Assembly (NCBI GenBank): GCA_050122475.1
Contig: JASFIV010000002.1
Location: 129 to 64,128 of the forward strand
Source of the DNA: Desulfobacterales bacterium
Lineage (GTDB): Bacteria > Desulfobacterota > Desulfobacteria > Desulfobacterales > JAHEIW01
Reading direction: 5' to 3'
Length of the DNA: 64,000 nucleotides
Part shown: positions 1 to 64,000 of the stretch, in pieces
Layout: each line of letters opens with the position of its first letter
Numbering within the stretch: position 1 is the stretch's first letter
Program-made: the position numbers and the translations under genes
Notes under the pieces: generated by a model
Told to the model about the DNA's origin: nothing
The model's database searches: none
The model's input: only the letters and a program-made list of their open reading frames with translations

Positions 1-57
1 CATATTTTTGCATAACAATATTTTAACTCGTTCCGGAGGCGATCAAAAAAATGAGGT

Positions 58-238
58 CCGGTCATGTCATTTTCTGATTGGCGATATGATTCACAAAGTG
101 CGTGTGCCCCGATATTTGAAATTAGACCTATAACATAGGTTGCCCAATACATCGGTGCCTAACATTCCAAATATCGGAGCACGGTTACTTAATGGGTAAA
201 CCATTTGCATATCGCCATTCAGAAAACAACATGCCCGG
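58..238. repeat. Nested-palindrome MITE-like element, family 1, copy 1
   Basis: Outer arms 63-88 (CATGTCATTTTCTGATTGGCGATATG) and 208-233 (CATATCGCCATTCAGAAAACAACATG) are inverted repeats. Inner arms 104-118 (GTGCCCCGATATTTG) and 167-182 (CCAAATATCGGAGCAC) are also inverted. The reverse complement aligns along its whole length with 52940-53118. Confidence 0.75.
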
Positions 239-359
239 TTGGTAAGATCTGCACCGGTGACGCTGCCCGGGAAACTGGGTTATAGAGTAGGGCGCCTTTT
301 GATTATTGAATACCTGTTCGGCTGGCAGTATTCAACATACCGATTTTGACATAATCAAT

Positions 360-540
360 GTAATGGGGTACTGGATTAATGGAATACCGAAATAATGGAA
401 CAATGGAATGATGGAATACTGGGTTCGATGAAATGAGACCTAATTTTATATGTACATTCTCCATACAATTTTTAAATTCGGACATTGTCTGAAATTCAAA
501 CCCATTATTGCATTTTTCCACCATTCCATCATTCCAGAAG
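360..540. repeat. GGAAT-word hairpin upstream of the PLP-enzyme gene
   Basis: Run of TAATGGAAT/ATGGAAT words at 360-420. GGAATGATGGAAT (405-417) has an exact 13-nt inverted copy, ATTCCATCATTCC, at 523-535. Confidence 0.6.
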
Positions 541-610
541 CTATCAAAAGGCAAACACACCATCTCTGAGAAGCGGTTGGAGAAGCATCCGCACAGAAAG
601 GAGACCGCTG

Positions 611-1729
611 GTGAAGGGCAAACCTGTTATTTATCCGGTGCATTTGACGGCCACTTACAAATTTGAGCAATCTGACGATTTGATCGATGTCGTCCAGAAC
701 CGCAGCGGTTTTTTGTATTCACGCTGGGACAATCCCTCGGTGGTCGAAGTCGAAAATGAACTGGCGGCTCTTGAAGGCTATGACAAGGCTCTGGGCTTTG
801 GCTCGGGGATGGCGGCCATTACCACCGCGCTGACTGCTCATATGAGGACCGGCAGCCGCATCGTCGCCACCCGGCAATTGTATGGCGCCACTTTTGAGTT
901 TTTAAATGATGTCTTGCCCAAATTTAAAGTTGAAACGGTTTTTGCCGACTCCTGGGACACCGATCGCTTGCTTCAGGAGATCGCAAACGGTGTTGATATT
1001 GTTTACCTAGAATCCCCCACCAACCCTTTGCTGCGCATCGTGGATGTGGCCCCGCTGGCCCGGGCGGCGCACAAAAAAGGGGCTATCGTGATGTTGGACT
1101 CGACTTTTGCCTCACCGATCAATCAACGTCCGTTGGATTTAGGGGTCGACATTGTCATTCACAGTGCCACCAAATATATCGGCGGTCATCACGATATCAC
1201 CGCCGGGTTTTTGTGCTGCAACACACCGCATTTTGACAACCTCTGGACCTATCGTAAAATTATGGGTGGAGTCATGGACCCCATGAGCGCCTTTCTATCC
1301 TTGCGCGGGCTGAAAACGCTTCAACTCCGCATCCAGCAGCAAAACACGAATGCCCTGCGCATCGCCGAATTTTTGGAAGGACATTCGGAAATCAAAACCG
1401 TCTATTATCCGGGCTTATCATCCCATCCCGATCATGCAGTAGCGCAAAAACAGCTCTTGGGATTTGGTGGTATGCTCAGTTTTGAAATCGACGGCGATTT
1501 TGATCAAACCAAAGGATTTATGGACCGGCTCAGCCGTATTAAGCTGGCCACCAGCCTGGGGGGGGTTACCAGCCTGGCCAATCAACCCATTACCAACACC
1601 CATGCAGCCTTAAACCCGAAGGATCGCGCCAAAGCCGGTATCAGTGAAAGTCTGGTAAGGCTGTCGGTGGGCATCGAGCCGGTGGAAACACTTATTGATG
1701 ATCTGAAAAAAGCCTTGGAAAACAACTGA
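611..1729 (+). CDS. Cys/Met-metabolism PLP-dependent enzyme (cystathionine gamma-synthase / methionine gamma-lyase / O-acylhomoserine sulfhydrylase family)
   Basis: ORF 485-1729. It has the family-typical PLP-lysine motif HSATKYIGGHHD and overall Cys_Met_Meta_PP-like sequence. The start is moved to in-frame GTG 611 because AAAGGAG (597-603) lies 7 nt upstream and the 42 upstream codons lie in repeat DNA. Confidence 0.85.
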   Translation: MKGKPVIYPVHLTATYKFEQSDDLIDVVQNRSGFLYSRWDNPSVVEVENELAALEGYDKALGFGSGMAAITTALTAHMRTGSRIVATRQLYGATFEFLNDVLPKFKVETVFADSWDTDRLLQEIANGVDIVYLESPTNPLLRIVDVAPLARAAHKKGAIVMLDSTFASPINQRPLDLGVDIVIHSATKYIGGHHDITAGFLCCNTPHFDNLWTYRKIMGGVMDPMSAFLSLRGLKTLQLRIQQQNTNALRIAEFLEGHSEIKTVYYPGLSSHPDHAVAQKQLLGFGGMLSFEIDGDFDQTKGFMDRLSRIKLATSLGGVTSLANQPITNTHAALNPKDRAKAGISESLVRLSVGIEPVETLIDDLKKALENN

Positions 1730-1893
1730 GGAATGCGCGCCTGCAGGCGAGGGTAGTTCTTTAGCTGTGGATCTCTGCACAAAATTGGATCTAGACTGCC
1801 CGCCAATGTATCGCGCCGGCCCAACATTGCGTAATGATATATGGCGAGCATCAGCCGATGCGGTGTGATGGGTCGCAATAGGAATTAACGATT

Positions 1894-3933
1894 ATGAGTT
1901 CAGAAAACTTTTCTTCCCATACATTTCAAAGCTCTCAAAAATATTCTGATAACTCCGTCGTTTTTGATGGTGAGCGTTCTTCCTGGCAAAAGTATCTTGA
2001 GTTATCGCTTGCCAAACGCTACGAGCCGGATACTGTGGTGAGTGTAAAACCCATATCGGAATCAGATGGTTTTGAATTTAGTGCTTTAAATACGAATTCA
2101 AGTTCAGAGAAGCTGGTCCGTTTTTTAAATGACGGATTTACCCTTTTTTTAAAAAAGCTAAAGGAATACGAAACTGCCGCAGCTATTATTATAAGAGAGG
2201 TTTTTGCCAATTGGGCTAATGCGCTCGTTCCCGTTCAAATAAGGTGCAGTCATCATCTGCCAGCAGATTCAACAAGAGAGATTTTCCTGGATGACGACCT
2301 CAACATTAAAGAAGTATCTATCGTTCTGAATACCGATCTCATTAAAAGTGTATTCAAAGCGTATGAAAAAGTGTCTGATGGCAGAGAAGATGAACGGCTG
2401 GGGATTATGTGGGGCATCATCAAACCATTGCTGCATGAACTTGGGCATAGTAATTTGCCAAGGGACAGATTTTTTGAAGAAATCCATCAGGTATGGTGTG
2501 ATTGCGTGGCAATGAGAAATATTTTTTTTAAGAGCAAAAGGCAGAACGGTTGTCTTGTGCCCAATAAAGCAGGCAAAACATACATTAAATTTTATATAGA
2601 AAGAATGCTTCACAAAGGAATAAAGGTATCGAGAGACGAGATTTTTAGCCAACCGCTTTTCAAAATGCTGAACCATCTGCACCGTCTTGTCGGCGAAGAT
2701 ATGTTAAAAAAGCACAATGAGATAAAATTGCTAAAATTTGATGACCTTGCCGCCTCTGCAAAAGTGATTGTTCGAGGGTACCTTGACGATGAATACCTGA
2801 GGCCTTCCCTGGCACAAATTATGTCCAAAATACCTGAAGCTTACCAGCCCATGAAAATTACCATCAAAAAGAAGGGCGTCGAAACACCGCCTCCTAAAGT
2901 CGGGCGCTATGGAATCGAAGATGAAGAGGATCTTTCCGCATGGAATAAGGTGGCAGATAAATTCAAAAAGATTGGGTTAGTCATTGTCAGTCAGTTAGGT
3001 ATCGGAGAATTCGGTCGGGTGTATGAGGCCATAAATCTGATAAATCCAGGCTGGCCGGAAAGAGTAGCCGTCAAAGTCGATCGTATCTACAAAAAAAGAA
3101 AGAAGGAAGCCATACAGGTTGAAGATGTCATGTTACAATTATCACACGATTTGAGTAATTCTCCGCATGTGATCAGTATTTATGATGCGGGTTTGTTATC
3201 AAAAAAATACACCTACCATGTTTTACAGCTCGTTGCTGAGGGAGAAACCCTTGATGAGCTTATGGGGATCGGGGGAACAGAACCCACCAGCCGACCCACC
3301 AGTTTTGGCGAGGGAAACTCGCTTCAAAAACTCAGAGAGAAGTTTTTAAAACCGATCGGCCAACGGTCAAAACGAAAAAACCATCGCTTCTCAAGACCCC
3401 TGACACTCAATGAAACCATTGATATCATGGTGAGCATCCTCTTGTGGGTCGAGAAAGTTCACCGTTTAGGATATGTGATTAACGACGTCAAAACAGGTAA
3501 CGTCATGATGAATTGCCGTGGACAGATTAAGGGAATAGATTTGGACTTTTATCAAAGGTCTCCGTCTTTACCACAAGCCTTTATGCAGGATTTCTTCTTG
3601 CTCTCATGGGTATGTCTTCTCTTAATTATAAATGCGCCACGCAAAGATCCCTTGCCTTCAGAATCATTGAAAGATGACTTTGGAATTGCACTGCAAAAAG
3701 GAGCAGATTCCTTAAAAGATGCCTTGTCAGAGGAATGGAAATTTGTGGATTTATCAAGAGAGGATGCAGAAATGTTTCTCGATTGCTTTCTCGATATTAT
3801 TTTTCGTTCGCGCGTCAATACCTACGGAAAAAATCCAGATTTGTTCGAACAGGACATTAATAGACTCATCCATCTTAAACGGCTTTTTTTTGAACGCGAG
3901 ATTGTATTGACCGCGCCCAAATTGTACCATTAA
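1894..3933 (+). CDS. Hypothetical 679-aa fusion protein: N-terminal region with an HExxH motif, C-terminal divergent protein-kinase-like domain
   Basis: HELGH at aa 181-185 (nt 2434-2448). Kinase-like motifs: LGIGEFGRV (aa 368-376), VAVK (K394), catalytic-loop-like INDVKTGN (D531) and IDLDF (aa 548-552) about 18-20 aa later. Hand-sampled lines look clearly more AT-rich than the flanking genes. Confidence 0.7.
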   Translation: MSSENFSSHTFQSSQKYSDNSVVFDGERSSWQKYLELSLAKRYEPDTVVSVKPISESDGFEFSALNTNSSSEKLVRFLNDGFTLFLKKLKEYETAAAIIIREVFANWANALVPVQIRCSHHLPADSTREIFLDDDLNIKEVSIVLNTDLIKSVFKAYEKVSDGREDERLGIMWGIIKPLLHELGHSNLPRDRFFEEIHQVWCDCVAMRNIFFKSKRQNGCLVPNKAGKTYIKFYIERMLHKGIKVSRDEIFSQPLFKMLNHLHRLVGEDMLKKHNEIKLLKFDDLAASAKVIVRGYLDDEYLRPSLAQIMSKIPEAYQPMKITIKKKGVETPPPKVGRYGIEDEEDLSAWNKVADKFKKIGLVIVSQLGIGEFGRVYEAINLINPGWPERVAVKVDRIYKKRKKEAIQVEDVMLQLSHDLSNSPHVISIYDAGLLSKKYTYHVLQLVAEGETLDELMGIGGTEPTSRPTSFGEGNSLQKLREKFLKPIGQRSKRKNHRFSRPLTLNETIDIMVSILLWVEKVHRLGYVINDVKTGNVMMNCRGQIKGIDLDFYQRSPSLPQAFMQDFFLLSWVCLLLIINAPRKDPLPSESLKDDFGIALQKGADSLKDALSEEWKFVDLSREDAEMFLDCFLDIIFRSRVNTYGKNPDLFEQDINRLIHLKRLFFEREIVLTAPKLYH

Positions 3934-3982
3934 TCCCTTATGTCTTGTAATCCCATTACCGGATTTAAGAAAGGATTGAGTC

Positions 3983-4276
3983 ATGCCGCGCATGCCAATT
4001 GTGTCTACTGAATCAAACACTTCGATTTGCCTGCCGAACAGTTTGCTTCCCACTTTTTATATGGAGGATTATACTATATTGGGGCTTCGGGTTGGAAATT
4101 TGGGTGCAGCGGTCCGGTTACTCGAAAAAAACGGCATCGCGCTGCTGAAAAATGCGGGATACATTGAATTGTCCGTGGAACAAAAAGATCAAATTCTGCA
4201 TATCGTCCAACTGCTGAGAGCAAATGATGTTTCATGTGATATCGCCGATATTGTAGAGCAGGTATATCAGGGATGA
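3983..4276 (+). CDS. Small hypothetical protein, possibly ACT-like fold
   Basis: 97-aa ORF 49 nt downstream of the kinase-like gene on the same strand, with a weak AAGGA upstream. The YTILGLRVGNLGAAVRLLEKNGI...IELSV pattern resembles a beta-alpha-beta ACT unit. The start could instead be ATG 4061. Confidence 0.4.
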   Translation: MPRMPIVSTESNTSICLPNSLLPTFYMEDYTILGLRVGNLGAAVRLLEKNGIALLKNAGYIELSVEQKDQILHIVQLLRANDVSCDIADIVEQVYQG

Positions 4277-4392
4277 TAGGCCTCTACCTGCCGGTACGGT
4301 GGGTAGGCTAAACCATGGCGCAAGTTGTCGGCCCGACAACGCTCTCAGCAATGGTGATTACTTGGGTGTCGTACGATTTAAAGCCAAAGGTC

Positions 4393-5481
4393 TCATTTCC
4401 TATAGGATCTGTAATCCGTATACCCCTGAGCTCCTGGTGTGTACCACAAGGACATATCTTCAAATGGCGCAAGGGGCCAATTACTCTTTAAACGCTCTGG
4501 TAGGTCGGGATTGGTGATGAAAGGACGGCCGAAGGCTGCCAGATCCGCATGACCTGCTTTGAGTCTCTCTTCTGCTGTTTTCTTTGTATAGCCGCAATTG
4601 CCCATGATAATTCCGTCATATTCGGCCCGAAATTCAGCCAGCGTCATCGGTTCACCTTGATCATGAAAGCCGAAGGCAAGCCCATCCATGATGTGAACAT
4701 ATGCCAGATTTAATGTATCGAGTTCTTTTATGGTGTAGAGAAATATTTCTCGAAAATCAGGGCTGCCCATGTCATTGAATACGCCGTTGGGAGAAAGTCG
4801 GACACCCACTCGCTTTGACGGCCAAACCTCTAAAACAGCTGCCATCACTTCTTTTAAAAAACGATATTTATTCTTCAGGCTTCCGCCGTAATGATCCGTC
4901 CTTAAATTTGTTTTTGAGTCAAGAAATTGATTGATCAGATAGCCGTTGGCACTATGCACTTCGACGCCGCTGAAACCTGCTTCTTTGGCATTTGCAGCAG
5001 CGGTGCGATAATCGTTCACAGTGGCCTCGATGTCATCAACTGTCATAGCCCGTGGGGTTTCGTAGTCTTTTTTTCCAAGCGGCGTGTGAATCTGGTCACC
5101 CTTAAGTTTAACTGCTGAGGCTGAAACCGGCAGTTCTCCATTGTGAAAATCGCTGTGTGACGCCCTGCCACAATGCCACAGTTGCAGAAAGATAGGCGTG
5201 CCGGTGGGTTTCAGCTTTTGGGTGACGATTCGCCACCCTTTCACCATTTTATCGGTGTAGATGCCGGGTGAGTCTACCCAGCCGTTGCCTTGGGCGGAAA
5301 CAACCGTTGCCTCGGTAATCAGCAGACCGGCTGAAGCACGTTGGAAATAATATTCGGCCATTAGATCATTCGCAATGCGCTTCGCACCTGCACGCCCCCT
5401 GGTCATGGGTGCCAGAACGATTCTGTTTTTAAGTTCTAAGTCTCCCATCTGCAATGGTTCAAACAGCTTATAGTCCGTCAT
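4393..5481 (-). CDS. NADH:flavin oxidoreductase, Old Yellow Enzyme family (NemA / 12-oxophytodienoate reductase-like)
   Basis: 362-aa ORF with LAPMTRGRA near the N-terminus and HSANGYLINQFLDSKTNLRTDHYGGS, both typical of OYE-family FMN enzymes. Confidence 0.88.
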   Translation of the reverse strand: MTDYKLFEPLQMGDLELKNRIVLAPMTRGRAGAKRIANDLMAEYYFQRASAGLLITEATVVSAQGNGWVDSPGIYTDKMVKGWRIVTQKLKPTGTPIFLQLWHCGRASHSDFHNGELPVSASAVKLKGDQIHTPLGKKDYETPRAMTVDDIEATVNDYRTAAANAKEAGFSGVEVHSANGYLINQFLDSKTNLRTDHYGGSLKNKYRFLKEVMAAVLEVWPSKRVGVRLSPNGVFNDMGSPDFREIFLYTIKELDTLNLAYVHIMDGLAFGFHDQGEPMTLAEFRAEYDGIIMGNCGYTKKTAEERLKAGHADLAAFGRPFITNPDLPERLKSNWPLAPFEDMSLWYTPGAQGYTDYRSYRK

Positions 5482-5973
5482 GACGATCTCCTGTTGTCAA
5501 ATTTATGATGAAATAAAAAAGGAATTTTTTATAATAATCATCATTTGACTTTTGTCTGCTGCCAAATCGATTTTTCACATTGAAATGTGGTGATATGTGA
5601 TCACCATTGGGGGGGATTCTTGGATAATTACTGTAACCCGTTGTGAAAATTAACGGATTGCGGGACAGACCGATCTGACAACCGTGCTCAAACATAAAAG
5701 GATTTAATGTAACTAATGCGCAATCCCCCTTTATTCCCTCCCATTTAATTTCGTTCCTGCGCACAACTCTCATAGTATATTGATATTATTTATAATTTTT
5801 AACTTTATTTGCATTCGAAATTAGACTGTGATAAACTTTTTATAGAAATAATTACAACAAATTCGATAGCCTACGCCAGATTTCAAGCCTGCCCGTCTGA
5901 TTCCTTCTTCGGCAGATTTGAACAACCACCGATCATCTATCATCGGTTTTAGAGCAGATAGATAAGGACATCT

Positions 5974-7602
5974 GTGTTTATTCGCGGTCTGAGAACAAAA
6001 ATTGCATTCAATCTTGCCGTCCTATTTCTGGTGGCCATGTTGTTGATCAACATTGTGGCGATGATGACCGCCAAGCGTGACATTATCCGCAAGGAGGTTT
6101 CCAGAGGCCATTTTATGGTATCCACGCTCTCGGCTGATCTGTTGGATATTCTGAATTTGAGTACGCAATCAGTCCCCCAGGTTTCGCGGGCACAGGTGTT
6201 TGGCCTATTAGCCGAAGGCGGTGTTTCCGGTGCCATGGTTGTTGGCAAAAATAAGGAACGAGTGGCTTACGGCCAAATCTCGACGGCACTGCAAAATGAG
6301 TTGCTGAAACACGCCCGCAGCACCATGCAATCCCAGGAGCGCGCCACCCATTTTTTCGGGACCTCCTGGGGCGTATTCTGGAAACACCACCGTGATTTAA
6401 TCATTTCATCGCCGTTGCAGCAAAACGGACACATTGTTGCCGGCGTCAGCATTGTTTTGCCGCTTGAGGGAATTTATACAACCCTGCGACGATCTCAAAA
6501 AATGCTGTTTGTGTATTTGTTCTTAAATACCATTATATTGACCTTTATTGGCATTTATCGGCTCTCAAAGGTTTATTTTTTGCCTTTGGCAAGATTGGCG
6601 AGCCGGGCTGAAGACTATCATGAAGATGATGATATGCTCTTTTCCGTGCGCAAAGAAGATAATGAGTTGCACAAGTTATCGGCTTCCTTAAACAGTATGC
6701 TGCGACGCATATCTGCTGATAAAGAAAAGCTGCGTTCAACCGTCAATTCTCTTGAGCTCGCCAATCTGGAATTGAAAAAGGCCCAGGAAGAAATCATTCG
6801 GGCCGAAAAATTGGCTTCCGTGGGGCGATTGTCGGCCGGTATAGCCCACGAAATCGGCAATCCGATCGGCATTGTCATGGGATATCTCGACCTGCTCAAA
6901 CAAAAAGACACACCTGACAGCGAAAAAGCGGAGTATATTCAGCGCACAGAAGACGAAATCGAGCGCATCAACACCATCATCCGTCAGCTTTTAGAAATTT
7001 CACGACCGTCAAAGGCCGGCTTAAAGGTCGTAGCGGTCCATGATTTAATCGACGATATTGCCCAGGTTCTCAATGTACAGCCGTTGATGTCCAATATTGA
7101 ACTCGAATGCATTCTGGAAGCCCAAAACGACACCGTATTGGCCGATGCAAATCAGCTGCGACAGGTTTTTTTAAATTTGATTATCAATGCCGCTGATGCC
7201 ATCTCTTCAGCCGGCAACGCTGCGAATGGCAAGCTGGTGATCAAGAGCGGTCTGGTCGCTGAAAAACAAGACCCATCTGGGAAGTTGAAACAGTTTTTAA
7301 AAATTACCTTCATGGATAACGGTCCCGGAATATCTGAAGAAAATATCGGGAATATCTTTGACCCATTTTACACCACCAAAGAACCCGGTAAAGGAACTGG
7401 CCTGGGGCTTTCGGTTAGTTTTATGATTGTTCAAGGATTTGGCGGCGAGATGACCGTACATAGCGAAAAAGGCGAGGGCACCAGCTTGACGATATTACTG
7501 CCGGTAATTGAAGGCGAAGCCACCATGAACCGAAATCAAGATTTATCCTTAACCCCTTCGCTGCTGTCAACTGGCATAGATGGGCAGCCATTGGAACCAT
7601 AA
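5974..7602 (+). CDS. Sensor histidine kinase (membrane, HAMP-like linker, HisKA plus HATPase_c)
   Basis: H-box SAGIAHEIGNPIG, N-box LNLIINAADA, G1 DNGPGI, G2 GKGTGLGLS, and N-terminal hydrophobic segments. GTG start with AAGGA 5 nt upstream. Confidence 0.9.
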   Translation: MFIRGLRTKIAFNLAVLFLVAMLLINIVAMMTAKRDIIRKEVSRGHFMVSTLSADLLDILNLSTQSVPQVSRAQVFGLLAEGGVSGAMVVGKNKERVAYGQISTALQNELLKHARSTMQSQERATHFFGTSWGVFWKHHRDLIISSPLQQNGHIVAGVSIVLPLEGIYTTLRRSQKMLFVYLFLNTIILTFIGIYRLSKVYFLPLARLASRAEDYHEDDDMLFSVRKEDNELHKLSASLNSMLRRISADKEKLRSTVNSLELANLELKKAQEEIIRAEKLASVGRLSAGIAHEIGNPIGIVMGYLDLLKQKDTPDSEKAEYIQRTEDEIERINTIIRQLLEISRPSKAGLKVVAVHDLIDDIAQVLNVQPLMSNIELECILEAQNDTVLADANQLRQVFLNLIINAADAISSAGNAANGKLVIKSGLVAEKQDPSGKLKQFLKITFMDNGPGISEENIGNIFDPFYTTKEPGKGTGLGLSVSFMIVQGFGGEMTVHSEKGEGTSLTILLPVIEGEATMNRNQDLSLTPSLLSTGIDGQPLEP

Positions 7603-7683
7603 AGCCTTTTTAGGGCTGCAATTCAAAAATGAAACGGGATGTGAGATAGCTGCCTATAGCTGCTTTACAAGGAAACAAAACAA

Positions 7684-9072
7684 ATGACATCGAAAATGCC
7701 GGAAAAACGACTTCTCATTATCGACGACGAAGAAAACATGCGGCACATGCTTTCAAAGGTGCTCACCAAAGCCGGTTATACAATCGAGACCGCTTCCAAT
7801 GGTCATGAGGGCCTCAAAATGACCGACGGCAACGCATATGATTTTATCCTCTGTGATATTAAGATGCCCAATATGAATGGTATGGATTTTTTAAAAGCCG
7901 CACGCGATAAAATCAAATCCACTACGGTTATTATGATGTCAGCCTACGGCACCATCGACACCGCCATAGCAGCGATGAAGCTGGGTGCCTATGATTATAT
8001 TTCGAAACCCTTCAAAACCGATGAAGTTTATCTAACCCTGAAAAAGGCAGAAGAACGAGAAAGCCTCAGACAGGAAAATCAACAGCTCAAAGAACATATT
8101 AAAAAAATCGAAGGTAACTATAATTTCGGAAACCTGGTAGCTAAAAGCGAGGCCATGCAGAAAGTGTTTCGGGTGGCGGCCAAGGCGGCACAATATAAGA
8201 CCACCGTACTGATACTGGGCGATAGTGGAACCGGCAAGGAATTAGTTGCGCGGGCGATCCACAATGAAGGGGATCGTTCAAGCATGCCGCTGGTCCCGGT
8301 AAATTGCGGCGGCATACCCGAAACGCTACTGGAAAGTGAATTGTTCGGCTATAAAAAGGGCGCTTTCACCGGTGCCGATAAAAATAAAAAGGGATTGTTC
8401 CAGGAAGCCCATGGCGGTACAATTTTTCTGGATGAAATCGGTGAACTACCGCTGGCACTGCAGGTGAAGCTATTGAGGGTTTTGCAGGAAAACGAAGTCA
8501 GAATGATCGGAGATTCAAAGTCGACGCAAATTGACGTGCGCGTCATAGCAGCCACCTCAAGAAATCTTGATGAAGATGTCAAAAAGAGCGCCTTTAGAGA
8601 AGATCTTTATTATCGTTTAAATGTTCTGTCGATAAAAATTCCGCCATTGCGGGAGAGGGCTGAGGACATCCCGTTGCTGTGCGATCATTTTATACAGCGG
8701 TTTAACCGCAGCCTGAATAAAGAAATAACCAGCATTGCACCTGCTGCCATGTCGCGTCTGCTGGAATACCCTTGGCCCGGCAATGTCAGAGAGCTAGAAA
8801 ATGCCATCGAACGGGCGCTGGTGCTGGTTGAAGGCCATGTGCTTTTGCCCGAGCATTTTCCTTCGGATCTCGGGCAGCAAATGGGGGGAAATACCTCTGA
8901 TTTGCTTTTTGATGGGTTTTCTCTAAAAGCAGCTCAGAAAATCATGGAAGAAAAGCTGATTACCAGAGCTCTCAAAGAGACGGGAGGCAATCGCACTCAG
9001 GCAGCCCGTCTGCTGGAGATTAGCCATCCGTCGTTGCTTACCAAGATCAAATTATACAATATCGACCTATAA
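7684..9072 (+). CDS. Sigma54-dependent response regulator (NtrC/AtoC family)
   Basis: Receiver domain (DIKMPNMNG), AAA+ Walker A GDSGTGKE, sigma54-contact GAFTGA motif, and a C-terminal Fis-type HTH. It lies directly downstream of the histidine kinase. Confidence 0.93.
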   Translation: MTSKMPEKRLLIIDDEENMRHMLSKVLTKAGYTIETASNGHEGLKMTDGNAYDFILCDIKMPNMNGMDFLKAARDKIKSTTVIMMSAYGTIDTAIAAMKLGAYDYISKPFKTDEVYLTLKKAEERESLRQENQQLKEHIKKIEGNYNFGNLVAKSEAMQKVFRVAAKAAQYKTTVLILGDSGTGKELVARAIHNEGDRSSMPLVPVNCGGIPETLLESELFGYKKGAFTGADKNKKGLFQEAHGGTIFLDEIGELPLALQVKLLRVLQENEVRMIGDSKSTQIDVRVIAATSRNLDEDVKKSAFREDLYYRLNVLSIKIPPLRERAEDIPLLCDHFIQRFNRSLNKEITSIAPAAMSRLLEYPWPGNVRELENAIERALVLVEGHVLLPEHFPSDLGQQMGGNTSDLLFDGFSLKAAQKIMEEKLITRALKETGGNRTQAARLLEISHPSLLTKIKLYNIDL

Positions 9073-9076
9073 AAGA

Positions 9077-9180
9077 GTAACCCGTTGAGCCCGTTAACCC
9101 GTTTGCCGGTTAAAAGATAAAACCAGACCTTTTCCTCTTTTAACGGGCTTAACCGGCCAACCGGCTCAACCGGATAACCG
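9077..9180. repeat. Low-complexity inverted repeat (AACCCGTT/AACCGG words) between convergent genes
   Basis: Left arm GTAACCCGTTGAGCCCGTTAACCCGTTTGCCGGTTAAAAG pairs imperfectly with right arm CTTTTAACGGGCTTAACCGGCCAACCGGCTCAACCGGATAACC. It probably also acts as a bidirectional terminator. Confidence 0.7.
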
Positions 9181-9181
9181 A

Positions 9182-10171
9182 TTAATCGATGGCCCAGCGC
9201 AGCAATACACTGCCCCAGGTAAATCCGGCTCCAAAGGCCGCCAGAACGATCCAGTCCCCTTTCTGCAATTTATTCGCCCGATAGGTTTCAGACATCGCCA
9301 GGGGAATGGTAGCGGCAGTGGTATTACCGTATTTGTTGATATTAATCACGACTCGCTCGGGATCCAGTCCCATTTTTTTGGCGGCGGCATCAATAATTCG
9401 GTAATTGGCCTGATGGGGAATAAAAAACCGAATATCTTTATCACGCAAATTATTTCTTTCAACGATTCTTGCCGATACATCCGCCATGCCGACAACAGCA
9501 TGCTTGAACACCGTTTTGCCGTCCTGGTAGATATAATGCATTTTTTTGTCGATCGTTTCCTGTGAGGCTGGGTGGAGACTGCCGCCTCCGGCAATCATCA
9601 GAGATTCGGCTCCAGCGCCATCCAGATGCAGGATAAAGTCCTCGATCCCCAGATCGTCGTTCTCACATTGTTCCAAAAGTACCGCACCGGCTGCGTCTCC
9701 GAACAGCACACAGGTTGTTCGATCTTCGTAATTGGTAATCGCACTCATTTTATCAGCACCGATTACCAACACTTTTTTGTGTCGGCCACTTTCAATGAAT
9801 TGGGCACCGGTCGTCAAGGCACACATGAACCCCGTACAGCCACCATTGATATCAAACCCCCAGCTATTACGGGCTCCCAGATTTCGCTGAACAAATGAAG
9901 CCGCTGAGGGAACCGGCATATCCGGTGTTACCGTGGCCATTAAAATCAAATCCAGTTCTTCGGGGGAGGTGCTGGTTTCTTCAAGGACAACCTCTGCGGC
10001 TTTGGTGGCCATCAAGGAAGTGCCCTTTTCCTTATCCAGTATCCGGCGTTCTTTTATTCCCGTGCGGGTGGTAATCCATTCATCATCGGTGTCGACCATT
10101 TTTTCCAAATCACTATTTGATAGTATTTTGTCCGGTACGTAGTGCCCGACCCCGGAGATGATTGCGCGCAT
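9182..10171 (-). CDS. fabH: 3-oxoacyl-ACP synthase III
   Basis: 329 aa with KAS III catalytic-triad contexts GGCTGFMCAL (Cys), IPHQANYRII (His) and KYGNTTAATIP (Asn). Confidence 0.92.
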   Translation of the reverse strand: MRAIISGVGHYVPDKILSNSDLEKMVDTDDEWITTRTGIKERRILDKEKGTSLMATKAAEVVLEETSTSPEELDLILMATVTPDMPVPSAASFVQRNLGARNSWGFDINGGCTGFMCALTTGAQFIESGRHKKVLVIGADKMSAITNYEDRTTCVLFGDAAGAVLLEQCENDDLGIEDFILHLDGAGAESLMIAGGGSLHPASQETIDKKMHYIYQDGKTVFKHAVVGMADVSARIVERNNLRDKDIRFFIPHQANYRIIDAAAKKMGLDPERVVININKYGNTTAATIPLAMSETYRANKLQKGDWIVLAAFGAGFTWGSVLLRWAID

Positions 10172-10480
10172 TCATAGCCTCCTTTAAGCTCGGTCCGAAC
10201 GTGGCTGCATCAGCACAAATTTTATCACGGATGACAACCGGGCTTGCAATACAATTCGGACAGGTTTTTTGATTGGGTTTTCCAAACCGGGTGCTTCGCA
10301 CCCGGTTTCACCCGCAACGACTGAGCCACTTCGCGCCCCTGTATTTTCCCGCCTACAGGCGGTAAAATCCAAGCCACCCGCTGAGCGGGTGGTCGTTGAC
10401 TTCACATAATTAGCACACGTAACAAAAAAAATAAACCGGTGAAAATGATCTGTGCCCAGGCTTAAGATTACGGTTCAGGT

Positions 10481-10511
10481 AAAAATAAAACCGTTTCCAT
10501 GACGGAAACGG
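10481..10511 (-). terminator. Rho-independent terminator downstream of the IHF-like gene
   Basis: On the minus strand: CCGTTTCCGTCATGGAAACGG followed by TTTTATTTTT. Confidence 0.75.
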
Positions 10512-10599
10512 ATTTGGTGGCTGTCTTGAAGGTGTGTACGGGCAGGTTAAACATTACCCTTTAAAATTGGGTCCTTTTGGAGATCTGCATGCCGAAGCG

Positions 10600-10884
10600 T
10601 TAGAAACTTCCGTTAATTTTTTTCCTCAGCTTTCCCGAGCATTTAAATGTGACGACGCGTCGCTCTCTAAGGATCAGGTCTTCGCCGGTTGCAGGATTAC
10701 GGCCGCGGCGTTTGTTTTTGTCTTTGACACAGAATTTACCGAAACCGGAAATCAATACATCTTCTTTTTTTTCCAATGAGCTTTTGATAATTTCAAGCAG
10801 GGTTTCGATGATATCGACTGATTTTTTCTTTGTAAAACCAAGCTCATGAACTGCGGCAACAATATCGCTTTTGGTTAATGCCAT
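10600..10884 (-). CDS. ihfA: Integration host factor alpha-like DNA-bending protein (HU/IHF family)
   Basis: 94 aa. MALTK start, GFGKF and RRGRNPATGEDL...RRVVTF match the HU/IHF fold and are closest to the IhfA pattern. Confidence 0.85.
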   Translation of the reverse strand: MALTKSDIVAAVHELGFTKKKSVDIIETLLEIIKSSLEKKEDVLISGFGKFCVKDKNKRRGRNPATGEDLILRERRVVTFKCSGKLRKKINGSF

Positions 10885-10978
10885 AGAAGCCTCCTAATGA
10901 TATCCTGTTCCTTTTGCCTTATATTTTAACCGCGCCGTCATCCCATGCGTTCGGATTGCGGCGTCCGAGTTCTCCCTT

Positions 10979-11200
10979 CTATTCATTTTGAACACGGCTT
11001 GTATTTGGTGAATCCCGATTTTCACCCTGATCATCGGCCGGATCCGGCTCTTCCTTTGGCGTTACGGCATCAATCTTTTTCATAATGTCCTTTACGCCTT
11101 TCATAATCCCATCTATCTCAGCTTTAATCTGCGCTTCATCAATGTCGTTCATCCAGAAATCTCCGCTCATCGGTTCAGACAAATTTTTGTTGAATGTCAA
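10979..11200 (-). CDS. Small acidic hypothetical protein
   Basis: 73-aa ORF upstream of ihfA on the same strand. No recognisable motif, and the start is uncertain (an internal MSGDFW is possible). Confidence 0.3.
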   Translation of the reverse strand: MTFNKNLSEPMSGDFWMNDIDEAQIKAEIDGIMKGVKDIMKKIDAVTPKEEPDPADDQGENRDSPNTSRVQNE

Positions 11201-11680
11201 GCTGTTTTTATTTGGTGATTTTGATTTTTTCAGCTATCATACTATTTTGGCGTGTTTTAAATGCCTTGTATATGAAAGCCTGCGACCCGCCCTGTTGAAT
11301 GCCGCTTCGCGGCCCCGCAGGGGATTCAATAGGGCTCTTGTAAAATTCAATTAACAGCTTATACGGACCGAAATCATATGTCAAGATTCGAATTAATAAA
11401 ATAATGATCGTTCAAAAACTAATGCAAGTGCAGTATTCCTGCAAATTCTGAATTAAATTCAATTTTTTTAAGATCATTTCAGCCAATGCATTGATTTATT
11501 AGGGTTTCGAAATTATTGGCTTTATAAGGGTTGTGCACCAAGGTTACGCTATGCAAATGATTTTTTCCACGACCACTAATAGTACCGTTCTGTGATCGGG
11601 TAACACGATTATCGCTAGCGGTTTTTACTTTGACTTTAAATGTCCGCCATAAGCATGAACAACTCAGTGGTCTTGTCATA

Positions 11681-11713
11681 ATAAAAGGGTTCCCGTAGAT
11701 TAGTCGGGAACCC
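11681..11713 (-). terminator. Rho-independent terminator downstream of tRNA-Thr
   Basis: Minus strand: GGGTTCCCG, a 9-nt loop, CGGGAACCC, then TTTTAT. Confidence 0.7.
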
Positions 11714-11725
11714 CGGTCTATCTCA

Positions 11726-11801
11726 TGGAGCCACCGTGCGGAGTTGAACCGCAGACCTGAGCATTACGAATGCCCTGCTCTACCAGCTGAGCTACGGTGG
11801 C
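11726..11801 (-). tRNA. tRNA-Thr (anticodon CGT)
   Basis: The reverse complement reads GCCACCG-TA-GCTCAGCTGGTAGAGC-A-GGGCA-TTCGTAA-TGCTC-AGGTC-TGCGGTTCAACTCCGCA-CGGTGGC-T-CCA. The cloverleaf folds by hand, with a 7-nt anticodon loop carrying CGT and an encoded CCA. Confidence 0.92.
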
Positions 11802-11924
11802 CCAGACGCTGTTATGGTTTATAAACAGCAGGCTTAAGATATTGATTGTTTTTTAATTTTTCAGTCGATGCCCTGCGCTCAGGACGCCCGCCCCGCGGGA
11901 GTTCGTTGACTCATTACTGTTTTT

Positions 11925-14900
11925 ATGGTTCAAAATCAAGTAATAAATTCACTTGAAGCGCTCGGAGAGCAGATTCCACGCCGGGCCGGCCAAATTGAAT
12001 GTTTTGGCCTGAATGGTTCCGACAGGGCACTGCTAATTGCAAGATTATACGAGCAGCTTCATATCCCAATTTTTGTAGTGGCGCCTTCAGCCAAGGCGGC
12101 GGAAGCGCTATTAACGGATCTGCGCTTTTTCAAACGCACCCATGATGCGCCTCTTTTTTTGTTTCCTTCCTACAACATATTACCATTTAAATTAATGGCA
12201 TACCACAATGAGACAGCTGCACGGCGAATTCGAGCCCTTTATCATTTGCTGGAATCGCCAACAGCTCCGATTATCGTCACAGCTGCTGAGACGCTGCTGC
12301 AAAAGGTGGTTCCCAAACAAGAAATCATTAACTATGCTGAATTGTTGATGGCCGGTGAAGAAATTGACCGGGATCGTCTTATCGAAAAGCTCATTGCTGG
12401 TGGGTATACTCATGCGGCCATTGTTGAAGAACCAGGAGACTTCAGTGTACGCGGCGGAATTCTCGATATCTATTGCCCGCTTTATCCGGATCCAATGCGA
12501 ATCGAGTTTTTTGGAGATGTTGCCGAGTCCATCCGGTTTTTCTCTGCGGCCAGCCAGCGCACCATTGAATCCATGTCTGAAGCTGTCATTCTTCCGGCCC
12601 GGGAGATGATTCTGTACAAAGCCCTCCTGCCGCAAATGATCAACCGCATTCGATCCCGGGCGGCAGAACTTGAAATCCCGCTGACCGAAATTAGAACCAT
12701 TGTCGATTCGATCAAAGATGGGCATCGATTTGCAGGATTAGAAAACCTGATTTCATTGGTTTATCCGGAACTGGACACCGTTTTTGATTTTTTACCGGAC
12801 GATGCACTTGTGATATCCATCTCAAATGAAGATCTAACCGAAGCAGTTAAAGCACAGGAAAATCATATTGCTAAGAATTATGAAACCGCGTATCTCGCAA
12901 AAAACCTGTGCGTAGAACCGGCAAGTTTGTATCTGAGCGGATCTCAAATCCGAACCTTGATCTCACAACATAAACCGCTTGTTTTTAAAATGCTGGAGGT
13001 TCACACGGGCCACCTGCAGAATGATGCGGGTGATCTGCGTTTTAAAGCAGTTGTCGAGGACAACAGCGACATTAGTCTACAGCTGAAAAACTATCAGGAA
13101 AAAGAAAATCTTCTTAAACCGTTGGCTGACTGGTTAGACGCCAATCGCCGAAATGAACTGACACTGGTTCTAGTGTGCCGGACGGATACCCAGGCGCAAA
13201 GACTAAAATCGCTGCTGATCCCTTATGGTTTTCAATTTAAAACAGCCCATTCATTTGAGAATGTGAAGATTGAGCCGGGCACTTTATGGCTGTGCTTGGG
13301 ACAAGTCTCTGCGGGATTTGTTTGGCCGGCTGAATCATTGGCCGTTATCACGGAAGCGGAAATTTTTGGTTTAAGAACCCACCGTAAAAAACCGCTGCGC
13401 CCCAGGCGCCCCTCTGAATTACTTGATCTACAGGATTTAAAAAAAGGTGATCTGGTTGTTCACGTTGAGCATGGTATCGGACGCTATGCGGGCCTGGTCA
13501 AGTTGCAAATTGATGGACTCGCCAATGATTTTCTGGAATTGGTTTACAAGGATGGAGACAAACTATATCTGCCGGTTGACCGCATGAGCAGTGTTCAGCA
13601 GTACATGGGGGTGGAGGGTGTTGAACCGGTCATTGATAAAATGGGCGGCAATTCCTGGAAGCGGATTAAAGCTCGGGTTAAACGCTCTGCGGAAAAAATT
13701 GCGGGTGAGCTTCTTAAATTGTACGCAACCCGAAAAATAAGGAAGGGGTATGCGTTCAGTTCGGTTGATAATTATTTTCGCGATTTTGAAGCCGGCTTTG
13801 AATATGAGGAGACGGCCGATCAGGTCAACGCCATTGAGAGCGTACTCGAAGATATGTATCGGTCAACGCCGATGGATCGGCTGGTCTGCGGGGATGTCGG
13901 ATATGGAAAAACAGAAGTGGCTCTGCGGGCATCCTTTTTAGCAACCTATAACAGTAAACAGGTTGCAGTACTGGTACCAACAACCATACTGGCCGAACAG
14001 CATTATGCCACCTTTTACAAACGGTTTGAGCGCTATCCGATCAATATCGCCTGCCTGAGCCGATTTCGGCCTGTGAGTGTACAAAAGCAGATATTAACCG
14101 ATTTAAAAGTCGGCAAACTGGACATTGTGATCGGCACGCATCGATTGCTGCAAAAAGATATCGCTTTTAAAGATCTGGGCTTGCTTGTTCTGGATGAGGA
14201 GCAACGTTTTGGTGTGCGCCACAAGGAAAAACTGAAAAGATTAAAGCACAATGTTGACGTGCTGGCGCTCACGGCCACTCCAATTCCGCGAACCTTGCAT
14301 ATGTCGCTGATGGGTATCCGCGATATCAGTGTCATTTCGACACCGCCTGAATTTCGACAATCTATCATCACTACTGTCTCTGAATTTGATGAAGAACTCA
14401 TCAAAGAGGCAATTCGAAGAGAACTACAGCGCAATGGCCAGATTTTCTTTGTCCACAATAATATACAAAACATCGATAAAATGGCGCGCAAACTGCAACA
14501 ACTGGTGCCGAAGGCCAGATTGGATATTGCGCATGGTCGTATGAGTGAAAATGAGCTTGAGCAGGTCATGTATCGATTTTTTAACAAAGAATTTGATTTG
14601 CTGGTTTGCACGACAATCATTGAGTCCGGCCTTGATGTATCCTCAGCCAACACCATCATCGTCAATCGGGCCGATCGTTTCGGGCTAGCGCAAATTTATC
14701 AGTTGCGCGGTCGCGTTGGCCGCTCAGATGAGCAGGCCTACGCGGTTTTGGTTATCCCACCCGAAAGCATACTGACCTCAGATGCCCGCAAGCGGCTCAA
14801 GGTCCTGATGGAACACAGCGACTTGGGTTCTGGTTTTCAAATTGCGATGAACGATCTGAAAATTCGCGGCGGCGGCACCATACTTGGCGCTTCTCAATCC

Positions 14901-15440
14901 GGCCATATCGCCGCCGTGGGTTACGATATGTTTTTAAAGTTGATGGAAAATGCCATTGCCGAATTAAAAGGCCAGACGCCCATCGAGCCACTGGATCCCG
15001 AGATCAATTTTAACTTGTCCGCCTTTTTATCTGAATCTTATATACCGGATATCGACCAACGAATGGCGGCTTACCGCCGTCTGGCCCGATTGAGCAAACT
15101 GCAGGAGTTAGCAGATTTTAAAGATGAATTGATCGATCGTTACGGGAAATTGCCGGTGGAAGCCAATAATCTTTTATTTAAGATCGTTTTGAAAATTCTT
15201 TCAAAAAAGGCCGCAGTTGCCAAACTGGATCTGTCACAGCACCAAATGCATCTTCAATTTTCGCCAGTGCACTTGAAAAATACCCAGGGGCTGGTGGAAT
15301 TGATCCAATCGGCGCCCCGTCGCTATGAACTGTCGCCGGCTCAAGTTTTAAAAGTAAAATTAACGAATGATCCAGGCACTAGTTATACAAAGCGTGTCAA
15401 AAATATATTGAAAGAAATAGTACGGCGTGTTAAAAATTAA
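11925..15440 (+). CDS. mfd: Transcription-repair coupling factor
   Basis: 1171 aa with a UvrB-homology N-terminus, helicase Walker A GDVGYGKTEVAL, DEEQ box (VLDEEQRFG) and a C-terminal TRCF-type region. Confidence 0.96.
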   Translation: MVQNQVINSLEALGEQIPRRAGQIECFGLNGSDRALLIARLYEQLHIPIFVVAPSAKAAEALLTDLRFFKRTHDAPLFLFPSYNILPFKLMAYHNETAARRIRALYHLLESPTAPIIVTAAETLLQKVVPKQEIINYAELLMAGEEIDRDRLIEKLIAGGYTHAAIVEEPGDFSVRGGILDIYCPLYPDPMRIEFFGDVAESIRFFSAASQRTIESMSEAVILPAREMILYKALLPQMINRIRSRAAELEIPLTEIRTIVDSIKDGHRFAGLENLISLVYPELDTVFDFLPDDALVISISNEDLTEAVKAQENHIAKNYETAYLAKNLCVEPASLYLSGSQIRTLISQHKPLVFKMLEVHTGHLQNDAGDLRFKAVVEDNSDISLQLKNYQEKENLLKPLADWLDANRRNELTLVLVCRTDTQAQRLKSLLIPYGFQFKTAHSFENVKIEPGTLWLCLGQVSAGFVWPAESLAVITEAEIFGLRTHRKKPLRPRRPSELLDLQDLKKGDLVVHVEHGIGRYAGLVKLQIDGLANDFLELVYKDGDKLYLPVDRMSSVQQYMGVEGVEPVIDKMGGNSWKRIKARVKRSAEKIAGELLKLYATRKIRKGYAFSSVDNYFRDFEAGFEYEETADQVNAIESVLEDMYRSTPMDRLVCGDVGYGKTEVALRASFLATYNSKQVAVLVPTTILAEQHYATFYKRFERYPINIACLSRFRPVSVQKQILTDLKVGKLDIVIGTHRLLQKDIAFKDLGLLVLDEEQRFGVRHKEKLKRLKHNVDVLALTATPIPRTLHMSLMGIRDISVISTPPEFRQSIITTVSEFDEELIKEAIRRELQRNGQIFFVHNNIQNIDKMARKLQQLVPKARLDIAHGRMSENELEQVMYRFFNKEFDLLVCTTIIESGLDVSSANTIIVNRADRFGLAQIYQLRGRVGRSDEQAYAVLVIPPESILTSDARKRLKVLMEHSDLGSGFQIAMNDLKIRGGGTILGASQSGHIAAVGYDMFLKLMENAIAELKGQTPIEPLDPEINFNLSAFLSESYIPDIDQRMAAYRRLARLSKLQELADFKDELIDRYGKLPVEANNLLFKIVLKILSKKAAVAKLDLSQHQMHLQFSPVHLKNTQGLVELIQSAPRRYELSPAQVLKVKLTNDPGTSYTKRVKNILKEIVRRVKN

Positions 15441-15449
15441 AGTTTAGAT

Positions 15450-15610
15450 AACCTATCCCCAAAATGCGTCTAACATGTTCTGGTTGAGCCCGTTAACCCG
15501 TTTGCCGGTTAATGGCTTTTTTCTTATTATAACAGACTCAGCTGGTTTAGCCGGTACAACAGGCAAGCCTAATCAGGTGAACGAATATTTTGGGTATAGG
15601 GGATACCTTT
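15450..15610. repeat. Family-2 terminal-inverted-repeat element (short copy) carrying the 30-mer shared with 9084-9113
   Basis: Left end CCTATCCCCAAAATGCGTCTAAC. The reverse complement of the right end reads GGTATCCCCTATACCCAAAATATTCG. Internal 15483-15512 is identical to 9084-9113. Confidence 0.6.
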
Positions 15611-15700
15611 AAGAACCGATAAAGTCAGGTGATTGCTGAATTTCCGATTGTTTTTTTCCTTATGAATGATTTATTGAAGGCCAAAAAGATTTTGCAGAAA

Positions 15701-16423
15701 ATGAGATTGCTGTCAGTGCTGTTGATTCTGGGAGCGCTGTCAAGCTGTATCAATTCAGGATCAAACTCCGGCAATGAACCCTTAATTCGTGTTCGTGATA
15801 GAGTGCTTACGGTGTTGGAGTTCAATGAGACATTTGAATTTATCCAATCGGCTCATCCTCAAAACTTGAAGGATCATCCCGAGGATTTAAGAAATGCTCA
15901 ACGACGCCTTTTAAACCAGCTGACTGTAGAGATGATTATCCTTGAAAGGGCTGAAGAGCTGGGACTTTCTATTTCGGATGAAGAGATCAATAAGGCTGTA
16001 AAAGACATAAAAAGCGATTATCCTGAAGATACATTCGAAAAAACGTTGCTCAAAACGGCTGTTTCATATGAACTATGGGAGGCCCGTTTAAAAAATAGAA
16101 TGCTGATGCAAAAAGTGGTCGATACCGAACTTAAAGATAAAATTGTTATCACACCTGAAGATATCGCTGACTACTATGAACGCAACATAAAAACGCGAGC
16201 TCTGGAATCCGAAACTGCAGGTTCAAAAGATGATATCAATGAAAGGATCATCAAATATCTGCGTCGTGAAAAGGCGGAGAAGGCATATAAAATTTGGATA
16301 AATAATCTTAAGAACAATTACAGCATTGAGATCGACAGTGCACAGTGGGAAAAAATTAGCGGTTCTCCTTATCGTGCTGATCAGAATCTGAATGATCTAG
16401 ATTTGACTCAAAAGCCTGAGTGA
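15701..16423 (+). CDS. SurA N-terminal-domain-like periplasmic chaperone lipoprotein
   Basis: ORF 15629-16423. A lipoprotein-type signal MRLLSVLLILGALSSC starts at ATG 15701, though the start could be 15629 or 15662. The remainder resembles the SurA_N chaperone domain and has no rotamase domain. Confidence 0.65.
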   Translation: MRLLSVLLILGALSSCINSGSNSGNEPLIRVRDRVLTVLEFNETFEFIQSAHPQNLKDHPEDLRNAQRRLLNQLTVEMIILERAEELGLSISDEEINKAVKDIKSDYPEDTFEKTLLKTAVSYELWEARLKNRMLMQKVVDTELKDKIVITPEDIADYYERNIKTRALESETAGSKDDINERIIKYLRREKAEKAYKIWINNLKNNYSIEIDSAQWEKISGSPYRADQNLNDLDLTQKPE

Positions 16424-16435
16424 CATATTTTTAAG

Positions 16436-16522
16436 CCCTATCTCAAAAAATGCATCTAAAACTCTTCCAAGGGCTGTGTTTCCACGATAAATGGGGATCA
16501 CACATCTATGGTTAAGATAGGC
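16436..16522. repeat. Family-2 terminal-inverted-repeat element (minimal copy)
   Basis: Left end CCTATCTCAAAAAATGCATCT. The reverse complement of the right end reads CCTATCTTAACCATAGAT. It starts 13 nt after the upstream stop codon. Confidence 0.55.
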
Positions 16523-16584
16523 GTTAAGTAAAACGGCAAAACAATCAAGAACAAATTGTTAATTTCGATTACGGCCTTAGATAA

Positions 16585-17589
16585 ATGAAACGGTTTCTAT
16601 CAAAATTGAATTTATATTTAAATCTTTTGTGCTTGCTGGCCCTGAATGGTAGTTTGCTGATAGGTGACGTGCAAGCAGATTCTCCCGTAGTCGTCGATCG
16701 CATTGTCGCAGTTGTCAATGATGAAATCATAACCCTCTATGATCTCAATAAGGAATTGAAACCGTATGAGGAAAATATCAAGGCGCTCGGATACGATGCC
16801 GATAAAACGCGTGAAACTCTTTTTAAACTGCGCAGTGATCTGCTCAACAAGCTTGTCGACAGAAAATTGACAGATCAGCAAATCAAGAAAAATAATATCA
16901 ATGTCAGCAGCCAAGAGATCGATAGGGCGATAGAGCGAATTAAAGAAACGCGTTCCTATACGGATGAAGATTTAAGAGCAGGATTGGCCAAACAGGGTTT
17001 AACTATAGAGGAGTACCGTGAAAGCTTAAAGCAACAATTGTTAAGAAGTAACTTGGTCAATCGCGAGATTAAATCAAAAATCGTCATTACCAATGAAGAA
17101 ATCGAAGAATACTACAATGCTCACCGGGAGAAATATGCCGGTAAAACAAAATACCACATCTGGAATATAGCAATCCGGTTTTCGCAGTTTGCCGATGACA
17201 CCGAAAAACAGATGGCTTATCAAAAAATGGAAAGTGTTCTAGCGCAATTAAAGCAAGGACGCTCGTTTGAATCCATTATTAGTGAAAATCTTAACGCTCC
17301 GGGGATGCCTCAAGGAGCGGATTTGGGATTATATCAACTGGACGAGCTGTCGGCTGAGTTACAGGGCGCTGTCAGATTTATGTCAGCTGGTGAATACAGT
17401 AACATTATAAGTTTTGGCAACGGATATCAAATTATCTTTGTCGAAGAACTCCTCTCGACTGATGCCAAGGCCATTGCTGACGTAAAAAGTGAGATTCAGG
17501 ATACTTTGTATAATGAAGCGATTAACAATCGCTACAATTCCTGGTTGACTGAGCTTCGTGAGCGATCGCATATCAAGATTATTCAATAG
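16585..17589 (+). CDS. surA: Peptidyl-prolyl cis-trans isomerase, SurA-type (SurA_N plus parvulin domain)
   Basis: 334 aa with a signal peptide, an N-terminal chaperone region (IVAVVNDEIITLYDL) and a C-terminal PpiC/parvulin-like region. Confidence 0.8.
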   Translation: MKRFLSKLNLYLNLLCLLALNGSLLIGDVQADSPVVVDRIVAVVNDEIITLYDLNKELKPYEENIKALGYDADKTRETLFKLRSDLLNKLVDRKLTDQQIKKNNINVSSQEIDRAIERIKETRSYTDEDLRAGLAKQGLTIEEYRESLKQQLLRSNLVNREIKSKIVITNEEIEEYYNAHREKYAGKTKYHIWNIAIRFSQFADDTEKQMAYQKMESVLAQLKQGRSFESIISENLNAPGMPQGADLGLYQLDELSAELQGAVRFMSAGEYSNIISFGNGYQIIFVEELLSTDAKAIADVKSEIQDTLYNEAINNRYNSWLTELRERSHIKIIQ

Positions 17590-17648
17590 CGGTCGCTGAC
17601 TTTCGAATGTTAAGGTGCAACCCGAAACATAAAACACGAAACGCAAAT

Positions 17649-18389
17649 ATGATGAAACATGAAAATGAATCTTTATCCTTTGGATATTATCTCCAGTCGA
17701 TAAGGCTCGAAAAAAATATAACCCTGGACACAATAGCTGAAGAAACCCGCATCGCGATGAGTAATTTGACGGCGATCGAAAAAGAAGATGTTGAATCACT
17801 TCCGGATCCGGTTTTTGTAAAGGGATTTTTGCGTTCATATGCACAGGCCATTGGTGCAGATGGGGATGAAGCCGTCAGACTTTACGAGGCTCGGCTCAAT
17901 ATGAAAAGCCGGATGGAGGACGTCCAAAGCTATTCGCCCAGATCAGCGGTTGCTCCCTGGCGCAACCTGATTCTGTCGATTGTCGCCGTTGCAGGTTTGA
18001 TCGCGTTGTCTTTATACGGCATTTCTTATTTTCAACATCACGACCTGCTGGATAAAACCGCTGCGCCTTCAAGTGCCGTCAAACTTCCCGCAGAAAAGCA
18101 TTCCGCAGATCGCAAACCATCAGATACGAATACAGATACGCCACCCGAAACATCTTCAAAATTGATGTTGCAAATTAGCGTCCTTGAAGACACATGGATA
18201 AAAATCATCGTAGACAATCAAGAACCCAAGGAGTACAATTTACGCTCCGGAGATCAGCTCGAAGAAGAAGCAACCAGGAGCTATAATCTGCTGATTGGCA
18301 ATGCTGCTGGGTTGGAATTGAAATTAAACGGCAAGCCCGTAAAAATTTCCGGTAAGGAAGGCGAAGTCGTCAACCTTAAGATTCCTTGA
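17649..18389 (+). CDS. rodZ: RodZ-like cytoskeleton protein (HTH domain, TM segment, C-terminal DUF4115-like domain)
   Basis: ORF 17607-18389. The Xre-type HTH begins just after M15 (FGYYLQSIRLEKNITLDTIAEETRI). There is a single TM (ILSIVAVAGLIALSLYGI) and a C-terminus of the form WIKIIVDN...YNLLIGNAAGLELKLNGKP. Confidence 0.75.
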   Translation: MMKHENESLSFGYYLQSIRLEKNITLDTIAEETRIAMSNLTAIEKEDVESLPDPVFVKGFLRSYAQAIGADGDEAVRLYEARLNMKSRMEDVQSYSPRSAVAPWRNLILSIVAVAGLIALSLYGISYFQHHDLLDKTAAPSSAVKLPAEKHSADRKPSDTNTDTPPETSSKLMLQISVLEDTWIKIIVDNQEPKEYNLRSGDQLEEEATRSYNLLIGNAAGLELKLNGKPVKISGKEGEVVNLKIP

Positions 18390-18419
18390 CACCTTTTTGG
18401 AAATACTATCGTCTGAAAA

Positions 18420-19772
18420 ATGCAAACTGATCGCAACAAAATATTATTAGACAGTATTAAACGGCTTTTGAGGCGCAGAGCCACGACGCACCTCAGCAAT
18501 ATTGTCTCCAAGACCCATGCGGCCGATCTATCGGTTGTTTTCCGTTCGCTATCTGTTTCTCAACAGCACGAGTTATTCAGTTTGATCTCCGATGTCGAGC
18601 AAAAGGGGATTTTATTCAGTGAACTGGACGTCGATACCTTCTTAGACCTCGTTGAAGGAATTCAACTGGATGACCTCGTTGAAGTCTTTGAGCAGATGCC
18701 CAACGACGATGTGGCCGATTTGCTGGAGCGATTGCCTGAAGAACAAGCCGACGCCATCCTGGAAAAAATGAAAAAGGATGAGTCGGACGAAGTCGAAGAT
18801 CTGCTGCGATATGAGAATGATACCGCCGGCGGCATTATGGTAGCTGATTTTATCGCCCTGGCCGAGGATACAACCGCCAAAGAAGCCATCGAAGCACTGC
18901 AAAAGGAATATTCTGATGTTGAGATGCCTTTCTACCTCTATGTCGTCGATGATTATGGCAAACTGGTCGGCGTAAGTTCCTTGCGCCAACTGGTGCTGGT
19001 GCGACCTGAATCACCCCTTAAAGAGTTTATGACCACCGACGTATTTTCTGTTCAGACTGATATGGATCAGGAGGAAGTTGCCAAAATTGTTGCCCGCTAT
19101 GACATTTTAGCGGTGCCGGTTGTTGACGATACCAACCGGCTGGTGGGTATCGTAACGGTTGATGACGTCATCGACATTTTTCGACGCGAAGCGACTGAGG
19201 ACATATTGAAAATGGCCGGTGTCGGTGAAGAATTCGTCGAAACAAAATCTGTTTTGAAAAGTACGCGAATTCGCTTGCCCTGGCTTTTTGCCAGTTGTCT
19301 GGGCGGTATTGTTGCCTTTTTTATTATCGGTAAATTTGAAGGCTCTTTGGCCAAGATTGCAACACTGGCGGCCTTTATCCCCGTCATTATGGGCATGGGA
19401 GGCAATATCGGCACCCAGTCCTCCACCATTGTTGTCCGGGGTATGGCTACTGGTCGAATCGATATTCGGGACTTTTGGTCTGTCCTTCTGAAGGAATTGA
19501 CGATCGGGCTTATTTTAGGCGTTATCTATGGCCTGCTCATCGGCAGTGTTGCCCAGATACGATATAGCATGGGCGCATTGGCCATTTCAGTAGGTCTGGC
19601 GGTCATCAGTTCCATGTCAATCGCCGCCTTGGTCGGTTCAATGGTTCCCATGGCTTTTGCGCGTATTCATATTGACCCGGCTGTCGCTACCGGACCTTTT
19701 GTAACGACCGCCATCGATATCATCAGCGTTACTTTTTATTTCATGATTGCCACCGCACTTTTGGGTCTCTGA
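18420..19772 (+). CDS. mgtE: Magnesium transporter MgtE
   Basis: 450 aa with an MgtE N-domain, tandem CBS region (VVDDYGKLVGVSSLRQL, VVDDTNRLVGIVTVDDV) and a C-terminal 5-TM channel. Confidence 0.93.
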   Translation: MQTDRNKILLDSIKRLLRRRATTHLSNIVSKTHAADLSVVFRSLSVSQQHELFSLISDVEQKGILFSELDVDTFLDLVEGIQLDDLVEVFEQMPNDDVADLLERLPEEQADAILEKMKKDESDEVEDLLRYENDTAGGIMVADFIALAEDTTAKEAIEALQKEYSDVEMPFYLYVVDDYGKLVGVSSLRQLVLVRPESPLKEFMTTDVFSVQTDMDQEEVAKIVARYDILAVPVVDDTNRLVGIVTVDDVIDIFRREATEDILKMAGVGEEFVETKSVLKSTRIRLPWLFASCLGGIVAFFIIGKFEGSLAKIATLAAFIPVIMGMGGNIGTQSSTIVVRGMATGRIDIRDFWSVLLKELTIGLILGVIYGLLIGSVAQIRYSMGALAISVGLAVISSMSIAALVGSMVPMAFARIHIDPAVATGPFVTTAIDIISVTFYFMIATALLGL

Positions 19773-19776
19773 TTGA

Positions 19777-20541
19777 ATGTCTGATTTTTCCACGCCTGCC
19801 ATTTTGCTCCGCAGACTTGATTACGGGGATTACGATCTCATTCTTACCTTTCTGTCCCTGCAGCGCGGCAAAATATCGTTAATTGCAAAATCTGCCAAAA
19901 AAAGTACAAAACGATTTGCAGGCACTTTGGAGCTTTTTTCGCTCATCGAGGTCGTCGGCAGCACGGGCAAGCGGCGTGGTCTGCCCGTGTTAAAAGAAGC
20001 GACCCTTAAATCCCCCTATAGTGCGATCCGCAACGATATTAAAAAGACTGCCTATGCCAGTTATTGGTGCGAGTTAATTTACAACTGGCTTGAAGAGAAC
20101 CAGGAACAGTCTCAAATTTACTATTTATTAAAATATGTCCTCGGTGAGCTTGACAGCGGTGCCTTAACCTCCGCCGAATTAAGCATCTTGTTTCAAATGC
20201 AGCTGCTTTATCTGTCCGGTCATCGCCCGAATCTGTCGGAATGCGCAAACTGCCGCAAAAACCTTGAAACGATCGATGCGCAACACGTCGTCTTTGATGT
20301 TACCAGAGGGGCAATCCTGTGCCAGGGCTGTATTTCAGGCTCGGGTGGACGCTTACGGCTTTCAAAAGGAACGATTAAACATCTCATCTGGTTTGAAAGC
20401 GGGGACCTTAAAAAGGCCTCCAGGGTCAGATTCGGGACCCAGGCTCTAAAAGAAAGCCTCACATTACTGGAGGCCTTTGTGCCTTACATCCTGGGGATAC
20501 AACCCAAAAGTCTTAAATTTTTGAAAGAAATTCGAAAATAA
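19777..20541 (+). CDS. recO: DNA repair protein RecO
   Basis: 254 aa with an OB-fold-like N-terminus and zinc-finger CANC...CQGC, typical of RecO. Confidence 0.88.
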   Translation: MSDFSTPAILLRRLDYGDYDLILTFLSLQRGKISLIAKSAKKSTKRFAGTLELFSLIEVVGSTGKRRGLPVLKEATLKSPYSAIRNDIKKTAYASYWCELIYNWLEENQEQSQIYYLLKYVLGELDSGALTSAELSILFQMQLLYLSGHRPNLSECANCRKNLETIDAQHVVFDVTRGAILCQGCISGSGGRLRLSKGTIKHLIWFESGDLKKASRVRFGTQALKESLTLLEAFVPYILGIQPKSLKFLKEIRK

Positions 20542-20543
20542 AT

Positions 20544-20669
20544 CGATTGCGGATTGCGGATTGTGGATTTCGGATTGAAAGGCATAAAAAATAACCACGA
20601 AAACACGAAATTGAAAAAGCACGAAATTTTATTTTCTAATTCCTTTTTCGTGTTTTAGGGCTTTCGTGG
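20544..20669. repeat. Heptad-word spacer: (CGGATTG)x4, then a CACGAAA / TTCGTG hairpin
   Basis: CGATTGCGGATTGCGGATTGTGGATTTCGGATTG at 20544-20577. CCACGAAAACACGAAATTGAAAAAGCACGAAA (20595-20626) faces TTCGTGTTTTAGGGCTTTCGTGG (20647-20669). Confidence 0.75.
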
Positions 20670-20684
20670 TGAATAAATTCACTC

Positions 20685-21743
20685 ATGTCGAACAAATTCA
20701 AACAAGTTCTTGAAAACAAACCCATTGAAGCATCGGCGCCCTGCCGGGTCGATATGGGCGGCACCCTGGATATCCGTACCTTTTATTATCCCCTGCGGCA
20801 TTTGTCACCCTGCACCTTTAATATTGCCATGGGGCTCAGAACCCGGGTGCAGTTGATGCCGTATCATAAAGACCGCATCAAAATCTCTTCGAAAGGCTTT
20901 AAAAGTGCGGAATTTTCCATCGATCGGGTACCTTTTACGCATCCATTGGGTCTGATGTTTGCCGCCGGGGTATATTTTAATGCCAAAAATGTCCATATTC
21001 GAATCGAATCCGAATCGCCTCCGCGAAGTGCCCTGGGCGGCTCATCAGCAGCCTTGGTGGCACTGGTCGCCTCTCTTTCAAAGTTATCCCACCAGGCAGC
21101 TTCAACACAACCACTGACGCGTCCAGAAATGGCTATCCTGGCGCAGGGACTTGAGGAAACGGTTGCTGGGGTACCCTGTGGCTTTCAGGATCAGCTGGCA
21201 GCGATTTACGGGGGTGTCAATTTATGGAAATGGCCACAACGCATTAAGAGTCCTCAATTCCGGAAAAAAGTGATCGTGCCCAAAAGGCGGCATAAACATT
21301 TTGAAAAACACTTGCTGGTGGCCTACTGTGGGAAACCACATGTTTCCAAGGATATTAACGGACGTTGGGTGCAGCAATTTCTTAAGGGCAAATTTCGACA
21401 TCTTTGGGCCGACATCATTACATGTACCCGACAATTTGTTTCGGCAGTAGCAGATCGACATTATACACTGGCCGGTGAATTAATGAATAGGGAAACCGTT
21501 CTGCGTCAGAAAATGACGCCGGATGTTCTGGATGAGATCGGTATACAATTGGCCAGATCCGCGCGGACGCACAAATGCGGGGCCCGATTTACAGGTGCCG
21601 GAGGCGGGGGATGTATCTGGGCCCTGGGTGAAATTGAAAATATTGACAGATTAAGATCATTGTGGGAAGAGATACTTTCATCTAAAAATCAGGCCCGACT
21701 GCTGGATATCAATATCGATTCACAGGGGCTGAGCGTACACTAA
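20685..21743 (+). CDS. GHMP-family sugar kinase (HddA/fucokinase-like, COG2605-type)
   Basis: 352 aa with GHMP motif PPRSALGGSSAALVALV and GFQDQLAAIYGG, typical of the heptose/fucose kinase branch. The substrate is unknown. Confidence 0.75.
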   Translation: MSNKFKQVLENKPIEASAPCRVDMGGTLDIRTFYYPLRHLSPCTFNIAMGLRTRVQLMPYHKDRIKISSKGFKSAEFSIDRVPFTHPLGLMFAAGVYFNAKNVHIRIESESPPRSALGGSSAALVALVASLSKLSHQAASTQPLTRPEMAILAQGLEETVAGVPCGFQDQLAAIYGGVNLWKWPQRIKSPQFRKKVIVPKRRHKHFEKHLLVAYCGKPHVSKDINGRWVQQFLKGKFRHLWADIITCTRQFVSAVADRHYTLAGELMNRETVLRQKMTPDVLDEIGIQLARSARTHKCGARFTGAGGGGCIWALGEIENIDRLRSLWEEILSSKNQARLLDINIDSQGLSVH

Positions 21744-21746
21744 AAT

Positions 21747-21822
21747 GTTCGTGTTTGGTATTTAGTGTTTCGTGTTTTGTAATTGCCAATGCATCGAACC
21801 AAACACCAAACACAAAACCGAA
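21747..21822. repeat. Word hairpin (GTTTCGTGTTT / AAACACCAAAC)
   Basis: GTTCGTGTTTGGTATTTAGTGTTTCGTGTTTTG pairs with CGAACCAAACACCAAACACAAAACCGAA. It overlaps the spurious N-terminal extension of the glyQ ORF. Confidence 0.7.
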
Positions 21823-21831
21823 GGGAAAAAA

Positions 21832-22701
21832 ATGTACTTTCAGGATGTCATTGCAGAACTGAACAAATTCTGGGCCCGCAAGGGCTGTGTGATGGTGCAA
21901 CCTTATGATCTGGAAGTTGGCGCCGGAACATTTCATCATGCCACAACCTTAAAGGCACTCGGTCCAGAGCCCTGGAATGTCGCCTATGTCCAGCCTTCCC
22001 GGCGCCCGACCGACGGTCGTTACGGCGATAATCCCAATCGACTGCAGCATTATTATCAGTATCAGGTGCTCTTGAAACCATCGCCTTTCGATGTGCAGAA
22101 GCAATACCTTCAGAGCATGAAGGCATTGGGCATCGATCCGTTGGATCATGATATCCGTTTTGTGGAAGATGATTGGGAATCACCCACCCTAGGCGCTTCC
22201 GGTCTGGGCTGGGAAGTGTGGCTGGATGGCATGGAGATCACCCAGTTTACCTATTTTCAGATGGCCGGCAGTAAAGAATTGCACCCGATCCCCGTTGAAC
22301 TGACATACGGTTTAGAAAGAATTGCGATGTATCTTCAAGGTGTAGACAATGTTTATGATCTGCAATGGAATGCAGACATCAAATACGGTGATGTGCATCA
22401 TCAGCAGGAAGTCGAGCAATCGACCTATAATTTTGAAAAAGCCGATATACCCATTTTATTTGATTTATTTAAAAAATATGAAGCGGAATCCAAGCAGCAA
22501 ATTGACGACAGGCTTGTTTTGCCGGCCTACGAATATTGCTTGAAATGTTCCCATACGTTTAATCTTCTCGATGCCCGCGGAGCCATCAGTGTGACGGAAA
22601 GGACTGGCTATATCGGGCGAATAAGAAACCTTGCGCGTGCCAGCGCAGAAGCCTATTTGAGGCAGCGCGAAGATATGGGCTATCCGTTGCTCAAAAAATA
22701 A
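21832..22701 (+). CDS. glyQ: Glycine--tRNA ligase alpha subunit
   Basis: ORF 21772-22701, with the start set at M21 ([19 protein letters not shown]). There is strong GlyQ-like sequence ([52 protein letters not shown]). Confidence 0.95.
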
Positions 22702-22841
22702 GGTTCAGCGGTTCAGAGTTTAAGGTTCTGGGTTCGGCGTTTTTGACCGTTGGCTTCTCGCTCCTGGCAGATGGCCAGCAAGAAGCCAATAATCGGCAGC
22801 CAGCAACCTCTGAACCTTTGAATGTTGAACCTTTGAACCCG
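22702..22841. repeat. Nested word hairpin (GGTTCAG / CTGAACC outer, GGCTTCT / AGAAGCC inner) between glyQ and glyS
   Basis: Outer arms are GGTTCAGCGGTTCAGAGTTTAAGGTTCTGGGTTCGG and CCTCTGAACCTTTGAATGTTGAACCTTTGAACCCG. Inner arms are TTGGCTTCTCGCTCCTGGCA and GGCCAGCAAGAAGCCAA. Confidence 0.75.
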
Positions 22842-22855
22842 AAATAGAGGAAATT

Positions 22856-24967
22856 ATGGAAACGTTATTACTTGAGATTGGAACTGAGGAAATCCCTGCA
22901 GGTTATATCAAACCGGCCTTAGAAGCGCTGGCGGCAACATTGCAGAAAAAAATGACCGAAGCCCGGGTTGAGCACGGTTCAGCAAAAATATACGGAACCC
23001 CCCGCCGACTTACTATTCGAATTGAAAACGTTGCCGTCAAACAGCGACCACTGAAGACCGAATTGACCGGTCCACCGGTGAAGGTCGGGTTGGATGCGTC
23101 CGGCAAGCCGACGATGGCCGCCAAAAAATTTGCCGAGAAAGCAGGCGTTAAAATTGCGCAGTTGAGTGTCAAAGAAACCAAGAAAGGGGCTTATTTATGC
23201 GCGGTAAAAAAAGAACGGGGCCAGGCAACACGAACCCTGCTTAAAGATATCCTGCCGAAGGCAATACTGGCCACACCGTTTCCCAAGACCATGCGCTGGG
23301 CGGATCAGGACATCAGTTTTGCCAGGCCAATTCATTCCTGCCTGGCCTTATTGGGCTCTAAGATTATTTCTTTCAAACTGGGAAACGTAAATGCCAATCG
23401 TTACACCAACGGGCATTATTTCATGAATCCTGCCAGAATCAAAATTGATTCAGCCGATGATTATATCCGCCGCTTGAAAGGTGCCCAGGTAATTGTTGAT
23501 CTGGATGAGCGTCGCAAAGCCGTTGAAAGCGAGATCACTGCTGCGGCAAAGAAAGTCGGCGGCAGTATCTTGCCCGACAAGGAATTAGTGGACATCGTCA
23601 CTAATCTGGTGGAATATCCGGTGGCCGTGGCCGGTGAGTTCGATAAGGAATTTCTGGAACTTCCCGATGAGGTCCTGATTACCGCCATGCGCGAACACCA
23701 GAAATATTTTGCAGTTATCAATAAGTCCCGCAAGCTGTTGCCTTATTTTATCGCTGTTAACAACACCAAAGCCCGCGATATGAAACTGGTGGCCAAAGGT
23801 CATGAACGCGTGCTGCGTGCACGCCTGGCCGATGCCCAGTTTTTTTACGAGGGTGACCTGGAGGTTTCGAATAATCAGCGGGTCGAAAAACTAAAAGGCG
23901 TTTTATTCCAAGCCCAGCTGGGCACGATGTATGAGAAAGCCCAGCGTGTCGCCAAAATCGGTAAATTCATCGCAAAAACAGTGGATGTCGGACTGACATA
24001 CGAAAAGCAGGAAAACGGGCTCAAAGCCCAGGTGGCTCGGGCTGCAAAACTGTGTAAGGCAGATCTGGTTAGCCAGGTGGTCGGGGAATTCCCCAGACTA
24101 CAGGGTGTTATGGGCAGAGTATATGCGACTATTGCCCGCGAGTTGCCCACGGTATCAGCTGCCATAGAGGAACATTATCGCCCCAACTATTCCGGCGGTC
24201 CGCTGCCGAAAACCATAACCGGTTCTATTCTCAGTATCGCTGATAAAATTGATTCTATCTGTGGATGTTTCAGTGCGGGACTCACGCCCACCGGTGCCTC
24301 CGATCCTTACGCGTTAAGGCGTCAGGGAATCGGAATCATTCAAATCATGAACGACAAGGGATTTTCTCTCTCTCTCAGAAAACTGATCAAAAAAAGCCTG
24401 AGCCAATTCGAATTAAAGGATTCGGATACACTGAAAACACTCACGCGCAAGGTCTATATCTTTTTTCAAAACCGCATCATCCAACTGCTGGCCGATCAAG
24501 GATATGCAAAGGATACCATTGCTGCGGTTGTTGAGGTATCCGTCGACAATGTCCCCAATTTATGGAGCCGTTTGGAGGCCCTTGAATCGCTCAAGGCCAA
24601 GCCGGATTTTGAGCCCCTGGCGGTCGCCTTTAAGCGGGCGGTCAATATTTTAAAGAAATCAGGTAAACTGCAGGGTAGGCCCAGACCCGGTGAATTGAAA
24701 GAAAATCTATTTGCGCATGAAAGCGAAGCAGCACTATTTGCAGCTTATCAGAAAGTTGAAAAAAAGGTGTCAGATGCCATACAAAAGGGCCTTTATGAAA
24801 AAGCGCTGCAGGATATTGCCACTTTGCGCGGTCCGGTAGATGCTTTTTTTGACGGCGTGATGGTTCTGGCCGATGATAAAAGCGTTCGTCGTAACCGCCT
24901 GTCCCTGCTTGAACATATCGCCGCGCTTTTCGGTCAGATTGCCGACTTTTCAAAGCTATCGACCTGA
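22856..24967 (+). CDS. glyS: Glycine--tRNA ligase beta subunit
   Basis: 703 aa. The N-terminus LLEIGTEEIPAGY and overall layout are typical of GlyS, and it follows glyQ. Confidence 0.95.
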   Translation: METLLLEIGTEEIPAGYIKPALEALAATLQKKMTEARVEHGSAKIYGTPRRLTIRIENVAVKQRPLKTELTGPPVKVGLDASGKPTMAAKKFAEKAGVKIAQLSVKETKKGAYLCAVKKERGQATRTLLKDILPKAILATPFPKTMRWADQDISFARPIHSCLALLGSKIISFKLGNVNANRYTNGHYFMNPARIKIDSADDYIRRLKGAQVIVDLDERRKAVESEITAAAKKVGGSILPDKELVDIVTNLVEYPVAVAGEFDKEFLELPDEVLITAMREHQKYFAVINKSRKLLPYFIAVNNTKARDMKLVAKGHERVLRARLADAQFFYEGDLEVSNNQRVEKLKGVLFQAQLGTMYEKAQRVAKIGKFIAKTVDVGLTYEKQENGLKAQVARAAKLCKADLVSQVVGEFPRLQGVMGRVYATIARELPTVSAAIEEHYRPNYSGGPLPKTITGSILSIADKIDSICGCFSAGLTPTGASDPYALRRQGIGIIQIMNDKGFSLSLRKLIKKSLSQFELKDSDTLKTLTRKVYIFFQNRIIQLLADQGYAKDTIAAVVEVSVDNVPNLWSRLEALESLKAKPDFEPLAVAFKRAVNILKKSGKLQGRPRPGELKENLFAHESEAALFAAYQKVEKKVSDAIQKGLYEKALQDIATLRGPVDAFFDGVMVLADDKSVRRNRLSLLEHIAALFGQIADFSKLST

Positions 24968-25076
24968 TGGCAGCCATGATAATATTCAATGCACCGGCGT
25001 CCTGCCTGCAGAATTGCTGCGGGCAGCTGTGCTATGCTCTGATGTTATCGGCGGTGTGAACCATCAAGAATTGATG

Positions 25077-25622
25077 TTATTCCGGCAGGGAATAGATTGG
25101 GGGTAAATAATCATGCTCTTTCTTTATTTCTGCGACGATCTTGTCGATATCCGCCACCTTCCATTCACCATCCTCACTAAATGGTTGCAGTCCTTCAAGA
25201 TTTAAGGCAGAGGCGATCATTGTCAGGTTGGCGCCGACGCGGTGCATGTCCCTGACGATTTGTAAAAGCTTTTCTTTCTGGGGATGATTGTGCCACGGGT
25301 GCTTTTTAGCGATCAATATCACGTTCGGACTTTTGCGGGCGCGCGGTTGCTGTTCAGCGGCAACTTTATCGATTTTCTGTACAACCCCTCTGAGATCGTT
25401 GGCGATGTCATGCAGCTGCTGGGCCATTAATTTCTGTCGGGAGTGATGTTCCTTAAGTTCCTGCCTGGCCGCCAGCAATTCCGCAATTGCCCGCTCAATG
25501 ATTTTGCTCTGAGTTTCTCCGGTCTTTTTCCTTCTTGTGTCCAGTTGGCGCTTCAAGACCGCCGACAACTTGATCGTAATCGATTTTTGTTCCTTTTCAA
25601 ATTGTTTCTCTTTCGGATTCAT
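25077..25622 (-). CDS. Putative DNA-binding protein: N-terminal ribbon-helix-helix (CopG-like), C-terminal resolvase-type HTH-like segment
   Basis: 181 aa. ITIKLSAVLKRQLDTRRKKTGETQSKIIERAIAELL fits an RHH strand-helix-helix. The C-terminal MIASALNLEGLQPFSEDGEWKVADIDKIV resembles recombinase-type HTH segments. The upstream region is AT-rich. Confidence 0.55.
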   Translation of the reverse strand: MNPKEKQFEKEQKSITIKLSAVLKRQLDTRRKKTGETQSKIIERAIAELLAARQELKEHHSRQKLMAQQLHDIANDLRGVVQKIDKVAAEQQPRARKSPNVILIAKKHPWHNHPQKEKLLQIVRDMHRVGANLTMIASALNLEGLQPFSEDGEWKVADIDKIVAEIKKEHDYLPPIYSLPE

Positions 25623-25871
25623 GGCTTTATGGCTGTCTTTTATCCATTAGTTGATAAATGAACTGTTCAACAAGATAGTTATGAATTATTAAAATTGATG
25701 TCAATATAAAATTATCAGAAATATCAATTAGTTATTAATTTTCGGCTAAGATATTGTATCGCAATTTATTTTTTGAACCCTATCCAGTTACTCATTATCG
25801 AATCGCAAAGCATGGAATTTGACCCACCTCCCATGAGTTACGCCCTTACAACTCAATAGAATAGCCGTTAT

Positions 25872-27428
25872 TCAGGTTTGTGTGATGACAGAAGCTGCCA
25901 GTGCTCCCGGGCCGCAGGTGATGCCGCCGCCCGGGTGGGAACCGCTGCCGCACAGATACAACCCATTGATGGGGGTATGATAGCGGGCGCATTCCGGGGT
26001 TGGTCTTAAGATCAACTGATCCAGGGCGTGCTCGCCGTGCAGGATATGTCCTTGCACTAGACCGTAGCGCTCTGCCAGATCTAACGGCGTCAATACTTCC
26101 CGGGCTACAATTGCATCGCTCAGGCCGGGCGCATACGGCTCCAATGTACTGACGACCGTATTCCCCAGATTTTCAATCTGGTTCCGGTCCCAGCGCGCTT
26201 GCAACCTATAGGGCACAAAATGCACCAGAATCGACACCACGCTGTGCCCCGGTGGAGACAGATCCGGATTTGACGCGGTGGGGATATGGATATCGAGGAT
26301 GGGTTCCTTTAAAAACTGGCCGTACTTGCAGGCGTCAAAAGCCTTTTCGATGTGGTCCAGGTGGTGACCCGTTCGGGCAAAGGCAATTTTTTCGCCCGAA
26401 CGGCCATTAAATTCGATCGAGGTATTTAGCGCCAGGTTCACCTTGGCGGTTGTTCCGGCTCCGCGTATATGCTGCATGCGTTGTTCCTGCCAGTTTGCAA
26501 CCTGCTTTCCCGGCACCAGATCCAGAAACGTGTGCCGGGGGTCGCAGGATGCCGCCACGATAGCGGACTGAATCGGCTCGCCGTCTTTCAACACCACCCC
26601 TTTGACCTGCTCTTTGTCAATCCGTATTTCACTGACTTCCGAATCGGTTCGAATCTCAACTCCCTGGGACAGAACCGCTTTTTCAAGCGCAGCAATCAGC
26701 GAGCGTGGGCCGCTTTTAAGCCTGTATTTTGCGGTGCACTCCCACACCAGCAGGTTAAAGGCAGAACCGGGACTCCAGGGGCCGGCAAAATTGCCGCTTA
26801 AACCGGTACCGGCCAATGCAGCCTTTAGACGATTATTGTCAAACCATTCGTTAAGCCAGTCGGCAACACACATGGGGGCAATGCGCATCAAATCCAGCAT
26901 GGTGGACTTGCCTAGACGCCGCAGCGCAAAACCGGTTGTAAATAGATCCCATAGCGTGCGCCCATTCGGTGAATCGGTCGCCGGCGGAAGCTGATTGAAA
27001 ATGCGATTGACCACACCGGCAACGCGCCTGATAAATTTGTAGTATTGACGATATTGCTTGGCGTCTTCAGGTGAGTAAAAATGGATTTCTTTGGCGCTGC
27101 GGCGCTCTTTATGACTCAGAAGCATGCCCCGGTCTTCAGGATCCAATGCCAGAAAGGATGGCCTTCCCGGGCGGATTTCCAGGCCGTGTGACTTTAAATC
27201 AAGGCTCCTGACAACCTGGGCTCGAACCTGGCCGCTATCGTGCAAAACACCAGCTGTGTGATATCCGGGGTGAAATTCCTCACCGGCTGCCAGGCCTCCA
27301 ATAGTACTGCGCCGCTCTAATACCAGGACTTTACGGCCCTGTTTAGCCAGCAGCGCAGCAGCGGTCAAACCGTTATGTCCGGCACCAATTACTACCACGT
27401 CGTATGTGTTGTTTGTAGCTGTTTCCAT
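25872..27428 (-). CDS. FAD-dependent oxidoreductase, phytoene-desaturase (CrtI)/amine-oxidase-like, paralog 2
   Basis: 518 aa with an N-terminal dinucleotide fold YDVVVIGAGHNGLTAAALLAKQGRKVLVLERRSTIGG and a C-terminal LYLCGSGSHPGGGI motif of the COG1233 family. Confidence 0.85.
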   Translation of the reverse strand: METATNNTYDVVVIGAGHNGLTAAALLAKQGRKVLVLERRSTIGGLAAGEEFHPGYHTAGVLHDSGQVRAQVVRSLDLKSHGLEIRPGRPSFLALDPEDRGMLLSHKERRSAKEIHFYSPEDAKQYRQYYKFIRRVAGVVNRIFNQLPPATDSPNGRTLWDLFTTGFALRRLGKSTMLDLMRIAPMCVADWLNEWFDNNRLKAALAGTGLSGNFAGPWSPGSAFNLLVWECTAKYRLKSGPRSLIAALEKAVLSQGVEIRTDSEVSEIRIDKEQVKGVVLKDGEPIQSAIVAASCDPRHTFLDLVPGKQVANWQEQRMQHIRGAGTTAKVNLALNTSIEFNGRSGEKIAFARTGHHLDHIEKAFDACKYGQFLKEPILDIHIPTASNPDLSPPGHSVVSILVHFVPYRLQARWDRNQIENLGNTVVSTLEPYAPGLSDAIVAREVLTPLDLAERYGLVQGHILHGEHALDQLILRPTPECARYHTPINGLYLCGSGSHPGGGITCGPGALAASVITQT

Positions 27429-27616
27429 GCTTCAGTTGTATCTACTAAAAGGGTAAGACCATCGGTTCAATTGGTTTGGTTCAAATCAACCAATTCAGCC
27501 AATGAAACAAATAATACGAATTTAACAAGTTGTTGTACTTTGGCACCTGCCACCCGACACTTTTACTGTTACCTAATAACTAATAACCAATAACCCCTGC
27601 TAAAATCCTGATCCCC

Positions 27617-29233
27617 TCAGGACTTTAGCAGGGTTTTGGCTGCCAGTTCGCCGGGGGCGCCCATGATGCCACCGCCCGGGTGAACGCAGGAGCCGCACAT
27701 CCAGAGGTCATCGATGGGCGTCTGATAGCGCGACCAGCCAGAAACCGGGCGAAACGGGCCCAACTGCTCGAGACTCAATTCTCCCTGAAAAATATTACCC
27801 TCGGTCAGACCCACGTCTTGCTCCAGATCCCAGGGCGTAACAACCTGGCGGTGCAGGATGCTGTTTTTTAAATTCGGACAGTATTCTGCCAGCGTATCGA
27901 CCACCGTATCCCCCAGTGCTTCCCGCTTTGCCGGCCACTGCGCGGCGCCTTCTTTTATGTGGTAAGGCGCATACTGGACAAAAATCGAAATCACATGTTT
28001 GCCCGATGGTGCGACAGTGGGATCAGTCAAAGAGGGGATGACGATATCCAAAAAAGGGCGTTTTGAAAAATTGCCGTATTTGGCGTCATCATAGGCCTTT
28101 TCCAGGTATTCGACACCCGGGGCAATGGTGATATCGCCGCGCAGGTGCGGCCCGTCACCCGGTTTGCTGCTGAAATCCGGCAAGCGGTCCACAGCCAGAT
28201 TCACTTTGGCGGAACTGCCCCTGTATTTAAAGCGCTTTAGCCGTTGCACAAAATCAGCATCCAGGTGCTGTTCACCCACCAGCTTGAAAAATGTTTGATG
28301 GGCATCGGCAGCCGAGATGACGGTCTGACTTTTGATTTCATGCCCACCGCGGACGACTACGCCGACGGCCTTTCCCTCTCTGATGATAATTTTTTCGACT
28401 GCGGCTTCGGTCCGTATGTCGGCGCCGTATGACCGGGCGGCACGTGCGCACGCCAGGCTAACCCCTCCGGTGCCGCCCTTGGAAAACCCCCATGAGCGGA
28501 AGGCCCCGTCGATTTCACCCATGTAATGGTGCAGCAGGACATAAGCCGTTCCCGGGGACCGAACGCCTAAAAAGGTGCCGATAATGCCACTGACCGACAT
28601 GGGCCCGATCAGACGATCGGATTCGAACCACAACCGTAAAAACTCAACGGCACTCATGGTCATCATTTTGGTGAAAATGTATTTATCGCCTTCAACCAGC
28701 GCTTTGAAGCGCCGCCCCAAACCGAGCAATTTGGACAGTTCGCTGATTCTCAAAGAGGCCAGATCCGGGGCCGGTGAGTCTATCATGTGTTTTATGAAAC
28801 TGGCCATTTGCGTCATGGCCAATGAGAAACGGGGCGCCATTTCCGCATCGGTTGGACTGAAACGTGCGATTTCGCGCCGAGTGGCTTCCGGGTCACCGCA
28901 ACGCGTCATGGATTCCCCGTCGGGAAACGGCGTGAAGGTGCATTCCAGCGGGATGACCTGATAGCCGTGCCGGGTCAGCTCGAGTTCGCGGACGATATGC
29001 GGGCGAAAGAGGCTGACGACATAAGAGTAAATCGAAAAGGTAAAGCCTGGAAATATCTCATCGCTGGCAGCCGCCCCTCCGAGGATATGTCTATTTTCCA
29101 ATACCAGAACCGTCTTGCCGGCTTTTGCGAGGTAGGCTGCGCAGACGAGTCCATTATGACCGCCTCCGACAACAATGGCATCATAACGTTTAGTCGGAAT
29201 TTCAGAATGAAACGGCGGTGCGATCTGATCCAT
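27617..29233 (-). CDS. FAD-dependent oxidoreductase, phytoene-desaturase (CrtI)/amine-oxidase-like, paralog 1
   Basis: 538 aa with YDAIVVGGGHNGLVCAAYLAKAGKTVLVLENRHILGG and a C-terminal LWMCGSCVHPGGGI. It is clearly paralogous to 25872-27428. Confidence 0.85.
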   Translation of the reverse strand: MDQIAPPFHSEIPTKRYDAIVVGGGHNGLVCAAYLAKAGKTVLVLENRHILGGAAASDEIFPGFTFSIYSYVVSLFRPHIVRELELTRHGYQVIPLECTFTPFPDGESMTRCGDPEATRREIARFSPTDAEMAPRFSLAMTQMASFIKHMIDSPAPDLASLRISELSKLLGLGRRFKALVEGDKYIFTKMMTMSAVEFLRLWFESDRLIGPMSVSGIIGTFLGVRSPGTAYVLLHHYMGEIDGAFRSWGFSKGGTGGVSLACARAARSYGADIRTEAAVEKIIIREGKAVGVVVRGGHEIKSQTVISAADAHQTFFKLVGEQHLDADFVQRLKRFKYRGSSAKVNLAVDRLPDFSSKPGDGPHLRGDITIAPGVEYLEKAYDDAKYGNFSKRPFLDIVIPSLTDPTVAPSGKHVISIFVQYAPYHIKEGAAQWPAKREALGDTVVDTLAEYCPNLKNSILHRQVVTPWDLEQDVGLTEGNIFQGELSLEQLGPFRPVSGWSRYQTPIDDLWMCGSCVHPGGGIMGAPGELAAKTLLKS

Positions 29234-29237
29234 ACCA

Positions 29238-30431
29238 TTAGCGCCTTTTGTGTTCGGGATTATAAAACGGCATTTTTGTGACCACCGCGGTTACGGTTTC
29301 GCGCTGGTATTCAACGGTATATTCGATTTTGAGCGTCGTGCCGGTCTTGGCATAAGGTGTTGCGACTGACGCCAGCGCCAGATTTTTTTTGATCAGGGGT
29401 GACCAGGTGCCGCTGGTGGCTTTGCCGATTTGGCGGTTACCGTTGTTATCATAAACCGGCATGCCGCTTCGCCAGGCGCCCGGCAGTATCTGGACGGGCA
29501 ATCCATGTTTGGCATAAAGCGCTTCCTGTTCATCCCAGTCCAGCTCAAGCCCGACGAGGGCAAGCTGTGGTCCGATAGCCTGCTCGGCTTTCAGCGCCCG
29601 CTGGCCGCAAAAGGGCTCTCGATCGAGGTCGACTGACCAGCCCAGGCCTAGCTCATAAGGCGTCGATTTTTGGGATTCGATCAGGCAATGGGCTGCATTG
29701 TGAAACTCGACCCCATTTAAAATCAGGCCGGCTTCGATGCGGGCAATATCCAAAACGTCCAGGCCGAAGGGTTGCAGCAAATAGGGTTTACCGGCGGCCA
29801 TCAGGGCATCCCAGAGGGGCAGGGCATTTGTATTATCCACCCACAGCTCGTATCCTAAATCACCGGTATATCCGGTACGGGATATCAGCACGGGCAGATT
29901 ATCAACTGGAGCGGTCACCACGCTATAATACGCCAGTGCGTCCAGATCAATATCGGTAACCTGCTTTAAAATTTCGCGGGATGTCGGTCCCTGAATCGCA
30001 ACAGCCGCAATATCGGCGCTGAAATCTTCGAGAATGACGTCAAAACCCCGCCTAAACTGCTTAAACCATGCCAGCATCGGTTCAGCAGTATGCACGCGTA
30101 AGCGATCTGTATCCAAACGAAAAACGGTCCCATCATCGATAATCTTGCCGAAATCATCGCACCAGCAGCAATAGGCCGCGTGGCCGATCGGAAGGTCTTC
30201 AATATTTTTGGTCATGATGCGGGACAAATACGCTACCGCGTCCGGCCCGCTGACTTCATATTTAAACAGCGGGCTGATATCAATTATGCCGGCAGCATGA
30301 CGCAGGCTGTAGTATTCACCGTCGTTGGGCAGGCTATAGGAAGACACGGCACAATAGCCGGCCCAATCGGTCCATTTGTAGCTGGTGCACAAAGCGGCGG
30401 TTCTGTCGTGAAAGGGCGTTGGAATTGGCAT
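29238..30431 (-). CDS. Aminomethyltransferase-family (GcvT-like) folate-binding protein
   Basis: 397 aa. YSLRHAAGIIDISPLFKYEVSGPDA and the overall layout match the glycine-cleavage T-protein fold. The stop is 4 nt from the next gene start. No gcvH or gcvP is in the window. Confidence 0.85.
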   Translation of the reverse strand: MPIPTPFHDRTAALCTSYKWTDWAGYCAVSSYSLPNDGEYYSLRHAAGIIDISPLFKYEVSGPDAVAYLSRIMTKNIEDLPIGHAAYCCWCDDFGKIIDDGTVFRLDTDRLRVHTAEPMLAWFKQFRRGFDVILEDFSADIAAVAIQGPTSREILKQVTDIDLDALAYYSVVTAPVDNLPVLISRTGYTGDLGYELWVDNTNALPLWDALMAAGKPYLLQPFGLDVLDIARIEAGLILNGVEFHNAAHCLIESQKSTPYELGLGWSVDLDREPFCGQRALKAEQAIGPQLALVGLELDWDEQEALYAKHGLPVQILPGAWRSGMPVYDNNGNRQIGKATSGTWSPLIKKNLALASVATPYAKTGTTLKIEYTVEYQRETVTAVVTKMPFYNPEHKRR

Positions 30432-30745
30432 CTCAGCTAAGGTTCAAAGGTTCCCGCCGTCGCCCTCCGGGCTATGGCGAGGCACACAGGGTTCAGGTTT
30501 CAGGGTTTCATTTCTTCTTCTGCTGGCTGCTCGCCACGTCTCGGCTGAGCCCATCGGCCGTGAGCTCAGGGCCGAACGGCTCGTCGCAGGCTGGCTACTG
30601 GCAAGAGCCCATGATCAATTACTGACACCCAGCTGCCAGAAGCCAGCAGCACTTCAAAAGGCAGAAAACAGATAACAGATTCAAATTATATGCATCATCT
30701 TGATTTACCAGCTGTTTTCTGACATCTGTCTTCTGTCCTCCGGAA
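30432..30745. repeat. Composite low-complexity repeat region (GGTTCA, GCTGGC/GCCAGC and CAGAAAAC words)
   Basis: GGTTCAAAGGTTC...GGGTTCAGGTTTCAGGGTTTC; CTGCTGGCTGCTCGCC...CAGCTGCCAGAAGCCAGCAGC; GGCAGAAAACAGATAACAGA...GTTTTCTGACATCTGTCTTCTGTCC. The segment GAGCTCAGGGCCGAA resembles GAGCTCAGGCCGAA inside 49087-49393. Confidence 0.6.
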
Positions 30746-31083
30746 AAAAACTGTGCGGTTCGGATATCTGGGTTGCATGAAGTTGTCAAGTTCTTTTTAA
30801 ATGGAAAAGACTGATTGACAAGCGATTTTTGACCCATTAGATTTGATGACGCCCAATCGGATAATCATGAACTCAAAAAGAAAAAATGAACCCCGAAAGC
30901 GCGACAGAACCCCGGTTAAACGCCGTAAAAAGGTTTGACTGGGCAGGCAAAATCACGAAAAGTAGACAAAATCAATTCCGTGCTTTTGGGCTTTCGTGTT
31001 TTCGTGGTAGACAATCAAAAAATATCTAAATATCAAAATTCTGAGGTTAATTTTAGAAACGTTCTTGTTGAGTGGAGGTTGTT

Positions 31084-31338
31084 ATGCCGTACGATCCGGA
31101 AAAAGATGTGGTATTAAAAAAGTGGAAATGTGATGAAACTGGTTTGGTGGTTTCGATCAATCAATATGGTGAGAGCGAGCCAAAGGTTCAAATCGGGCCG
31201 CGGATTTTACTAAAAAAGGACGGCAGCGAAAGAGCGCCGGTCAAAGCCGGCCGGCTGACCATCGAGGATCTGATGTGGTTGTATGATATCATCGATGAGG
31301 TTAAAGAGGAGCTGACCGTTTTGCACAAACCGCAATGA
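31084..31338 (+). CDS. Small conserved hypothetical protein (possibly YdbC/PC4-like ssDNA-binding fold)
   Basis: ORF 31072-31338, with ATG 31084 preferred because GGAGG (31074-31078) lies 5 nt upstream. The pattern VSINQYGESEPKVQIGPR...RLTIEDLMWL is reminiscent of bacterial PC4-like proteins. The functional call is weak. Confidence 0.5.
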   Translation: MPYDPEKDVVLKKWKCDETGLVVSINQYGESEPKVQIGPRILLKKDGSERAPVKAGRLTIEDLMWLYDIIDEVKEELTVLHKPQ

Positions 31339-31430
31339 TTGTTATTGGTTACCAGTTATTGGTTATTTGTTTCGACATTTCGATCATCGGTGCAAAACCA
31401 AATAACGAATAACCATTAATAAATAACTAA
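31339..31430. repeat. Word hairpin (TTATTGG / CCAATAA)
   Basis: TTGTTATTGGTTACCAGTTATTGGTTATTTG faces AACCAAATAACGAATAACCATTAATAAATAAC. Related words TAATAACTAATAACCAATAACC occur at about 27570-27595. Confidence 0.7.
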
Positions 31431-31480
31431 CTGAAAAGACGTTTTCTGTTTGGAATAATCTATCAGACGACCTGTAATGG

Positions 31481-34230
<2,750 letters not shown>

Positions 34231-34335
34231 GCCATTAAGCTGATGAGCTGATAGTTACCGGTTTATCAGCATCCACGCTTGCCAGCTTGTTGGCTGATCA
34301 GCTCAATTGCTAAAAGCTAAATCCTGGAGGTTCGC

Positions 34336-34617
34336 ATGGAAAAACAGGCACGTGCCCATGTCATCATATCCGGGCGGGTTCAGGGCGTTTTTTTTCGGGT
34401 GGAGACACAACGCGCCGCGGAACGGTTTGGCGTTTTGGGCTGGGTTCGAAATCGTCCTGACGGCACAGTCGAAGCTGTGTTTGAAGGCAGTCAGGAATCT
34501 GTTGATGCCGTTCTTCAATGGTGTGAAGAAGGACCTAATCTGGCGGTCGTTGAAAATGTGGATCTGAAATGGCAGGATTTCACCGGAGAGTATAAGCGCT
34601 TCGACATCACCTATTAA
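34336..34617 (+). CDS. acyP: Acylphosphatase
   Basis: 93 aa. GRVQGVFFRVETQRAAERFGVLGWVRNRPDGTVEAVFEG is the canonical acylphosphatase signature. Confidence 0.92.
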   Translation: MEKQARAHVIISGRVQGVFFRVETQRAAERFGVLGWVRNRPDGTVEAVFEGSQESVDAVLQWCEEGPNLAVVENVDLKWQDFTGEYKRFDITY

Positions 34618-34810
34618 AGCTATCTTAAAAATGCATCTTACGCCCAATGGCTGCGTTCAAAACCGATTCAAAATGCTCGAATACTAACGTGTATGCTCCA
34701 CTTTTGAATCGGTTTTCGCCTTGCTTTGTTGAACACCTTAATGTTTTAAGATCAGATGTGAAATCCCGCATTCATGCGGGGGACGTAATCTACTATTTTT
34801 TAGATAGCTT
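34617..34810 (+). repeat. Family-2 structured element, long copy A (TIRs plus module-1 hairpin plus module-2 conserved core)
   Basis: Left end AAGCTATCTTAAAAATGCATCTTACG. The reverse complement of the right end reads AAGCTATCTAAAAAATAGTAGATTACG. Module-1 stem is AAAACCGATTCAAAA/CTTTTGAATCGGTTTT. Module-2 is TTGTTGAACACCTTAATGTTTTAAGATCAGATGTGAAATCCCGCATTCATGCGGGG. ORF 34647-34901 inside it is not credible. Confidence 0.8.
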
Positions 34811-34911
34811 TAAGTTCTTTAATTATGAAAAAAGCACCAGCGGGTGGCATTTGAAGTTGTTGCGAAAAAGCCTGCTGGGGTTTTTATCCTTGAGGGTTTG
34901 AACAAACAGAA

Positions 34912-34951
34912 CGGGCGACTCATGCATGGCACAAGTCGCCCGTTTGTTTTT
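34912..34951 (+). terminator. Rho-independent terminator between acyP/element A and the convergent hup gene
   Basis: GGGCGACT, a 13-nt loop, AGTCGCCC, then GTTTGTTTTTT. Flanking AACAAAC extends the stem, so it may act bidirectionally. Confidence 0.7.
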
Positions 34952-34961
34952 TAATATTTGC

Positions 34962-35234
34962 TTAAACGGCGTCTCTGAGTTTTTTGCCGGGTTTGAATTT
35001 AACCACGTTGGTGGCTTTAATTTTAATCGGTGCGCCGGTTTGCGGATTGCGGCCCTTACGGGCTTTACGGCGAACTTTCTGAAAAGTGCCGAAGCCGACC
35101 AGCGTAACCTTGCCGTTCTTTTTCTTCAATGCTTTGGTCACACCATCCATAAACGAGTTGAGTGCAGCCGCAGCTGCAACTTTTGAAATTTTTGCATCTT
35201 TAGCCGCTTTTTCTACAAGTTCTGCCTTTGTCAT
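34962..35234 (-). CDS. hup: DNA-binding protein HU
   Basis: 90 aa. MTKAELVEK..., GFGTFQKVRRKARKGRNPQTGAPIKI and the KFKPGKKL tail are canonical HU. Confidence 0.93.
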   Translation of the reverse strand: MTKAELVEKAAKDAKISKVAAAAALNSFMDGVTKALKKKNGKVTLVGFGTFQKVRRKARKGRNPQTGAPIKIKATNVVKFKPGKKLRDAV

Positions 35235-35489
35235 AATGCGTTACCCCCTTCTAGTTTTGTTGATCTTCTGTTATGGTTAATACGAACCGATCGCCTATTC
35301 GCCTGATTCCATATAAAAGGATAAAATCGATGTCAACAGAAATCTACATTTTACAACACTTTTTTTAAAATAATCTCCGCTGAACGGCTGCATAACGGCA
35401 TTTACAAAAAAATAAATTCCAAAATTTTAATTATTTCTGATTTTAACAACTTTTAAAATCCGTTCAGTTTTGATGGCCAAAAGCCAATA

Positions 35490-36497
35490 CTAAATTAAGG
35501 CATCAACAAATTTGGCAGCATCAAATTTTTGTAAATCGTCAATCTGTTCGCCGATGCCGATAAATTTTAAGGGTATTTTCAGGGTATTGCATATGCTGAT
35601 AACGATACCGCCTTTGGCAGTGCCATCAAGCTTGGTCAGGGCCAAGCCCGTAACGCCAAGGGCATCATTAAATAATTCGGCCTGCGATATCGCATTCTGA
35701 CCGGTGGTGGCATCTAAAATCAGCAACACTTCATGAGGTGCATCCGGAATGGTCTTAGAAATGGCGCGTTTTATTTTTTTTAATTCTTCCATTAAATTTA
35801 CTTTGGTATGCAATCGTCCGGCGGTATCAATGAGTACCAGATCGGCGCCGCGGGCTTTTGCTGCTTCAACAGCATCATAGGCAACCGCAGCCGGATCGGC
35901 CATCTCCTGATGCTTGACGATATCCGCCTTGGCACGATCCGCCCAAATGATGAGTTGATCAATCGCAGCCGCCCGAAACGTATCCGCAGCGCCAATCAGG
36001 ACCTTTTCGCCGGATTGAGCGGCGCGCGCAGCCAGTTTGCCGATTGTGGTCGTTTTACCGGTTCCGTTAACACCGACCACCATGATGACCCGCGGCGAGG
36101 TCAAGGTTTCGTCCGGTTCCGTGGTCTGAGGCGCCAGAAGGGACAGAATCTCTGCTTTGAGAAAGGATTTGATTTCATGCACATCGGAGATTTTCGAAGA
36201 TGCGATTTTTTCTACAAGTGTCAACGCAGTTTGAACGCCGATATCTGATGTAATCAATAATTCTTCGAGCTCATCTAGAAGATCTTCATCGATCTTTTGT
36301 CTGTTTGAAAAAATCTTATCAAAACCACCGGAAAACGTTTTGCGGGTCTTTGAGAGCCTTTCCTTCAGTCGCCGAAAATAGCCGCCGGACGGCTCTGCTG
36401 CCGTTTGCTCCGCCTGGCCTTCAGCGCCATTTTCAGATAGCTCCAATACTGACGTTTCATTATCTGTCTTGTTTTTTTTGGACTTACGAAAAATCAT
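35490..36497 (-). CDS. ftsY: Signal recognition particle receptor FtsY
   Basis: 335 aa with an acidic N-terminus and NG-domain motifs GVNGTGKTTTIGKLA, DTAGRLH and TKLDGTAKGG. Confidence 0.95.
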   Translation of the reverse strand: MIFRKSKKNKTDNETSVLELSENGAEGQAEQTAAEPSGGYFRRLKERLSKTRKTFSGGFDKIFSNRQKIDEDLLDELEELLITSDIGVQTALTLVEKIASSKISDVHEIKSFLKAEILSLLAPQTTEPDETLTSPRVIMVVGVNGTGKTTTIGKLAARAAQSGEKVLIGAADTFRAAAIDQLIIWADRAKADIVKHQEMADPAAVAYDAVEAAKARGADLVLIDTAGRLHTKVNLMEELKKIKRAISKTIPDAPHEVLLILDATTGQNAISQAELFNDALGVTGLALTKLDGTAKGGIVISICNTLKIPLKFIGIGEQIDDLQKFDAAKFVDALI

Positions 36498-36530
36498 ATC
36501 TTATCTTGATTAAATTTGTATGATGCTTTC

Positions 36531-36613
36531 CACCACGAAAAACACGAAGATACACGAAGTTGAACCTAAAATCATGCAAAATATTTTCTTTGTGATCTTC
36601 GTGATCTTCGCGG
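36531..36613. repeat. Word hairpin (CACGAAG / CTTCGTG)
   Basis: CCACCACGAAAAACACGAAGATACACGAAG faces CTTTGTGATCTTCGTGATCTTCGCGG. The word family matches 20595-20669 and 30954-30997. Confidence 0.7.
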
Positions 36614-36699
36614 TTAGATTAAAATCTGTTTAGAAAGTTTGATCGGCTCAAATTTTGTTCTGTTTGATTTCAAAGAGAGCTGGTGTCGGACCTCTGAGT

Positions 36700-39600
36700 T
36701 TAGTTGGCAGATGGCGCGGTTTCAAAATTAACGGAGACAATCTTTGAGATTCCTTTTTGTTCCATGGTAATTCCGAACAACGTATCGGCAAATTCCATGC
36801 TGCGCTTGTTGTGCGTAATCATAACAATTTGTGATTTTTCTCCAATAATTTTAAGTAAATCATTAAACCGGTAAACATTGGCGTCATCCAGCGGGGCATC
36901 GATTTCATCCAGAAGACAAAAAGCAGTCGGTTTAATCATAAAGATTGAAAATATAAATGCGATTGCAGCCATGGCCTTTTCACCGCCCGACAGAAGGCTC
37001 AAGCGGGTTAGTTTTTTGCCCGGTGGGTGGATCATAAACTCCACTCCGCTCTCCAGAGGCAGGTGGGGTTCCTTTAAGATAAGCTTGGCCAGACCGCCGC
37101 CAAAAAGCTTCGGAAAGACTTCCTTTAATTTTTCATTGATGAGATCAAATGTCTCCAGGAAGCGCTTTTGGGTGATAACATTAATTTTCTTAATCACCTT
37201 GTGCAGATCTTCAATGGCACGCTCCAGATCATCGCGTTGTTCTTTAAGAAAATCAAAGCGGTCCTTCAGCTGCTCGTATTCTCTGATGGCGCCTAAATTA
37301 ACATCGACAATTCGATCTATTTTTTTCTGAACCGTTTCTAGCGCCGTCTCTATCTGTTCGATGGTTTTGCCCTCAGTCAGCTCGAGGGCTTCTGAATCCT
37401 GCCTGAACTCCTCTCTTATGGCTGCAAACGATGTCCGGTATTTTTCTTCCAAACGGCTGGCAACATTTTCTTTTTTGATTTTGCGCTCGGATTGTTCCAG
37501 CTCCAACAGTCTCACTTTTTCCAGTATCTGTTCACGTTTGCTTTTTATTTTTGATATTTTACTGTCACTGTCCTGAAGTTTTCCATCAATGGACTCGTAA
37601 TGCGCCTCATTGGCCTTTAGTGACTGATCAAGGACTTCCATCTGTTTATACATCTCGGAGAGCTTTTGATCGTATTCGGTTATTTGTTGTTTGGCACTTT
37701 CTTTCTTTTGTTGTTTGATTCCAATTTCATGTCCCAGTTGTTCGAGTCTGTTGAGGCTGTCGTTATGAAATTCGTTTAAGCGCCGCAAACTGTTGTTGGC
37801 ATTTTCCAATTTTGCATGCAATGCCGTGAGTTGCAATTGCAGATCAACAACTTTCTGCTGGTATTGTTCCAATTCAGCGGACACCGTGCTGATGGAAGCC
37901 GAAAGATGGGAAACTTTATTTTGAGCCGTTTGGACTTCAGCGGACAGGTCCATCAGAGCCGTATTGTATTTGGTCATTTCAGCATCGACATCGCTGGCTT
38001 CACCCTGCAGCTTTTCTTTTTCGAGCATTACGATTTCAAGATGACGCTCGGCATTTTTAAGCTCTTCAGAGGCTCGCACCAGTTCTTTTTCGGCTTCAAT
38101 TTCTTTTTTGACGGCGTTATTCTTCTGTTCGGTGAGTTTTTGCAGCTGAATCTCAAGCTGACGTGCTTCTGATTCCAGTCGGCTCTGATCCGAGCGGGCA
38201 TCTTCCAGTTTCTGGTCGAGTTTGATGGACTGTCGATTTAGCGCTTTGAGCGCCTGCTTTTTGGCCAGAATGCCGTTTAGTTTATCTTTGCTGCCGCCAA
38301 CCAGAAAACCCTGCGGTGATATAACATCACCATTTTTGGTAACAATGGTCCTAGATGTACCGTTGCGATTATACAGCTGGATGGCTTCAGTCATGTCCTC
38401 TGTATAAACCACATGACCGAGCAGGGTTCTGACTATAGGCTCATAACCGGGCTTCACAGTGATTTGATCCAACAGCAGCGACCCGGAAACGGGCGCATCC
38501 GTCTGAAGGTTATCGGCTGGTTTCATAGCGGAAAGCGGGATGAATCCGCTGCGTCCGGCCTGACGGGACTGCAAATACGCAATCGCTTCGAGGCCGGCAT
38601 CCTGGTCCTGAACAATAATGTATTGAAGTGCATCACCGAGAACCGCCTCCACAGCTGCTTCAAAAGTCGGCTTGGCCTCGATAATATCCGCCATAAGTCC
38701 AACAATCTTTTTTGATACGTTTACACTGACAGCGGGCTCATCGGTGCCGCGGGGCTTCATGATCGCCTTGACACCGTCGCGATACCATTCAAAATCGTCG
38801 GCCATTTTCTTGAGGGTATTTAAATTGGATTTGACGGTGTTGCGCTCCAGCTCGAGCGTCTGGGTCAATTTGACCTGCTTGCCAAGGGCGCTGTTTTTTT
38901 GCGCCAACTGGCTGCCGGCTGAGGCGATCTGCTCTTCCAGACCTTGTATGTCCTCTTTTATCGTCTCCAGCTGTTTGCGGGCTGTTTCTTCCTGCTTATG
39001 AACGTCTTTGATTTGTTTGCGAGCCTGATTCTCTTCTTCTTCAACCCCCGCCAGACGTTTTTGCAAACTTTCTTTATTGTTAATTGTGGTCTGGTAAATG
39101 TTTTTGTATTGTGCCTCCCGTGCGATCAAGTCCATTAAGCGGGATTTGTTGGATTCCTGATCTTGATTGAGCGCTGCTAATTTTTCGGCTATGCCTTCGC
39201 TGGCCTTTTTTTCCTCGTTGATGCTGGATTTTTTGGCAGCAATTTCTTCATTCACTTCGGCCATTTCTCTTTTGACCTGTTCAATTTCAGAAAACATCTC
39301 CTGATTTTTTTCTTCCAGATCGGCACGTATGGCTTTTAGATCTGAAGACTCTTCAGATAGTCTTTTCACTTCACCGCGCAAATGGACCCGATCATTTTCA
39401 GTGCGGTCAATACTGCGCTGGGTTTCGTATTGATTTGATTTTTGTTCGGATATTTCCTGATTTTTTTGCCAACGTTTCAGCTTGATTTCTTCTACAGTGG
39501 CATCCAGTTTTTTAATCTCGGTGGTATGGCTGATATCCAGATCCTGCAGCTCACGCAGAAGAGTGTCGGATTCTTGGATCTGGAGGGCATAATCGTCGTA

Positions 39601-40308
39601 GTAATGCAGGCCCAAAAAGGTCTCAAAAGCCTTAATCTGGATGCGGTAATTGTTGTAAATTTCGGCTTTGCGGGCCTGACGCTTGAGGCTGGCCATCTGA
39701 CGCTTAATTTCCAGGATAATGTCAGTTACGCGCAATAAATTGTTTTTGGTAGCGTCGATTTTTCGCAAAGCTTCTGTTTTGCGGTTTTTATAGCGGGTGA
39801 CACCGGCGGCTTCCTCGATGAAAAAGCGAAGCTCTTCGGGACTCGCATCGGTTATGGCGCCGATTCTTCCCTGTTGGATAACGGCATATGATTTTGAGCC
39901 CAGTCCGCTGCCCCAGAAAACATTGTGAATATCTTTCAACCGGCACGGTTGTTTGTTCAGAAAATAAGCGCTTTCCCCAGAGCGATAGAGGCGGCGGGTG
40001 AGGTTGATTTCGGTAAAGTCTTTTAGCTCCTCGGGACTATCGCCATTATCGTTGGCCAGCGTTAAAGAGACTTCGGCCATGTTTAACGGCGGTTTGCCGT
40101 TGGCCCCGGAAAAAATGACATCTTCCATTTTTTTGCCCCGCAGTTGCTTGACGCTTTGTTCCCCCATGACCCATCTCAATGCGTCGATGATGTTGCTCTT
40201 GCCACAACCATTGGGGCCGACCACTGCGGAAACGCCCTGCGGGAATGTGATGCCGGCTTTATCATAGAAGGATTTGAATCCCGTAATTTCAAGCTTTTTT
40301 AACTTCAT
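36700..40308 (-). CDS. smc: Chromosome segregation protein SMC
   Basis: 1202 aa with Walker A GPNGCGKSNIIDAL, long coiled coils, a hinge, signature LSGGEK and Walker B LLDEIDAPLD. Confidence 0.96.
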   Translation of the reverse strand: MKLKKLEITGFKSFYDKAGITFPQGVSAVVGPNGCGKSNIIDALRWVMGEQSVKQLRGKKMEDVIFSGANGKPPLNMAEVSLTLANDNGDSPEELKDFTEINLTRRLYRSGESAYFLNKQPCRLKDIHNVFWGSGLGSKSYAVIQQGRIGAITDASPEELRFFIEEAAGVTRYKNRKTEALRKIDATKNNLLRVTDIILEIKRQMASLKRQARKAEIYNNYRIQIKAFETFLGLHYYDDYALQIQESDTLLRELQDLDISHTTEIKKLDATVEEIKLKRWQKNQEISEQKSNQYETQRSIDRTENDRVHLRGEVKRLSEESSDLKAIRADLEEKNQEMFSEIEQVKREMAEVNEEIAAKKSSINEEKKASEGIAEKLAALNQDQESNKSRLMDLIAREAQYKNIYQTTINNKESLQKRLAGVEEEENQARKQIKDVHKQEETARKQLETIKEDIQGLEEQIASAGSQLAQKNSALGKQVKLTQTLELERNTVKSNLNTLKKMADDFEWYRDGVKAIMKPRGTDEPAVSVNVSKKIVGLMADIIEAKPTFEAAVEAVLGDALQYIIVQDQDAGLEAIAYLQSRQAGRSGFIPLSAMKPADNLQTDAPVSGSLLLDQITVKPGYEPIVRTLLGHVVYTEDMTEAIQLYNRNGTSRTIVTKNGDVISPQGFLVGGSKDKLNGILAKKQALKALNRQSIKLDQKLEDARSDQSRLESEARQLEIQLQKLTEQKNNAVKKEIEAEKELVRASEELKNAERHLEIVMLEKEKLQGEASDVDAEMTKYNTALMDLSAEVQTAQNKVSHLSASISTVSAELEQYQQKVVDLQLQLTALHAKLENANNSLRRLNEFHNDSLNRLEQLGHEIGIKQQKKESAKQQITEYDQKLSEMYKQMEVLDQSLKANEAHYESIDGKLQDSDSKISKIKSKREQILEKVRLLELEQSERKIKKENVASRLEEKYRTSFAAIREEFRQDSEALELTEGKTIEQIETALETVQKKIDRIVDVNLGAIREYEQLKDRFDFLKEQRDDLERAIEDLHKVIKKINVITQKRFLETFDLINEKLKEVFPKLFGGGLAKLILKEPHLPLESGVEFMIHPPGKKLTRLSLLSGGEKAMAAIAFIFSIFMIKPTAFCLLDEIDAPLDDANVYRFNDLLKIIGEKSQIVMITHNKRSMEFADTLFGITMEQKGISKIVSVNFETAPSAN

Positions 40309-40585
40309 ATATCAAGATCTCCTCGGATCAATTTGTCGTACCAGCGTATATTTTGGGGTGCTCTGATTTTTAGTGGTATACCGCTGAAAGTGTCTTAAAA
40401 AAAAGCCACAACTTTGCCGTCCAAGTCATTTTGAGGCAAATTTCGGCTTGCAAGAAGATGGAAAAACGGTTTTGATTTTCACTGGCAAATCATAGCAGGA
40501 TGTGGGGCGCTTGTAAAGGAAAAACACAACTTAAGGTATAATTTTAGTAGTTTGGATACAAGATGTGGTGTTGGCAGCAACAATT

Positions 40586-40635
40586 AAATTCGAAATTCGA
40601 AATTCGAATTTAGAGTTTCGGATTTGGTGCGTGCA
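40586..40635. repeat. Word repeat (AATTCGA)x3 plus TTTCGGATTTGG
   Basis: AAATTCGAAATTCGAAATTCGAATTTAGAGTTTCGGATTTGG. The same words recur at 59020-59170. Confidence 0.7.
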
Positions 40636-40639
40636 CAAG

Positions 40640-40693
40640 GAAATACAAAGCACATCAAAACAGCACCAGGGTTTATTGATGCTGTTTTGATGT
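40640..40693 (-). terminator. Hairpin terminator directly after the ABC ATPase stop
   Basis: ACATCAAAACAGC (40652-40664) and GCTGTTTTGATGT (40681-40693) form a 13-bp stem. A moderately T-rich tail (GCTTTGTATTT) follows on the minus strand. Confidence 0.5.
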
Positions 40694-41425
40694 TTAAAGG
40701 ATCTGACTCAAAAATAACTTGGTGCGCTCATGGGTGGGGTTTTTGAAAAAATGTTCAGGGGAACCGATTTCGACAATGGCGCCTTCATCCATAAAAATGA
40801 CGGCATCGGCCACCTCACGGGCAAAACCCATTTCATGGGTGACGCACACCATGGTCATGCCCTCTTTGGCCAGGGTTTTCATCACATCCAGCACCTCGCC
40901 GATCATTTCAGGATCCAGTGCTGAGGTCGGTTCATCAAACAGCATGACCTTGGGATCCATTGCCAGGGCGCGTGCAATGGCCACCCGCTGCTGCTGGCCG
41001 CCGGACAAATTGTCCGGAAAGGCGCCGGCTTTGTCATGAATACCGACCTTTTTCAGCAGAAAATCGGACTTTTCCCTGGCGTCTGCCCTCGAGCGCTTGC
41101 GCACCACTTTCTGGGCCAGGGTAATGTTGTCAAACACCGATTTATGCGGGAATAGGTTAAAGGATTGAAAAACCATCCCCACTTCGGCCCGTAGCTTGTT
41201 GATATTCGTTTTGGGATTCAAGACGTCAACGCCGTCGATAAAAATGTGGCCAGAGTCGGCCTTCTCGAGACGGTTGAGACATCTGAGAAGCGTGCTCTTG
41301 CCGGATCCTGAGGGTCCGCAGACCACCACTACCTCCCCGGCCTTGATTTTGGTGGAAACATCCACCAGGGCTTTGACCTCGTGGGGGACATGAAAGGTTT
41401 TATTGACATTTTGTACATCAATCAC
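40694..41425 (-). CDS. Polar amino acid ABC transporter, ATP-binding protein
   Basis: Walker [10 protein letters not shown], signature [15 protein letters not shown] and Walker [11 protein letters not shown]. The start is set at GTG 41425, which overlaps the permease stop (GTGA). The longer ORF to 41503 would run inside the permease gene. Confidence 0.9.
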
Positions 41426-42432
41426 GAGATGGCCATCCTTCTTTCTAAGTGTTGAACGAGCATGGATAAGGTAAATGTTAATACGAGATACAGCAAGGCG
41501 CATAACATAAATACTTCAAACGGCTGCAGGCTGGCGGTAACGGCCTCCCGGGCTGCTTTGGTCAATTCGCGAATGGCAATGATACCCAGCAGCGAAGAAT
41601 CTTTAATCAGGCTGATAAACTGGCCCGCCAGGGGCGGCAGAATCCTGCGCAAGGCCTGGGGCATGATGATATAGCGCATCGCTTGGCCGTAACTCATGCC
41701 CAGCGAGCGCGCGGCTTCCATCTGGCCGCGATGAATTGACTGGATGCCGGCCCGCACGATCTCGGTCACGTAGGCGCCTGCAAAACAGGCCAGAGACGCC
41801 ACCCCGTACCACCAGGCCGGAATCCGTCCCAGGCCATAGGCGGCCAGCAGCTCATTGAAAACGGTCCCCAGGATAAAGTACCAAATCAGGATCTGAACCA
41901 GCAACGGTGATCCCCGAATGACTTCCACATAGACTATTGTCGTCCATTTGAGGGCCGGGTTACCGGAAATACGCGTCAGACCGCCGATGATACCGATAAT
42001 GACACCGAAAATCGTTGCCAGGACGCTGATCTTGAGCGTCAGCCAGAGGCCCATGATCAGAAGGCCTGGTTTCCACTGGGTGTAGGACCCGAGCGTATCA
42101 CCGATAGAGATAATTTCGCCTTCTTCGACGCTGACCGCTGCGGCCGGGATTTCAAACGACACTGATTCGTCAAGACCTTTGACTGTAATAGTGGCCGTGT
42201 CGCCTTCTTTGGTGATGGATGCCACATCACCGTCGATCTCGGATGTTACATCAATCGTATCTTGGTAGGCAAAGTATATTGGTACGCGGTTCCAGCGCCA
42301 GACGTATTCAATTTTTTGGGTGGCATAGTAAAACAGGCCCATGACGACCAGGGCAAACACACAGAAAACGCCCACCCAAAAGTAATATGATTGCGGCCGA
42401 GCAACAGTTCGCTGATTTTTTTCTGGTTTCAT
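41422..42432 (-). CDS. Amino acid ABC transporter permease (His/Glu/Gln/Arg/opine family) with an extended N-terminal extracytoplasmic segment
   Basis: 336 aa. The C-terminal half carries the BPD_transp_1 EAA-like region ([33 protein letters not shown]). Confidence 0.9.
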
Positions 42433-42603
42433 GGTGTTTTAACCGGTTTAAAGGTTGTCGTTTAAGAACTATCCAATCGAAACCGAATATATGCGAAGCG
42501 ATCAATTCTGACCTGCCAACTCACAAAAAGGCCGGCCAGCTCCTCGGCGGGAACGGCCGGCCTTCTCAATCATCCGGTAAACAGAAGTATCGATGTGGCT
42601 TGA

Positions 42604-43431
42604 TTATTCCAGCTCTTTTTTCCAGTCGGATCCGATAATCCACTTCTGATAGAGCCGGTCATAGAAGCCGTCACCCTTAGATTGCCTCAAGAAATTATTG
42701 AGCCAGTTGAGAAAATCCGGGTCTCCTTTGTTGATGGCCCAGGCCAGGGGTTCATAGGTGAAGGGCTCACTCAGAAAAATCGTTTTGCCCTTGCCCTGGC
42801 TGCCGTACAGATGCCCGCAGAAAGGCAGATCGTATACGAGGGCATCGGCTTTGCCGTTAATCACTTCAAGGCCGGCTTCGGCTTCGGATTGAAATGATTT
42901 GTAGGTGGCTTTGGGCATGAATTTTTTAATGGCCTGCTCGCCGGTGGTGCCCAGACGGGAGGTCAGGATATACTTGGGATCGTTGAGATCTTTATAGGAT
43001 TTGACTGTACCCTCATGTTTTTTATTCAACAGGATGGTCTGGCCGACGACGATATAGGGATCGGCAAAATTGATTTTCAGATTTCTTTCCTGGGTGATGG
43101 TCATGCCCCCCATGATGATATCGAACTTGTCGGTCATCAGGGCCGGGATAATGCCGTCCCATTCGGTATTGACCGGCACGAATTTAACGCCCATTGCTTT
43201 GGCCATTCGGCGGGCGTAATCCATATCAAATCCGATAAAATTCCCCTTTTTATCGGTCATTTCAAACGGAATGTAGCCGGATTCAAAGCCGACGCGCAGC
43301 TCTCCTCTTTTGAGGATTTTTTCGATTGTCGATTTTTTAGCCAGCTCAATGTCGGCGCCAAACACAGATCCACTGAAAATAAACCCGGCGGCAAAGAGCG
43401 CCACCAAACTCAGAAGCAATACTTTTTTCAT
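42604..43431 (-). CDS. Amino acid ABC transporter substrate-binding protein (SBP_bac_3)
   Basis: 275 aa with a signal peptide. LRVGFESGYIPFEM and WDGIIPALMTDKFDIIMGGMTIT are typical of family 3 binding proteins. Confidence 0.9.
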   Translation of the reverse strand: MKKVLLLSLVALFAAGFIFSGSVFGADIELAKKSTIEKILKRGELRVGFESGYIPFEMTDKKGNFIGFDMDYARRMAKAMGVKFVPVNTEWDGIIPALMTDKFDIIMGGMTITQERNLKINFADPYIVVGQTILLNKKHEGTVKSYKDLNDPKYILTSRLGTTGEQAIKKFMPKATYKSFQSEAEAGLEVINGKADALVYDLPFCGHLYGSQGKGKTIFLSEPFTYEPLAWAINKGDPDFLNWLNNFLRQSKGDGFYDRLYQKWIIGSDWKKELE

Positions 43432-43714
43432 GCCAAACCTCCTCCTTATTGGGTTAAAATTTACTTCCAGGGAACTGAATCGATAGCGATTCCGCCCCTG
43501 TTTAGTATCATTGACGATGGTTTTGGGTTCGGGAATAATTGGCCTTTAGCAGCTTAGAGCGCTGCCTCGGTAAACGATGCATACTTATCACAATCATTAT
43601 AAATGGCAAGTCGTTTTTTAAATTTGGGTTTGTTATTCAAAACCATTCAACCTTTAAATGGCATTCAAAGTGTGCCAAAATGAAGTGACAGCCTAGCCTT
43701 GAAAAAATTCAATA

Positions 43715-43741
43715 TTGCAAGTACTATTTACACTCTATAAT
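43715..43741 (+). promoter_or_regulatory. Candidate sigma70 promoter for the PPi-PFK gene
   Basis: ATTGCA/TTGCAA around 43714-43720 and a perfect TATAAT at 43736-43741 (spacer 15-16 nt), about 78 nt upstream of ATG 43819. GGAG lies 6 nt before the ATG. Confidence 0.4.
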
Positions 43742-43818
43742 GAGGTTGGGTAAAACCCTCGGTAACGACTGCCCTCTGGCATCGCATCCTTTCAACCTAT
43801 TTATTTGCGGAGATCGAA

Positions 43819-45909
43819 ATGTCAGGAAAAAAGCCAATGCCCATACCGGATCTGTTAAAGCACCCCAAGGTGTTGAAGGTCACCGAAGATGTAAACGCCG
43901 AATTGCTGGAAAGAAGACAATATTTACCGCCGGTCTGCAGCGCACTTTCGCAAAGCTTTTCCCGTCTGCAGCCAACAGATGAATTTAAGTTCACTGTGGA
44001 CAAAGAGGCCGCCAAACAGCTGCCCGATATTATCAACAATACGGTTCAGAAAATCGAGGGTCTTAAAACGGCTGATGCAAAGCTGTCCAAAAGATATCAG
44101 CAAAAGAGGCATATCGGCATCGTTTTCTCAGGAGGGCCGGCCCCCGGCGGACATAATGTTATTGCCGGTCTTTACGATGCGGTTAAAAAGACCAACCCGA
44201 AATCCAAGGTTTACGGATTTTTGGTCGGGCCGGATGGGATTATCGAAAACGAAACGCTTGAACTCAATGATGATCTGGTGGACGCATACCGCAATATCGG
44301 TGGTTTTACCATGATCAAAACCGGTCGAACCAAGATCGATACCCCGGATAAGATGACGCTGTGCCGGGAAACCTGTAAAAAACTCGATCTGGACGCCCTC
44401 GTCATTGTGGGCGGGGATGATTCCAACACCAATGCTGCTTTTTTAGCCCAGGAAATGGTTGGCGATGGCGTACAGGTGATCGGCGTGCCCAAGACGATCG
44501 ACGGCGATATTCAGGTCAGAGATGACAACGGCAGCGTCCTGTGCGCCATGTCTTTCGGATTTCATACCGCGGCGCGAGCCTTCGCCAATTCCATCAGCAA
44601 TTTGTGCACCGACAGCAGCTCCGATGTCAAATACTGGCATATTTGCAAAGTCATGGGCCGGGTGGCCAGCCACCTGGCTCTGGAAGTTGCCCTGCAAACT
44701 CATGCGAATATGACCCTCATTGGCGAGGACCTGGCCGATTATGTCGACCAGCGGCGGCTTGAAAAGGCCCAAAAAGAAAGCACGGTCGACTATCATGCCT
44801 ACGGCATAACCCTGCGGCATCTGTCACGGGTTATTTGTGAAGGAATTGTCAGGCGTGCTGCCATCGGGAAAAATTACGGTGTTATTGTCGTGCCCGAAGG
44901 CGTTTTAGAATTTGTCAACGAGATTCAGGTTTTCATTATTAAACTCAATACCCTTATTGCCGAATACAACCGGACCCGCGACAAAGATTTTCATGCCGCT
45001 TTTGCCCCGCTGGAAGATAAGCTGGAATATTTGCGCCGCCTGGCGCAGCGATCCAGAGAAGACACCTCTTTTACGCTCTGGAATACGCGCGATGATGATC
45101 TGTTCAATGACATTCCGGCCTTTTTTCAGGAAGGGCTTTTAATGGAGCGCGACAGTCACGGCAATTTTCCATTTTCACAGGTTGAAACTGAAAAAGTCCT
45201 AATGGATCTGGTCAAAGATTATCTGAACATTTTAAAAGAACAGGGCCGCTACCGCCTTGGTATTCGCAAAAGCTATTATCTCAAAACATTGAAACGAGCG
45301 GGCCTGGAGCCGGATGCCTATGGTCCGCTGCTATTTGAGGATTACGAACAGACTGACATTTTATTGAGAAAATCGGCGATTATATCGTTGAAAACGCTAA
45401 AGCAGTCTCTGGTCGAAGCAAAAATGATCAAAGATAGTGAAGACATTCCAGCGGCGGTTGAAAAAATGTATAAAAAGTCGGTTCCCTCTTTTAAAACCCA
45501 GAATCATTTTTACGGGTATGACGGCCGCGGAAATGACCCGACCCGATTTGATTGCATCTATACCTACAACCTGGGTTTGACCGTATTCAGCCTGATCGCC
45601 AACGGGGCTACCGGACAAATGGCCGCCATTCGCAATCTGGAGCAAGATTTTACCAAATGGGAACCGATCGGTATTCCCATTGCACCGCTGATGCATCTGG
45701 AAGAGCGTAAAGGCCGCCTGTCGCTTGTACTGGAAAAGAGTATTGTCGATGTTCGTTCAGCCGCATTTCAGGTCGTAAAAGCCAATCGTGAAAAGTGGTT
45801 GGCGGCTGATTCAGCGGGCGACCATTTCAGAAAGCCTGGTCCCATAAGGTTTACCGGGAAAAGCGAAGAGGAGCGGCCCATTACACTGGAATTAAATGCC
45901 ATTTGTTGA
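43819..45909 (+). CDS. pfp: Diphosphate--fructose-6-phosphate 1-phosphotransferase (PPi-dependent phosphofructokinase), unusually long form
   Basis: GIVFSGGPAPGGHNV, VGGDDSNTNA (Asp in place of the GGDGS Gly) and VPKTIDGD (Lys) are the residues associated with PPi rather than ATP use. At 696 aa it is longer than the roughly 550 aa I recall for typical long PFPs. Confidence 0.88.
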   Translation: MSGKKPMPIPDLLKHPKVLKVTEDVNAELLERRQYLPPVCSALSQSFSRLQPTDEFKFTVDKEAAKQLPDIINNTVQKIEGLKTADAKLSKRYQQKRHIGIVFSGGPAPGGHNVIAGLYDAVKKTNPKSKVYGFLVGPDGIIENETLELNDDLVDAYRNIGGFTMIKTGRTKIDTPDKMTLCRETCKKLDLDALVIVGGDDSNTNAAFLAQEMVGDGVQVIGVPKTIDGDIQVRDDNGSVLCAMSFGFHTAARAFANSISNLCTDSSSDVKYWHICKVMGRVASHLALEVALQTHANMTLIGEDLADYVDQRRLEKAQKESTVDYHAYGITLRHLSRVICEGIVRRAAIGKNYGVIVVPEGVLEFVNEIQVFIIKLNTLIAEYNRTRDKDFHAAFAPLEDKLEYLRRLAQRSREDTSFTLWNTRDDDLFNDIPAFFQEGLLMERDSHGNFPFSQVETEKVLMDLVKDYLNILKEQGRYRLGIRKSYYLKTLKRAGLEPDAYGPLLFEDYEQTDILLRKSAIISLKTLKQSLVEAKMIKDSEDIPAAVEKMYKKSVPSFKTQNHFYGYDGRGNDPTRFDCIYTYNLGLTVFSLIANGATGQMAAIRNLEQDFTKWEPIGIPIAPLMHLEERKGRLSLVLEKSIVDVRSAAFQVVKANREKWLAADSAGDHFRKPGPIRFTGKSEEERPITLELNAIC

Positions 45910-46068
45910 TTGCAATGACCTATGATTTTCAGTTACAATGTTATCTGATTCTATCCTGAAAATGAATACGGGATTTAATAGCATTTTATTGGCAGCGGCC
46001 TGCTTTTCGCAGCATCCAACCGCAATGTGTCGGCTGTAAATTGAACCACCCTGACGCATTTATATGGC

Positions 46069-47205
46069 GTGCCAATGAGAACCCAGTTGAGCAAACAAAT
46101 CAGCATTGCCAAACATGTTATCGACGGAACGATTACGATTGATTCGGTCGATGAATTTCAGGGCATGCTCCAAATTTTTCCCAATGACCCGGCTTTGCGC
46201 CGGTCTTATGCCGACCTGCTGGCTCGCAAACAATTACCCAAGGCGGCCGCACAGTCTTATCAGCATTCCGCCAACCTGTATGCCGATGCCGGTCTTTTGT
46301 TGCAGGCGATTGTATGTCAATTTTTAAAATGGCACATTAAAAAGCCGTCGCCGGCCGAAACGCAAACACTGTGGGACACACTTCAGAAAAGCAAATATCA
46401 TGAGATACCGACGAACGCTTTCTTTGCGAGCCTGTCGCATTCAGCGCTTCTGGCAGTCATCAAGCAATTCGAGTTGATTCGTCTGCCCGCCGGCAAGACA
46501 ATAGGCAAGATCGGTCATGAAGAAAATGCGCTCTTTTTTATTGTAGCCGGCAGCATCAAGGCCACGACTTATGAGCCATTAAAAAAATCCGATACGCGCC
46601 AACCCAAGTCAAGTATTTATTTGTCTGAAAATGATTTCTTCGGGCGTATTTACCCTTTAAACGAGTCTCAACGCTCTTATTGCCATACCGTCACGGCCGG
46701 TCAAACTGAATTGGTCAGAATCTGGCAGGAAAATATGCGTCAGGTTTGTCGGCGACATCCTCGGATTGAACTGGCGATTATCGATTTGTTTAAGGTGCGT
46801 TCCGAAAGAGAAGATATGGAAGCCTTGCGGTCGGTTCGCAAGGCTGACCGGCATCGCTTACCGCTCAAGATGAATCTGAAAATATGGCCAGGCTCTGCCG
46901 GTCACTATGGGCTTATTCTCGATGGGCTTTGCCGGGATATCTGCGTGGATGGGATGTGTATTGTGCTGGACGCCAAATATGCCAATGTTTCATCCATATA
47001 TAAATCCATCCAGAATGCAAAAATTGAAATGTCAATGCCATCCGAAGCGGTAACAATCAAAGTGTTGGGTTCGATTGTCTGGAGCAAGGAAGTTTACGAT
47101 GAAGAAGGCCGAACCGTTGCCCTGGGAATCCGGTTTGAGGAGATGTCGCCGCAAATGAGCGGCTTATTGATGGTGTTTGCGAATCTGCTCAATACAAACA
47201 ACTAA
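46069..47205 (+). CDS. Cyclic-nucleotide-binding domain / PilZ-like domain protein with an N-terminal TPR-like region
   Basis: The cNMP-binding-like segment is FELIRLPAGKTIGKIGHEENALFFIVAGSIKA. The C-terminal PilZ-like motifs are RKADRHR (RxxxR) and DICVDG (DxSxxG with Ser replaced by Cys) about 28 aa later. The start may be ATG 46075 instead of GTG 46069. Confidence 0.65.
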   Translation: MPMRTQLSKQISIAKHVIDGTITIDSVDEFQGMLQIFPNDPALRRSYADLLARKQLPKAAAQSYQHSANLYADAGLLLQAIVCQFLKWHIKKPSPAETQTLWDTLQKSKYHEIPTNAFFASLSHSALLAVIKQFELIRLPAGKTIGKIGHEENALFFIVAGSIKATTYEPLKKSDTRQPKSSIYLSENDFFGRIYPLNESQRSYCHTVTAGQTELVRIWQENMRQVCRRHPRIELAIIDLFKVRSEREDMEALRSVRKADRHRLPLKMNLKIWPGSAGHYGLILDGLCRDICVDGMCIVLDAKYANVSSIYKSIQNAKIEMSMPSEAVTIKVLGSIVWSKEVYDEEGRTVALGIRFEEMSPQMSGLLMVFANLLNTNN

Positions 47206-47324
47206 CATTCAGCACAGATCGCTGACAATAGCAGCGAAACCATTAAAAAGTTAAGTCATCAACGAAAATGGAGATTATTTGCGGTTAGGGATAACACGAA
47301 TTTGTGATTAACAAATACAGTCGG

Positions 47325-47606
47325 CTATTCATAGTATTCATTTTCCAGGCTAAACCTTTGCTCGTCGTCAATGACTCCCATTTCTACGAGCAAATCGCCG
47401 ATACCCGCATCGCGCAGATAGTCAATTTCCATGATTGTAGCCGGCTTTTTTCCCTTAACGCTGAAAAAAGTATAATGCAGATGCATCGAAGTTTTCTTTA
47501 AAAAGCGGACATCTGTGCCATAAAATATAAAATGATTATTCATAACAAAATATCCGGCGGCTACCAGGATGCCAATCAAGATATATTGCTTAATTCTTTT
47601 GATCAT
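47325..47606 (-). CDS. Small membrane-anchored hypothetical protein
   Basis: 93-aa ORF with one N-terminal hydrophobic helix (YILIGILVAAGYFVM). No recognisable family. Confidence 0.4.
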   Translation of the reverse strand: MIKRIKQYILIGILVAAGYFVMNNHFIFYGTDVRFLKKTSMHLHYTFFSVKGKKPATIMEIDYLRDAGIGDLLVEMGVIDDEQRFSLENEYYE

Positions 47607-47742
47607 TATATGACCTTATTGGAGTGAGTTAATAAAGACATATGCCAGGTTTGGTTATACCGTTCCTGGCATTCAACCTCTATTATTCTATCAAACACTG
47701 CCTGAGGCGTCAATATTTGGCGGTTGCCAGGGGAGCAACTAT

Positions 47743-49086
47743 ATGAATAAATTAAAAAAACGTATGGGTAATCGTGTCGATATGGCCGATTACATGGTTT
47801 TGACCGCCATATTTCTAGGGGCGTTGTACTGGGCTCTGGAATCCCTTCTGAATGTATTTTCGCCGGAGGAAATTAGTTTCTATCAAGAAATCTTCGGGCC
47901 CAATATCAGTGACGTGTGGCCGCGGCTGATCGTATTTTGCCTTTTTTTAATGTTTGGCTCCCACGTACAATTTACCATCAATGAACGCAACCGGGCGCTG
48001 GAAGCATTAAAAGAAAGTGAGGAAAAATACCGAACCATTCTCGAAAATATCGAAGAGGGTTACTATGAAATCGATTTTGAAGGATATTTTATTTTCGGAA
48101 ACGACTCGTTGAGTAAAATTCTCGGCGCTCCCAAAATGGATCTGCGATTCATGAATCTTTGGGAATTTATGGATGAAAAGAATGCCGAATTAATATATGA
48201 AACCTTTTTGGAATGTCGCCGAAGCGGCAGACCTGTTAAAGCCTTTGACTGCGAATTTAATGCTGGGGGGGCAATCTTATTCATTGAAGCTTCGGCTTCT
48301 TTACTACAGGATTCCAAGGGTTTGCCTATCGGATATCGTGGGGTACTGCGGGACCGAACTGAAAAAAAGAAAATGGAAATGGATTTATTGGAATCCTATC
48401 GGAAAGTACATGAAGCCCGCAGTGCAACAATTCTGGGTCTTGCCAAGCTTGCCGAATACCGCGACGAAGGTACCGGCACTCACCTGGAAAGAATTCGGGA
48501 GTATGCCAGAATTCTTGCGGTGCAATTGGCTAAGAATCCCAAGTTTGCTGACCGCATCGATCAGCAATATATTGACGACATCTACCAGTCTTCGATTCTG
48601 CACGATATCGGTAAAGTCGGCACACCGGATGCGCTCTTACTAAAACCCGGGGAATTGACTGAAGATGAGTTTGATATCATCAAGCGCCATACCCTGATGG
48701 GCGGCAATGCCTTAAAGGCAATCGAATCTCAGATTGAGGGTAAATCCTTCCTGGCCATGGGCAAGGAAATTGCCTATAACCATCACGAGAAATGGGACGG
48801 CTCGGGATACCCGCGCGGACTAAAAGGCGAAGCGATCCCTTTATCTGCGCGCATCATTGCGGTAGCTGATGTGTACGATGCCTTAACGACCAAAAGATTT
48901 TACAAAGAAGCCTATTCTCACGAAAAAGCCAAGTCGATGATCATCCGCTTAAAAGGCCAACACTTCGATCCGGAAATTGTTGAGGCCTTTGTTGCCATAG
49001 AGGCAGAATTCAAACGCGTGCGCAGAGAAAAACTCAAGGAGGAGACGGCCTTTACCCAGCAGCGGGTTCAAGCTGTCGGTCATTAA
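47743..49086 (+). CDS. HD-GYP domain phosphodiesterase with N-terminal TM segments and a PAS-like domain
   Basis: The HD-GYP signature is HDIGKVGTP..., HHEKWDGSGYPRGLKG and AVADVYDALTTKR. A PAS-like region (YRTILENIEEGYYEID) precedes it. Confidence 0.9.
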   Translation: MNKLKKRMGNRVDMADYMVLTAIFLGALYWALESLLNVFSPEEISFYQEIFGPNISDVWPRLIVFCLFLMFGSHVQFTINERNRALEALKESEEKYRTILENIEEGYYEIDFEGYFIFGNDSLSKILGAPKMDLRFMNLWEFMDEKNAELIYETFLECRRSGRPVKAFDCEFNAGGAILFIEASASLLQDSKGLPIGYRGVLRDRTEKKKMEMDLLESYRKVHEARSATILGLAKLAEYRDEGTGTHLERIREYARILAVQLAKNPKFADRIDQQYIDDIYQSSILHDIGKVGTPDALLLKPGELTEDEFDIIKRHTLMGGNALKAIESQIEGKSFLAMGKEIAYNHHEKWDGSGYPRGLKGEAIPLSARIIAVADVYDALTTKRFYKEAYSHEKAKSMIIRLKGQHFDPEIVEAFVAIEAEFKRVRREKLKEETAFTQQRVQAVGH

Positions 49087-49393
49087 ATAGTTTCCATTTG
49101 GAAATGGCCCTTTTTCGCTTTGTTTTGATGAACTGTGTTCTCCGCGGGTTTTCCGCCTGCGACATACTCGATGTACGCCTTGCCGGAAACCTTCTGCCCG
49201 CCATCGCGAGCGCTCCATTCGACCCGCTTTCGACTTGAGCTCAGGCCGAAAGTAGCTCATGGCCGAGGGCAGGCGAGGCGGGCGGGCTTGTGCGGATTGT
49301 TGAACACTTTAATTTTCGTAAAACTAGATGTGAAATCCCGTTTGGCGGGGCTCATCAAAAAAAAAGCTCATTTCCAAATTGTAAACGAACTAT
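49087..49393 (+). repeat. Family-2 structured element, long copy C
   Basis: Ends are ATAGTTTCCATTTGGAA and (reverse complement) ATAGTTCGTTTACAATTTGGAA. Module 1 is GGTTTTCCG...CATACTCGATGTACGCC...CGGAAACC. Module 2 is TTGTTGAACACTTTAATTTTCGTAAAACTAGATGTGAAATCCCGTTTGGCGGGG. It starts 1 nt after the HD-GYP gene stop. Confidence 0.75.
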
Positions 49394-49411
49394 TGGTTTC
49401 CATCCACTAAG

Positions 49412-51022
49412 GTGACAGCCAGCACTGAAAAATACATTCTCGCTATTGACCTGGGCACCTCCGGGCCAAAATCAGCACTGATTTCCACCCGGGGTGAGGT
49501 TATTGACTATGAATTTGAAAACGTTGACCTGCTGATTCTGCCAGATGGAGGTGCCGAGCAAATACCGGATCAATGGTGGCAGGCCGTCCTTAATACGGCC
49601 AGAAGGGTTTTGGAAAAGGGCTCGGTGGCAGCTGCAGATATTATCTGTGTTAGTTGCACCACCCAATGGTCTGGCACAGTAGCCGTCGATTCAGGCGGTC
49701 AGGCTTTGGCCAATGCCATCATCTGGATGGACACGCGCGGCAGGCGATATGTCGAGGAGGTCACCGCAGGATTGATCAATATTGAAGGTTACAGCCTGCC
49801 GAAGCTCAGTCGCTGGCTACGCTTGACCGGTGGCGCTCCGGGGCATGCCGGCAAAGATCCGATTGCACACATCCTGTTTTTAAAATCAGAATTTCCACAG
49901 GTATACCGCCAAACCTATAAATTCCTGGAGCCAAAAGATTATATTAACCTCCGGTTCACCGGCCGCTTTGCTGCTTCTTACGATTCAATCGCACTTCACT
50001 GGATAACCGACAATCGCGACCTTAGCCGAGTGGTTTATGACGACAGGCTTTTGCGGATATTCGGTATTCCCCGCGAAAAATTTCCCGAACTCCAGCGAGC
50101 GGTTGACATTCTGGGCCCAATTAAAAAAGAAGTTGCACAAGAGCTGGGCCTTAAGCCAGAGACGCCTGTTATAACCGGCACGCCGGATCTGCACAGCGCT
50201 GCTATGGGTTCCGGTGCGGTCAGAGATTTCGAAGGGCACCTTTATGTGGGAACCTCCTCCTGGATCACCTGCCACGTACCGTTTAAAAAAACGGATCTGG
50301 TACATAATATGGCGGCTCTGCCGTCGGCGATACCGAACCGGTATTTTATCGCCAATGAGCAGGAAACCGCCGGCGCCTGCCTAACATTCCTAAAAGACAA
50401 TATGATGCTTTCGCAAGAGCGGCCGTCGGATCCGTATAAACTATTTGACGACATTGCCGGCAATGCGCCTGCCGGCAGCAACAATGTGATTTTCATGCCC
50501 TGGTTGTACGGTGAGCGAACACCTGTCGAAAACGATTCGGTGCGCGCGGGACTGTTTAATGTTTCATTGAATACCACCCGCGCACATGTGGTCAGAGCGA
50601 TTTACGAAGGGGTGGCCTATAATAGTAGGTGGTTACTGGGATATGTTGAAAAATTTATCAAACGGCGCTTAGACCCTATCCATTTTATCGGCGGCGGGGC
50701 CAATTCCAGCGTCTGGTGCCAGATTTTTGCAGATGTTTTTAACCGGACGATCAAACAGGTCAAAGCGCCGATCCAGGCCAATTTGCGGGGCGCTGCGTTC
50801 CTGGCTTCCATTTCTCTGGGGCATCTTGCGGTCGAAGACATCCCCGATCAGGTCAAAATTTCCCGTACCTATCTGCCGGATAAAAATAACCGTAACATCT
50901 ATGATGGCTTATACCGCCAGTTTTTAGAGCTGTACAAACAAAACCGGCGGATCTTCAAGCGCCTGAACCACAGCCAGCCACCGAAAACGTCAATCGACGA
51001 ACCGATGCCCCAACCCAAATGA
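49412..51022 (+). CDS. FGGY-family carbohydrate kinase (xylulokinase-like)
   Basis: 536 aa with a GTG start. The N-terminal YILAIDLGTSGPKSAL and C-terminal FIGGGANSSVWCQIFADV motifs fit the FGGY N and C domains. Confidence 0.88.
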   Translation: MTASTEKYILAIDLGTSGPKSALISTRGEVIDYEFENVDLLILPDGGAEQIPDQWWQAVLNTARRVLEKGSVAAADIICVSCTTQWSGTVAVDSGGQALANAIIWMDTRGRRYVEEVTAGLINIEGYSLPKLSRWLRLTGGAPGHAGKDPIAHILFLKSEFPQVYRQTYKFLEPKDYINLRFTGRFAASYDSIALHWITDNRDLSRVVYDDRLLRIFGIPREKFPELQRAVDILGPIKKEVAQELGLKPETPVITGTPDLHSAAMGSGAVRDFEGHLYVGTSSWITCHVPFKKTDLVHNMAALPSAIPNRYFIANEQETAGACLTFLKDNMMLSQERPSDPYKLFDDIAGNAPAGSNNVIFMPWLYGERTPVENDSVRAGLFNVSLNTTRAHVVRAIYEGVAYNSRWLLGYVEKFIKRRLDPIHFIGGGANSSVWCQIFADVFNRTIKQVKAPIQANLRGAAFLASISLGHLAVEDIPDQVKISRTYLPDKNNRNIYDGLYRQFLELYKQNRRIFKRLNHSQPPKTSIDEPMPQPK

Positions 51023-51055
51023 TAAATGCTGCTGATCAAAGATAGGTGAGGATGA

Positions 51056-52582
51056 ATGGACATTAAAAAACTCAACGAAGGCCTTCTCGGGAGGCTAAAT
51101 CCACGAATTGCGACCTGGCTTTTTAACCGGCTCAAAAATCTGCCGGTGGTCGAGCGAAAGGTAGAGCAAGAATTCGAAGACCTGCTGGACGATCTCGAAG
51201 CGGTCGTTAAGCCCTATCGACGGCAATTTGATACCTATGCCGCTATACCGGACACGGGCCGCGAAGCGTCAGCCATTTTAGAGGAAATGCAGGTCCTGTC
51301 TGATCTGGAGCAGCCCAAATGGAAAGACGGCTATGCCTCCGGGGCCGTCTACCATGGCGATGCAGACCACATTGATTTTTTAAATCAGGTTTATATGTTG
51401 AACTCCCAGAGTAATCCCCTGCACACCGATTTATGGCCCAGCAGCGCCAAATACGAATCAGAGATTGTGTCCATGACCGCCAGGATGCTGGGTGCCGATC
51501 CGCAGGTGGCCGCAGCGGATCCAGATCGGGAAATCTGCGGTGTTGTGACATCCGGCGGCACCGAAAGTATCTTACTGGCGATGAAAACGTATCGGGATTG
51601 GGCCCGCGATCAAAAGAATATCACACGGCCCGAGATCATTATCCCCGTCAGCGCGCATGCAGCCTTTGATAAAGCTGCAGAGTATTTTAAAATCAAAATC
51701 AAACGCATCCCCGTGGACGGCGATTATCGGGCTGATCTGACGGCAGCCCGCAATGCTATCACGCGCCATACCATTGCGCTGATCGGATCGGCGCCTTGCT
51801 TTCCTCACGGCGTGGTGGATCCAATTGCTCAGCTGTCTGAGCTGGCCAGAGAGAAGGGCATCGGGTTTCACACCGATGCTTGCCTAGGGGGCTTTGTTTT
51901 ACCATGGGCCGAACAATTGGGCTATGCGGTTCCATTGTTTGATTTTCGATTACCCGGGGTGACCTCGATCTCGGCTGACACGCATAAATATGGCTATGCG
52001 GCCAAAGGAACCTCCGTCATTTTATATCAGAATCCGACATTGCGCCGCTATCAGTATTTTACAACCAGCGAATGGCCCGGCGGGCTATATTTTTCACCAA
52101 CCTTCGCCGGCAGTCGACCGGGCGCTTTAAGCGCCGCCTGCTGGGCTGCAATGATCAAAATCGGCAAAGACGGTTATTTAGCTGCCACCCAAAAAATATT
52201 GGAAGCCGCTGCCAGAATAAAAAAGGGGATTCAAGATATTCCCGAAGTATACATCCTAGGAGATCCGTTATGGGTCATCGCTTTTGGTTCCAGGACGTTA
52301 GATATTTATCAGGTCATGGATTATCTAACCTCCAGGGGCTGGAGCCTAAACGGCCTCCATCATCCCGCCTGCGTCCACCTGTGCGTAACCTTGCGGCATA
52401 CCCAGCCGGGAGTGACCGAACGATTCATTCATGATTTAAAGGCAGCCGTTGATTATGTGCGTGATAATCCCGATCAATCCGGAACAATGGCGCCCATCTA
52501 CGGCCTATCCGCCAATTTGCCCGTGCGCAGCCTGGTGGGGGATTTGTTGAAGCGGTATATCGACCTGCTCTACAAACTCTAA
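51056..52582 (+). CDS. PLP-dependent group II decarboxylase-fold enzyme, sphingosine-1-phosphate-lyase-like
   Basis: 508 aa. The PLP-lysine region [21 protein letters not shown] matches the S1P-lyase pattern (D-x-HKYG-x-A-x-KG) better than the GAD pattern. It lies 33 nt downstream of the FGGY kinase gene. Confidence 0.8.
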
Positions 52583-52872
52583 AACGGGTCTAAAAAGGAT
52601 CGCCTACTGTCCGAGGGCGGTGTTCTAATCCGGCGCAAAATACTCGCGTACTATCGTGTACGCTCCGTTTTTGCGCCGAATTACGCCTACCTCTCGAACA
52701 GGATTCAACCCTTTTTAGACCCGTTTATATTTTCAATTATGGGTAGTAATTTTACAGACACAAATCAAAAGGGTTTTCGTCTTGCTTTGTTGAACACCGT
52801 AATGTTTTAAAATCAGATGTGAAATCCCGCTTTTAAGCGGGGGGCGTGATCTACTATTTTTGAGATGGGTTT
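52581..52872 (+). repeat. Family-2 structured element, long copy B
   Basis: Left end AAAACGGGTCTAAAAAGG. An internal partner CCCTTTTTAGACCCGTTT closes module 1 (stem AATCCGGCGCAAAA/TTTTTGCGCCGAATT, loop ACTCGCGTACTATCGTGTACGCTCC). Module 2 is TTGTTGAACACCGTAATGTTTTAAAATCAGATGTGAAATCCCGCTTTTAAGCGGGG. The right end is GATCTACTATTTTTGAGATGGGTTT. Confidence 0.8.
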
Positions 52873-52939
52873 ACATTTATTTTACCTAAAAAATTACAAA
52901 AATAATTCAGGACAGAGCCATCATCAAATTCGGAGAAAG

Positions 52940-53118
52940 GCCATGTTTTTTTCTGGTAGGCGATATGCAGAAGGTTTACGCGCAAGCGACCCAGTGACGC
53001 GATATTTGGGATGTTGGGCACCTAAGTCTTAAGGTCGACGACAGATAATGGCCGCGTCCCAAATATCGGGTCACCGGCACCCAAAAAATCATATCGCCGG
53101 TCAGAAATGACATGCCCG
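52940..53118. repeat. Nested-palindrome MITE-like element, family 1, copy 2 (opposite orientation to copy 1)
   Basis: Outer arms are 52942-52977 (CATGTTTTTTTCTGGTAGGCGATATG) and 53090-53114 (CATATCGCCGGTCAGAAATGACATG). Inner arms are GTGACGCGATATTTGGGA and TCCCAAATATCGGGTCAC. It aligns with the reverse complement of 58-238. Confidence 0.75.
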
Positions 53119-53348
53119 TATCCGGTTATGCCTGAAAGTCGCGGCTAATTTTAGCCGGGCTCGCCAAATCAATGACATTACACGAAATTTCATTCAAGTA
53201 TCCCTGCCAAATGGCCGATATATATGCCAGATTTCGGGTTGAAAGCATAGAAGCGTCAAATATAGCTGAGATTCACGGACACCCTTTGCAAAACGCCAAA
53301 GCCATACCAGCGGAACATGAGAGCCATAATTGAGGAATCATTGTTAAG

Positions 53349-55157
53349 ATGAAAGACCCTAAGAGCCAACAATTCGGTAAATACCAGTTGCTGCAAAAAA
53401 TTGCGGTGGGGGGTATGGCCGAACTGTATCGCGCCACGGTCACCCGCGATCACGGCTTTGAGAAACGCGTTGCAATCAAAAAAATACTGCCGCATCTCTC
53501 AGATGAAGGCAATTTGGTCAAGGCGTTCATTGATGAAGCCAAACTTGCCGCCCTGCTTCAGCATGAAAACATCATACAGATTTATGATTTCGGCAGTATT
53601 GACGGCGAATACTTCATCGCCATGGAATATCTTTTCGGCAAAGATTTACGCAAATTGATCCATAAGCTCAGAAAAAGTGGCGACCCGTTGGATCTTGAAA
53701 GCACACTTTACATTATTTCGCGTATTTGTGACGGCCTGGATTACTCTCATAAACTAAGGGATCTGCAAGGCAAACCTCTGAATATCATCCATCGGGATAT
53801 CAATCCCCAAAATATCTTCCTGACTTATGAAGGACAGGTGAAAATCATTGATTTTGGCATCGCCAAAGCTGCCAGTCATAATAGCACCACCCATGAAGGC
53901 CTGATTAAAGGCAAAATTGCCTACATGTCGCCGGAGCAGGCCATGGGCCACATCATCGACCACCGCTCGGACATCTTTTCGACCGGCATTATTTTATACG
54001 AATTGCTGGCCGGCCGCCGGATGTTTGAAGGCGAAACCATGCACATTTACAACCAGGTGCGTGAGGCGTGCTACACACCCTTGAAAAAGCTGCGACCGGA
54101 CCTTCCTGACAAACTATATGCCGTTGTTGACCGGGCGCTTGCAAAAGAATCCGACGATCGCTATCAGACCTGCGGCCAGATGCTGGCCGACTTGGAGGAG
54201 TGCATTTTTGAGCTGTCGGTACGACCCAACAGCCGAAGCTTTGCCAGTTTTATCAAAGATTTTTTTAAAGAAGAATTCGCAATAGAGGAAACGGCTCTGT
54301 GGACCAATCAGCAAGTCGAAAGCGCCCTGCCGCCTCTGGCAAACCACGCCTCTTCGCGCGATAGTGAAAATACCGGGGGTACCGTTTTTCTGCCGGAAAC
54401 CCAACCGGCGCCCGGATTTCAACAAACCATTTGGCGGTTTGCACCGGCTGCGGTGATGGTCACTTTGGGCATTGTCTTCAATCTCAGTCTGGCAGAATTG
54501 CCGTTTACCCCCTCAGACCGGTCGGTTGCGGCATATTCGCTTGCCCTAACGACCCCAAAGCCGAAACCGAACATTAGCGCTGAACAAATTCAAGCCGCCC
54601 GGCAAGCACTTGAGGCCAAGCAATTTGCCTCGGCTGTGGCGATATTCGAATCGTTGCTGGCAGCGGAGCCTGCTGCGCTCAGTGAATTTTCGGCAGATTT
54701 TGTGGCTGCTTTACAGGGCATGGCTAAAGAGTTGCTCGCAACAGATCTACCATCGGCCAAAAGCGCACTGCTCAAAGCGCTGGAAATCGAGCCCACGAGC
54801 GTTCCGGCCTTGTTAGATCTCGGGTACGTTTACGTTTCTGAAAACGATTTTCCACGAGCCATCGCCAGCTACCGCAAGGCTGCTGAACTCGAACCGCTTC
54901 GTCCGGAGTCATTTTTTAATCTCGGATACATCTATGCGACCATTGAAGATTTCCCACAGGCCAAAGAAATGTACGCACGGGTCGTGAAACTGGAACCGGA
55001 TTTCCTTGATGAGGCCTTGTTTAATCTTGCCATGGTGCAGGTACAATTGGGCGAACGCAGTCAGTGTGTCAAAAATCTAAGGCAGGCGATTGATATCAAT
55101 CCGGCAAATACCTCAGCTGCCGCCTTATTAGAGCAAATACAACAGGACAAGGAGTAA
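53349..55157 (+). CDS. Hanks-type Ser/Thr protein kinase with a TM segment and C-terminal TPR repeats
   Basis: Motifs: GGMAELYRA, VAIKKI, HRDINPQNIFL, DFGIAKA and MSPEQ. A hydrophobic segment WRFAPAAVMVTLGIVF precedes TPR-like repeats near the C-terminus. Confidence 0.92.
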   Translation: MKDPKSQQFGKYQLLQKIAVGGMAELYRATVTRDHGFEKRVAIKKILPHLSDEGNLVKAFIDEAKLAALLQHENIIQIYDFGSIDGEYFIAMEYLFGKDLRKLIHKLRKSGDPLDLESTLYIISRICDGLDYSHKLRDLQGKPLNIIHRDINPQNIFLTYEGQVKIIDFGIAKAASHNSTTHEGLIKGKIAYMSPEQAMGHIIDHRSDIFSTGIILYELLAGRRMFEGETMHIYNQVREACYTPLKKLRPDLPDKLYAVVDRALAKESDDRYQTCGQMLADLEECIFELSVRPNSRSFASFIKDFFKEEFAIEETALWTNQQVESALPPLANHASSRDSENTGGTVFLPETQPAPGFQQTIWRFAPAAVMVTLGIVFNLSLAELPFTPSDRSVAAYSLALTTPKPKPNISAEQIQAARQALEAKQFASAVAIFESLLAAEPAALSEFSADFVAALQGMAKELLATDLPSAKSALLKALEIEPTSVPALLDLGYVYVSENDFPRAIASYRKAAELEPLRPESFFNLGYIYATIEDFPQAKEMYARVVKLEPDFLDEALFNLAMVQVQLGERSQCVKNLRQAIDINPANTSAAALLEQIQQDKE

Positions 55158-55162
55158 CTTTC

Positions 55163-56122
55163 ATGGCCGCACTAATTAAACATATCGTCACCAAATGCAT
55201 GATCGGCGCAATGATTGGGCTGTTGCTGGTTGGCTGCGCCACGGTCGAAGAAATGAAGATCAGTGAAAAATACGAAAATTCAAAAAGCTGGTTTAAAGAA
55301 AAGTGGCACACAATGGAGACCAAATTTTCATCGGATGATGATGAAGCATCTGCGCTTCAACCGTATTCCAAGAATTCAAAATATGTGGTTTACCGAACTC
55401 AATGGTCGTATGAGACGCTATCGGGTATAGCCGAATGGTTCACGGGTGATTCTGAAAATTGGAAGCAACTAGCGCAGGCAAATCCCAAGCTTAATCCAAA
55501 ACGCATCCCTGCGAATGCGCCAATTTTAATTCCGATTAAACTGGTCAAAAAGAAAACACCGCCCCCTAAAGCTTTTGCCGCCAAGCACCGCGTGCATTAT
55601 TTTGTTCACCAGGTAAGATGGCGCGGTGAAACCTTAAGTTTGATTGCCAAATGGTACACGGGGCATTTTGGCAACTGGAAAGCACTGGCGCAGGCAAATC
55701 CAGGTCTAAACCCCGATCGTATTGTACTTGGCAATCGGATTCATATTCCTCCTGAAATGCTGATAACCCAAAAAACATTACCTCGCAAGGTCGTCGCTCG
55801 AACGTTGCCCGGGTATTTTGCCCATACGGTCAGCAAAACGGACGAAAATTTATCGGACATTGCCAAATGGTACACCGGCAGTGCGAGCAACAAAAAAGCG
55901 ATTGGCGCCGCCAATCCTGATATTGATCCCGACTTTCTGCTGGTTGGAAACGAAATTTATATTCCATCCAATTTGTTAATTACCGATAAACCGCTGAATC
56001 AGCAATCCGTTCCGAAGACCGCCAAAGTGACAGATAAAGGCAATCAGCCAGAAACCGCCCCTTCAGCGCCCGAGCCCAAAAAGATCCAGCTTTTTGGGCC
56101 CAAACAATTTCAGGCCAATTAG
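55163..56122 (+). CDS. Lipoprotein with three LysM-like repeats
   Basis: Lipobox LLLVGC. Three repeats follow the form Y/H-x-V-x-x-G/D-E-T/N-L-S-x-IA-x-WYTG...ANP.L.P..I..G..I.IP. The gene starts 5 nt after the kinase stop. Confidence 0.8.
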   Translation: MAALIKHIVTKCMIGAMIGLLLVGCATVEEMKISEKYENSKSWFKEKWHTMETKFSSDDDEASALQPYSKNSKYVVYRTQWSYETLSGIAEWFTGDSENWKQLAQANPKLNPKRIPANAPILIPIKLVKKKTPPPKAFAAKHRVHYFVHQVRWRGETLSLIAKWYTGHFGNWKALAQANPGLNPDRIVLGNRIHIPPEMLITQKTLPRKVVARTLPGYFAHTVSKTDENLSDIAKWYTGSASNKKAIGAANPDIDPDFLLVGNEIYIPSNLLITDKPLNQQSVPKTAKVTDKGNQPETAPSAPEPKKIQLFGPKQFQAN

Positions 56123-56183
56123 CGCATGCAAATATGAGCGTCCGCAGATCATTCAGCGCTTGTCATTAAAATTTGGTAAGCGA

Positions 56184-56247
56184 ATGGCGGCATAAGTGTT
56201 GTAGCAAAAAAAACGCCCCGCAATCGGAACGTTTTTTTGACAACCAC
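56184..56247 (+). repeat. Family-4 A/T-stem hairpin repeat, copy 1 (terminator-like, downstream of the LysM gene)
   Basis: ATGGCGGCATAAGTGTTGTAGCAAAAAAAACGCCCCGCAATCGGAACGTTTTTTTGACAACCAC. It is near-identical to 61156-61217 except in the loop. A second hairpin (AAATCTCCGG...CGGAGATTTT) follows. Confidence 0.7.
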
Positions 56248-56484
56248 AATGAAATCTCCGGTCCCGTTTGTCAGGATCGGAGATTTTCGTTTTGGATTCT
56301 TGGCTTGCGACCGTTCCATGTCAGCGCTGAAGCCATCGGGATGAATGGCTATTCATTTGGTTGCCCAGCCGTTGTCGTCGGCGTTGAAAAGAACCAATTT
56401 TCGATTTGCTAATCTTATATTAACAATATATATATATACTTATATAAAAATTGGGTATTGGATGCCAAGAGATTAAGGTTTTTG

Positions 56485-56514
56485 TTGACAGGCGTCTCTG
56501 AAGTCTGGTAAATG
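56485..56514 (+). promoter_or_regulatory. Candidate sigma70 promoter (extended -10) for the beta-oxidation operon
   Basis: TTGACA at 56485-56490 and TGGTAAATG (TGn plus TAAATG) at 56506-56514, with an 18-nt spacer. An (AT)n/A+T-rich tract at 56413-56450 lies upstream. Confidence 0.4.
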
Positions 56515-56563
56515 AATGAGCATTCATTCATTTATTTTATTCCAACCCGAGGAGGAGGTCATT

Positions 56564-58969
56564 ATGCCAAGGAAGATCAGATCGGCTGCGGTGATTGGTT
56601 CCGGGATTATGGGGGGCGGTATCGCCGCGCTGCTGGCCGGAAACGGGATAAAAACGCTATTGCTGGATATCGTACCCCCGGATCTAAAAGAGGACGAAAA
56701 AAATGATCCGGTGGCCCGCAATCGAATCGTTAAAGCCGGTCTGGATACGGCTTTGGCGGCTCAGCCTGCCCTGTTTATGTCTCCAAAAGATGCCGCGCGC
56801 ATTTCAATTGGTAACCTGTCAGATGATTTCGATAAAATTGCTGAATGTGATTGGATCGTTGAAGTTGTAGTCGAAAACTTAAAAATTAAACAGGATCTGT
56901 TTAAGCGCATCGAACCGGTGCGAAAAAAAGACAGTGTTGTTTCGTCTAATACATCCGGCATTCCCTTAAAAGCCATGTCCAAGGGTCGCAGCAAGGCCTT
57001 TAAGCAACACTTTTTAGGAACTCATTTTTTTAACCCGGTCCGCTATATGAAGTTGCTGGAAATCATACCGGGCGAAGAAACCCTGCCAGAGATCCTTGAG
57101 TTTATGGCCGATTTTGGAGAGCGGATTTTGGGCAAGGGCATTGTCTGGGCCAAGGACACGCCTAATTTTGTCGGCAACCGCATCGGCGTGCAGGGCATGG
57201 TTAAAGTGATGCAACTGATGCTCGAAGAACGGGTCTCCATTCCAGAGGTGGATGCCCTCTTTGGACCGGTCATGGGCCGACCGCGAACCGGGATGTTTAA
57301 AACAGCTGATATCGTTGGTCTGGATACCCTGGCGCATGTGGCCCAAAATACCTACGAGCTGATTGCCCATGATGAGGATCGGGAGAGCTTTGTCCTGCCG
57401 GAATTTGTCAATACCATGATCGAAAAAAACCTGCTGGGCAAAAAAAGTCAGAGCGGCTTCTATAAAACCGAACTGACGCCGGACTGGCAGAAAATCCGCA
57501 AAGTCTTGAATCCGGCAACTTTTGAATATGAAGAGGCCCAACCGGTGGAATTGCCCTGTTTGGCGGAAGCCCAAAAAGCCAAAACCCTGCCTGAAAAGAT
57601 GCGCGCTGTGGTCTATGGAAAAGACAAGGGAGCCCAGTTTGCCTGGAAGGCGGTGGCCAACAATCTGATCTATGCGGCCAACCGAATCCCGGAAATTTCG
57701 GACACCATCGTGGACATTGACAATGCCATGCGCTGGGGCTTCAACCTGGAGATGGGGCCATTTGAAACCTGGGATGCCATCGGTCTGAAAAAGTCGGTGG
57801 CACGCATGGAAAAGGAAGGATTTAAGGTGCCGCCCCAAATCCAAAAGATGCTCGAGTCCGGACATACCGCTTTTTACAAAATGGAAAACGGCATCGTATT
57901 TTTCTACGATTTTGAAACCGAAAATTATAAGGAAAAGGTGGTCAGCCCCCATATTATTTCACTGGCATCGGTAAAAGCCCAGGATAAGGTCGTCCAAGCC
58001 TCTGAATCCGCTTCCTTGATCGATCTTGACGATGGGGTATTTTGTCTTGAATTTCACACCAAACTGAATTCCTTGAATCAGCAAATTGTAGAAGCACTTC
58101 ATTCTGCCAGAGAATTTGTCGATCGCCAGGGAATCGGACTTGTGATCGGCAACCAGGCCGGCGGCATGCCGGGGGCCTTTTCAGCCGGCGCCAATCTGGC
58201 CGACATGAGCGCTGCGGCCAAGGCCGAACGCTATGCGGATATCGAACAGCTGATTAAAAATTTGCAATACGGCTTGCAGGATTTGCGGTATGCCCCGTTT
58301 CCGGTTGTGGCGGCCCCGTTTGGCTTGACCCTGGGCGGAGGCTGTGAGGTCTGCCTGGCAGCGGATAAGATTGTCGCACATGCCGAGCTGTATATGGGGC
58401 AGGTGGAAATCGGGGTTGGCCTGATTCCGGCCGGTGGCGGTTGTTTGAACCTAATGAAAAAATACATGAGTGCTTTGCCCGCGGTGGTGACCGATTTTGA
58501 TCTGGCCAAATTTTTCCTGCCGGTGTTTATGGCGATCGCCATGGCAAAAGTGACGACCTCGGCGGCCGATGCCCGGGCCAACGGCTTTTTGGGGCCTTGT
58601 GATCGCATCGTCTTTAATCGCGACTATCTAATCGGAGAGGCTAAAAAAGAGGTCGTCAAGATGGTGGCGGAAGGCTATGCTTCCCCGTTAAAGCGCAAGA
58701 TTAAAGTACTGGGTCAGGCCGCCCAGGGGATGGTCGCTGCGGAAATATCCAATATGCTCAGCGGCAAGTTTATATCAGAGTATGATGCATTCCTGGCCAA
58801 AAAAATTGCCTATGTCATCAGCGGCGGAGACGTGCGCGATAATGCCAAAGTTGATGAAGATGTGATCTTGACCCTGGAACGCGAAGTTTTTATGGAACTT
58901 TTAAAGGAGGAAAAAACCCTGGCGCGCATTGATCATATGCTAACTACAGGAAAGCCATTAAGAAACTAA
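56564..58969 (+). CDS. Bifunctional 3-hydroxyacyl-CoA dehydrogenase / enoyl-CoA hydratase (FadN-type order: dehydrogenase N-terminal, crotonase C-terminal)
   Basis: ORF 56516-58969, with the start set at ATG 56564 because GGAGGAGG is 5 nt upstream. There is a Rossmann motif AVIGSGIMGGGIA, a 3HCDH region, and a C-terminal crotonase-like FSAGANL...GGGCE. Confidence 0.9.
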   Translation: MPRKIRSAAVIGSGIMGGGIAALLAGNGIKTLLLDIVPPDLKEDEKNDPVARNRIVKAGLDTALAAQPALFMSPKDAARISIGNLSDDFDKIAECDWIVEVVVENLKIKQDLFKRIEPVRKKDSVVSSNTSGIPLKAMSKGRSKAFKQHFLGTHFFNPVRYMKLLEIIPGEETLPEILEFMADFGERILGKGIVWAKDTPNFVGNRIGVQGMVKVMQLMLEERVSIPEVDALFGPVMGRPRTGMFKTADIVGLDTLAHVAQNTYELIAHDEDRESFVLPEFVNTMIEKNLLGKKSQSGFYKTELTPDWQKIRKVLNPATFEYEEAQPVELPCLAEAQKAKTLPEKMRAVVYGKDKGAQFAWKAVANNLIYAANRIPEISDTIVDIDNAMRWGFNLEMGPFETWDAIGLKKSVARMEKEGFKVPPQIQKMLESGHTAFYKMENGIVFFYDFETENYKEKVVSPHIISLASVKAQDKVVQASESASLIDLDDGVFCLEFHTKLNSLNQQIVEALHSAREFVDRQGIGLVIGNQAGGMPGAFSAGANLADMSAAAKAERYADIEQLIKNLQYGLQDLRYAPFPVVAAPFGLTLGGGCEVCLAADKIVAHAELYMGQVEIGVGLIPAGGGCLNLMKKYMSALPAVVTDFDLAKFFLPVFMAIAMAKVTTSAADARANGFLGPCDRIVFNRDYLIGEAKKEVVKMVAEGYASPLKRKIKVLGQAAQGMVAAEISNMLSGKFISEYDAFLAKKIAYVISGGDVRDNAKVDEDVILTLEREVFMELLKEEKTLARIDHMLTTGKPLRN

Positions 58970-59019
58970 TTATGGGTAAATAGATATTTGCTAATTGTTA
59001 TTATCTCAATTACGCCTAA

Positions 59020-59170
59020 ATCCGAAATTCGAATCTCGAAATTCGAAACAATATCGAATTACCCAAAATTCAAAATCTAAAATATTTGCATTTCCTCATC
59101 AGATCTTTTTGAACATTTGAACATTGGTTATTTGGATTTATTTCGGATTTCGTGCTTAGGATTTAACATT
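59020..59170. repeat. Word-repeat spacer (CGAAATT/AATTCGA and TTTCGGATTT words) inside the beta-oxidation operon
   Basis: AAATCCGAAATTCGAATCTCGAAATTCGAAACAATATCGAATT...TTTGGATTTATTTCGGATTTCGTGCTTAGGATTT. The words are shared with 40586-40635 and 20544-20577. Confidence 0.7.
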
Positions 59171-59216
59171 TGCTATAAGAAATAACTCAGTCTTTCAATC
59201 CAGGGGAGGTAAAAAT

Positions 59217-60395
59217 ATGAGAGATGCCTATATTGTGACATCGATTAGGACACCGGGGTGTAAGAGAAGCAAAGGGGCCTTTAAGGATACGCGGCCGGAA
59301 GACTTGCTGTCTTTTATTTTAACTGCAGCTGTAGAGCAAACCAAAGGACTTGAAAAAAAGGATGTCGAAGACATCATGATCGGCTGCTCGTTTCCCGAAG
59401 CCGAGCAGGGCCTGAATATCGGGCGAATCGCATCTCAAATTGCCGGATTTCCGGTTGATGTGACCGGAGCGACCGTCAACCGCTTTTGCGCCTCGGGTCT
59501 GGAGGCCATTGCCCAATGCGCCTTACGCGTCATGTCCGGTTGGTCGGATATTGTCATCGGCGGCGGCCTAGAATCCATGACCTATGTCCCCATGGGCGGC
59601 AATCTCCCGCGTCCGCATCCGGAATACACCCAAAAAATGGCCGATCTGTATGCGTCCATGGGCATTACCGCTGAAAACGTGGCCAACCGCTACGATGTCT
59701 CCCGGGAAGCCCAGGATGAGTTTGCCTATCAATCCCAGATGAAAGCAGCCGAAGCCAAAAACAAAAACCTGTTTAAAGAGCTTGTGCCCACTCCGGCCAC
59801 CCGCTACGTCCCCCAAAAAGATGGGACCTATAAAAAAGAAACCTTTATGCAGGATTTTGATGACGGCATCCGGGAAGATACAACCCTGGAGGGGCTGGCC
59901 GGTCTCAATCCGGTATTTGCCGCCGGAGGATCGGTTACCGCCGGCAACTCTTCCCAGATGACCGACGGGGCTGCGGCCAGTGTGATTATGAGCGAAGACA
60001 AGGTCAAAGCGCTGGGTGTCCTGCCGATTGCCAAGTTTAAGGCTTATACCACCGTGGGCTGCAAACCGGATGAAATGGGCATCGGACCGGCGTTGGCCAT
60101 CCCCAAACTGATGAAAATGACCGGTATGGATTTAAAAGACATCGGGTTGTTTGAAATCAATGAGGCTTTTGCCTCCCAGGCCCTTTACTGTGTTAATCAG
60201 CTGGGGATCGATCAGCAAATCGTCAACATCCACGGCGGCGCTATTGCCCTGGGGCATCCGCTGGGGTGCACCGGCGCCAAGCTATGCGCCACGCTGCTGA
60301 GCAATATGCGACAGCGCGGAGCAAAATATGGTGTCGAATCCATGTGTGTCGGCGGCGGCATGGGCGCCGCGGCCCTGTTTGAAATGTGTGACTGA
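59217..60395 (+). CDS. Acetyl-CoA C-acyltransferase (thiolase)
   Basis: 392 aa with active-site Cys context NRFCASGLEA and C-terminal NIHGGAIALGHPLGCTGAKL and CVGGGMG. Confidence 0.94.
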   Translation: MRDAYIVTSIRTPGCKRSKGAFKDTRPEDLLSFILTAAVEQTKGLEKKDVEDIMIGCSFPEAEQGLNIGRIASQIAGFPVDVTGATVNRFCASGLEAIAQCALRVMSGWSDIVIGGGLESMTYVPMGGNLPRPHPEYTQKMADLYASMGITAENVANRYDVSREAQDEFAYQSQMKAAEAKNKNLFKELVPTPATRYVPQKDGTYKKETFMQDFDDGIREDTTLEGLAGLNPVFAAGGSVTAGNSSQMTDGAAASVIMSEDKVKALGVLPIAKFKAYTTVGCKPDEMGIGPALAIPKLMKMTGMDLKDIGLFEINEAFASQALYCVNQLGIDQQIVNIHGGAIALGHPLGCTGAKLCATLLSNMRQRGAKYGVESMCVGGGMGAAALFEMCD

Positions 60396-60423
60396 TGCTT
60401 TGGTGGAGACAATCTGATGAATG

Positions 60424-60453
60424 AAAAAGGCTGCCCGCTCGGGCAGCCTTTTT
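60424..60453. terminator. Bidirectional Rho-independent terminator between convergent genes
   Basis: AAAAA-GGCTGCCC-GCTC-GGGCAGCC-TTTTT. Confidence 0.8.
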
Positions 60454-60478
60454 AATGTGATTTGCAAGAGTTGTTCTT

Positions 60479-61138
60479 TTAGGACTTGTGCTCAGATGCG
60501 ACCTTTAAAAAAATATCCCTATTGTCCCAGTTCATTTCTAAGAGCGCGGCAACATCTGTATCCGCGTCATTAAAATGAACTGAAGTGACGGCGGCTTTTA
60601 AATCCTCAGCGTTGCGCTTCACAAAATGATCAAACACATGGCTTTCAATTCGAATTCCCTTTTTGAGCAGTTCCGGCCCCAGTTCCTTGGCGACCATGTT
60701 AAAGAGCTTTAAAACAATCTCTCCCCCGCCTTTCACTACTAAATCATCTGTTTTGGTGTACGAGATACTGCTGCGCAATGCAGCATAGAAGCCACCCTTG
60801 CGAAAAGTAATCCCGACCAGGCCCGGCATTGCGGCCGACAAAGCCAGTTTTGAGCCACTCGCGACGATCGCTGTATCCACATCATCCACTGCCTTTCCAT
60901 CTAAAAAAATCGTCTGGATTCTATGATCGACATAATCCTCGGAAATACCAAGCTGATCGCAGAGCAATTCCTTGATAGTGACACTTTTGTTGATTTGAAG
61001 CTTGCAGCCGCGTTCCATCAATTTGAAAAAGCGTGCAAGCAGACCGCCATCAACGGTCAGACGAAGATGTTCTGTGGATGGACCCGAACCTCCCTTTCGG
61101 AGATTAGATCCTGAGCCATTTATACCGCTTGTCATCAT
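60479..61138 (-). CDS. Hypothetical protein downstream of aor (possible ubiquitin-like beta-grasp N-domain)
   Basis: ORF 60479-61213, with the start trimmed to ATG 61138/61135 because the TTG-initiated extension is the family-4 hairpin repeat. VTIKELLCDQLGISEDYVDHRIQTIFLDGKAV loosely recalls MoaD/ThiS-like folds, but there is no C-terminal GG. Confidence 0.5.
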   Translation of the reverse strand: MMTSGINGSGSNLRKGGSGPSTEHLRLTVDGGLLARFFKLMERGCKLQINKSVTIKELLCDQLGISEDYVDHRIQTIFLDGKAVDDVDTAIVASGSKLALSAAMPGLVGITFRKGGFYAALRSSISYTKTDDLVVKGGGEIVLKLFNMVAKELGPELLKKGIRIESHVFDHFVKRNAEDLKAAVTSVHFNDADTDVAALLEMNWDNRDIFLKVASEHKS

Positions 61139-61155
61139 AATGTTTCGAAAAAAGG

Positions 61156-61217
61156 ATGGCGCATAAGTGTTGTAGCAAAAAAACGTTACGCAAGCGGAAC
61201 GTTTTTTTGACAACCAC
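61156..61217 (+). repeat. Family-4 A/T-stem hairpin repeat, copy 2
   Basis: ATGGCGCATAAGTGTTGTAGCAAAAAAACGTTACGCAAGCGGAACGTTTTTTTGACAACCAC, in the same orientation as 56184-56247. Confidence 0.7.
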
Positions 61218-61280
61218 TATAAGTCGGCCATAAAAGGATTATCTTTCTGTAATTTACAGGTTGCGCTTAAAACGGTTACA

Positions 61281-61312
61281 GAAAAATGGGGAACCTCCAA
61301 TAGAGGCTCCCC
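61281..61312 (-). terminator. Rho-independent terminator downstream of aor
   Basis: Minus strand: GGGGAGCCTC-TATTG-GAGGTTCCCC followed by ATTTTTC. Confidence 0.65.
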
Positions 61313-61337
61313 ATTACCATGATATAGCAACGAACGG

Positions 61338-63089
61338 TTACCAGTTGTGAACCTGATCGAGGTCTTCGTCTTTAACCGTAAAAGCGATGTTGTGCGGTGC
61401 CAGTTTTTCCTTTTTGAAGTACTCTGGCAACCGATCATCTTTTTCGCTCATACCGGCAGCGAAATTAAAATCTCTTTCCATTTTCAGAATTGCTTTGCCC
61501 TGTTCGACGAGGTCGTCGCCGGTCCAGCTCTGGCCGGTAAAGGCGTTGAGCAGATCAACCAGTGCATCAAAGGTATCGGCCTGATCTAAAATCGCAAAGG
61601 CAATGAACAAACACATTCCGGTCGAGTCGGTGAGTATGGCTGTCGCAATCTGAAGATTCCTGGCAAGTTCGATCTGTCCCTCCGGCTTTAAAGGATCCAC
61701 CGATCCGCCCACATCAAGGACATTTGCCGTTACCGAGTAACCAGCAGTATGATCGGCTCCCATGGTGGTGGTGGCATACGTCACGCCAATGCCCTGGACT
61801 GTTCGCGGATCATAGGCCGGCATGGCTTGCCCTTTGACCACCGGTACGCGTTCGATACCGTAAGTTTTTCCGGTCACGGCCGCGCCGCTGCCCAGAATGC
61901 GTCCCAGGGGTGTCCCCTTGCCGATCTCCTTTACCAAATTGATGGCAGCCTCGGCATCGCCAAATTCGGCAAGGCCAGCCTCCATCGCCACACCGATGGC
62001 GGCGCCTATTTCAATCGTGTCCAACCCGTAATCATCATCCAGTCGATCGATCTGGGCGATGGCATCCAAATCATCGATACCGCAATTTCCGCCATGGGCC
62101 CAGACGGTTTCATATTCGGGTTGTTTGGACACATACTTGCCGTTTTTATCATAAAAAGTGCCCGAGCAGCGAATGACACAACCCCGGTGGCAACCGTGAG
62201 TTGAAGATCCCTTGCCGCCCCGGGCATCCTCCAATTCTGCCTGGGTTTCTCCGCTGATATTGTTGACGCCTTCAAACTGGCCTGTTTGAAAGTTATTGGT
62301 GGGATAGGCACCGGCCTCGTTGATGACATTGGTTAAAACGTTGGTTCCGTAAGTCGGAAGGGCCTCGCCGGTAAGCGCGTGTTTTTTCAGTCCGGCGACC
62401 CAGGCTTTATTGGCTTCTTTGAACGCATCCGGGTCTTTGGCCTGGCGCATTTTCGTACCGGCATCATCGATGACGATCACCTTAACACCTTTGGAGCCCA
62501 TGACCGCACCGACGCCGCCGCGGCCGGCATGGCGCGTGGGCCTTTGTTCCATATCCGTGCAGGCCACTGAAGCGGCTGCCATTTTCATTTCACCGGCCGG
62601 CCCAATGGAAATACAAGCCACCTTTTCACCGTGTTCGGCCTTGATTTTGTCGACCAGGTCGTAATTTCCGAGCGCGCACAGGCTGTTGTCTTCCTTAATG
62701 TCGACCCCATCTTTGTTAATTAAAATTTTATACAGCGTGTCAGCCTTGGGGCTGCCTTCCAGCACAATGGCAGCATAGCCCAAACGGGCAAGCATTTGTG
62801 AAGCTTGCCCACCGGCATTGGCTTCCTTGATACCGCCAGTTAACGGGCTTTTACAACCCACCGATAAGCGGCCGGACATGGCTGCTGTGGAGCCGCTCAA
62901 TAGCCCCGGAGCGATAACCAGTTTGTTATCTTCCCCCAGGGGGTGGCACAACGGAGGAACTTCTTTTGAAACGATGGCCGATGTCAGCCCGCGGCCACCA
63001 AAGCCGGCATAATCGCCGAGAGGTTCGGTTTTTACCGAAGGGCCGCCATCTGCACCCATGTTGATTCTTAGAATCTGGTCCATGTGCAC
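61338..63089 (-). CDS. aor: Aldehyde:ferredoxin oxidoreductase (tungsten/molybdopterin AOR family)
   Basis: 583 aa. The N-terminal AFOR_N-like ILRINMG...GGRGLTS...GEDNKLVIAPGLLSG and the long C-terminal AFOR_C-like region are typical. Confidence 0.9.
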   Translation of the reverse strand: MHMDQILRINMGADGGPSVKTEPLGDYAGFGGRGLTSAIVSKEVPPLCHPLGEDNKLVIAPGLLSGSTAAMSGRLSVGCKSPLTGGIKEANAGGQASQMLARLGYAAIVLEGSPKADTLYKILINKDGVDIKEDNSLCALGNYDLVDKIKAEHGEKVACISIGPAGEMKMAAASVACTDMEQRPTRHAGRGGVGAVMGSKGVKVIVIDDAGTKMRQAKDPDAFKEANKAWVAGLKKHALTGEALPTYGTNVLTNVINEAGAYPTNNFQTGQFEGVNNISGETQAELEDARGGKGSSTHGCHRGCVIRCSGTFYDKNGKYVSKQPEYETVWAHGGNCGIDDLDAIAQIDRLDDDYGLDTIEIGAAIGVAMEAGLAEFGDAEAAINLVKEIGKGTPLGRILGSGAAVTGKTYGIERVPVVKGQAMPAYDPRTVQGIGVTYATTTMGADHTAGYSVTANVLDVGGSVDPLKPEGQIELARNLQIATAILTDSTGMCLFIAFAILDQADTFDALVDLLNAFTGQSWTGDDLVEQGKAILKMERDFNFAAGMSEKDDRLPEYFKKEKLAPHNIAFTVKDEDLDQVHNW

Positions 63090-63439
63090 CTCCTTATTTT
63101 AAAATTAAATGTAGGTCACCACAGATCTGGTGTGTTTAACTGTAATTTTAGGTTAATTCTCGGTAAGACTATTCTTAATTTTCATATGCGTATTAAAAGC
63201 CAATGTCAAGATAATTACCGGTTATGGCTTGCCAAAATCACTAAAAATCAATTATATCTATTCAGCAATATAAGGATATACAGAACTCATCCCCGAAATA
63301 GGAGACGATGCTTTCCGGTTGGCCAGTTGAGCGCGTTGTTCCGCTTAGCCCGTTGCGCCCGGAAAAGGGGAAACCGGCTCATTATATTTTTTTAACAGGC
63401 GCACGGGCCATTGGGTAACGGGCTCCACCCATGCTTTTC

Positions 63440-63459
63440 AGATGCATTTTTGAGATCGG
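63440..63459 (-). repeat. Solo family-2 end motif (reverse orientation) just upstream of hisD
   Basis: AGATGCATTTTTGAGATCGG is the reverse complement of CCGATCTCAAAAATGCATCT, the family-2 left-end consensus. A nearby CCCAATGGC (on the reverse complement) also matches copy A. Confidence 0.5.
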
Positions 63460-63483
63460 TTCTAATAAGGGAAGGAAAAGCCC

Positions 63484-64000
63484 ATGAAAATTTATCACTA
63501 TCCGTCGCGCTCGGCCCAGCAGCGGGTTGCCCGCATTGTCAATCGCGGGCTGGTGTTTCAGAATAAAGACCTGGCTGCGGTACACCGCATATGTGAAAAT
63601 GTCCGCCGGCGGGGCGACCAGGCCGTTATCGCTTACACTCGCAAGTTTGACTCCAAGCGGGTGAGTATCCGATCGCTGCAGGTATCTAAAAAGGAATTTA
63701 GCAATGCCGCTAAAAAAGTAGATCAATCCTTTGCCCGGGCCTTAAACCGGGCGGCTGCCAATATTAAAAGGTTCCATGAGCAGCAGCGGCGGCGGTCCTG
63801 GATGCTAGCCGATCGACCCGGTACCCTGTTGGGCCAGCTGGTCCATCCGGTCGATGCCGCCGGCGTGTATGTGCCCGGCGCCAGGGGAGGGGAGACCCCC
63901 CTGGTATCTTCGGTGCTGATGGGCGTGATACCGGCCAAGGTTGCCGGGGTTAAACAAATAGTGATGGTGACACCGCCGACTAAAGCCGGGGGTGTCAGCC
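63484..64000 (+). CDS. hisD: Histidinol dehydrogenase (5' part, runs off the window)
   Basis: This ORF is not in the supplied track because it has no stop in the window. Hand translation from ATG 63484 gives MKIYHYPS...RRRGDQAVIAYTRKFD...ANIKRFHEQQ...GQLVHPVDAAGVYVPGARGGETPLVSSVLMGVIPAKVAGVKQIVMVTPP, a typical HisD N-terminal half. Confidence 0.88.
   Translation, partial: MKIYHYPSRSAQQRVARIVNRGLVFQNKDLAAVHRICENVRRRGDQAVIAYTRKFDSKRVSIRSLQVSKKEFSNAAKKVDQSFARALNRAAANIKRFHEQQRRRSWMLADRPGTLLGQLVHPVDAAGVYVPGARGGETPLVSSVLMGVIPAKVAGVKQIVMVTPPTKAGGVS

Follow-up and report, generated by a model that had tools for sequence, protein, structure and literature searches.

A 679-aa open reading frame (ORF) in the 64,000-nt stretch of Desulfobacterales DNA analyzed here (the window) encodes a protein that, on balance, we read as a soluble, cytoplasmic Hanks-type kinase with an orphan N-terminal domain, an uncharacterized signaling kinase of phosphate homeostasis. 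The earlier note on this DNA, made from its letters alone, had listed a signaling module among several possible roles. That suggestion is plausible, and the gene neighborhoods of relatives now point beyond what the note could see, to phosphate. Genes for the high-affinity phosphate transporter PstSCAB lie close to the kinase gene in five other phyla, and the catalytic residues of the kinase are invariant among the aligned homologs.

Both the 679-aa ORF and a 97-aa ORF that follows after a gap of 49 nt appear in the ORF list at the positions that the earlier note had given. The product of the longer one is 100% identical, by sequence comparison, to protein P0001 (PVJ41_13145). No membrane segment was found in the 679-aa protein, and its full-length AlphaFold model has a pLDDT of 85 and a pTM of 0.87. 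Promoter and terminator scans around the kinase gene returned signals at chance level only. The main features of the locus are these:

1894..3933, + strand: kinase ORF, 679 aa (ORF list; MAG Desulfobacterales protein PVJ41_13145)
1894..2928, + strand: N-terminal domain, aa 1-345, alpha/beta plus helical fold (alignment A3; separate model)
2929..3930, + strand: protein-kinase domain with C-terminal helical extension, aa 346-679 (Pfam Pkinase above gathering score; Foldseek)
3969..3975, + strand: GAAAGGA, ribosome-binding site of the 97-aa ORF (conserved in L010, L011, and L015)
3983..4276, + strand: small ORF, 97 aa (ORF list)

An Atypical Hanks-Type Kinase

What kind of enzyme is the C-terminal half? 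Pfam PF00069 matches the 679-aa protein with 37.2 bits against a gathering threshold of 31.7, and a Foldseek search of the full model against the PDB gave 1,952 matches at E <= 0.001, the best 50 listed all being protein kinases. The best match of the kinase model was PknB (5u94; E 6e-8, TM 0.70 over the target), and the nearest solved sequence to the kinase domain was TTBK1, at an E value of only 2e-4. The domain contains the following elements:

2998..3015, + strand: Gly-rich loop GIGEFG, with G369, G371, and G374 invariant (alignments)
3073..3075, + strand: K394, the beta-3 (VAIK) lysine, invariant and followed by invariant D396 and R397 (alignments)
3265..3405, + strand: interlobe insertion, aa 458-504, net charge +8 (pLDDT < 50 at 466-493; charge count)
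3481..3501, + strand: catalytic loop NDVKTGN, a non-RD version of HRDxKxxN in which N530, D531, K533, and N536 do not vary (alignments)
3538..3546, + strand: DLD, the DFG equivalent, with D549 and D551 invariant (alignments, model)

The earlier note had picked out LGIGEFGRV, VAVK with K394, INDVKTGN (D531, K533, and N536), and IDLDF (D549 and D551) as kinase landmarks, and all of them are there. An alignment of 56 sequences, with identity down to 33%, shows no variation at G369/G371/G374, K394, N530/D531/K533/N536, or D549/D551. Lysine, aspartate, asparagine, and aspartate in this order and spacing form the catalytic core of the protein-kinase-like fold. The distances from D531 to N536 (5 residues) and to D549 (18 residues) equal those between the PKA reference residues D166, N171, and D184, so D549 is the equivalent of the DFG aspartate.

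The protein thus combines a Pfam score above threshold, GxGxxG with a beta-3 lysine, D-x-K-x-x-N with an aspartate 18 residues on, and a bilobal fold. A canonical activation segment ending in APE is missing: the segment is very short, with ~10-15 residues from DLD to helix F, and the 679-aa protein has no APE motif, as the earlier note had stated. This minimal segment makes the protein an atypical Hanks-type member and would be compatible with a nonprotein substrate. The basic stretch RSKRKNHRFSR, which the note had placed between the lobes, is also present and falls in the model segment with pLDDT < 50 (466-493). The note's kinase reading is borne out by the Pfam score, the invariant catalytic residues, and the kinase fold of the model, and the C-terminal half is a Hanks-type (eukaryote-like) Ser/Thr-type kinase that is probably catalytically active, with predicted phosphotransfer to a protein Ser/Thr.

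At about 15% identity, Mycobacterium tuberculosis PknB (PDB 5u94, 1mru) and the window kinase have the kinase fold in common, along with every catalytic element: the Gly loop, the beta-3 Lys, the Asp, Lys, and Asn of the catalytic loop, and the Mg-binding Asp. Unlike PknB, the window kinase has a non-RD "IND" for HRD, DLD for DFG, a minimal activation segment without APE, and a 45-aa basic disordered insert. It also lacks a transmembrane or PASTA part and carries a 345-aa N-terminal orphan domain instead.

Phosphate-Transport Genes Recur beside the Kinase

Which genes accompany this kinase across its family? We surveyed the neighborhoods of 88 loci from about 80 genomes in six phyla, with 60 informative loci and 31 groups at 75% identity. 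When the neighbors at the 88 loci were clustered without supervision, none recurred except PstB, PstA/C, and PstS; NCBIfam equivalog models identified these, and PhoU as well, with scores over their cut-offs. A pst gene lies within 10 kb of the kinase at 50 of the 60 informative loci (in 22 of the 31 groups) and within 500 nt at 30 of the 60. The pst-linked members come from Myxococcota, Verrucomicrobiota, Planctomycetota, Kiritimatiellota, and Hydrogenedentota. Cultured carriers of the gene include Kiritimatiellota isolate B12222 (CP120722) and Rhodopirellula sallentina SM41. Other genes that recur near the kinase encode PhoU, PPK1, PPK2, and a phosphate-selective porin. The pstSCAB neighborhood is therefore conserved across lineages, which is a sign of functional association, not of homology; within any one phylum, inherited synteny could be part of the cause.

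Four arrangements of pst and kinase genes occur, including a codirectional pstSCAB-kinase order with gaps of 58-159 nt and a kinase-pstSCAB order. Most adjacencies are convergent, so the pst and kinase genes there are not cotranscribed; no conserved upstream neighbors of the kinase were found at the surveyed loci. The kinase gene often occupies, or lies beside, the slot usual for phoU, which in several phyla means a position next to pstB, and in Verrucomicrobiota it stands between pstB and phoU. PhoU was detected by phmmer, with a single query of limited sensitivity, at six Verrucomicrobiota loci only. PhoU resembles the kinase in its genomic position next to pstB, and by analogy a comparable status-relay role may apply. 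The two are unrelated in sequence and fold, PhoU being small, helical, and devoid of enzymatic activity.

Are there precedents for linking a Ser/Thr kinase to Pst? In M. tuberculosis, PknD is a receptor kinase of the membrane whose sensor is extracellular. It belongs to an unrelated lineage and has no homolog of the window protein's N-terminal domain; the analogy is one of context only. Its gene, a Hanks-type kinase gene amid pst genes, is the nearest such precedent, and pknD-pstS2 is a predicted operon (PMC3322341). In pneumococcus, StkP/PhpP mutants have altered PstSCAB abundance (PMC7011611). Literature searches found no description of the present kinase family.

The Desulfobacterales Branch

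Does the association extend to the window's own clade? The 64-kb window holds no pst, pho, or ppk genes, and pst genes are near the kinase at neither of the two informative Desulfobacterota loci. Phosphorus genes are likewise absent from L001, L013, L094, L095, the P0053 contig, and the window's synteny group—that is, from most Desulfobacterales-type loci. Moreover, pst-linked members share only 33-39% identity with the window protein, a distance that makes transfer of the pathway to it uncertain. All this would suit a Desulfobacterales protein that is a repurposed general signaling kinase unrelated to phosphate, with the pst linkage confined to distant clades and HExxH serving as a new ligand or metal site. 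The clade-specific, highly conserved HELGH...EE segment and an AtoS/AtoC-like sigma-54 two-component pair in the conserved local neighborhood lean the same way.

We nevertheless consider such repurposing unlikely, given that every family-invariant residue of both domains is retained and that phosphorus genes do stand beside the kinase at a few loci of the clade. At L012, a PPK1-CHAD gene is divergent from the kinase and 246 nt away, and at L093, a PhnD-type importer, phosphodiesterases, and PhnH lie near it. At L014, there is an importer whose best match is to 2-aminoethylphosphonate families (PhnS2-like), below cut-offs, a sequence-level hint of a further phosphorus gene. In the phosphate-homeostasis reading, the Desulfobacterales gene would have left the pst locus, with some relatives still beside PPK1-CHAD or phosphonate-uptake genes.

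Protein or Small-Molecule Substrate?

Given its neighbors, could the enzyme instead act on a metabolite? A small-molecule kinase of phosphorus metabolism, with the N-terminal domain as the substrate pocket for that metabolite, would agree with the very short activation segment without APE or P+1 loop, the non-RD catalytic loop, and the extreme divergence of the kinase domain (2e-4 for the best solved sequence match). A large extra domain packed rigidly on the kinase (pTM 0.87) and a neighborhood made up of transport and polyphosphate enzymes, not of regulators, would agree with it too. We regard this as distinctly unlikely. The catalytic loop keeps K533, a lysine that is characteristic of Ser/Thr protein kinases and is not known from APH/choline-kinase/Rio-type small-molecule kinases. 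The structures that match best are genuine protein kinases, and the gene contexts yield no candidate substrate.

An Orphan Domain with a Clade-Specific HExxH

What is the N-terminal domain? It is conserved along its full length (alignment A3), and its invariant residues include R42, R128, E129, W173, D191, R294, D298, Y301, and R303. Pfam, NCBIfam, and PADLOC searches with the whole protein gave no match in this domain, and Pfam at E <= 1 on the N-terminal sequences of 22 members gave no recurrent family and no peptidase family. A profile search of the domain against PDB sequences returned chance antibody matches only (E > 0.7). Because Foldseek with the full model returned kinases only, a separate N-terminal model was built (pLDDT 84, pTM 0.78), and it matched nothing in the PDB or BFVD at E <= 0.001. 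The ~345-aa domain has a fold so far absent from Pfam and the PDB. Nucleotidyltransferase-fold proteins top both sub-threshold Foldseek lists (E 0.03-0.14, TM 0.12-0.24), an unexplained hint from the model that amounts to no assignment.

The domain is also rare: an exhaustive profile search of 1.84 billion proteins yielded no more than 79 representatives, and those without the kinase were fragments only. One member, P0198 (1,756 aa), departs from the common architecture, with 990 extra aa that have no Pfam match. As the two halves always occur together and pack rigidly in the model, the N-terminal domain most likely serves the kinase as an integral module for sensing or docking, sensing being a role that we infer.

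Two motifs lie side by side in the domain:

2434..2448, + strand: HELGH, aa 181-185, clade-specific HExxH (homolog counts)
2458..2472, + strand: PRDRF, aa 189-193, family-wide motif adjoining HExxH (alignments A1 and A2)

HExxH is the zincin metallopeptidase motif, and from LLHELGHSN, which is indeed present at aa 179-187, the earlier note had proposed a metallopeptidase-kinase fusion; it had itself tied that proposal to the conservation of the motif's histidines and glutamate. They are not conserved beyond one clade. HExxH occurs in 51 of 53 Desulfobacterales-type proteins versus about 2 of 52 others. Its positions are filled outside the clade by S/T/L/A, Q/N/S/G, and Y/F/L in about 50 of the 52 proteins, with SQxxY the commonest alternative. 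Variants also occur, HQxxH in two members of the Desulfobacterales-type clade and HExxR in P0198. PRDRF, by contrast, is kept across the family, with D191 invariant and P189, R190, R192, and F193 at >= 90%. Thus, among the residues that the note had singled out, K394, D531, and D549/D551 are invariant throughout, whereas HExxH is confined to one clade.

A zincin-type protease with a zinc-binding HExxH, coupled to the kinase, is therefore highly improbable and already largely refuted at the family level. It could draw on the presence of HELGH in the window protein, on or ending a predicted helix, on its retention within the clade together with the acidic E195/E196 ~10 residues on, and on one SprT-like viral model among the sub-threshold Foldseek matches (E 0.18). 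Against it, the likeness to zincins comes down to five residues in a single clade. The searches above brought no peptidase family, profile, or fold match, there being zero significant Foldseek matches and hence no zincin among them, and what the family does keep, the invariant D191 and the PRDRF motif, is no hallmark of zincins. The HExxH here is a clade-specific motif within an orphan domain and no zincin active site, although the Desulfobacterales clade may have turned one N-terminal helix into a genuine HExxH metal site.

Small ORF, Base Composition, and Origin

Is the small downstream ORF a partner of the kinase? The 97-aa protein has 94 homolog clusters of fixed length, its substitutions are biased to third codon positions, and its ribosome-binding site is conserved. 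It adjoins the kinase only in the closest clade (downstream of it in L010, L011, L015, and L016), and its homologs elsewhere have no kinase nearby. We therefore rejected it as a kinase partner: it is a real, conserved, independent gene and not part of the kinase system. Nor does the "ACT-like" label that it had been given fit, as no ACT family matched even at E <= 1; a precomputed Pfam domain is absent in all 94 homologs. A 97-aa gene in L093 is unrelated to the window's 97-aa ORF.

The earlier note had further described an AT-rich islet, whose composition it took to suggest horizontal acquisition and which it singled out as the only clearly accessory-looking coding region of the window. The GC content of the kinase ORF is indeed low, at 41.0% against a gene mean of 48.8% (z = -2.2) and 47.6% for the window overall. 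It is the third-lowest of 38 large ORFs, and only 2% of equal-length sliding windows in the 64 kb are as low or lower. The contrast is nonetheless modest: the neighboring PLP-enzyme gene, put by the note at about 60% GC, measures 50.6%, and the two ORFs with lower GC than the kinase are housekeeping SurA-like genes. The kinase is thus not the sole low-GC coding region, and its value lies within the range seen among the genes of these 64 kb. The gene order PLP - kinase - p97 - OYE - HK - RR is kept in sister MAGs (L010, L011, and L015), where the neighbors are 84-92% identical and the kinase 82-84%, and no integrase or transposase adjoins the kinase. With a modest GC deviation, core genes lower still, and conserved synteny, recent acquisition is unsupported.

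Least probable of all the readings is a horizontally acquired AT-rich defense or effector island, such as an antiphage kinase resembling MADS/PD-T4-6 that works with a small partner protein: beyond the low GC, it can appeal to MAD6 and PD-T4-6 as the best-scoring named models for the C-terminal domain (PADLOC mad6 at E 1e-13, several PD-T4-6 models, and NCBIfam MAD6 at E 2.7e-7), but these matches span the generic kinase core only and fall far below cut-offs (29.5 bits against 460 for MAD6), the neighbors include no defense, integrase, or transposase genes and are as diverged as the kinase in sister MAGs, the family-wide neighbors are pst genes and not defense genes, and the small ORF is independent.

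Proposed Role in Phosphate Homeostasis

How might the kinase serve phosphate homeostasis? Our tentative scheme, which goes further than the gene neighborhoods and which we hold as possible rather than probable, is that the new sensor fold docks PstB/PhoU or binds a phosphate-rich ligand, and that the kinase relays Pst status by Ser/Thr phosphorylation. The N-terminal domain would read phosphate status through contact with the Pst transporter/PhoU complex; alternatively, its conserved Arg/Tyr/Asp residues would bind a phosphorylated metabolite. The kinase would in turn phosphorylate either a regulator or part of the transporter.

Nearly all that is understood of bacterial phosphate sensing concerns PhoR/PhoB with PstSCAB-PhoU. 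If the proposed role is correct, it would add a new regulatory layer for phosphorus acquisition and polyphosphate storage and would define a new protein domain. The scheme itself, if true, would mean a Hanks-kinase Pho branch in the PVC group, Myxococcota, and Desulfobacterota that operates either alongside PhoU-PhoR signaling or in its place. The five pst-linked phyla are poorly studied and important in soils, sediments, and waters. For annotation, the analysis removes a tempting but wrong "metallopeptidase-kinase" label and offers a testable role for about 100 "hypothetical proteins."

A divergent kinase with an orphan N-terminal domain

Two ORFs lie 49 nt apart where the earlier note had placed them:

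1894..3933, + strand: kinase gene, 679 aa
3983..4276, + strand: small ORF, 97 aa

All motifs reported for the larger product also sit at their assigned residues—LLHELGHSN (aa 179-187), LGIGEFGRV, VAVK (K394), INDVKTGN (D531, K533, and N536), IDLDF (D549 and D551), and the basic insert RSKRKNHRFSR. Is its C-terminal half a protein kinase, as proposed? The fold assignment holds: Pfam Pkinase scores 37.2 bits (cut-off 31.7), the catalytic residues are invariant, and Foldseek retrieves protein kinases. Searching 5.8 billion protein clusters yielded 87 homologs, nearly all 650-700 aa and 100% (the metagenome-assembled genome [MAG] Desulfobacterales PVJ41_13145) to 33% identical; aligned in sets of 25 and 56, they never vary at G369/G371/G374, K394, N530/D531/K533/N536, or D549/D551. 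The D531-N536 and D531-D549 spacings (5 and 18) equal those among D166, N171, and D184 of PKA. Modeling with AlphaFold2 from the 56-sequence alignment gave a confident structure (pLDDT 85, pTM 0.87), with disorder limited to the N-terminus and residues 466-493, inside the basic insert. Searched against the PDB, it matched ~2,000 protein kinases, the modeled kinase half most resembling PknB (E 6e-8, TM 0.70 over the target), while the nearest solved chain by sequence, TTBK1, reached E 2e-4. Judged by sequence, the kinase domain is very divergent; it is non-RD, lacks an APE motif, and has a very short activation segment. No membrane segment was found in the 679-aa protein, whose sole hydrophobic stretch is kinase helix F.

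What does the N-terminal half (aa 1-345) contribute? The earlier note had read its HExxH motif as a metallopeptidase region fused to the kinase. That motif is clade-restricted: it occurs in 51/53 proteins of the window protein's own, Desulfobacterales-type clade (the remaining two have HQxxH) and in only about 2/52 from other clades, which carry SQxxY and similar at those positions. The family-wide motif is the adjoining PRDRF, and D191 is invariant in the homolog alignments. No Pfam, NCBIfam, or PADLOC model matched residues 1-345, no family recurred in a Pfam scan of 22 N-terminal sequences (E <= 1), and a profile search of PDB sequences gave chance matches alone. Modeled separately (pLDDT 84, pTM 0.78), the domain retrieved nothing from the PDB or BFVD at E <= 0.001. 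Given the nonconservation of HExxH and the lack of any peptidase family or fold match, we disfavor the zincin-type reading: the N-terminal half is not recognizable as a metallopeptidase, and the idea of a peptidase-kinase fusion is poorly supported and very probably wrong. When 1.84 billion representatives were searched exhaustively with an HMMER profile, just 79 proteins emerged, all with the same two-domain architecture or fragments of it; the domain is thus rare, unclassified, and an obligatory companion of this kinase.

Below threshold, both Foldseek lists were headed by nucleotidyltransferase-fold proteins (3c18, ANT(4'), and phage nucleotidyltransferases; E 0.03-0.14, TM <= 0.24), none significant, and the carboxylate triad of such enzymes is absent from the kinase family; a single SprT-like model appeared at E 0.18, and the domain is left without a fold assignment. 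One metagenomic relative of 1,756 aa (P0198) has HExxR in place of HExxH and a 990-aa extension without Pfam match ahead of the orphan domain and kinase; its C-terminal ~70 residues repeat a segment near its residue 280.

Genomic setting in the window

Was the kinase gene acquired horizontally, perhaps as a defense or effector module? The GC contrast behind this proposal is real, though smaller than claimed: the kinase ORF has 41.0% GC (GC3 41.6%), the adjacent PLP-enzyme gene 50.6%, and the whole window 47.6%. Its GC is third-lowest, at z = -2.2 against 36 other large ORFs (mean 48.8%, sd 3.6%). The two lowest are tandem SurA-like genes downstream of mfd, within the housekeeping block mfd - surA - rodZ - mgtE - recO:

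15629-16423: SurA-like chaperone/PPIase gene, one of the pair at 39.0% and 40.5% GC
16585-17589: SurA-like chaperone/PPIase gene, the other of that pair

Because these are core genes, low GC in the window need not mark foreign DNA; the contrast shown by the kinase ORF is modest and inside the core-gene range. The order PLP enzyme - kinase - 97-aa gene - OYE - histidine kinase - sigma-54 regulator is kept in three sister MAGs (L010, L011, and L015), with neighbors 84-92% and kinases 82-84% identical to the window's. No mobility or defense genes flank the kinase gene, and the mad6, PD-T4-6, and MAD6 model matches cover the generic kinase core, far under cut-off. The gene is probably not a recent island, and a defense island is poorly supported. 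An AtoS/AtoC-like histidine kinase and sigma-54-dependent response regulator (5974-9072) lie 1.7 kb downstream, and their synteny with the kinase gene is shared by the closest MAGs.

The 97-aa ORF is a real gene: its 94 homolog clusters have a fixed length, substitutions favor third codon positions, and a GAAAGGA ribosome-binding site is conserved. The family has no Pfam domain, and no ACT profile matches the ORF, contrary to its ACT-like label. It lies downstream of the kinase in the closest clade only; homologs at 55-67% occupy unrelated, kinase-free contexts, which rules it out as a kinase partner. The family (window 3983-4276; L090 5001-5294; L091 5001-5291) is seemingly confined to Desulfobacterales-type metagenomes. 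In the two distant loci, L090 and L091, its gene lies near ACT-HAD (SerB-like), alanine racemase, and response-regulator genes.

Linkage to phosphate-uptake genes in five of six phyla

Which genes accompany the kinase elsewhere? Sampling one genome per species gave 80 loci from Desulfobacterota, Verrucomicrobiota, Kiritimatiellota, Planctomycetota, Myxococcota, and Hydrogenedentota. ORFs were called in all loci and clustered all-against-all, and the clusters were ranked by how many independent kinase groups (75% identity) contained them. Antisense artifacts aside, an ABC ATPase, paired permeases, and a binding protein ranked highest—PstB, PstA, PstC, and PstS by NCBIfam, above equivalog cut-offs—and PhoU was identified too. 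The high-affinity phosphate transporter genes (pst) lie within 10 kb in 50/60 informative loci and within 500 nt in 30; 22/31 kinase groups are linked to them. Chance closeness to a pst operon would be ~1%, as a rough guess rather than a calculation.

Informative loci with pst within 10 kb of the kinase gene
Myxococcota: 28/28
Kiritimatiellota: 3/3
Hydrogenedentota: 2/2
Planctomycetota: 4/5
Verrucomicrobiota: 13/20
Desulfobacterota: 0/2

Gene arrangements
Kinase convergent with pstB, gaps 1-50 nt
phoU(-) kinase(+) pstBACS(-)
pstSCAB then kinase, co-directional, gaps 58-159 nt
Kinase then pstSCAB

Adjacency that outlasts rearrangement across phyla is a classical mark of functional coupling. Also recurrent are PPK1, PPK2, and a phosphate-selective porin; beyond these and pst/PhoU, no neighbor is conserved in the family loci. 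In Verrucomicrobiota (L002, L003, L024, L030, L049, and L079), the kinase gene, on the opposite strand, separates phoU from pstB and so breaks up the usual pstSCAB-phoU unit. In Myxococcota (L064, L068, and L069), two oppositely oriented pst operons flank a phosphate-selective porin gene directly beside the kinase.

Does this theme extend to the clade of the window protein? No pst, pho, or ppk gene occurs in the 64-kb window, and neighbors are unrelated in most Desulfobacterales-type loci. Three carry phosphorus genes. At L012 (kinase 78% identical), PPK1 lies divergently at 246 nt and a CHAD protein comes next; at L093 (76%) there are a PhnD-type phosphonate importer, two phosphodiesterases, and PhnH; and L014, a close relative of L093, has a PhnS2/PhnU2-like importer that scores below cut-off. 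A weak trace of the phosphorus theme is thus left in this clade; a rival reading is that the Desulfobacterales protein was repurposed for a nonphosphate role. The L012 PPK1 - CHAD - ParA-like ATPase cluster (3702-8306), divergent from the kinase ortholog, may be a polyphosphate-granule module.

A possible role in phosphate signaling

The protein is soluble, with an intact catalytic core to which, in the model, the conserved orphan domain is rigidly attached, and its family is linked to pst and polyphosphate genes. We propose that the N-terminal domain would sense phosphate status, either docked on PstB/PhoU or through a phosphorylated ligand bound by its invariant Arg/Tyr/Asp, and would control a Ser/Thr kinase whose target may be a regulator or transporter component. 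A less likely alternative, suggested by its short activation segment, is a small-molecule kinase; the Foldseek matches are to protein kinases. Two Hanks kinases tied to Pst are precedents for the proposed phosphate-signaling role: Mycobacterium tuberculosis pknD shares a predicted operon with pstS2 (PMC3322341), and PstSCAB abundance is altered in pneumococcal StkP/PhpP mutants (PMC7011611).

Database entries call the homologs "hypothetical protein" or generic "serine/threonine protein kinase", and we found no description of the family in the literature. Its members are Hanks-type kinases that carry an unclassified domain, and the family's cross-phylum link to phosphate uptake is so far undescribed. 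The window copy lacks the telling pst context; the association holds at the level of the family, for which it provides a concrete, testable hypothesis on phosphate signaling.

Follow-up and report, generated by a model that had tools for sequence, protein, structure and literature searches.

What kind of element is repeated along a 64,000-nucleotide stretch of a Desulfobacterales genome (contig JASFIV010000002.1; hereafter the window), and which of its strands is structured? Small interspersed repeats are known in many bacteria, and their enzymes and functions are mostly unsolved. An earlier note on the window had described three long copies (A, B and C) with inverted-repeat ends and proposed either a structured RNA or a mobile element. 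We find that copies A, B and C belong to a hitherto undescribed superfamily of small, non-coding, hairpin-forming repeats that extends across the Desulfobacterales. On balance, we favor reading them as new non-autonomous elements resembling MITEs and REPINs, with unusual targeting to or retention at stop codons.

The sequences of the three long copies, all in the plus orientation, were confirmed at approximately 34615-34812 (A), 49087-49394 (C) and 52580-52873 (B). They share a core, as had been stated: A and B align over 102 nt at 89% identity, and the core of a second module (module 2) recurs in all three. Copy A (34615..34812; structured strand, minus) is a full element with TA...TA ends and the terminal repeat TTAAAGCTATCT.AAAAA at both ends. 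The stop codon TAA (34615-34617) of an acylphosphatase gene supplies the left TA and the first A of this copy. The inner stem (P2) and conserved tip, together called module 1, occupy 34658..34716 on the minus strand, with the arms caaaaccgattcaaaa / ttttgaatcggtttt and the tip TGCTCGAATACTAACGTGTATGCTCC, and are supported by two alignments (A1 and A2) and by covariation. Module 2 of copy A, an optional cassette (34729..34782), consists of TTGAACAC-N17-AGATGTGAAATCC followed by a hairpin, CCCGC/GCGGG. A covariance model matches copy A at 34634-34732 (99.6 bits; nhmmer E = 3.5e-30).

Copy C (49087..49394, minus strand) belongs to a divergent subfamily with its own terminal repeats (GTTTCCATTTGGAAATG...) and abuts an HD-domain gene, starting directly after its TAA stop (49084-49086). 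The copy contains an additional G+C-rich insert of about 100 nt and a single module 2 (49300-49353), and its element also occurs at loci L001 and L002. What had been taken for a single copy B is a composite. B1 (52580..52727, minus strand) is a complete 148-bp element with module 1 only and its own inverted ends; its first bases are the TAA stop codon of a PLP-decarboxylase gene (51056-52582), and the covariance model matches it at 52601-52699 (98.8 bits; nhmmer E = 2e-31). B2 (52772..52873) is 5′-truncated but still has the junction, a module 2 at 52790-52843 and, on the right, a terminal repeat that finishes in GAGATGGGTTTA. It is the part of B that aligns with copy A (34711-34812), and it is shortened further at locus L102.

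The short and solo copies were also recovered, which brings the density to about seven copies or fragments in the window. An old remnant (15447..15606) lies 10 nt past the stop codon of Mfd; it retains terminal repeats, its interior has been swapped for an unrelated repeat unit, and the orthologous sites are occupied at loci L105-L108. A short, internally deleted element (16431..16527; nhmmer E = 0.033) follows the TGA stop (16421-16423) of a SurA-like gene and has terminal repeats and the junction without the module-1 stem. At 63440..63464 there is a solo terminal repeat, a left end in minus-strand orientation (TAGAACCGATCTCAAAAATGCATCT), followed by degenerate sequence. Five copies begin 0-13 nt after a stop codon, as previously counted. 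The end motif that was thought to be common to all copies, CTATCTYAAAAATGCATCT, is found only in A and the short or solo copies; the terminal repeats of B and C differ and hold the equivalent position.

Spurious gene calls are caused by the repeats: the public contig has a 79-aa “gene” within copy C, and copy A contains an 84-aa ORF. ORFs within the elements are not conserved, since other copies lack the ATG of this 84-aa ORF. A small ORF in module 1 with the start ATGGCTG was likewise dismissed, its ATG not being conserved.

The earlier description separated a hairpin, a second module and the ends. The core is instead a rod-like unit of about 145 nt that forms one long imperfect hairpin in its entirety. 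Moving inward from the outer stem, one meets an asymmetric internal loop, which is conserved, then the middle stem, an inner stem that is variable and finally the conserved tip; the outer stem is what duplex DNA shows as the terminal inverted repeat, and module 1 is the inner stem plus tip. The terminal inverted repeats measure 17-45 bp and form several families by sequence, with complementarity kept inside each family. Elements end in (C)TAAAAC...GTTTTA(C), TAGAAC...GTTCTA, or TAGAAGTGG...CCACTTCTA. The foot of the palindrome has GTAG in two subfamilies (ATAGTAGATC, GGGTAGCT) and TTAGAT or TCAGAT in others, and in the minus-sense alignment most 145-nt copies have a GUUUUA tract just past the closing stem. 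Among the metagenome matches listed, 51 of 72 elements are 140-149 bp long.

In the larger elements, of 200-300 bp, module 2 (52-56 nt), an optional cassette, is present one to three times at a fixed position. Between the orthologous copies L055 and L056 this module is a clean 52-nt indel; it occurs in tandem at loci L037, L043 and L078. Its hairpin, CCCG/CGGG with variable loops, is as first reported. Nested, composite and truncated copies of the elements occur. Module 2 was unconvincing as a sigma-70 promoter (TTGAAC-N17-nnAGAT), having a poor -10 box and variants that drift, and part of its apparent promoter-like conservation was imposed by the search pattern used. BOX elements of Streptococcus pneumoniae have two mutually pairing end modules and variable tandem boxB units that fold alone (PMC3049150). 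The repeats described here have a similarly modular build, in which the ends and module 1 are joined by zero to three modules 2. To our knowledge, no certain transposase is known for BOX elements. The sequences and hosts are unrelated, however, and PMC3049150 describes neither stop-codon targeting nor a structure bias toward the antisense strand.

Copies of 145-300 bp are dispersed over unrelated loci. A scan of a genome collection gave at least 97 loci and a metagenome scan at least 120, both counts being lower bounds; a complete Desulfobacterales genome, CP070694.1 (5.3 Mb), is among those with matches. Among the genome matches listed, nearly all are in Desulfobacterales MAGs, with many per MAG, and several lie within about 200 nt of the end of the stored locus or contig. 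Viral contigs scanned with the module-2 pattern gave no matches. The genes upstream of the elements are syntenic housekeeping genes, and the elements are single or clustered. At the gathering threshold, Rfam 15 matched only a tRNA-Thr in the whole window, and in E-value mode it gave only weak, unrelated matches to copies A and B on both strands; the statement that the core belongs to no known RNA family holds for this release. We found no description of such a family in the literature on Desulfobacter MITEs and stop-codon-targeting MITEs. Chunjie of Geobacter, with 9-bp direct repeats, is different.

The occurrence of both filled and empty orthologous sites shows that the elements are mobile, or once were. 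Four relatives have no element at the site of copy C and a spacer of 19-30 nt there (loci L100-L104). Copies orthologous to B1 at L100, L102 and L104 carry compensatory changes, and the copy is absent at L103. The site after the SurA-like gene has an element at L105 and L107 and none at L108. In a sister strain (L110), the site of copy A is taken by another repeat family on the very same stop-codon TA. Comparison of L038 with L041 and L108 gave no alignment past the junction. Together with the hundreds of copies at unrelated loci and the nested and composite copies, the filled and empty sites fit the proposal of a REPIN- or MITE-like mobile element. TA is present at the left end of 59 of 72 copies and at the right end of 45 of 72, and because TA is a palindrome it cannot be told from the end of the repeat itself. 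Copy C is flanked by an ambiguous 8-11-bp direct repeat in the only filled-versus-empty comparison, where L100 resembles a secondary deletion. No clean target-site duplication was established.

Orthologous copies at L005, L047, L083 and L084 have stems that differ yet remain self-complementary, and loops that are near-identical. Between species whose proteins are 75-90% identical, orthologous loci keep their loops and junctions. This conservation looks like selection at the level of the locus (the host) and not like that of a purely selfish repeat.

The alignments agree with the first reading of module 1, in which the stems differ between copies, remain complementary and enclose a conserved tip. 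In module 1, 86.9% of the cells are paired versus 71.1% in shuffles, with 115 versus 33 double-change cells; over the whole hairpin in the minus sense (56 pairs, compensatory changes in 40), 94.0% of the cells are paired versus 75.9% in shuffles and 31-44% in slid controls, with 198 double-change cells versus 57 in shuffles and 16-56 in slid controls, and since the copies are related by descent all of these cell counts overstate the number of independent events. Covariation had been taken to imply selection on structure; it shows that pairing is selected along the entire hairpin (about 70 bp).

The earlier note had read the plus strand, and pairing is better on the minus strand. In the plus sense, just 84.7% of the cells in the same 56 pairs are paired. 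RNAalifold gives -77.1 kcal/mol for the minus strand versus -36.5 kcal/mol for the plus strand, and the consensus fold energies in an independent metagenome set are -72.0 (minus) versus -39.1 (plus). Of the two strands, the minus strand has the lower minimum free energy in 29 of 29 elements and, in the metagenome set, in 51 of 52. Non-Watson-Crick cells read as G·U on the minus sense (107 versus 10; 284 versus 33 in the independent metagenome set), and at three to four pairs most copies have G·U. On the sense strand the conserved non-Watson-Crick positions are C·A mismatches, two of which are adjacent and break the middle stem in most copies. Mutation bias is an unlikely cause of the G·U asymmetry, which is about 10:1 in the inner stems and slight in the terminal 45 nt (121 versus 96, a first, cruder count over the same elements). 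These comparisons show that selection acts on the strand antisense to the upstream gene.

Of 46 copies, 34 have the left end of the element at a co-oriented ORF's stop and 0 have the right end there; in a metagenome replicate the counts are 51 of 72 and 8 of 72 (both samples being among the matches listed, and both counts resting on crude ORF calls). Stop-codon occupancy in the two independent samples is 71-74% for the left end and 0-11% for the right end, against a background in which stop-codon TAs make up 5.3% of the TA sites outside ORF interiors. In most copies the left end sits on the stop codon, so that the TA (rarely TG) of the codon plus the first A or G of the element makes the stop. 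About a quarter of the copies are not beside a stop codon, and TGA stops are used too. In a young, near-identical subfamily of one MAG (L007, L018, L066 and L078), only about 1 in 4 is at a stop codon. On this count, retention over a long time may contribute as much as targeting to the stop-codon position. This orientation-locked link to stop codons, the most unusual property of the repeats, had escaped the earlier note, as had the composite nature of B and the cassette nature of module 2.

No transposase is encoded among the window ORFs checked, in agreement with the first reading. All-against-all BLASTP of 818 ORFs (about 700 kb around elements) gave no recurrent transposase-like ORF, only ABC-ATPase and similar paralogues, and Pfam returned only housekeeping genes for the ORFs between inverted element pairs and the unassigned window ORFs. 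Genes for RAYT (Y1 HUH), TnpA or TnpB were not found in the window or the fetched loci checked. As for an autonomous parent, no pair of terminal repeats 0.5-5 kb apart was found in any of the fetched loci.

The explanation that we put first, and hold to be somewhat more likely than not, is a lineage-wide superfamily of small, non-coding, non-autonomous mobile elements. The element would be moved in trans by a low-copy enzyme encoded elsewhere, as in REPIN/RAYT or Correia elements. This enzyme may recognize, or act through, the folded single-stranded bottom strand, which would be DNA or, less likely, antisense RNA. Insertion, retention or both would strongly favor stop codons in one polarity, and many copies would be old and maintained at the same site across species. 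A more novel reading, to which we give a rather low probability, is a new class of mobile or domesticated hairpin whose single-stranded bottom strand (DNA or RNA) directs insertion specifically at stop codons in one polarity, or which stays at stop codons because the 3′ end of the gene benefits from the antisense structure. In both cases no described bacterial repeat would be its counterpart.

The repeats share with MITEs a small size, a lack of coding capacity, many copies, terminal inverted repeats and insertion polymorphism between relatives; a parent insertion sequence with the same ends was not found in the fetched loci (about 700 kb). REPINs are high-copy, non-coding hairpin doublets with compensatory changes across the hairpin (PMC3116915). 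The repeats here are like REPINs in their compensatory hairpin, extragenic sites at the 3′ ends of genes and long persistence at orthologous sites, and probably also in action as single-stranded DNA and a single-copy enzyme encoded elsewhere. They differ in that one hairpin of about 145 nt, in which several internal loops are conserved, takes the place of two 20-40-nt REPs, no GTAG/CGTC tag is general across subfamilies, the ends have TA flanks and no RAYT gene was found. We know of no description of a nucleotide-precise, one-polarity stop-codon association for REPINs. PATEs, which derive from IS200/IS605, have differing subterminal hairpins and no inverted termini, and insert 3′ of a 4-5-nt target on one strand. 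The present elements do not have ends of the PATE type because their ends are inverted repeats; their strict polarity (left:right 34:0 and 51:8) and single-strand signature do resemble strand-specific insertion.

We think it unlikely that the repeats are a family of structured RNAs with a function, whether antisense or stand-alone, that became domesticated or had never been selfish, with a rod of about 145 nt made from the minus strand of each copy. The 3′ end of such an RNA would run into the 3′ end of the convergent gene, and the RNA could be a scaffold with a gene-specific antisense tail, a terminator protecting the gene against antisense transcription, or a protein-binding RNA. The conserved G·U pairs and the far better fold on the minus sense point this way, although folded single-stranded DNA would tolerate G·T wobbles too. 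Orthologous loci combine co-varying stems with a tip and internal loops that hardly change; this, the constant 145-nt length and the GUUUUA tract are also consistent with an RNA. The very high density of copies is not, nor are the differences in presence and absence by site and the truncated, nested and composite copies. A simple scan found no promoter within copy A; the right flanks are A+T-rich with ATAAT boxes at about the chance rate, and no conserved promoter was found in or beside the element.

Cut-and-paste MITEs of an IS630/Tc1-type DDE transposase, which duplicates a TA target, are an unlikely source of the pattern; the hairpin would then be a by-product of long inverted repeats and the stop position a residue of purifying selection. 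Correia elements (CREE/NEMIS) of Neisseria and RUP of pneumococcus are, like the repeats here, TA-flanked MITEs of 100-160 bp with inverted ends and hundreds of copies, and we know of no cognate transposase for Correia elements. RUP with IS630-Spn1 is a precedent for a DDE-driven family (PMC2229807), TA is present on both sides of most of our copies with flanking bases that fit Y-TA-R, and the different repeat family on the stop-codon TA at L110 suggests that such TAs are permissive or hot. However, 27 of 72 copies have no TA on the right and some of the stops are TGA, compensatory change spans the whole interior beyond the ends, and the G·U strand asymmetry is unexpected for a double-stranded substrate. 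A symmetric reaction cannot give the observed left:right polarity, random tolerated TA sites predict about 5% at stops where about 72% is seen, and no insertion sequence with matching ends was found in the fetched loci. Correia RNA hairpins are substrates of RNase III (PMC10969869). Correia elements differ in having promoters and an IHF site, neither of which is seen here, and no interior covariation or polarity toward stop codons is reported for them.

The suggestion of a 3′-UTR stabilizer on the sense strand fares worse, as it is the other strand that carries the fold and the conserved G·U pairs. A cis-acting 3′-UTR element of the upstream mRNA, whether stabilizer, terminator or translation-coupled switch, would account for the position at the stop of a co-oriented gene and for a plus strand that is still largely paired, and the outer stem would be opened by the ribosome as it terminates, in the way suggested for ERIC (PMC2229807). 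With conserved C·A mismatches that break the middle stem, a consensus fold energy half that of the antisense strand and a quarter of the copies away from any stop codon, we regard it as decidedly improbable. The 127-bp ERIC/IRU repeats have an orientation-dependent effect on the upstream mRNA that involves the terminating ribosome, and are often transcribed together with the upstream gene (PMC2229807, PMC10969869). They are of similar size to the present repeats, form an imperfect palindrome that pairs the 5′ with the 3′ end, and have TA-associated insertion. The published descriptions set them apart, with no sequence kinship apparent and hosts of another phylum; ERICs also occur in both orientations, and neither a strand-specific G·U pattern nor stop-codon occupancy of about 70% is reported for them.

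Membership among attC-like recombination sites of an integron-type tyrosine recombinase was rejected on consensus sequence and genomic context and is most improbable, for although attC sites behave alike (an imperfect palindrome folding on the bottom strand, structure conserved above sequence, a start at or over the stop of the preceding ORF, fixed polarity), the repeats here have ends that do not fit the R- and L-box consensus RYYYAAC/GTTRRRY, stems much longer than those boxes, no cassette arrays and no integrase gene seen nearby, and they come and go beside conserved, syntenic housekeeping genes.

Filled and empty element sites are usable as strain markers. The repeats combine three properties: a compensatory hairpin of about 70 bp, a clear strand signature, and about 72% stop-codon occupancy versus about 5% expected. 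Such polarity needs either a strand- and site-specific insertion mechanism or a function at the 3′ ends of genes, and both are testable in cultured Desulfobacterales.

The repeats at 34615-34812 (copy A), 49087-49394 (copy C) and 52580-52873 (copy B) are best explained, with moderate confidence, as belonging to a new MITE/REPIN-like superfamily of non-autonomous mobile elements that form hairpins. Direct reading of the three regions and a repeat finder agree with the earlier note that they are copies of one repeat: the 102 nt of 34711-34812 match those of 52772-52873 at 89% identity, and the conserved blocks of module 2 (TTGTTGAACAC... and AGATGTGAAATCCCG) occur at 34726, 49297 and 52787. Copy B had been described as a single element but consists of two: B1 (52580-52727), which is complete at 148 bp and has inverted ends of its own, and a 5′-truncated element that keeps module 2 and a right end (52772-52873). 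The end motif CTATCTYAAAAATGCATCT, thought to be common to all copies, is confined to one subfamily (A, the short copies at 15447 and 16431, and a solo end at 63440-63464), and B1 and C have other termini. There are seven copies or fragments in the 64-kb window, which belongs to a Desulfobacterales MAG and is in part identical to JGI contig Ga0373588_0000097.

The genes around these copies are ordinary. Copy A has genes for LigA and an acylphosphatase upstream and for HU (on the minus strand) and FtsY downstream. Copy C separates the gene of an HD-domain protein from that of an FGGY kinase, after which comes a PLP decarboxylase gene; this same decarboxylase gene is on one side of B, with a protein kinase on the other. 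The short copies are 3′ of Mfd and a SurA-like gene. Public gene calls include a 79-amino acid “gene” inside copy C (49171-49410), and an 84-amino acid ORF (34647-34901) starts in copy A and runs beyond it; both are most likely repeat artefacts.

Across the aligned copies the element forms a single continuous rod-like hairpin of 56 pairs. From the outside inward, the outer stem leads to a conserved loop that is small and asymmetric, then to the middle stem, a clamp of three pairs, an inner stem that varies and has 14-16 pairs (the module-1 stem of the earlier note), and finally a short helix at the tip, GUAC/GUAC, with six bases in its loop. The bounding inverted repeats are 17-45 bp long and fall into several sequence families (TAGAACCYATCTCAAAAA, TAGAAGTGGTTTCAAAAC, TAAAACYGG..., GTGTCCGTCCAGAAAGGG, and GTTTCCATTTGGAAATG), each complementary to its own partner. 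The commonest form lacks module 2, and its length varies strikingly little (140-149 bp in 51 of 72 metagenome copies). Module 2 is an accessory cassette: between CGCCTT and GCCCTC, one of the orthologous copies L055 and L056 has 52 nt, corresponding to the module, that are cleanly missing from the other. The module is in tandem at three loci (L037, L043, L078), is present as an additional inverted copy near the left end of some elements (L019, L048), and occurs without module 1 in others (L018). This modular build, a core plus an accessory module, resembles that of pneumococcal BOX elements, in which boxA and boxC are combined with a variable number of boxB units (PMC3049150).

Further copies, which the earlier note had proposed to look for in other genomes, are numerous. 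At least 97 stretches of the genome collection carry the exact module-2 pattern, and at least 120 metagenome stretches carry that of the module-1 tip, which is independent of module 2. Among the matches listed, nearly all with module 2 are from Desulfobacterales, Desulfobacteraceae, or “Deltaproteobacteria” MAGs, with many per MAG. Two Segatella matches without hairpin or repeat context look like chance, one 1-kb contig with the pattern is labelled Bacteroidota, and no viral contig was found to contain it. Several matches are about 200 nt or less from where the stored locus or contig ends (L030, L034, L050, L071, L092, L127, L141, L168, and others). Rfam identified a single tRNA within the window and no family at the elements, whichever strand was searched, in line with the earlier view that this is not a known RNA family. 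The module-2 core (T/C)AGATGTGAAATCCC (34753-34767, 49325-49339, 52814-52828) matches a stretch of bacterial 16S rRNA (...GTCAGATGTGAAATCCCCGGGC... in E. coli), probably by coincidence.

The module-1 stems had been proposed to covary. In 32 copies, 86.9% of cells are paired (71.1% in shuffles, 17-44% in slid controls), 115 are double-change cells (33 and 10-28), and 14 of 22 pairs have a compensatory change (9.7 and 4-9). For the whole 145-nt element (19 copies, minus sense), the values are 94.0% paired (75.9% in shuffles, 31-44% in slid controls), 198 double-change cells (57 and 16-56), and 40 of 56 pairs with a compensatory change (25.9 and 11-27). For every measure, in both alignments, the observed value exceeded that of all shuffles; the proposal is therefore right, and the covariation extends to the terminal repeats. 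In both alignments the copies are related, so cells do not count as independent events, and the tested structure was itself derived from the aligned sequences.

Orthologous sites differ in occupancy. In four relatives (75-92% protein identity) the C site has no element, and its spacer measures 19-30 nt, vs 325 nt in the window. The closest relative, L100, keeps 12 nt identical to the left end of C, and a deletion between GTTTCCAT repeats probably removed the copy. L100, L102, and L104 carry B1 at the same stop codon, and L103 lacks it; in L104 B1 has both-sided changes at two outer-stem positions and one inner-stem position. The Mfd and SurA-like sites are occupied in relatives (78-87% identity), and L108 has no element at the site after the SurA-like gene. 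Other orthologous copies (L005, L047, L083, L084) have stems that differ yet remain self-complementary and loops that are almost identical. These sites show that copies come and go, and that many are nonetheless old, with conserved unpaired motifs.

The window also has other repeats. A second inverted-repeat family (ends like CGGGCATGTCATTTCTGACCGGCGATATG; 71-236 and 52890-53140) has a copy just downstream of B that is missing from the otherwise orthologous L100, and its ends are joined to module 2 at six loci in other genomes (L023, L036, L049, L057, L061, L082). An exact 30-nt repeat, GTTGAGCCCGTTAACCCGTTTGCCGGTTAA, is at 9084-9113 and 15483-15512, with CCGGYTNAAC-like units nearby and at 9140-9180; one copy is the interior filling of the degenerate element after Mfd, and similar CCCGTT-rich stretches flank elements in L035, L042, L081, and L089. 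A terminator-like palindrome, AAAAAAACG..CGCAA.CGGAACGTTTTTTTGACAACCAC, is repeated at 56184-56250 and 61176-61231, direct and inverted, and near-identical units adjoin elements in L068 and L070. AAATTCG heptamers form palindromic short tandem arrays at 40585-40628 and 59017-59046.

Most elements have a preferred position and polarity relative to genes. With ends taken from the inverted repeats, the left end is at a stop codon (-8 to +12 nt from the stop of a co-oriented ORF with 80 codons or more) in 34 of 46 module-1 elements, and the right end is at the stop of a convergent ORF in none of the 46. In most of these 34, the stop consists of a flanking TA and the element's initial A or G. An independent metagenome sample gave 51/72 (71%) for the left end (TAA 29, TAG 18, TGA 4) and 8/72 for the right; as a null, stop codons at the same loci account for only 5.3% of TA dinucleotides outside ORF interiors. 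By crude ORF calls, the upstream gene is co-oriented for 70 of 92 module-2 instances. The protein end is unchanged in orthologues without the element, which makes the native stop codon the site itself. Of the copies with module 2, about half are at stops. The fraction is about one in four in a subfamily from one MAG whose members are near-identical and probably young, and so part of the pattern may come from retention over time. In the sister strain L110 the acylphosphatase stop codon held by copy A is occupied by a third family of TTATTGGTTA-type units (L110 1780-1925), whose two window arms (27570-27594 and 31341-31365) are 3.7 kb apart and flank genes of raised G+C (0.53-0.55). TA is present at the left end of 59 and the right end of 45 of the 72 metagenome copies, among which no clear target duplication was found. 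In copies lacking the right TA, the first base of the flank is usually a purine, as though TA and R were the two parts of a split stop codon.

The two strands fold differently. The same 56 pairs are formed in 84.7% of cells in plus sense and 94.0% in minus sense, and RNAalifold consensus energies are -36.5 and -77.1 kcal/mol for 19 genome copies and -39.1 and -72.0 kcal/mol for 52 metagenome copies. There are 10 G·U-type cells in plus and 107 in minus sense in the inner stem (33 and 284 in an independent set). The aligned copies in minus sense have a majority U·G or G·U at three or four positions, including two adjacent middle-stem pairs that become C·A mismatches on the plus strand. Single-sequence folding energy is lower on the minus strand for 29/29 and 51/52 elements. 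A cruder first count, in the terminal 45 nt of the same elements, had little asymmetry (121 vs 96), which argues against a simple mutational bias. These tests favour the minus sense: the single strand under selection, RNA or DNA, is the one antisense to the upstream gene, a point not foreseen in the earlier note.

As RNA, this strand could be the product of a family of antisense RNA genes, a possible alternative; the one promoter or terminator signal found was a short U-tract 3′ of the closing stem in the commonest subfamily. The earlier suggestion of a REPIN/MITE-like mobile element is supported by filled and empty orthologous sites and dispersed copies. Neither the polarity nor the strand signature is explained by a MITE of the symmetric cut-and-paste type. 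No parent insertion sequence was found at the element loci, and no recurrent transposase-like ORF there or among the window ORFs. A sense-strand 3′-UTR element, also suggested earlier, is contradicted by the fold and the G·U pairs of the minus sense.

The behaviour of the elements is strikingly similar to that of attC sites; membership fails on consensus sequence and genomic context. No published description of this hairpin repeat family was found in the literature searched. By their descriptions, ERIC, Correia, BOX, RUP, and REPIN elements (PMC2229807, PMC3049150, PMC3116915, PMC10969869) differ in host lineage, and compared with them the family here is new in its elaborate co-varying rod, clear strand call, and stop-codon address. 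As mobile hairpin elements, these repeats would be active or selected as a folded single strand, the bottom strand, and would be inserted or retained at stop codons with a fixed polarity.
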